DNA from: Basidiobolus ranarum | Taxonomy: Eukaryota | Length of the DNA: 33,535 bases | Direction: 5' to 3' | Assembly: GCA_040143965.1 (NCBI GenBank) | Contig: JASJQH010000073.1 | Coordinates: forward strand, 1-33,535 | Program-made: the position numbers and the translations under genes | In this document: piece after piece, positions 1-33,535 of the stretch | Position numbering within the stretch: position 1 is the first letter of the stretch | Layout: the number at the start of each line of letters is the position of its first letter | The notes under the pieces: generated by a model | Told to the model about the DNA's origin: nothing | The model's input: the letters and a program-made list of their open reading frames with translations, nothing else | Databases searched by the model: none

Positions 1-1028
1 TCCAAATAAAATCATTTCGTCTGAGCAAAATGAATCGGAAGATATTTCAAAAAGACCAATATCCACAAAACGCCCCCAGTTTTACTCTCAATACTTCAAA
101 GAATATGAAATAATGATTGAATTCACTAATCTTCGCAATTCGAACCATTGTCCTAGTGGGATTTATATTATGCCATCTCTAGACGACATGAACGGTATTC
201 ATTTTAAGATAGCTTAGTTTTATCTTTCTCATTCTTATACTTGGATATTTTCGGAATAGTATGGTATGGGTCAATCTTCGTTCATAAAGGGTATTTCAGA
301 AACGGGATTTTCAAATTTAAACTTACCATCCCACAAGAATATCCTTTTTCCTGAGCAGTTTTCTCGACTAATATTTCGTTTGTTTACTTCCTTAACTGTT
401 TGTACATATCCCGATAAAGCGCCCTCTATCAACTTCATCAATGACGTATTTCATCCCTTAGTGGATGTGTATCGAAACTTTTCTCTAAAGCAACGGTTTC
501 CTCAGTGGATACCTCACAAAGATTATATCACTCATATTCTCCACTACATCAAAAACTCCTTTAAAAAATCGGTGCTTGATAATCTTCAACAGCACAGTTG
601 TCCAAATCAAGAAGCCTGGCTTATGTAAATATTCAATTTGTATTACAAGAGTTCTAGGATACCAAATAACCATGTTGATTGTAGGTACCATAATAAACCG
701 GCAGTATTTGCAGAGTTTGCCAAAAATTGTGCGGAATACTCGGTGATGGATTCAAATCTCTATGGTGACCATCAAGGCTCAAGCTCCATCAGATTCAACA
801 AACTATCGGATCAAAAATTTGGTGAATCGTGAACGTCACTTCAATATCTTTAACGTATATAACTAACATTTTTATATGGAAGCAGAGGAACTTAAATCCA
901 TAATCTTAAGTAGATCGGTGAGTTCCATTCTCACGCCCTTGATAAATATGGTATCTAACATCACATTACAGATACACTCAACTGGGAATGACAAGATTGA
1001 AGATCTTACCTCTGTATCCGGTAGATAA
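1..1028 (+). CDS. AKTIP/FTS/Crossbronx-like ubiquitin E2 variant (UBC fold), 5' end outside window, multi-exon
   Basis: Manual splicing gives ...YFKEYEIMIEFTNLRNSNHCPSGIYIMPSLDDMN/VWYGSIFVHKGYFRNGIFKFKLTIPQE/YPDKAPSINFINDVFHPLVD...PQWIPHKDYITHILHYIKNSF..., which matches the AKTIP-type pattern (W.G.IFVH.G.F..G.FKF...IP..YP...P...F...VFHPLV). Introns at about 195-260, 339-405 (AT-AC), 624-684, 822-884 and 917-971; stop TAA 1026-1028. Confidence 0.8.
339..405 (+). other. U12-type (minor spliceosome) AT-AC intron
   Basis: 5' site ATATCCTTT (339-347), branch site TTCCTTAAC (388-396), terminal AC (404-405). Removal joins GA|A TAT CCC (E-Y-P) in frame; retention gives an in-frame TGA. Confidence 0.92.
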
Positions 1029-1503
1029 CCTGTGGGTTCAGGCAGGGCGTCTTGCATTGCGTTGAGTACTTTTACAATCCCACCTAGAGAACATCCTTAC
1101 TTTTAAATTGAAGGCTCTATACCCCTTCATGTCCAATAACTGCATTGAATCAACAATTTGTTTGTGTATTAAATAAAGCCTTACGATATGTTGCATGGTT
1201 TGGAAAGCAAGTCAACGTTGTAGATTCAGCTTGCAGACTCTTGATAGAAAAACTTGACACGTACTAGATTACTCTTGTATGATAACTTCCGATTTACTTG
1301 ATTTTAGAGATCTCAGCATATCCAAACTTTCCAAGGAATCTTAGATATAATCACGCCTAAAACAATATGCGGGCGTATTGTTACAATACTTTTTCTTTAT
1401 TGATAGAGTGATCCGTGATATTAAATGAGCAATCCAATTAATTCCCTGTTTTGTTTAAATTCGTCTAAACTCCTGATAATACCTTCGTACCCTCTATACA
1501 ACC

Positions 1504-2302
1504 ATGAACCCAGAAAAAGAACCACAAGAAGGAACGAGAATTGGCCTTGTAGCTAGAACACAATTCTATGTATCCTTATGGTACAATAAACTTCTTGCAC
1601 AAACATTATCACCACTAAGCGGTTGGACTTGGTGGAATCGGTATAGTCTCATTGAAAACAGCCTTCATCATAGTAAACTAAACATATTTTATCTCTAGAG
1701 TTGACCAATACGTTCTCATTGGTGCGTTACCTGACGAAACTTTAGTCAAAGAGTTAAAAGAAACTGTAAATTTAAAATACGTTGTCAACATGTGCAAGGA
1801 GTTCGATGAATTATCACCATTGTATAAGAAGTTAAACATTACTCAACTTCGCTTAGAGACTGAGGATTTCACTCTTCCTACTCTTGAAAACATTCGTGTA
1901 GGTATAGAGTACATAGAGAAATGTGTAAAGCAAGCTGATGGAACTATCTACGTTCACTGTAAAGGTAAAATTAAATTATTTTCTAATTTGCACTGAAACC
2001 ACACCTAAAATCTAATTGTAGCTGGAAGAGGAAGGTCAGCGACCTTACTTGTTTGCTACTTGCTCTCACACTACGATCTAACACCTGAAGAGGCTCAGTT
2101 ACAACTAATCAAATCAAGAGCACAGGTAGTTCATCAACAAAAGCCTCTTATTTCACCTTTAAGATGTTCTAAAATTGACTATGTACAGGTTGACAAATTC
2201 ATTTTTCGCAACGAAGTTGTTCAAAAATATTATGAAATCGTACTGGAGCAAGGGGTTTCTAGAGCCCCATTTAAAGAATTCTCAAACGAAAATGTACTCT
2301 AA
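1504..2302 (+). CDS. PTPMT1-like dual-specificity / phosphatidylglycerophosphate phosphatase, 4 exons
   Basis: The spliced product has ARTQFYVSLWYN...WWNRVDQYVLIGALP, VVNMCKE, EDFTLPTL and a catalytic loop YVHCK/AGRGRSAT split by an intron (about 1965-2021). Other introns at about 1641-1698 and 2125-2188. Confidence 0.85.
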
Positions 2303-2420
2303 TAATATCAATGAATGAAATAAATTTTGTTATAATACATATTTTATTTACGATAATGGAAAAACCTAAATGATAAAAATATCAGAAAATGTTCGTATAA
2401 GAAGCAGATTGGATAGTATG

Positions 2421-2520
2421 GATAAAAGCTCAGGAACCCTCGCGTATATGAGCGTTCGCGAAGTTATCGGCATAGTATAATCACGACTGGTGCCAGCAAG
2501 AACTCATCATTGCTTTTATC
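2421..2520 (-). ncRNA. Box C/D snoRNA with antisense element to 18S rRNA helix 18 (CUGGUGCCAGCA)
   Basis: Minus strand: perfect 9-bp terminal stem GATAAAAGC/GCTTTTATC, C box ATGATGA (2510-2504), 12-nt guide TGCTGGCACCAG (2498-2487), candidate D' GTGA (2484-2481), D box CTGA (2433-2430). Confidence 0.85.
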
Positions 2521-2701
2521 ATGTGGGTGAATATATCAAAGGTTCTTATTTACCTGGTGAGGCTTATTGCATCATAGTAACATAACGGCCAGATATTGAA
2601 CATGTGTTTGAAGTGTAGCTTATGCTTGATTACCGATTCCTAGAAGCAAATCGTTAGCATTGTGCATCAACGAGTTGGTTATAGCTTTCAAGAAGATATT
2701 A

Positions 2702-2765
2702 TCAGGTCCAAAATTTGTATAATCAATAAAAATTTCATGTGAAACACGGATTGGAAAAGCATCAT
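2702..2765 (-). ncRNA. Box C/D snoRNA, U18/snR18-region guide (LSU rRNA UGAAACACGGA)
   Basis: Minus strand: C-like ATGATGC (2765-2759), guide TCCGTGTTTCA (2750-2740), D' ATGA (2738-2735), C' TTGATTA (2726-2720), D CTGA (2705-2702). Intronic location. Confidence 0.75.
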
Positions 2766-2921
2766 TTAAAGCCGAGAGAAGTAGGTCAAAGACAAAGCTA
2801 ACTTACATTATTCCAGTAAGTACACGGTCAGAGTTGCTACGTTCATTTATATTTACAGAGCTAACTGTAAAAGAATATGATTAGAAATCAATGTTTGGAC
2901 TATCATGAATATGATATCTCT

Positions 2922-3036
2922 TAGTATTGAATGGTTATGAGTCAGGTGTAAGCTAGAGTAAAGTAGTTATCAGCAATGTTGTTCAGAAGCAGAACTGGCA
3001 AAACTTCGCTTTCATCACGGTAACCACTCAATACTA
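2922..3036 (-). ncRNA. Box C/D snoRNA, snR61/SNORD38-like, copy 1
   Basis: C GTGATGA (3018-3012); guide GCCAGTTCTGCTT complementary to LSU AAGCAGAACUGGC, followed by D' CTGA (2986-2983); C' TTGCTGA; D CTGA (2945-2942); about 16-bp terminal stem. Confidence 0.88.
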
Positions 3037-3179
3037 TGAAAATATCGGTTCACTTAGCAAGAATATACTTACTTTGTGCTTTGCTCAATTTACATACGGT
3101 AACAGGATTCAGTGAAGAAAATACTGAGCTAAATTTACTCGAAAGAATATTAATAAGAGTTCATAAATTTATCGAACTA

Positions 3180-3310
3180 TTGTGTCTTAGTAATGTTAGG
3201 TTACGAGTCAGGCGTAAGCTAGAGTAAAGTAGTTATCAGCAATGTTGTTCAGAAGCAGAACTGGCAAAACTTCGCTTTCATCACGGTAACCTTTCAATAC
3301 TAAGGCGCAA
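3180..3310 (-). ncRNA. Box C/D snoRNA, snR61/SNORD38-like, copy 2
   Basis: Same 77-nt core as copy 1 (C 3284-3278, D 3211-3208) with one substitution; diverged but still pairing flanking stem of about 25 bp. Confidence 0.88.
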
Positions 3311-3459
3311 TATCATTGCTTGGAAAAAATACTCACTTCATACATATTTGACTATACATTCGGCCATTGTGTTCTCCGTTGACGATTTCAGGTCACATAT
3401 ACATATATATATACTGTTAAAGAGAATATTAGTAAAAACTCATGTATTATGTAAGAGTC

Positions 3460-3590
3460 ACTATCTTAGTAATGAGTGGTTACGAGTCAGGTGTAAGCTA
3501 GAGTAAAGTAGTTATCAGCAATGTTGTTCAGAAGCAGAACTGGCAAAACTTCTTTTTCATCACGGTAACCATTCATTACTAAGTAATAGT
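3460..3590 (-). ncRNA. Box C/D snoRNA, snR61/SNORD38-like, copy 3
   Basis: Same core (C 3563-3557, D 3490-3487) with two substitutions near box C; flanking stem CTTAGTAATGAGTGGTTAC / GTAACCATTCATTACTAAG. Confidence 0.88.
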
Positions 3591-3744
3591 ATTTCTAGTT
3601 ATGAACTCTCATTTACCATTATTGCGGAATCGGTTACTCCATCGAGGACAAGGTCAAGGAAGGCATCTTCCAATATGGTTTAAGACCTGAAGTAAGATGC
3701 ATCATTAGGATTGGGGTTCAATATTGTTGAAAGTGATGAATAGT

Positions 3745-3856
3745 AATTGAGTGTTGGATCAGAAACGAGGAATTCCATTATGCGATTTTGACTCATCAAG
3801 ATACTTCCGAAGAAGCTCAGGGTATCAAGACGCGTTCTCTTCATCTCAACATCAAT
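3745..3856 (-). ncRNA. Box C/D snoRNA, snR57-like (18S Gm1572 equivalent)
   Basis: Minus strand: variant C GAGATGA (3847-3841), D' CTGA (3820-3817), UUCG-capped hairpin, C' TTGATGA (3799-3793), 13-nt guide GGAATTCCTCGTT complementary to 18S AACGAGGAAUUCC, D CTGA (3762-3759). The +5 rule hits the G of AACG. Terminal stem ATTGA-TGTTG/CAACA-C-TCAAT. Confidence 0.85.
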
Positions 3857-3910
3857 ATCTAGTGAATTAATAATGAATAAATATCTTACCTGTCTTAATA
3901 GTTGGAGTAT

Positions 3911-3950
3911 GGAAAGATACTTTTTGTCAACCTAATTTTTCAAATTTATA
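3911..3950 (-). promoter_or_regulatory. Candidate TATA box plus pyrimidine-rich (TCT/TOP-like) initiator of the snoRNA host gene
   Basis: Minus strand TATAAAT (3950-3944), followed about 34 nt downstream by CTTTCC (3916-3911), just upstream of the first 5' splice site CAG|GTAAG at 3889. Confidence 0.45.
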
Positions 3951-4325
3951 GATGTAAGCACAAATCTAACCCAGGGAACCCCAAGAATTCAAATCCACAT
4001 TCGACCAATCAATCGAGCCTTATACAATTCCGCGTTCATAATCGAGAATTAGTTTTTTTCGTTGAGGCGCGCTACATACTATGCCCTGTAATAGTATGAC
4101 ATTATTCGTATAGTAATGGGTTTGATATTTTTACCACAATTTTGATTCTTATGTAATGAGAATTTGGAATGTTAATAGTTAATTAGTCTAGTACATTCGA
4201 ATAACATTATTTCAGAACTATAATCATTTAATAATAGAAATATAAAATAAATTATGGTATGTTTCGATAATTCTGCATTCAGTTTATAATTTGATTAATT
4301 CATTAACAAGTAGTGCTAGAGGATT

Positions 4326-5364
<1,039 letters not shown>

Positions 5365-5740
5365 TTACGTCATCTAGAGCAGATGAGAGTGCGTAAGACA
5401 ATTTAACCATCTTCTAAACTTAAGTAAAATATTGGATTAAGTTATATCCTTATGCCTAGCATTTAAACATCAACACAGATTGCGTTGCTGCTTACTTACC
5501 CTTGAATCGTTGGATTTGCGAGCAAATATCAATAATCAAAGTTAGCGAATCAAATTCAAATCTTAGTGATGGCTTGACCTTCCATAATATTCTAAAAAAA
5601 AAACAAAGCATAGATTTTTTCTGAGCTAATTACTCAGAGAGGTAAGAAAAAAAAAGTGAGTGATACGGGAAACAACTTCACAGTGCCACCTTGTTAATAG
5701 AACTCCCTGTGTAGCTTTACTTCGATTTCATTAACATAAC

Positions 5741-7594
5741 ATGTACGCCAAAGAAAGTAACCCCACACTTTTCCTAGGCGGAGAGCGTTCTACCGGACAG
5801 GATGTCAGAAGTCAAAATGGTAAACACTATTTTATGCTCAATGATTCCTCCTCCAGATGAATATTTTCTCTTGAACATCTTGATCTTGTAAACCGATAAT
5901 TTCTGAATCAGTACTAATTTATTCCACTTCTATGATGATTCCTTCATGCTTCAGTCTTGGCCGCCTCTTCCATCGCTAACATTGTGAAGAGTTCTTTGGG
6001 TCCAGTTGGATTGGACAAAATGATGGTTGATGATATTGGTGTAAGTATGCCTACTTCTTTATATTCCCATATACTTTACTCAACTTTTTTTATTTAGGAT
6101 GTCACTATTTCTAACGATGGTGCTACCATTCTCGGTTTACTTGAGGTAGAACATCCCGCTGGTCGTGTTTTGGTCGAACTTGCTCATCAACAAGATAAGG
6201 AAGTTGGTGATGGTACTACTTCAGTTGTAATCATTGCTGCTGAACTTCTCAAACGTGCAAATGAGTTAGTCAAGAACAAAATTCATCCCACTGTAATCAT
6301 CTCTGGTTATCGTCAAGCTTGCAAAGAAGCCTGCAAGTTTATTGCTGATAACATGACTACCAAGGTTGACTCTCTTGGCCGTGAATGCCTCATGAATGTT
6401 GCCAAAACCAGTATGTCTAGCAAGATTATTGGTGTTGACGATGAATTTTTCGCCAATATGGTTGTTGATTCTATGCTTGCCGTTAAGAATGTTAACGCAC
6501 GTGGTGAAGCCAAATATCCCGTTAAAGCAGTCAACATTCTTAAGGCCCATGGTAAGGGTGTTAAGGAGAGTATCCTCGTCGATGGATATGCTCTTAACTG
6601 CACTGTTGCCTCTTCTGGCATGAAGACTCGTATTCAAAATGCCAAGATCGCTTGCTTAGATATTAACCTCCAGAAGGCTCGTATGCACCTTGGTGTTAAC
6701 ATCTTGGTTGATGACCCGGATAAGTTGGAGGATATCCGTAAGAGAGAAATTGGAATCACCACTGATAGAATCAAGAAAATTCTCGACACCGGAGCTAATG
6801 TTGTCCTCACAACTAAGGGTATTGATGATCTATGCCTTAAGTGCTTTGTAGAAGCTGGCGCTATGGCTGTCCGTAGAGTTACCAAGGAAGATATGAGAAG
6901 AATTGCTAAGGCCACTGGTGCCACTATGATCTCTTCCCTTGCCAACTTGGAGGGTGAAGAATCTTTCGAGGAAAGCTATCTTGGTCATGCTGAAGAAGTT
7001 GTTCAAGAACGTATTTCTGATGATGAGTGCATCATGATCAAGGGAACTAAGGCACAGAAATCCGCATCTCTTATTCTTCGTGGTGCTAACGATTACATGC
7101 TCGATGAGATGGAACGCTCTCTTCATGATTCTATGTGCGTTGTTAAGCGTACTTTGGAATCCAACGTAGTCGTTCCTGGAGGTGGTGCTGTTGAGGCCGC
7201 TTTAAATATCCATCTTGAGAACTTCGCTATTTCACTTGGATCCCGCGAGCAACTTGCCATCAATGAATTTGCCACCGCTCTTCTCGTTATCCCCAAAACC
7301 CTTTCTGTGAATGCTGCCCAGGATTCTACAGAGCTTGTTGCCAGATTACGTTCCATTCACAATGAATCTCAAACTACTGATGATGAGGAGAAGAAATCGT
7401 TGAAGTGGCAAGGACTTGATTTGATGAAGGGCGAAATTCGTGATAGCTTGCGTGCAGGTGTTATGGAACCTGCCATGTCTAAGATCAAGTCACTCAAATC
7501 TGCCACCGAGGCTGCTATATCTATCCTCCGTATTGATGATATGATCAAGGTTATCCCCGAACAAAAAGAACAAAGAGACCCTCACGGTCACTAG
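5741..7594 (+). CDS. TCP1: T-complex protein 1 subunit alpha (CCT-alpha), 3 exons
   Basis: Exon 1 [26 protein letters not shown]; exon 2 [22 protein letters not shown]; long exon with [34 protein letters not shown] and [13 protein letters not shown]. Confidence 0.97.
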
Positions 7595-8330
7595 TCTTGT
7601 TCAGAGGTTTTGATTTATTTTTATCATTTTATAGATACTTGTACTTCTTTCTTACTCGATGTTTTCTTCATTTCAATATAAACTTGAAAAACTCCATTCT
7701 ACTCTTCATAATTATTACAATATAATGTGACTTTACTTTATATTCAAATACCATGGGTATAATGTCGACCGCAAGATGTCTCTTGGATGTTCAAACATGT
7801 ATATCCTTGAATCACGTCGCAATAAAATTTTCTCCCTTGGAAACACTGAATTTGTTCACTTAGATTTTATATAGCAACGAAATCATTTTACTAATATGGC
7901 AAGCCAATAAGCGTAAATATTGGAGCATTTGATAAATCCCATAATATCCATGGTGATTATTATTTGAATAAAAACGATTCTTTATGGTAAATTGAAATTT
8001 ATCTACACATTGTACATAAAGTACACGACCTCTTCGAATACCTATGGAGGTTGTGCGATTCCCGTACAATAGATTAAAGTGGATCTTTTAGAGCAGAGTA
8101 TTTGTAATCAACTTATGCGCTGTGTTCAGAGGATTCATACAAAACATCTAAAAAACAGAAAGAATTCTAAACATAAATCAATACACCGTGGCTCGAGTGT
8201 TTAAACGCCATTCAGAGCATGTAGTGTTTAATGTAGTAATCTCAATGTACATTTCGCTTCGGTTCATTTTAGAGGAATAGTAGGATTGAATAATATATGG
8301 GTATATTTTTTATCATTGAGTGTATTCAAT

Positions 8331-9356
8331 TCATTTGTATACATCGGTATTCCGGAAACTAGAATTATCTTTCAAAGCATCGTTATGAGTTTTATACTCC
8401 ATAATGGTATCCGACGGAAGATCAAGTGCACGCTTTAAAGTATCACTAAGAAGGTATCATTAGAAGAGGAGACAATAAATGAACGCGATATTTTAGAGAG
8501 GTTACCGTATTTTCAAATTGACACGACCTTCGTGGGCTGATCGATTCCACACAGAAAGAATATCCTCACTATGGCGAATTGACAATACCGCACCACATAC
8601 TTCTGATCCTACTTCAAATTGATCTCCAATAACCGCCAACACTAAGTTCTCCCAATACCGAGAAGCTAGTCCCTTCTTGAATCGAACAATCCATTTCCCT
8701 CCATTAATATTGGCTTCGTCCTTAAGAGAGTCGTATCAAATTAATACATGTAAAAATAAAAGTACGTAAAAACTAAATAAATACCTCCCAGACAGGTCGA
8801 ACTCCTTGTTTAAATAAGTGATAGTCACTTATGGTTGGAAGCTCATGAGGGCGACGCAGATGTGAGTAGACCGCCCAGTAATCTTCAATCTAAATAACTA
8901 ATATTTAATATTTATAAATACACAACCATTCAACTAAAGAATAGCTATTCACCGAAGAAAAAGAGGCAATCTTCTTCATCGCACTCTCGTAATTTGTTAT
9001 CTTTTGACCAGGTTGACGATGCATAAACCAAAAAACCCAAGTGAAATGTAATGGATGGATGCTTGTGGTAGTGCTAGATGAAGTTACAGGACTTGTAGGC
9101 GGTATTATGTGTGTGTTGACGTTATTAGCAGTTAAGCTAGTCACGGCGGTGGTTGTGTTGGAATTTGATCGTTGTAATTGCTTTAACTTGCTACCGCTAT
9201 TGCTGATGCCACTGATAGAAGAGCCATTTGTGAGGGAGTGAGTGCTACCACTTCTGCTAGGTCTAAAAGTAAACTTTGAATTAAAACAGGCCAATACAAT
9301 AAAGCACCTTAGATGACTTACGGCTTACGAATGCTACTCAAAACAGTTGAATCCAT
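8331..9356 (-). CDS. Class II eIF4E (eIF4E2/4EHP/nCBP-like) cap-binding protein, multi-exon
   Basis: Spliced product has a Ser/Thr-rich N-terminus, then HPLHFTWVFWF...TNYESAMKKIASFSS/EDYWAVYSHL..P..LP.ISDYHLFKQGVRPVWE/DEANINGGKW...ASRYWENLVLAVIGDQF...DILSVWN...MEYKTHNDALKD. Tyr occupies the position of the first cap-stacking Trp, as in class II. The start codon at 9356 is inferred. Confidence 0.88.
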
Positions 9357-9852
9357 GGGTATTAATAGAATTTCGGACGAAACAAGTGGAACAAGAAAAC
9401 AACTGAGGATACACTAGGAGTCAGAGAACGGGATAGAATGCTGTCTAATATGTTACAAAACAGTAAGAATATGGTCACTTTGGAGTAAAATGACTCGAAA
9501 AATATCGTAATAAGGGGGTTGGTTGTTACTTGAGTACTCACAAGTAGGAAGTTGGTTTTTGTTGGGGATGAAAGGACCGAGTTTGCGACAATTCACTATT
9601 GAAAAAAATCCAGTTCAAAGAATTCAGTATACGATGGAGTACGCGAGCTCTCGAGGACTCTATGATATTTTACATTTGTACCTCAAATCTGATTCCCATG
9701 CCATTTTGAGGGTTCAGAAAGTGGTTACCATCTATGCTTGATTTTTAAAAAATTCACAGTAATTGTTATCGAATCATCGTTGACTCGGAGATAAAAAATA
9801 CAGCAATTTTTGTGACCAATCATATATTTTCTCTTGCAAAGGTTCTGAAAGG

Positions 9853-9898
9853 AATAAATTGCATACCATAGCGAGGCGAAGCTCTTCCTCTCTTCCCT
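9853..9898 (+). promoter_or_regulatory. Candidate TOP/TCT-like pyrimidine tract upstream of RPL22
   Basis: 17-nt pure pyrimidine run CTCTTCCTCTCTTCCCT (9882-9898), about 29 nt after AATAAAT (9853) and 45 nt before the ATG. Confidence 0.45.
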
Positions 9899-9926
9899 AC
9901 AGTTGGTGTTTCTCAAAGCTTTTGTC

Positions 9927-10301
9927 ATGCCCGTCACCAAGCAAACCAAAAAGGTTACCTACAAGTTCACTTTGGACTGTTCTGGCCCCGCCAACGACAA
10001 GATCTTCGATGTTGCTGCTTTCGAGAAATTCCTTCACGATCGCGTCAAGGTCCAAGGTCGTACCAACAACCTTGGTGACATCGTCTCCATCAAGCGTGGT
10101 GATGATTCCAAGATCACTGTTGTCTCTACCCAAGCTTTCTCTAAGCGTTACCTCAAATACCTTACCAAGAAGTTCTTGAAGAAGCATCAACTTCGTGACT
10201 GGCTCCGTGTCATTGCCACCAACAAGACCACCTACGAACTCAGATACTTCAACATTGCCAACCAAGATGAGGAAGAAGCTGAAGAGTCTGACGAGGAATA
10301 A
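9927..10301 (+). CDS. RPL22: 60S ribosomal protein eL22 (L22e), no intron in CDS
   Basis: [50 protein letters not shown]...[25 protein letters not shown]...YELRYFNI with acidic tail; first ATG at 9927; strongly biased codon usage. Confidence 0.97.
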
Positions 10302-11035
10302 GCTCATTAACCTTGGATGTACGATGTCTTTTGTAACCATGATAAATAAAGTTGCGATTTTTAAGTGATGGGTGAGATGAGAACGAAGCCCTCCTTATAT
10401 CAAAAGGAAAATCACAATCTCCATAAAGGCAAGGCTATGTGCCTTGGCCTGATTATTATTTTTGTGTGTAGTCACTGTTCACCTGGATTGAGATTTAGAT
10501 GGATGTGTACGTTAATTTTAGGTGATTCAAGTCCCATGCAATAACGGAGTGGGATCCCGTGGATGGTGTATTCGTTCATGCTACGAAGCTCTAGATATCA
10601 GCTTGATCATTCGAGTGGTATCAGCGTTAGCAGGGGAACATGTCACCGGACTTCAAAATAGGGCGTGAACAATTAAATATTAACCCCAACCTGGTATCGG
10701 GCAAAAGGCACAAGATAGTGAGTTGGAGTTAGTAACTACTTGATCACTTTACTGTAGGATATCCTGCTGTACTAGTAGATTATCAAGTTGATTCGATGTT
10801 CATACACGCTAGTATATTTCAGTTTATTTGTTACGGAAACGCTTTACCGATACAAGATATATGAGCTCATGAGCCTATCACACATAGGATAAATGCACTC
10901 ATTGATAGTAACTAACCGACGGGTTGAGAAGGTATATTGTCACCAAGTCTTGTTAAATACCAGATGACACCATCATGGAAGCCTGGTTAACTGAAACATT
11001 TCATTCTAGTGTGTTGCAGTTTAGTTGCGACCGGA

Positions 11036-14000
11036 TCAAATCCAAGAAGTCCATCCTTCATACATTACACACAAATTATCAACGGAGGTAGCCTGTTCAT
11101 AGATATGATTCACTTGTTCTTCTACAGTCATGGGGGCATATTTCTCGCTATCTAGGCCACTCAGTTTTCGCTCGATTCGATCGATAATGTTTAAAGCATA
11201 ATTTTGACGATTGCGAGCTAAACAAACAAAAATCATCGAATAGTGAGTCTTTACTAGACTAAATACACAGTTGGATATTCAATATTTACCTTGTACATCC
11301 TCATTTTCAGCCTGGCCTGTAGTGATATTCGCAGAGGATTTGTTGTCAACTTCCTTGAGATCTTCATCCCATTCATCAATACCAGACCCAGCATCTTCCT
11401 CCAATATCCGATATACTTCAGGTTCATCGCGATCTTCGCAGAGTACATGTAGACAAGTAAAAAGTTTCTTCAACACGTGTTCAGCGTCAGTTTTCTAATT
11501 TTGGAATATCAAGATGGTTTCAGTATCTGCGTTACGAAGGATAGTGAGCTTTTTTTCCTTACTCTTTCTAGAATGCCCTGAATATTGTCGTTGAGTTCGC
11601 TTAGCTTCATCTGATCTCCATTATCTTCATTGCCAAATAAAGATTCAAGGGCTTCAAACAAAGTGTCGAAATAATACGAGAAATCCGAATAAACAATCAT
11701 GAATGCCTAATGGGAAGGAAGATTCTATGTTAGAGCTTATATGGTATGTTATATAGGATATTGTGTTGGTACCTTGAAGCGTTGATGTATCGATCGCACC
11801 TCTGGCTTGTGCTTGGTTTGACTGTAAAGGACTCTCACTAGGCCTGATATTTCATTTAATATTTCTTCCATTGAGGTGTAAAGCCATCCGATATCGCTCA
11901 TGAGTTTCTGAATACTCTCTTGAACATTGTCCAGCTAGATTAGATATGAGGTGAGCTGCTTAGAAACAACAAAGTTGTGAATGGCTAAAATATTCATACC
12001 TTCAAGTCTAGCATTTTGATAACAACATCATCTACTGAACGAGTGTGAGATATTTGATCGCTGTGAAGATAAAAGAGGTAAACAAATATCACTCCAGAGC
12101 TAAAGACCGTTCAATACAAACCGATTTGATTTCGCTTTCATTTGACATGCTTTCAGAATCTCTAGGATATTAAGTTCGCTTGAACGTGTTTCTGTACTGT
12201 CCACACGCATATTTTCAAATTGTAAAATCGTGTCAACGGGCTGACTAATAATTTGAATCTAGTGATACCATGTTAGTAGAGAATAAGTCAAGTAGTGACA
12301 AACGAGATGCTTTACCGTTTCAAGTTCTGCTTTTACAAACTTCTGTACACTGCGCACAGCATGGAGCAGCGATTCAGAGATATTAAGTGATAGATTTGAC
12401 CAAGTTGCATTGGTTAGGTTTGTCTCTATTTCTTCAAGTGTGTTGAATAACTCCTCGGCAGTGATGTTTAGATGTTGTAGATCTAAATTATCTTGTTTTA
12501 GATCCTCAACAACCTATAGAACATGTTACCATACATATATAATTGTCATTGAATTCAGTACCATTTTACCTTAATATCGGTCACTTCAGAAATATATGGT
12601 TTGTTAAGCCATTGGAATTTTGCAAAATAGAAACTCTGGAACGAAAACGTACGGTCTAGCAGTTGCTTGCGATGGGTGATCTGATTATCATGATTAGTGT
12701 GTATCGCGATGATTATGGAGAAGTCATCATTTTCTTACCACAGTTAGTTTGTGTGTCTTGAATGTTTCGAAGACATACTGGTTGATCATAGCTCTTTCTG
12801 CATGAATATCCGATAATGCGCATACACCAGTGTTAACAAAATGCTTGATCAAGTTCTTGTTGGCGTTATCGTTATCTTTGATATTTCCAATGGATCCTTC
12901 AAGTACTGTCATTATCGCTCCGATGGTATGTTTACATAATTGAGCCATGGTTTTGTTATGGGCATCTAATAGAATATTGCGTCGGATATGCGCTATCGTT
13001 TTAGCTATATCGTCTTTCGTATGCTCATTTTTGAAGACTTCGGAGCTACATATTGGAGGGATCGTGGTGAAATTCAAATCGTCATTATTCTGAGTGAACA
13101 AGCGAACCGAATTGAAAATCTGGGAAAGCAGCTAGATACAACTATAAGTAACATGATCAATATATATATACTTGTGCACTGTCCACTTACTTGAAGTTTA
13201 CTCTCGAATAGGCGCTCCTTGTAATCCAAGGTCACAGTTTGCTAACAAGTTGTAAATTAGTATATTTGATATAGAAAGTATTTTCTTATATTATACCTCT
13301 TCCATTTCCAACCATGGGATAATCTCACTGAAGTTCTTTTCGAAATTATGTATACCATCAGCTACTTCAACATCTTTTACTTGCTCCAATACAGCTAGAT
13401 ACTTGATGTTCTACAGGAGAAGTCTAGTTAATTTGTGTTTCAACTTAATATGGAGTAGATTAGTTACCATTTCATGATGCAGCTTGAGATCTTCGGGCGC
13501 TGTATCGTGGAGAACTTCATTTAGAGAGGATTCGAGATTGGTGAATATCTTGGGAGAGTGATGAAACAGTGAGAATATTTGTGGAATTATTGTTTCGTAA
13601 AGGTTTGTCTCAAAACTAAAGACTGCTTGGGGTAGTTTAGTGAGTTTTCCAACTTTTTCATTCAACCGTTCAAAAGCATTGTCGGCTCCTAAGTGATCTA
13701 GTAAGTTAAATTAGATTTACAATATTGGTAATAGAGAGATAACACAACTGAAATTTAGACAAAAAAAGTCAATACCTCTAAGAATTTCAACAAGTTGTTT
13801 AAGTATGTATGTTAATACATCTACAATATCCACATCCTTCACCAATTCAGTATCTGGAAGAAACTTGGTCCTTATACCAAACTTCTGCTGTATCACTGCT
13901 AAAATGTCGATATCTGTATCGTTGGAATTGGTGTCAAATAATTGATACAATTCAACTAGCGCGGTCCACGTAGCTCCTAACTGAATTTGACTAAGCTGTC

Positions 14001-17000
14001 CATGTGGGTCTTTTCCGACAAACATTGGTTGGTCTTTGTTAATTTGACCCTGTAGGTAGCCAATAAGTTGTCCATACACTTGTTGAAGCTTAGTGGTATC
14101 CGAGGAAGTTCGTGATAGTAAATTTTGCCAAGATGATAATTTCGAGCTAGTAGAGGGCTTAAGATTCTCATATCTAGCAAGTGCCTCACTGAAATCGTCA
14201 TACTCGAGATTAGAGAGGAGAAGAGGATCAATAACCTTTTCCCAACGGTAGTGAAAATCTTGTGCAAGTATATGAGAGGATGACCCGGCGGTGTAGGCTT
14301 TGTAGTGTTCAAGGTGATCTAAGCACTTGCTTTTTAACGAAATTTGTTCTTTGTCCCACTCTTGGACGTGATTATCAAGTATTGCAAGTTTTTGTACGAG
14401 TGCGCTACTAGGATCCAATTTTGAGGTGAATTCTGAAAATACAAGTGAACCTGGATTTTCAGGAGAGAAGTGTTTATCATGCTAAAGAAGAATTTCAAAA
14501 TACAATGTAAGACAGTGACTAGAGAAGGAATCAATGCGATACATACCTGTAATTCTTCGAAGGCCACAACAACGTTCTCATGATTAACTTTACATTGGTT
14601 AAGATAATCACGGAGTGGGGCAATATATTTCTCTGGGTCTTCGTTGACGTTAGCAGTGGACTCATTTGATGGACTGTCAGATTTCAAAGGACCAGGGATA
14701 TGCAGACTTCCAATGGCAGACGTAATATTATCAGTGGTGGTTTCAATTGATAATAAAGATTGAACAAGCTTTTGGCGATGGGTTTCAAGTTCTTCCTTGG
14801 ACTTGGCTATATGAGAAATTAAACAGTTATTGGCTAACGCAACGACAACTATTGATGATATAAATGTACAAACCCATTCTGGACGCTAATAGGCCCAGGT
14901 TAACGCTGACTTCAAGAGGTCGCTCATCTTTATCGTTCTTTGAGTCTTGGCTCCAGTCAAGTAATGGGTCATACACGAAAGCATCCAACAGTGTCAACAA
15001 AGATTTCTTGTTTTCTCTCAAAACACGAAGACTATGAGCTCCAGCTTGCTTGAAATATTCTTCTCCACCAAAAACATCAAGGGCCGCCTGGAAGTTCTGA
15101 GTCAATCTGAATGGGACTGTCTCGGGAATACGAAGTCTTTTACCCTTTTCAAAGCAAACATTGTAATCGATATGTATGATTTCGCCTTGGACAAAATCTA
15201 TCAGAATATTATCCAAATGTCGATCCCCTAAGCCGATAATGTATCCAATTACTGACATAACGGCTAGTGATCGTACAAAAGACTTTGATTTTTTGTACCA
15301 GATAGTAGAAGTGGAGCAGGACGCCCACAATTCCTTTTCTAACAAAGTGCTCGGTGTTTCAGAAACCAAGTCTAGATAAACTTTACGTAGAATATCAACA
15401 GGCCAGTTTTTACGCGGAGTACTTGGAGAAACACCTGCGTCTTTTAGTGCAGCGGCTATTTTTTCATAAAATACTTCATTAGGCTTTGATGGATGGGCTG
15501 GAGGAGCCTTGGTGTCCATTTGCTCTTGAGGCTGCATCATCATGTTCGAAGTGGTTTCTCGGTACTGCCACTTTCTGTAAAGAGTAAACAATGTTGACGT
15601 ATTATCAACCCATTGAATCATTCCAGAGTGATTTCCTAATGGAATAACTCCGTAATTCCTTGCACGAAGAGCTCTTCGATTAGCTTCAGGGTCGCGTTTG
15701 AGAAGTCGATTTGTAATTCGAAGAATCTGCATCATTCTCTCGTCCAAATGGAGATCTTCAAGTCCTTTGAACAAGTAACCGTAGTTCTTTCCATCTGAAC
15801 CAACGAAAACTAACTTTTTAGGCTTAGTTTTTGTCGGAATAACCAAAATTTCTTCTTTTATAGAGTGTATGGTAATCTCCTCCTCGCTAGCAGATAGACC
15901 AGGGATATGAATGATGCTATCTTTCATTGCCGCAAGATACGGACTTACGTCCGCCAACCTCAATGTCTTGCCTCTCGTGAACTCTTTGGATAGTTTAGTT
16001 TCGATCTACATTCAAAATATAGAGCCGGTTAGCTAAAAATCATATCTCCAAAGTCTCACAAAAATAACTACCTCTTTAAAGGTTTCCCAAGATTCTTTAA
16101 TTTTTTTGAGAGATTTTGGCGTCTTTAAGTTGGTGATAGCGGTTTCGATCAAGGGTCTAAACGTTTCAACGAACCATTCTTCTCTTGGTGTGCATGGAGT
16201 ACGATTGATCGTCATATCACACAGTTTCTCCAAAGTAATAATGATGGATTGAAAGATAGCAGAGTAGCTATCAGATTTTGCTTTTTCTTTCTCTGAAGGT
16301 GAATAAAGCTTATTTTGTTCGATTTTATCAAACTCTAGCTTAAGTTGTTGTGCTCTTTTAGCTAATTCTGGTTGCAGATGTGCGATCTTATCAGTCCATA
16401 AATCCTCCCAGAGGACAGCTATTCTACGAAATTCCGAAATCATCTTGGTAATCTCGTTGACTACCTGATCATTATTTCGATGCAAAGCTTCAACGATCAT
16501 TTGTGCTCGGTATTTTCGCTTCTCATCTGATGGCGATAGACTTTCCACAATAGCATGATACGCCACTGCTTGAGGTGAGGCTGCTGCCAATATACAAAGC
16601 ATTTTAGTAGTAAAGTCTTGGACATATTGATCAGAATGTTGTAAGCCAGCAAACAGTTGCGGAACAATCTGATCCCAAGGCCAAGCATTGACCAGATTTT
16701 GCTCTTCAAATACATCTTTCAAATGACTTCCATATTTAAATAGGATTTTGAGAATACGAAGTGCACATGTCAAGCCATCTTTAGTCTGACTACGTTTTTG
16801 TGCCTAAACATAGAATATTGTCAATAAACCACGTTAACCACTGATAAGAGAATAAAAACCTCCATACCTCTTTACTAGCACAACTGGAAAGAAATCGGAA
16901 ATAAGCCTGAACAATTGTAGCAAAATCCTTTCGAACACAGGAATACCATCTTTCAACAGCAGACTTAATTTCTACAACATCTGTAGATGAAATTGAAGAA

Positions 17001-20000
17001 TTATCATGTATGAGACCATCCACCCAGGAAAGGTCGTCCGATTGTGTTTTCTGTAAAGCATCCCGAAAGAATTGCTTAAAACCCCTTGATTAGGTCTACG
17101 CTTTGAGATCAGGTGTACTTATAATATTTGAAAAGCTTACTTGTTTAAAGGAGTCATTGTCACTTGCGGGGAATAAACTGCTATACACAGATGCCTCCAA
17201 TTGATCCCTCAAGTAGGAGTCGAGTACAGGTGAATTATACGATTCTCTCTGACTTAGCGTGTCCACTATCGAATTATCCAAGTGCTGTGCATATTTAAGC
17301 CATGCTTGAGGATCATCGGAATTGTTGTTGATAGCAAAGTTATAACAAGTTGATTTCAGAGATTCAAGTTCCGATGGTGATGTATAAGACTCTGCACGAG
17401 AATCTTCTAACGAAGTGTCGATAAATAGGGACAAGATCTCTTGCGATTCTTGACTAGGAATGGGCGATATATCAATCCACTCTGCAATTTTAAGTGCCAC
17501 TCTAGATTTGTCAAGCCCATCGATTTCCATATTTTGAATAGTTTCCACGATTTTTCTAACGGCGTCATCAGCCTGACCCTTTTGATACATTAACAAAGCA
17601 TCTTCAAAGAGAACATCAAAACATTTCGTGGAGCGCAACTTTTTAAGAACCGTTTCAGCCGTTTCAAAACATCTATTCTCACGAGCAAGTTTAGCCGTAG
17701 TTAGAGTTACTTGATCAACTGCAGATTTAATTACCGGTAGATTTGAGGAAGAGGCCTTTAGAAATAGCTCTGGGAGTTGGTGATATGCCAACATAAGTAG
17801 CAGATTCTGTTGGGTGTAATCCACTTCCGGGATGACGTTGGAAAGGTTGAACAGTATCCGATCGGGGTTTGTTCGGAACAGATTAAGGTATTGTAAAGTA
17901 ATCAGAGGAGAGAAGAAATCTTGATAAGTTTCTCTAGATAGAACGCTTAAGCAATCGTCTAGGATCCCATTCAGCTTAGAACCTTCAAATTCTGGATTGG
18001 TATCACCATTAACCTTGTTTAGAATTGTATGAAGTAATTTAGGCTGAAGTTTTCGGGTGACGTCTTGGGGCATTGCCAATATAGTTGTATTCTGTATTGG
18101 TAGAAGTTCATGGAGCTCCATTTCAACTTCAGTGTATTTTTTTGTATCAAAATGGCAGAGTGCTTTAGTATAAAGCTCCTCATGAGGCTGATTATCTAGC
18201 ACTTGATCCACAATTGGGGCCCATTCAGCCATTGACTTCCAGTCTGAAATATGAGAGTAACACTCATAAACCTGTTTCGCCATGAATGCTTTTATAACGG
18301 TATTGTCAGTGGAGCTATATAAGCGGGCACTTTCATTCGCGGCATACTCAATATTTCCTCTGGCCAACTGTATAGAAGGGAATAGCCATGTAAAGTCTGC
18401 GTACTTTTCAAGAGAAAATAGAATAGCTTTTGCCTGAGCTTGTTCCTCCAGTTTCTCTTCGATTCCTCTGGGCATTATGGATATTTCATTTACATTCTCT
18501 TTCACAGAATTGACAATTTCACCAAGTAGATTTCTAAATTGCTTGAAGATATCTCGACAATAATTCAGGAGGCCATTTACTCCATCTTCATCTCCATTAT
18601 CCACTAACAACGGGATAACAATAGTTAAAACCTCAATGATATCATTAATACGCTGTGAATTCTTTAGAATATCCGGCAGGATAAAAGTCGTTTGCTCGCG
18701 TACAAATTTCAAACTATGTCGAATTAGGGAGCAAGTGGATCCGGACCTTTTCGAAGCATGTATGATATTCTTTCGATTTCGGATAAACCAATCCTCACAA
18801 ACCTTGAGATTGGTACGGAAAAAAATGATACTCGCTCGTGGAGCCAGAGGAATCGAGCTCACAGCAGTGCCCACTGCAGCGTTATAGATTTGAAATTCAA
18901 AGAGGTCAATAAAGACAACTAAATCCCTTATCCTTTGGAGATCCATCACGCTAGATCCATCGAAATATTTGTACTGGTTTAGTATGAAAAATAAACAGAG
19001 ATAATGGACAAATATTAGTTTATCATAACAAGTTACCTATAATTGTCATCATCGGTTGATGCACTTTTCGCCGCCAAACCAGAAGATATAGCAGAGACCA
19101 AGGCTTTTTCAAAAGCCTCAAAAGTCTATAATAACAAAAACTAAGGTTATTGCGAAAATTCACTTCACTGATGTTGTAAAGAAAACCGACCTGTTGAGCA
19201 CCTCCAAATGGAGTTCTTGATCTAGCAAGAACACAATACCTTGCAGCCTCCCATAAGACCCAATAAGTCAACATTTCTTCGGAATTTTCGATGATTCTTA
19301 TAGCTTCACCTTCTGTCATGTCTATAATATTTGAAATATAAATAAAAGCAATGGAAATATAAAATGTCGAGTTAGAATCTTACCTTTCTCCAAATCTTTA
19401 AAAAAGTTGGTATGATGTAAACCGTCGACAGCCTGGCATGAATGGAACAATCTCTCCCGCCAGTCTGGGGCAAAACCATTGGGAGTATCATGTTTACGTC
19501 CCTGATCGCTAGGGCCTCTTATTCCAAGATAGTCCATTGCAATTTGGAAATGTTGAGGGCGAAATGTGCCGAGATGTGGTATACACCTCACACAAGTCTA
19601 TAACGTATTAGATACGCGTGATATCGATGAAATATAATAATTTATCCGCTTCTTACCTTGAAAGTCTCAAACATAACACTCCCTGATGATCCTTTGTAAG
19701 TCATAGTCAACAGTGGGTCAAAATAAGTCAAAATCTCGACAAGTTCGCCATGAACACTTAAATCAGACACGTATAGGCTAAGAATTGAGAGTAAGTACTC
19801 TTCTCAAACATCCAAAGGTTCAATGGAGAACTTACCACTCTAGTAATTTGTTAAAAATTGGCTGGCTCTCTTCGCGATTTCCACAATAAGTTACGAACTT
19901 CTTGACGATGCTTAGATGGCTTTTTCGGAATATAAGGTCGTGATCTGACATGAAATAAAAATAAGCGGGCGCCTATGAGATAGCATCCGAGTAGAGACAT

Positions 20001-22662
20001 ACCATATTGATTAAGAATATCACTGATTAATGAGGCCAGTAGTTTATAAGCGAGGCTTGGGGCAGGATTATTGCCAAATTGATTCTGAAAGGAATCGATG
20101 ATCTTTCCAATCCAGAAGATTGCTATGTTTTTCGTATCCGAATGAGTTACTCGTGCACGAAGAATAACTCCGAGCAGATTTGTAACAAATTCAAGTCTAC
20201 CCAAGTCCATTTGTCTGTTCTCAGAGACATTAGTCCCCGCAGGACTGTTATGTATTGTACTTGACATGAAGTTTTTCTGACTTTGGCATAATCGCTCCAT
20301 CATGAGCAACATTCCATTCCGAAGTTCATTAATGGAAGTGTTGCCGTTGCTTGGAGTTTTCAAGAAAAGAATGCTTACATACTGGAAGACGCTATCGAAG
20401 TAAGAAGGAAACTTCAGCACTATCTCGGTTAATATCAAACCATCCATCATGAATATCGTATGGGCAACTTTAGAGTCAAAGTCAGGCTTGCTTTCATATG
20501 GCAGTTCAATCAGATCTCTCATATCAGAAATTTTGGATCCTTCCGTTTCATATAACTTCTCTTTTAATGATTCATACTCAAGCTGTAGCTGTGGCTCAGC
20601 TATATGGGACTGAAATATCGCGGCTCCCTCAGTCAGTAGATAGCGGATCGGACTCGTCAACCCAAGCTCAATATTGTCATGATCACCAGACCCGACAGAT
20701 TGAATAATAAGTCGCAACGCGTCCAAAGCACCGTTTCTGATTCTTGAATCACCTTGATAGAGTGAACGAGCTTTCATGAACAATGAGTGTGGATTGAGCA
20801 ACATAGGCAAAATAGTAGGATGGAATTTAGGCTTCCAATCATGTACAATCTAAGAAGACTTCCAATCAGAACGATATACACAATGTCATTAAGGCAGAGT
20901 GGTTGCCAACTTTACCTCGTCAAGTCTTTTAAACCAATGCGTAACCAAGTGTTTGGCCTCGGGCGAGAGTATCTCTTGTATGATCTCGAGCTCCATGAGT
21001 ATGCATTTGATGGCTTCCGTCTGATGGTAATAAAACTGGCGTTTACGGACTTTGCTCATTTGGAGAATCAAGTGATTCGCTAATACGGGATATTCTCAGG
21101 TTAGTGGAATGCAAATATGGGAAGTACTAAAAGCGCTTCGCCTCCTACATTCCGAAATCCATTGATAGTCTTTATATCTCACTCCGACTTTGTATATCAG
21201 CTTAAGCACGAATGAGCGGATGTGTTCTATCTCATCGAAAAAGGTCCCGGGAGGTCGAAATGGAAGGGTTTCATCAGCTGATGTAGGCTCAACAGCAATA
21301 TATGGCGCGATCGCGCGAAATATCAAATGAAAGCATCTACATGCTGGAATGAATTAACAGCACGTAACAGATTGTTTGGATGGAAAACTTACCTCAATAG
21401 CGAAATAGATGTGATCAGTTCACTCTCATCGTATGTTACAAAAGCGGTCTCCATATCACCCAGAAAATGATTCAAAAGCTGGATGGCAAATGGTAGATTA
21501 TTTCCCCAGCAAAAATCAAGGCTCATGAACAGATCTTAAATGGGTTTTAGTTGCATGTAAGGTAAGTTCCGAGTTCTGGAAGACATGCATGTTACCTGAT
21601 ATCTTTGTCTTGACCGCGTGAGGAACGCTAGTATCAATATACCAGCCAATAAGCAAATCCACGGTATCCTACAGATACAAGGGATTAATATTCTTCAAGG
21701 TGACGCCGTTATGCAGTAGTAAAGCTAATTACTTGAAAGGTTACAACGAATATGGCGGGGTGCTTTCGAGCAATAATCTCCATAACATCCAAAGCATTGG
21801 TGAAACAATCCATGGAATCTGAGGAGTTGAGGTATACTTGTAAGTCATATAGTACATTGGCGATGAAATGCTGAAAAGCTGTAACAGATTCTTGATCGTA
21901 GGTGCCGTTTACTGAAGCATTCTCAATAGTCTTGAGAAGAAAATAGGTGTTGAATTATATATACTTATGCGTGATTACGAATGATTTTTTAGTTTACCTG
22001 CCCTAAAGCCACTAAAAGCCATCTTTTCTTTTCTTTCTCTTTCTCAAGAATATTCGGAGGAGCGTTAGGCGTATTCCAACTGAGATGTTCAATTATCCAT
22101 TGAAAGTAAGGTCCGGCTTCTATTCCCAAACCAACACCGATCAACGAAATGCATTGCGCGACTACTTGCAAAAAACTCTCGGGAGCTCTTAAACGTAGAC
22201 AAATGCGTGAATAAATAGACGATTTTTTAGAGTAAAAATTCTGATCGAAGATCTTAATACACAATAATAATTCACCCGATCTTTCGCTTACCTGTTATCT
22301 TCAAGAGCAGCTTCAAGACCTGGTGCACTACCATAACCTAGTAGCAGTTCACCAGCTTGTGTTATTTCAGCTCTATTTAATTGAGATATCCACGAAGTGA
22401 GTTGATTCGTGGCGCTCAGTCTTCTTGAATAAGAAGCATCCCCATCTTCACGTAGAATTTTTACTAATAAATGATGAATTTGCTCTACAAAAAAACGTAG
22501 CCGACCAGGATTAATAAAACACGTTCCAGTTAAAAGTTTCTCGTCTCCAAAGTGAAGCAAAATATTACCTCGAGAGTCGAAGCGTGTCTCGTGTCCGCGT
22601 GTCTCTACTCGAGCCTGCTTTTGACGTGGATGTTGTGGACGTCCTCTTCGTGGTCCACTCAT
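11036..22662 (-). CDS. SMG1: SMG1 PIKK-family serine/threonine kinase (NMD), many exons
   Basis: Kinase exon has IPTKTKPKKL, YLFKGLEDLHLDERMMQ, GYIIGLGDRHLDNIL, HIDYNVCFEKGKRLRIPETVPFRLTQN and AFVYDPLLDW. SMG1-type upstream motifs WEAARYCV..R.RTPFG, TN.KVCEDWF.R and RIAVLWEDLW. A long insertion separates the kinase from the C-terminal FATC (ATSVDNLCVMYEGWTSWI*). Exon boundaries and start are approximate. Confidence 0.92.
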
Positions 22663-23685
22663 GCACTACAGAGTTTTGATTTATATAAGATAGTTTTAGA
22701 AAAGCGACAACAATTCTACTAATTGAGGCTATTCACAAGTTTTAAAATATACTAGCACTTGGTAGACTAACTCTAACGTATCCAAGTAATATGGGTTGTA
22801 AAAATTGGCCATTTCTTCAGAGAAACATTGAAATTTTGAATCGTATTTAGTTATGATGGATAAATTCATGTTTAAAATGCCATAACTAATCGAACTCAAT
22901 CGGGGTATTTTCAATAAACTATTTCAACTACTTGACAAGCTGAAGGCAGGACAAGTCCATATTCTAATACTGATAACGTGGTAGAGTAGACACGCACACT
23001 TGGTTTTACGAACATGGCTGACACATATACATATTCATTATTACTTATACTCCACCGCTATACAAGTGACTCGGTCTAGGCTAGTAAAATAGATTGCATG
23101 GAGGGTGGCTTATCATAATCGACAACAAAGTTAGTGAGAACATGGAATAACAGCCATTTACGCAGATTATAAATCCATCTTTTATTGTGCCATATACTAA
23201 GGCTTACGATTTGAGGTGAAACAACGTATTCTGACTCAGATCAAGCAAGTCGACTTACCCCTACCCTACTTGACATCTTGATCCTTCGCCTTTTCAGAAA
23301 TTCCGGAATTCTTAAACCAGGGATCCTTTGGGAGTTGGCAAGAACGAATGTCTCTGAAAGATCTTTGTACTTACCTCCCATTGATTCACACATGCTAAAA
23401 TAGAGTTTGTAGTGCACAAACCATCTAGGTTTAACACGTTTGGCGAAAAGAATGTTGCGGATGGAATAACACATACGATATATTTTGGTTTTGTTATGTA
23501 CATTAGTAACAAGTTTAACATTAGGTAAGGTACCAGAATGATGACAATCCCAAATTAATGATTAAGCGTATATATGAATTGGGGTTAAGAGTATAGATGA
23601 TATCATGGAGATCAAACTATAAGGTAAATGTATACAGAAAATATTTAGGATATATGTCATTATAATCAAGCAAAGTGTAATAGCC

Positions 23686-25538
23686 TCAGAACTTTAGTTT
23701 CAAAGAAATGCCTTCTTCTGTGGTCTCATCTCTTTCATACTCCACCTCCATATCTTGCTCGTCATTCATTTGCGAAATAACTGTGTCATCTACGCGGACA
23801 AAAAGGCCTTTACTGGTCACTCTGAATACAGAATACACGCTCTGTGGCTGTAAACCCATCTTGTCCGCCAATTTCTCTATTAAATCCTGAACCGAGAGGC
23901 GCTCAAGATAAACGGCGCGATGTACATTCTCACCGGTAAACTTGACGTATATACATAACACTAAATGAAATTCTCTATTATTATTGTCTGTTGAGTTGAA
24001 AACATTCCATAAAATAATACTTACCAGCTCTTCTCTTTCGTAGCTGAGGAGTATAACTAGGATCGATTCCCAAACTGTCGGAGAATTCAGAACCGACCAC
24101 TTCAAATCGCTTTCTCTTTGCCAAAAGTGCACTATCAGGCTCTTCATCCTCTGCACCGATACTAGGAATAATGACCTCATCCCCGTCTGTTGGGTCGTTG
24201 ATGAGACTTTCTGCAAACAAAGTAACCTGACTCACAGGCGCAAACATCATTAATAAAGGGTTTGCGTCATGTTGCTTTCCACGCATTTTTTCCCAGATTT
24301 TTTCGAGATGTCTCTGATCATCCTTGTTTTTACGCTCAGCGCCCTATTAAAAAGTCAATAAAAAGTGAGGTATAAAAGTAAAATACTGGGGAACATACTT
24401 TGTCTCGAAATAGTTTCACTTTCGCATAGGCCTTTTCAGAGGGCATGTTATTTTCGTAATTTTTGGTCTCCATGATGATTCGTAAAGGAATGCCTTTAAC
24501 TCCTTTTATGCGAGAAAAGTCAGTGGAAAGGCAGTTAAATCTAACATATATCTTGGCACTTTTTCGTCCATTCCATTGAAAAGATAATCGATCAAAAGAT
24601 GAACATTCAACGTTTTTCACACCGGTGGAAGCTGCTTTGTCTGTGAGAATGAAAAGACGTTAATCCTTATCTTAACCCATCCTAATAAACTCTATAGATT
24701 TACATACCAATATCCAAAGCTCTCGCAGTTTTGGGAGAATTTTGTTGAGTAGACCAGAATTGCCAATATGTTCCCGCCAGTTTTCGATGAGCTTCATCAT
24801 GAAAAGTTACTCTTAACGTGCTGGTTAAATCGGCGTCAGTCCGCTCACAATCTGACAGGGAGATGGCGTAATAGTGGCCTATAAAGAATGGTTAGTGAGA
24901 TTGGTTGATTATTATTTCTGGTCTGCTTCTAAACCATAAGCTTTACTTACCCTTATTTAAATAGGTTAAGGGAGTTTCGTCGACTCTCTGCGCAGCAGCT
25001 GTTTGAGCTTCCAAGCTAATGCAAAAGCGGAGATTTCTGATAAAAAGTTATTGAGTGTATCCGAAAGTACCATAATTTAAAAAGTCAACATACGAATTGG
25101 AATTCACTTGCACATTAGACTGAGGAGAAGCTGAACTCATGCCAAATTGTGGCTCTTGGTTCGATATATTCTCAACCGGGGATGACTGATTATACTGGGG
25201 GTGGTGACTTAGATGTTGGTGCATGTGCATTTCCTGTTGCTGTACTTGATTCCCATGACCAGCATTGAGATGTTGCATATGTGTTCCATAAGAACTAAGT
25301 TGTGCGTTGGTTACGGAAGGTAACGAATGATGATGTAGCATTTGGGAATGACCAAGTAAGGAATGTTGTTGACTAGCATCAGGAAATATTGATTCACCCT
25401 TGTATTGATGTGCCAAATTTTGACTTTGTAAAAAGGTTAATTGGATAGAACTATTGTAAGTAGTAACAAAGTTACTACTAACCGAGAGTCGACTCCTTGG
25501 AAATGCTGTTGGAATCCGTACTGTGCGTTAGAATTCAT
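23686..25538 (-). CDS. Grainyhead/CP2-family transcription factor, multi-exon
   Basis: His/Gln-rich N-terminus; CP2 DNA-binding motifs LEAQTAAAQRVDETPLTYLNKG, VRFNCLSTDFSRIKGVKGIPLRI and KVKLFRDK/GAERKNKDD; C-terminal ubiquitin-like region DLIEKLADKMGL...VRVDDTVI. Start ATG 25538 is inferred. Confidence 0.9.
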
Positions 25539-26903
25539 ATAGGGAAAGTGAGCAAATCCTTTGCTTTCTTGTTTACTATACTCGTCTAGGAAAGATTAAG
25601 GAAATTTATAATATTAACTGCTTGAACTACACAGTCAGAATGAATAACTTTTTACCCACTTGAGGGTTGGGATATATAGTGGCGCTCGATGTTAACCATG
25701 TAAAGAAAAGTTGAAGACTGATAGATATTATCAACTGAAGTAGCAGATACTCCGAAAAGAGATCAGTTGTATTGTGAGGTGGGATACGTCTCTGTACAAA
25801 ATAAGGGCCACACGAAAATGTTACGTGATTAGAGCAACGATAACTCCGAATTATTGGATCGACTTGTGGTAGTATTAGAGGTAGCGTTGACTGACGCTAG
25901 AAAGTCCAAGATTGGATGGTGTAGTAAACAGGAAATAGAAAGATTGCCAAAGAAAAAGAAAGCCAAGATTCCAAAGTGAAATCACGACTTGGACAGGTTA
26001 TGAGCTTCTTATATAAGTGATCAAAAGTGGAAGATTATGGATAATTGGCAAACTCCAAGATTAAGCTACAGAAGTAGCATTGGAGTAAAATATACACAAT
26101 CTACACAAAAAATATACAGATCATCAGGCAGAAATTGAGTAACCGAACACAATGAACCGGGTCAATAGCAACTCTATGATAGGTAATCAGGAGACAAGCA
26201 TATTTGTTCTACAGTCAGCTTATTTATTCTTACAATCAAATTAGTCTTACCTTCAATCGATTGGATTGTTCTCCGGTTCACGATTGCAGGGAATTGACAC
26301 CAATTTAACTAGTTTTCTGTTTAACTGCCCTCATCATCACCAAATCTGTAAGGTTGAATAGTGTCTGCTAGGATTGTCCACTCAGGTTTAAATCCGGAGG
26401 CGCATGACTCAAAGGTTGAATGAGCAAATAGCATTAATGCAAATGCATAAATTGTGAGAAGATTCTTTTGGATCTCAGTGATAACGAAATCGTGGATGTA
26501 ACTTCGTGTAAAGCACCGTGATATTCAGGAAGTAAGCCCAGCACAGTAAGATATTCCGGATGTAGGCAGTATCGTGATGTAGGCTTGGTGAGATATCCCT
26601 TGTATCGGTAAACGCGGTGATGAGAAACTTGTGCTTCTCTATATCACAGAGCTCAACTTAGCCCTAAATCCTGTGCACCCAAATGCCCCAAAATTTCTCT
26701 AATACACATGATTGATACTGGTTTTACTTCAAACTCCATCTATTTGGACATGCATCGCAATGTTAGGGATTGGGGCATTGTTTCAGGAAAACAAGGATGA
26801 AGTCTGATTTTAGAGGGTTAGGCTCTTGCGAGGTTTCTTGAGGCAATATATTCTTAGGTATGAGCCATGGTCAGCCGCCTCGTTTTCCCGAATCTCTTGA
26901 GCT

Positions 26904-26920
26904 ATATATATATATATATA
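26904..26920. repeat. (TA)n microsatellite
   Basis: About 8 TA units seen directly. Confidence 0.7.
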
Positions 26921-27705
26921 ATCACTTAGATTGTTCAAAGCGCGTTCAATTTCGTGTCGTTGTTTGTGACTAACAAGGACCCTTCTTCAACGTGTTCAAC
27001 TTCTCGGTAGAAATTGGTCAGAGCGTGCAAATAATCTTCTTGACCTTTCGTAGATGAAACAGGTTGTCAGCTAGTGATGAATAGATATCAATCCGGATCA
27101 TTATTACTACTACTACATATAAATATGTGCATTTAAATGGTGCTAAGATTGAACCATTCAGAATTGGGTATTTTCTGGTTTAACCAATCTGCAAATAGGC
27201 TACAATTGATCGATGAATCCCCCTTCGTTATCAGTAAGAATTTAACTTAAGGTAAGGAGCTATCCAGGATGCTTCTGTATCAGTTGCTTCCCAAGGAAGA
27301 TGACTATCTTAAATCTTGATATTGAACACTTTTAATTCAGAGAAAATACGCTACCTAGCCAGTTGAGCTTTAATCCTACTTTAGATTTCGTTTCTAAATC
27401 AAGTATATTGAGATTCATCTCCTATTCAACTAGATATGTCAAGGGGCACAAGAGCACTTGGCTATTTCTCTTGAACCCTTAACTATATGCTGAGATATAA
27501 TAATATTGACCTAAAGGAAAGAAACTACGAATTCACCTAAATATCTTCAAAGAGTTGGATGAGCAATATCATTCACATTGAGAGAGCATAGTATTTCATG
27601 ATTTTTTATGTTGTGTTCTGAAAATATTTAAGCGTGGTCACAAGAAACATATCACCAATAAAAATAACTCTCCACTTATCGAAATCAAACCAAAGCATAG
27701 AAAAA

Positions 27706-29143
27706 CTAAACCCTCTCCTCAGATAATAGAGGTGAGAGTGTGGGATCAGTCAAGTTATTTGTAGGGGAGGGTGGTCTTGAAGAGTCAGGTGTTTGCAAGA
27801 GTAAATCTTGAGTATTATCCTCAGGGAATATAGGCATTCCTCTACCTCTACCCGTACGTTTGATACGCCAATTTTTGAACTGGTTACCCCCAAATACTGC
27901 AATAGCAATAACACCCGCTCTAATAACTTCAAACGCAATGAAAAAAGCCAAAGCATAGAGTACAAAGTAGAAAAACATGGATGTGTGTACGGTAAAGTGT
28001 GAGGGTTGGCAAAAACTACCTTGAAACGAATACATTCCTCGGTTGTCATCATAAAAGTTTCCAAAATAGTCTCCTAGGAATGTTAATGGGGCCACTTTTT
28101 CGAAGGCCGAGTTTATGGGTGCATAGACACGTGGGCGAGTTCCTGTTGGGTTGAACAGAAAAGAAGTCTTACGCTTTCTGAGTTCTCCCATAATACCTTC
28201 GACAGTGAAGTTGGCTACATTCATCACCGTCCAAGCATAGGCAGCGCCCGGATAATGTACATCTCCACCAGTGATAGAAAACAGTTGATTTGGATGCTGC
28301 TCTATAAAATCTAGGCTTTGAAGATCCAACGTATCGCCATTGACAACCTCAATACCATCAATTCCTAGTTCCACCAATTCTTCACGTGATGGATGATCGG
28401 GAAGTCTAGCAACTTGATAGCCATATGTAGTAGTGTTCGACCAAGGGATATGATTAACTACTGCCAATCCTCCCAGTTCGTGAACTCGATCTATTGCTTT
28501 ACGTAAGTCTTCATTTGTTGGGAATGGAGGCCCGAATGGAATGGTTTCATTAATGTTGAGAAAATTCATATGAATACGACATGAACTATGAATAAAATTA
28601 GTTATTGAAATTATATACTATCATATAAGCCAGTAATACCTATACTCTTGACCAGGTATGACTACAATCTGGTCTTTGTATTTTTCTCGTGCGATTCTTT
28701 GAGCCTCTAAACCTCCCTCAATGGTGTTGTGGTCAGAAACCACAATGGCATTATATCCGTTGGCTATGTACAGTGATCAATTAAAAATGCTCCTCGCTAC
28801 ATTTACTTAATTGAAACTTACCTATTGAGAGTTGAATGATTTGTTCGGGAGTCAATCTTCCGTCCGAGTAAACGGTATGTGTATGTCCATCCAAGACAAC
28901 ATTATATGAGCCAAAATTGACATCATATGTTCTTAAATATTTTGTCGGATCCACTTTCCAGTCAAAAGTGAGTTTAGAGTAGTCTTGAGAAGAGGGAGTA
29001 GCATGATACTTGATAAGAGTCACAAAAGTGATTAAGAAAACAAGTGTGAAAGTCAAGGTCAATGCTCTACAGCCACAGGCGAGAAGATATGAACGAGTTC
29101 GAGGACCAATTTTGGTTGACAAAAAGGAGAAAGTGGGCATCAT
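27706..29143 (-). CDS. PHP-domain (polymerase/histidinol phosphatase-like) metallo-phosphoesterase with N- and C-terminal transmembrane helices
   Basis: Metal-binding motifs LDGHTHTVYSDG, VVSDHNT, HMN, VVNHIPWS, GIEVVNG and TGGDVH; hydrophobic segments LTLTFTLVFLITFVTLI and FFYFVLYALAFFIAFEVI. Two introns between about 28588 and 28821. Confidence 0.8.
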
Positions 29144-30589
29144 ATGTAACTGTAATAAATATAGTGTCTCGAGTGAAGAAAAGTTCTATATTTTTGGCTC
29201 GTTATGTTGAGGTGATAAAGGGCTATTTTGACCATTGTTCAAATAATTTAATCAAGATTTTAAAATCGTAGCCATTCAGAGTTCGGTAAGCGTAATCACC
29301 AAATCACTTTAGATGCATCGGGAATTTGGAAAGTGTAAAGCAATTGATCGATACCAACGAGTTCATACGAGTCCAAAGGCTAGAAGAACCCGTTCTAAAT
29401 CTCAGAAAAAGGGAAGCTCTCTAACATTGTCTGGGGTGAAGAAAGTTTGTATAATGAGGGCAATGGCTAATAATCATCGATAAGTTGTACATCTTTGGAA
29501 GTAGTAACAAACGGATACACTGGTAATCCTCCCCACTAAGTGTGGGATAACAGAAGTGACGGCGAAATGCATCAGCAGTCAGTAACCTGTTTAGACCAAT
29601 AATCCAATTACATATAATGGCAAATCATGTGTAACTTCCTGTTTATACTATCAGTGTATTAACAGATTGTTAATTATTGATGTTTAGTACAAGCTTGTGA
29701 ATACACGACTCGCACAGACAACACAAGTCAACAAAAGAATAATAGGATTAGGTTGCATGTAGAGGTGGAACGATACACTCACTCCAATTGGTTCAGTAAA
29801 GGAAGTATTTAGGCCATTGTTTTGATTCAGCGACAAGTGTACCTGGTTCAGCTCTGAATATATCAAGCTGCTTTAATATGCACCAGGTCAGCTGAGAGAT
29901 TCACTCCTGAATTTCTGTACACATTGGCGTTTGTTTGGTGAAGAGCTGGAATCTTTCCTGTTATTCGGCAAGCTCGGTAACCTCAGGAAATTGGGTTTTG
30001 TCTTTGGTAGACTCACCTAAAAGAGAGATTCACCTAAAAGAGTGGGGAGAATATCCCTAATAAGGATTGTAGAACGATCTGTACTATCCAACTTAATCCT
30101 AACCTTTATACATAATTCTAAGGTGTACAGATATTGCTGAGTATCAACCGTTAGGGTGTTCATATCCAATGAGGCTCTCCTCGATTGGTGTATGTCCACT
30201 TTCAGAGTCTGATATGTAATGAAAATGAACTAGCTTACCACTTTTGTTTAACAAACCATATTTTAACCAACTGCAATTGCCACAGAAATTAAGGGTTTCC
30301 TTAATCTGTTGAATTCCTTAATCTAGAAATTTTCCTTTTTGCATCCTGTGAAGAAAAACTGGAAGGATTAAGCGCTTTCCCAAAATGGCAAAACATCTAT
30401 TTCCTTTTGTATCGAAACTACTTGATTTGGTTATAGTAAGTGATCGGGACGAGCCCGAGGTCGATCACAGATCAATCAATAAAGTATATATATATATTGC
30501 ATCTTGGCATTTCCAGGTCTTGATGAATCTTATCAACCATTAGTCCCTTTCTTAATAATCTCTGCTGTATTCTTGGAATCTTAATCTTA

Positions 30590-31123
30590 ATGACTCTTGT
30601 TACCCGCCGACACAGCCCTGACTCTGAAAAATCTTCTTCGCGACAAACGAGTCCTCGTTCAGATCGGAAATTCTCGTGCTCTATTTGTCACAAGAATTTC
30701 GGTCGCTTAGATAATTTAAAACGTCATTACAGAACTCACACTGGAGAGCGACCATTTTATTGTACATATCAAAATTGTCATAAAAGTTTCGCTCGAAGTG
30801 ATCAACTCGCACGCCACTTTACCATTCACGGGAACGTCACTCAAAGCCAAGGGGATGAGTCTCTGAACGGCATTTCATTTTACTTTGAGAATATTTTTCT
30901 GCACTCTAAAGATGAACCACAATCGAAAGATGACATTGGTGTCGCTAGTGGCTCAGCAAATAGCCCATCCGTGAATTCTCCACAAACACTTCCAGCAACA
31001 GAAGAAGTAAGCTTCGATTTTGATCCGTTCAACCAACATACATCCCCACACTCTTCAACAACAGTGCATTCATCGGACACCGAAGGATCTTCTCAAATGG
31101 ACTTGACATTTTTATTGAATTGA
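30590..31123 (+). CDS. Two-finger C2H2 zinc-finger transcription factor (Mig1/Nrg1/EGR-like fingers), single exon
   Basis: CSICHKNFGRLDNLKRHYRTH-TGERPF-YCTYQNCHKSFARSDQLARHFTIH; Ser-rich tail ending MDLTFLLN. Confidence 0.88.
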   Translation: MTLVTRRHSPDSEKSSSRQTSPRSDRKFSCSICHKNFGRLDNLKRHYRTHTGERPFYCTYQNCHKSFARSDQLARHFTIHGNVTQSQGDESLNGISFYFENIFLHSKDEPQSKDDIGVASGSANSPSVNSPQTLPATEEVSFDFDPFNQHTSPHSSTTVHSSDTEGSSQMDLTFLLN

Positions 31124-32679
31124 AATCGAAGTTCTTATTTTTGTGACAATTGTGCATACCTTCTTAACCTCTCGAAGGAAACATTCACTTTAAAACTTGA
31201 CCTAATCACCTGTTGAGAATACTCCAAAGCCGTAAAGTCAGCTGACGTTAGCAGTGGCTTTCTCTCGCTTCTATGTCAGATCTTGTAAATAGTATTCGAA
31301 TGAAATCAACTCTACCTTGTGTATATACGATGAGACCACTGACTCTCCATATAATAAATTTCAAACGATCTTCCAATAAAGGGTTTTGGTTTTAATTAAT
31401 ATGACTCATTCGTAAAACATAGCCTGGGCAGTACTACCCGAGCCAAGTGACACATCCAAGGAGTAACGGGCAAGTCACATCGAACATGCTCACTGCTATT
31501 CTGTTACATCGATCATGCTTGCCACCACCCTTATTATGGTCTAATTTCATACTGCAAGCAATCTTGCTATGCTTTCAATAGCCATTCCATCGATTAACCT
31601 TTAACTGTATGACTATGCACAAGTAATGCTAGTTCAAGACAGGATGCAATAAGATCGCATTCAAGCACAGTTACGATCATTGATTTCAGGGACCAGTTGC
31701 AAATATGTTGAGCATGTTTCCTACTGATGACTCTCAAACTCGTGCTCAAATCTTTTCTAGACTAACTACGTGGATTAACCAGAAATGTGACTAATATGGT
31801 GTTTTCCCGTATTTGGGTACCAGATAACAGGATCTTGGAGAGCAGTGGTTGCTGATTGAGTTCATCTTAGTTACGCTTCATCGAGTAAATTCTCAAGCCT
31901 ACGAATAGAGGAGTCGACCTGTACAGTATATGCTATAGCAACTTGGTTGAATTCCGCTACTCATTCAGGTTGCTTGTTTGACAACAGTATTCAACGATAA
32001 TCATATTAGATTGTTCATCATGATTGACCGTGCATCATTGACCTTTATCTAAGACAATATAATGAAATTTAACGCTCTGTGTTTGCATCTCGCATTATGA
32101 TCATGTCTATTAGCTGCCATGAATTGATTTATTAAATTCTTGAAGACTATTCTACATCTCTTATCACCTACAGTAGTGATGCTGTAACTTACCAATAGTG
32201 GTGGTGCGAACTTCTACTTATACTCTGGATTAATGGTGCATTCCCTATTCTACTGTAGTTGATCGATCCATTTCTTTATTTAATATCACCACCAAGGTTA
32301 CATCTGGCGAAATAGCCAAACTATCTGTTTTGTTATTGCGAAATTTGGGAATTGCATAAGATATAAAGAAAAGGCAATTTTCCTTAGTTTTTTTTCTGTT
32401 CACCATATACAGTAGTGCCTCTTTGGGATTTACTTCTTATGGTATGCCTGTTTATGGATACAAGGAGTAACTGGCGTAAGGTGTCAGAAAGTAAGGGTAT
32501 TAAATTTGAAATGTATTACTAAATAAGTATCACTTAGGGTAAATTTAAGTGTTTCTTACCTGTCGGTATTTTACTAAACAAATCATAGATTGGCAATAAT
32601 TATACTTGAGATAATACTCTATGCAATATCATACAGCTCTCTACTGAACATTGATATAGGCTTGAGAACCAAAGATATA

Positions 32680-33535
32680 AAACGTTTATATTTGTTGAAA
32701 ATGACATAGCTTTAGCATTTATATGGTCATATAGTTAGCTACCTAAATTTCACTGTTATTATGAGATATCTTCATGAGGAATTTTGCGTTCTATATTGAA
32801 ACTAATTTGGAAGCTCTCAAACTTGTCCAAGAGTCCCGAAGCCTTGTACACATGTTTCTCGGACCTTCCTGAACATATTCTATACGTTGCTTGACAAAAG
32901 TATAAATGTCACCTTACACTCAAATAAATTATTAAGTGAAAACCACCAATTCTTCTAGTTCTCCAAATCACTTCCAACAACTCCCAAAATACTTTAACAA
33001 TACTTTGGTAAACTGAACTGTTGAACTACGAATGAATATACTACAATGTTGTATATCTAGTGTTACATAACGGGAAATCCACAGTCCATTTTCTGGCTAA
33101 AACAAAGAAACCAAGAGAATTTATTTGGCATATAGATTTTTATATGTAGCATCAATGATCTGAAAAAAGCAAGGTGGCAAAGTTCATGTGTTGAAATTAG
33201 CATTGCCTAAACACCTATATAGTTATATATAGCTTAGTACTTAGTTATCTTACATTTTACTAAGATATTACCCATTATTCTCATAAGGAATTTACTTAAA
33301 ACATTGACACCAGCTTAGAAGTTCTCAGATATATAAATTTTTCAAACTTGTGCTAGTAGCCCAAAATTTGCACACGTATTCCTGAGATCTTCCTTAACAC
33401 ATTATACATGTTGGTTTGCTTACATCTTGACAAAAGTATAAATGTCAACTTTCTACTCAATAAATCAACAAGTGAAAACCACCAATTTCTCTAATTCTCC
33501 AAACCACTTCCAACAGGCTCCCAAATACTTTAACA
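32680..33535. repeat. Degenerate direct duplication, period about 500-536 bp, running off the window end
   Basis: 32890-32999 and 33426-33535 share CTTGACAAAAGTATAAATGTCA, AAGTGAAAACCACCAATT, CACTTCCAACA and TACTTTAACA. Weaker similarity extends back to about 32680 vs 33178. Confidence 0.8.

Follow-up and report, generated by a model that had tools for sequence, protein, structure and literature searches.

A predicted UHG-like host gene with six intronic box C/D snoRNAs between a phosphatase gene and a proteasome gene of Basidiobolus ranarum

What, if anything, is encoded in the gap between two neighbouring protein-coding genes of Basidiobolus ranarum? The window analysed here is a stretch of 33,535 nucleotides (contig JASJQH010000073.1, positions 1 to 33,535), in which the interval 2320-3950 separates a dual-specificity phosphatase gene on the plus strand (stop codon 2300-2302) from a proteasome alpha-subunit (PUP2-like) gene on the minus strand (stop codon 4326-4328). 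Coding readings of the gap, a 54-aa minus-strand ORF and a 63-aa plus-strand ORF, gave no Pfam match and were rejected. The minus strand of the interval contains six box C/D snoRNAs, and we consider it likely that 2320-3950 is a UHG-type snoRNA host gene on the minus strand that has several introns and encodes no protein, with splicing predicted. The first-pass annotation had proposed an unannotated non-coding host gene of this kind. The proposal is supported at the level of the sequence, and the spliced transcript itself is what we infer from it.

How well defined are the snoRNAs? Each of the six predicted introns holds exactly one C/D cassette, as had been claimed, and all six cassettes have a CUGA D box. 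The C box is the canonical UGAUGA in four of the six, and a terminal or external helix of 5-16 bp is present in all except snoRNA 5. A guide of at least 10 nt lies directly 5' of D or D' in every one of them, with its target opposite the fifth nucleotide, as judged on rRNA from another organism; elements complementary to rRNA had been put at 11-13 nt, and those that we measured, in the order of snoRNAs 1 to 6, are 13, 13, 13, 13, 11 and 12 nt long and adjoin D or D'. The six cassettes amount to four snoRNA families because three of them are paralogues. The rRNA reference consisted of contaminant eukaryotic rDNA contigs (L039 and L005, plant-like and fungal, from prokaryote genomes) and not of the rRNA of B. 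ranarum itself, and target positions are given in L039 numbering, taken at the fifth guide nucleotide. A viral contig found with an ITS1 primer showed an abnormal 912-nt 18S match and was set aside as a reference, and a second primer scan for an rRNA reference gave no match.

SnoRNA 1 (3752..3851, minus strand, in intron 1) is a snR57-like box C/D RNA recognised by its boxes, its guide and a terminal helix. Its boxes are a variant C (AGAUGA, 3846), D' (CUGA, 3820), C' (UGAUGA, 3798) and D (CUGA, 3762), and its 13-nt D guide is predicted to target 18S G1578. SnoRNAs 2 to 4, on the same strand, are three tandem copies of snR61, namely copy A in intron 2 (3477..3571), copy B in intron 3 (3198..3292) and copy C in intron 4 (2932..3026), each with a 13-nt D' guide to LSU A1146. 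Copy A has a 7-bp terminal stem with an 11-bp external stem extension (fold z-score -3.9), and copy C a 16-bp terminal/external helix (fold z-score -3.2). Two compensatory changes are seen among the copies. One copy has T-A as its outermost stem pair where another has A-T, and an A/T exchange in the external stem has its counterpart on the opposite arm.

SnoRNA 5 (about 2699..2769, minus strand, in intron 5) was identified by its boxes (variant C UGAUGC at 2764, D' AUGA at 2738, D CUGA at 2705) and by an 11-nt D' guide to LSU A660/A661; folding gave no convincing terminal stem. SnoRNA 6 (2421..2520, minus strand, in intron 6) combines C (UGAUGA, 2509), D' (GUGA, 2484) and D (CUGA, 2433) boxes with a 9-bp terminal stem and a 12-nt D' guide to 18S G564, and is of the snR80/Afu_190/Nc-CD43-like type. 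When the snoRNAs were compared with Rfam, a check that the first-pass annotation had named, only half of them passed the family thresholds. Copies A, B and C of snR61 match RF00476 (snR61/Z1/Z11) over its full length with 57.9, 53.9 and 54.8 bits, all above the gathering score of 45 bits. SnoRNA 5 reaches 17.7 bits (E 5) against RF00093 (SNORD18, U18), below the gathering score of 41, and snoRNA 6 reaches 24.7 bits (E 0.025) against RF01498 (Afu_190), below the gathering score of 35; snoRNA 1 has no Rfam match at E up to 10. In the alignment of snoRNA 6 with Afu_190 the guide core, the C box and the D box all line up; since the score is sub-threshold, we call this RNA Afu_190-like and not a certified member. 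The guide is the same in Afu_190 (RF01498), in snR80 of S. pombe and in CD43 of N. crassa.

A broad snR61 pattern retrieved 117 metagenome loci, none of which is alike beyond the snoRNA core. The guide and D box string of snoRNA 1 heads the snR61 cluster in six of the 117 and follows snR61 in a seventh. In three loci on unrelated contigs (L069, L112 and L096) snR57, snR55, snR61 and U18 stand in the same order, and in L069 and L096 every snoRNA is bracketed by GT and AG signals. The guide and box string of snoRNA 5 recurs downstream of snR61 in these same three loci, and it is because of this identical guide/D' string and of the 11-nt guide to the U18 site that we call snoRNA 5 U18-like. Three other loci (L067, L137 and L156) look unspliced, L156 having three snR61 copies at a spacing of 146 nt. 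A lineage-specific snR61 pattern found no metagenome contig, and tblastn with the spliced proteasome protein revealed no syntenic locus among the 117.

Might the guides have arisen by chance? Antisense matches of at least 11 nt to the reference rRNAs are common, numbering about 100 across both strands of the window, yet those that adjoin a box are rare, so that it is their placement that is unusual. At CTGA sites elsewhere in the window, 0 of 247 have complementarity of at least 11 nt upstream (the maximum being 10, once), and among the minus-strand CTGA sites within 2320-3950 it is 13 nt at 4 of 17. The guides of snoRNAs 5 and 6 adjoin non-canonical D' boxes, AUGA and GUGA. No second guide of at least 10 nt was found at D' of snoRNA 1 or at D of the snR61 copies, snoRNA 5 and snoRNA 6, the best candidates having 9 Watson-Crick and 2 G-U pairs with one mismatch; for the snR55 guide there are seven loose matches in the whole window, none adjoining a D box. 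In exon 2, 11 nt (3665-3655) are antisense to 18S; they have no D box and were dismissed as being at chance level. All four target sites are known conserved rRNA methylation sites, and their targeting by the RNAs described here is predicted. In N. crassa and S. pombe the homologous sites have snR61, U18 and snR80 as their guides (Liu et al. 2009, Table 1, PMC2780460).

Are the snoRNAs placed in introns? Six minus-strand introns had been proposed, and all of them begin with GT and end with AG. They are, with 5' splice site, branch-like motif and 3' end, intron 1 (3687..3889, 203 nt; GTAAGA, CCTAATG, CAG), intron 2 (3414..3616, 203 nt; GTAAAT, TACTAAT, CAG), intron 3 (3129..3336, 208 nt; GTGAGT, TATTAAT, TTTAG), intron 4 (2865..3072, 208 nt; GTAAGT, TTCTAATC, ACAG), intron 5 (2640..2806, 167 nt; GTAAGT, TGCTAACG, CTAG) and intron 6 (2366..2553, 188 nt; GTAAAT, TTCTGATA, TTTAG). 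The arrangement that characterises UHG-like genes, several introns each with one snoRNA and spliceosomal signals, is thus seen here as six GT..AG intervals. The further claim of a branch-like motif in every intron stood for the four that contain CTAAY and less well for the others, intron 6 having the weaker CTGAT and intron 3 merely TTAAT; the motifs lie 14-21 nt from the AG.

A splice-site position-weight model was trained on 18 putative introns of coding genes in the window, which were defined by ORF continuity, with a clean splice confirmed for the proteasome gene (242-aa frame). The best sites of this model are those of the first-pass annotation at all six 3' splice sites and at five of the six 5' splice sites; for intron 1 they are 3889 (5') and 3687 (3'). 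The 5' splice site of intron 3 is ambiguous, GTATAG at 3357 being an alternative; when the three snR61 modules are aligned, 3336 is in register with 3072, the 5' splice site of intron 4. Taken one by one, the splice signals are degenerate, with an empirical p of 0.015-0.35 per site, and the combined Fisher p for the splice sites is about 1.6e-4. In all six introns the snoRNA stands 31-47 nt from the 5' splice site, and its end is 57-70 nt from the 3' splice site. At 167-208 nt the host introns are longer than the coding introns of 55-135 nt (median about 59), and the extra length corresponds to that of a snoRNA.

What remains between the introns does not look like a coding sequence. A TATA-like box (TATAAAT, 3944..3950, minus strand), found by regex scan some 55 nt ahead of the 5' splice site of intron 1, is a candidate promoter element; Homol-D and Homol-E promoter boxes of the fission yeast type are absent from 3880-4400. 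The end of the PUP2-like gene lies 437 nt before the first host 5' splice site. Exon 1 (3890..3925) has a guessed start about 25 nt after the TATA-like box. The internal exons, all on the minus strand between successive introns, are exon 2 (3617..3686, 70 nt), exon 3 (3337..3413, 77 nt), exon 4 (3073..3128, 56 nt), exon 5 (2807..2864, 58 nt) and exon 6 (2554..2639, 86 nt). Exon 7 (2320..2365) includes the putative 3' end, with AATAAA read from the sequence at 2348-2343, and faces the phosphatase gene, 3' end to 3' end. In the modelled spliced RNA of about 430 nt the longest ATG ORF has 48 aa, which is not above shuffles, and the longest open frame of 59 codons compares with 51 +/- 14 in shuffles and is reached by 26% of them. 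The description of the exons as tiny and without an evident ORF holds for the spliced model, with internal exons of 56-86 nt and an ORF length at shuffle level. The boxes, guides and stems of the snoRNAs, the positions of the splice signals and the lack of an evident ORF are all directly observed; they agree with every prediction that a one-snoRNA-per-intron non-coding host gene makes for its sequence, and this reading is supported.

How would such a gene give rise to its products? RNA polymerase II would start just downstream of the TATA-like box at 3950 and produce a host transcript of about 1.6 kb, from which the spliceosome would remove the six introns of 167-208 nt. After debranching, exonucleases would trim each excised intron as far as the box C/D snoRNP assembled on it, and the spliced exon RNA of about 430 nt would be a by-product. 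The predicted products are a single snR57-like guide for an 18S Gm site, three near-identical snR61 guides for an LSU Am site, a single U18-like guide for an LSU Am/Cm site and a single snR80/Afu_190-like guide for an 18S Gm site. Transcription of the host gene, its splicing, the processing route and the methylation of rRNA are in this sense what we infer.

The vertebrate UHG host gene was reportedly described by Tycowski and colleagues in 1996. In the UHG, GAS5 and SNHG genes of vertebrates the functional products are the introns, with one box C/D snoRNA each, and the exons are non-coding. The locus of B. ranarum likewise shows one box C/D snoRNA per predicted intron and apparently non-coding exons; it differs by its far shorter introns (167-208 nt), and a relationship of the exon sequences is neither expected nor seen. 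Unspliced polycistronic snoRNA clusters of the S. cerevisiae type, which Qu and colleagues are said to have reported in 1999, lack splice signals and depend on RNase III and exonucleases for their processing. They resemble the B. ranarum locus in having the same snoRNA families on one transcript, but every B. ranarum unit is bracketed by splice signals.

Could the snoRNAs of B. ranarum nevertheless be cut from an unspliced polycistronic precursor, by an endonuclease of the RNase III type together with exonucleases, with GT..AG occurring by chance or as relics? Such processing has its parallels in S. cerevisiae clusters and in plants, the splice signals here are individually weak, the long external helices around the snR61 copies could act as cleavage or processing platforms, and the metagenome loci L067, L137 and L156 look unspliced. 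Loss of splicing has also been reported for the Hemiascomycetes; the same source, however, places unspliced clusters in this intron-poor group and relates them to intron density (PMC3596301). B. ranarum, by contrast, has an intron-rich genome, the 729-nt CDS of the proteasome gene alone being interrupted by four introns. That the splice model picks the flanking sites (6/6 at 3', 5/6 at 5'; combined p 1.6e-4) and that the 57-70 nt spacing to the 3' splice site is so regular also argue for introns, and we regard processing from an unspliced precursor as quite unlikely.

Granted splicing, the six snoRNA introns might still form a long 3' UTR of the upstream PUP2-like gene, and the host would then be a protein-coding mRNA and not a separate lncRNA. 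The two units stand in tandem order on the same strand (stop codon 4326-4328), and the intronic box C/D snoRNAs of S. pombe are mostly found in introns that belong to UTRs or to non-coding genes (PMC4138321). This arrangement is unlikely here, given that the TATA-like box at 3950 lies within a less AT-rich stretch between both units, that the proteasome gene is followed on its 3' side by AT-rich sequence resembling an ordinary terminator region and that six 3'-UTR introns would be expected to make an essential mRNA a target of nonsense-mediated decay. Decayed snoRNA pseudogenes or chance arrays of motifs, to which the variant C boxes in two cassettes might point, are highly improbable in view of three copies above the Rfam gathering score with intact boxes and guides, of stems preserved by compensatory changes, of the lack of comparable guides at 247 control CTGA sites and of four targets that are all known conserved methylation sites. 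A separate, spliced non-coding host gene is the reading that we carry forward.

How does this host gene relate to those of other fungi? The snoRNA gene cluster II of fungi is said to have been reported by Mitrovich and colleagues in Science in 2010. This cluster, snR57-snR55-snR61 in a non-coding host, is described across Ascomycota, Basidiomycota and Rhizopus (PMC3596301). The B. ranarum locus agrees with it in that an snR57-like RNA comes first and is followed by snR61 on the same strand, that each predicted intron holds a single snoRNA and that the exons are short and apparently non-coding. It departs from it by the absence of snR55, by three copies of snR61 and by the appended U18-like and snR80-like introns, and its organism, B. 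ranarum, is an early-diverging (zygomycete-grade) fungus. A strict cluster II has all three snoRNAs in order; here the snR57-like RNA and snR61 are in order, and we file the locus as a variant of cluster II.

UHG-like clusters I-VII of S. pombe have been shown experimentally to be spliced and polyadenylated and to start from a single site, and the S. pombe repertoire includes snR80 (18S Gm565) and snR61 (Diao et al. 2014, PMC4138321). Like these, the B. ranarum locus appears as a non-coding multi-intron host with box C/D snoRNAs head to tail; unlike these, it has no upstream Homol-D box (3880-4400). In N. crassa, UHG-like hosts are spliced, as established by RT-PCR, alternatively spliced and polyadenylated, and for most intronic snoRNAs of N. 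crassa the distance from the 5' splice site is 41-60 nt (Liu et al. 2009, PMC2780460). They share with B. ranarum one snoRNA per intron, short ORFs only, flanking canonical splice signals and a similar distance to the 5' site; splicing is proven there and predicted in B. ranarum. N. crassa CD38 (snR61), CD46 (U18) and CD43 (snR80) have D' guides like their B. ranarum counterparts, and in the available text of PMC2780460 these three are not described as sharing one host. The layout is that of a UHG-like fungal snoRNA cluster, known already from fission yeast and Neurospora, and such a host layout is the norm among fungi outside the Saccharomyces lineage. Novelty is limited to the host organism and to the make-up of the cluster, with snR55 absent, the snR61 module present three times and U18 and snR80 appended.

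But how did one host gene come to have three snR61 introns? When the three modules are aligned, the snoRNA hardly varies, the branch/3' region is retained in part and the exons cannot be aligned. We suggest that a complete module of about 270 nt, intron and exon together, was duplicated in tandem to give the three introns. It is conceivable, if somewhat short of probable, that the locus is a snapshot of snoRNA host gene growth in which linkage, loss, gain and module duplication are seen together. The linkage snR57-(snR55)-snR61-U18 may be ancestral and pre-Dikarya; in the Basidiobolus lineage snR55 would have been lost and the snR80 intron gained. Two new spliceosomal introns would have been created by the tandem duplication of the complete module, and the processing helix of each copy would then have been preserved by compensatory changes.

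For B. ranarum our analysis fills an annotation gap with six predicted rRNA-methylation guides and their carrier gene; a literature search on Basidiobolus found no snoRNA study. The general understanding of snoRNA host genes is unchanged. For dating the snR57-snR61 linkage and the snR80/Afu_190 guide the locus contributes a data point from a zygomycete-grade fungus, and it is a tidy case of module triplication within one host gene. If all three snR61 copies are expressed, a segmental duplication would have added introns to a non-coding gene and served to increase the dosage of a single methylation guide.

The minus-strand interval 2320..3950 is best read as a spliced non-coding host gene that carries one box C/D snoRNA in each of six introns, and on the signals assembled here we consider this reading probable. 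The introns proposed in the first-pass annotation, 3889-3687, 3616-3414, 3336-3129, 3072-2865, 2806-2640 and 2553-2366 (introns 1-6; 203, 203, 208, 208, 167 and 188 nt), are all bounded by GT and AG. Eighteen putative coding introns of the window, gathered by ORF continuity, served to train position-weight models of both splice sites and of the branch site; among them, four introns of the proteasome gene leave, when removed, a clean 729-nt frame of 242 aa. The coding introns measure 55-135 nt with a median of about 59 (for example in 4594-5190 minus and 1641-2188 plus) and have degenerate 5' splice sites in which variable bases follow GTA or, in one case, GTG; the branch motifs CTAAY, CTAAA or CTGAT lie 5-18 nt from YAG. 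When the models were applied to the flanks of each snoRNA (5-90 nt on the upstream side, 25-100 nt on the downstream side), the proposed 3' splice site was the top choice in all six introns and the proposed 5' splice site in five. The exception is intron 3, where GTATAG at 3357 is favored over GTGAGT at 3336; counter to that choice, 3336 lines up with 3072 when the three snR61 modules are aligned. Single sites reach empirical p values of only 0.015-0.35 (against 5000 random anchors), which combine to a Fisher p of 1.6e-4. The snoRNAs begin 31-47 nt from the 5' splice site and end 57-70 nt before the 3' splice site, and the chance of six best picks falling within one 14-nt band is, by a rough estimate, 0.003. 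In mammals the spacing between snoRNA and branch point reportedly matters for box C/D assembly, a result ascribed to Hirose and Steitz in 2001. In N. crassa the distance between the 5' splice site and an intronic snoRNA is mostly 41-60 nt (PMC2780460).

At gathering thresholds Rfam returns from the whole 33.5-kb window three full-length snR61/Z1/Z11 matches and no other family. These are the minus-strand copies A (3568-3484, 57.9 bits), B (3289-3205, 53.9 bits) and C (3023-2939, 54.8 bits), all above the cutoff of 45 bits, and they correspond to snoRNAs 2-4. In a permissive scan the Afu_190 match of snoRNA 6 (2512-2429 (-), 24.7 bits, E 0.025) and the weak SNORD18 match of the U18-like snoRNA 5 (2770-2698 (-), E 5) stay below threshold and the snR57-like snoRNA 1 finds no match at all. 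All six cassettes have a CUGA D box and five a terminal helix; the C box is the canonical UGAUGA in four, AGAUGA in snoRNA 1 and UGAUGC in snoRNA 5. The snR61 units A, B and C fold with z-scores of -3.9, -2.1 and -3.2, and around the copies the intronic flanks form a long external helix (3586-3462, 3307-3183 and 3041-2917 (-)), which measures 11+7 bp in copy A, is weaker in copy B and extends over 16 bp in copy C. The outermost snR61 stem pair is T-A in one copy and A-T in another, and an A/T swap between the external stems of copies A and C is compensated on the opposite arm. The TACTAAG string after each snR61 copy forms one arm of this helix and is not a branch site. Successive modules are spaced by 266 and 279 nt; among these three paralogues the snoRNA hardly varies, the branch/3' region is partly kept and the exons are unalignable.

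Guides were sought in eukaryotic rDNA contigs, contaminants recovered by an ITS1-primer scan of a prokaryote genome collection and not B. ranarum rRNA; by Rfam annotation the 18S of L039 is complete and its LSU covers the model's first 2260 positions, and the LSU of L005 is complete. Many bacterial and archaeal assembly records (L002-L053, e.g. L039, L047, L005, L015) carry such 18S-5.8S-LSU contigs by Rfam, and the LSU of L005 contains a group I intron. Against L039 and L005, exactly one strong guide per snoRNA abuts the upstream side of a D or D' box: 13 nt at the D box of snoRNA 1 for 18S G1578, 13 nt at the D' box of the snR61 copies for LSU A1146, 11 nt at an AUGA D' of snoRNA 5 for LSU A660 (A661 with the box one base earlier) and 12 nt at a GUGA D' of snoRNA 6 for 18S G564 (all L039 numbering). 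With boxes and guides located in six of six cassettes, the claim of one C/D unit with an 11-13 nt rRNA guide per intron holds. The snoRNA 1 target is probably the snR57 site, 18S Gm1572 in S. cerevisiae, in keeping with the same guide heading snR61 clusters at other loci. Homologous N. crassa sites, all with D' guides, are 26S-Am1114 (snR61), 26S-Am635 (U18) and 18S-Gm559 (snR80 of S. pombe) in Table 1 of Liu et al. 2009 (PMC2780460), and the cited text of Diao et al. 2014 (PMC4138321) gives 18S Gm565 as the S. pombe snR80 target.

Complementarity by itself is no proof, since antisense 11-14-mers to the reference rRNAs are common in the window (about 100). Immediately upstream of CTGA sites, complementarity of at least 11 nt occurs at 0 of 247 outside the host interval (maximum 10, once), and 13 nt at 4 of 17 inside it. 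An 11-nt stretch of exon 2 (3665-3655 (-)) that is exactly antisense to the L039 18S at position 419 is not followed by a D box and, given the number of such matches, is probably due to chance. At the second guide positions (3820-3840 (-) in snoRNA 1; next to the D box in the snR61 copies and in snoRNAs 5 and 6) no match of 10 nt or more was found in the reference rRNAs; these regions are either spacers or guides to other targets, such as snRNAs, tRNAs or B. ranarum rRNA variants.

The intervals between the introns bear out the tiny exons devoid of an evident ORF that had been described: they span 56-86 nt, and the 429-nt spliced model (about 3925 to 2320) has a longest ATG ORF of 48 aa and a longest open frame of 59 codons, within the range of 1000 shuffles (51 +/- 14; reached by 26%). 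No ORF above 63 aa occurs on either strand of the gap, and a Pfam search with its two longest gave no match. The gap is bounded by a dual-specificity phosphatase gene (stop 2300-2302 (+)), whose exons are sub-threshold DSPc and DSP-PTPase Pfam matches, and by the proteasome subunit gene (stop 4326-4328 (-), PF00227 matches). Beyond these, an initial identification of the large ORF at 6353-7594 (+) as CCT3 gave way to Cct1: the 413 aa queried are 100% identical to a 553-aa B. ranarum protein named chaperonin-containing T-complex alpha subunit Cct1; the second-best match is from B. meristosporus (81% identity).

Could the six introns instead sit in the 3' UTR of the proteasome gene? This gene shares the strand of the host gene and its end lies 437 nt upstream, but we regard such an arrangement as unlikely. 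A TATAAAT lies at 3950-3944 (-), about 55 nt ahead of the first 5' splice site, an AATAAA is read at 2348-2343 (-), and no Homol-D box of the fission-yeast type was found in 3880-4400. That the snoRNAs are cut from an unspliced polycistron seems slightly less likely still, and the spliced non-coding host is the reading we retain.

A lineage-specific snR61 pattern matched no metagenome contig, and a looser one made up of C box, gap and guide with D' matched at least 117 loci, their content classed by simple guide motifs. Among the 117 listed, 108 have snR61 only, four snR57 then snR61, two snR57, snR61 and U18 (L069, L112), one snR61 then U18 (L096), one snR61 then snR57, and one three snR61 copies at 146-nt spacing lacking intron signals (L156, 2250-2650); outside the snoRNA core none of them is similar to the window, nor does any have the proteasome gene. 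L156, in which two of the three copies carry a T-to-A guide change, appears from its sequence to have amplified snR61 in another way, with no splicing. L067 and L137 resemble the unspliced clusters of budding yeasts, and L151 a spliced cluster of the Candida type. In L069 (6800-8150) and L096 the order is snR57/snR55/snR61/U18, with GT and AG signals flanking every snoRNA and a U18 guide and D' string identical to that of the window, and L112 has the same four in that order; L069 and L112 are low-GC, L096 has 40% GC. In L069 the intron preceding the U18 intron ends in AG with GT directly after, leaving zero exon, a joint that resembles the snR57/snR55 arrangement in S. pombe as outlined in the cited section of Diao et al. 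(PMC4138321).

A literature search of limited scope yielded no relevant snoRNA paper on Basidiobolus, and a fungal snoRNAome paper that does not mention the genus. A snR57-snR55-snR61 cluster is reported in Ascomycota, Basidiomycota and Rhizopus in the cited portion of PMC3596301. UHG-like non-coding hosts in which every such intron holds a single box C/D snoRNA are described, in the sections cited, for S. pombe (PMC4138321) and N. crassa (PMC2780460) on the evidence of start-site mapping, poly(A) and RT-PCR. The probable B. ranarum host gene would be a variant composition within this well-known type of fungal snoRNA host.
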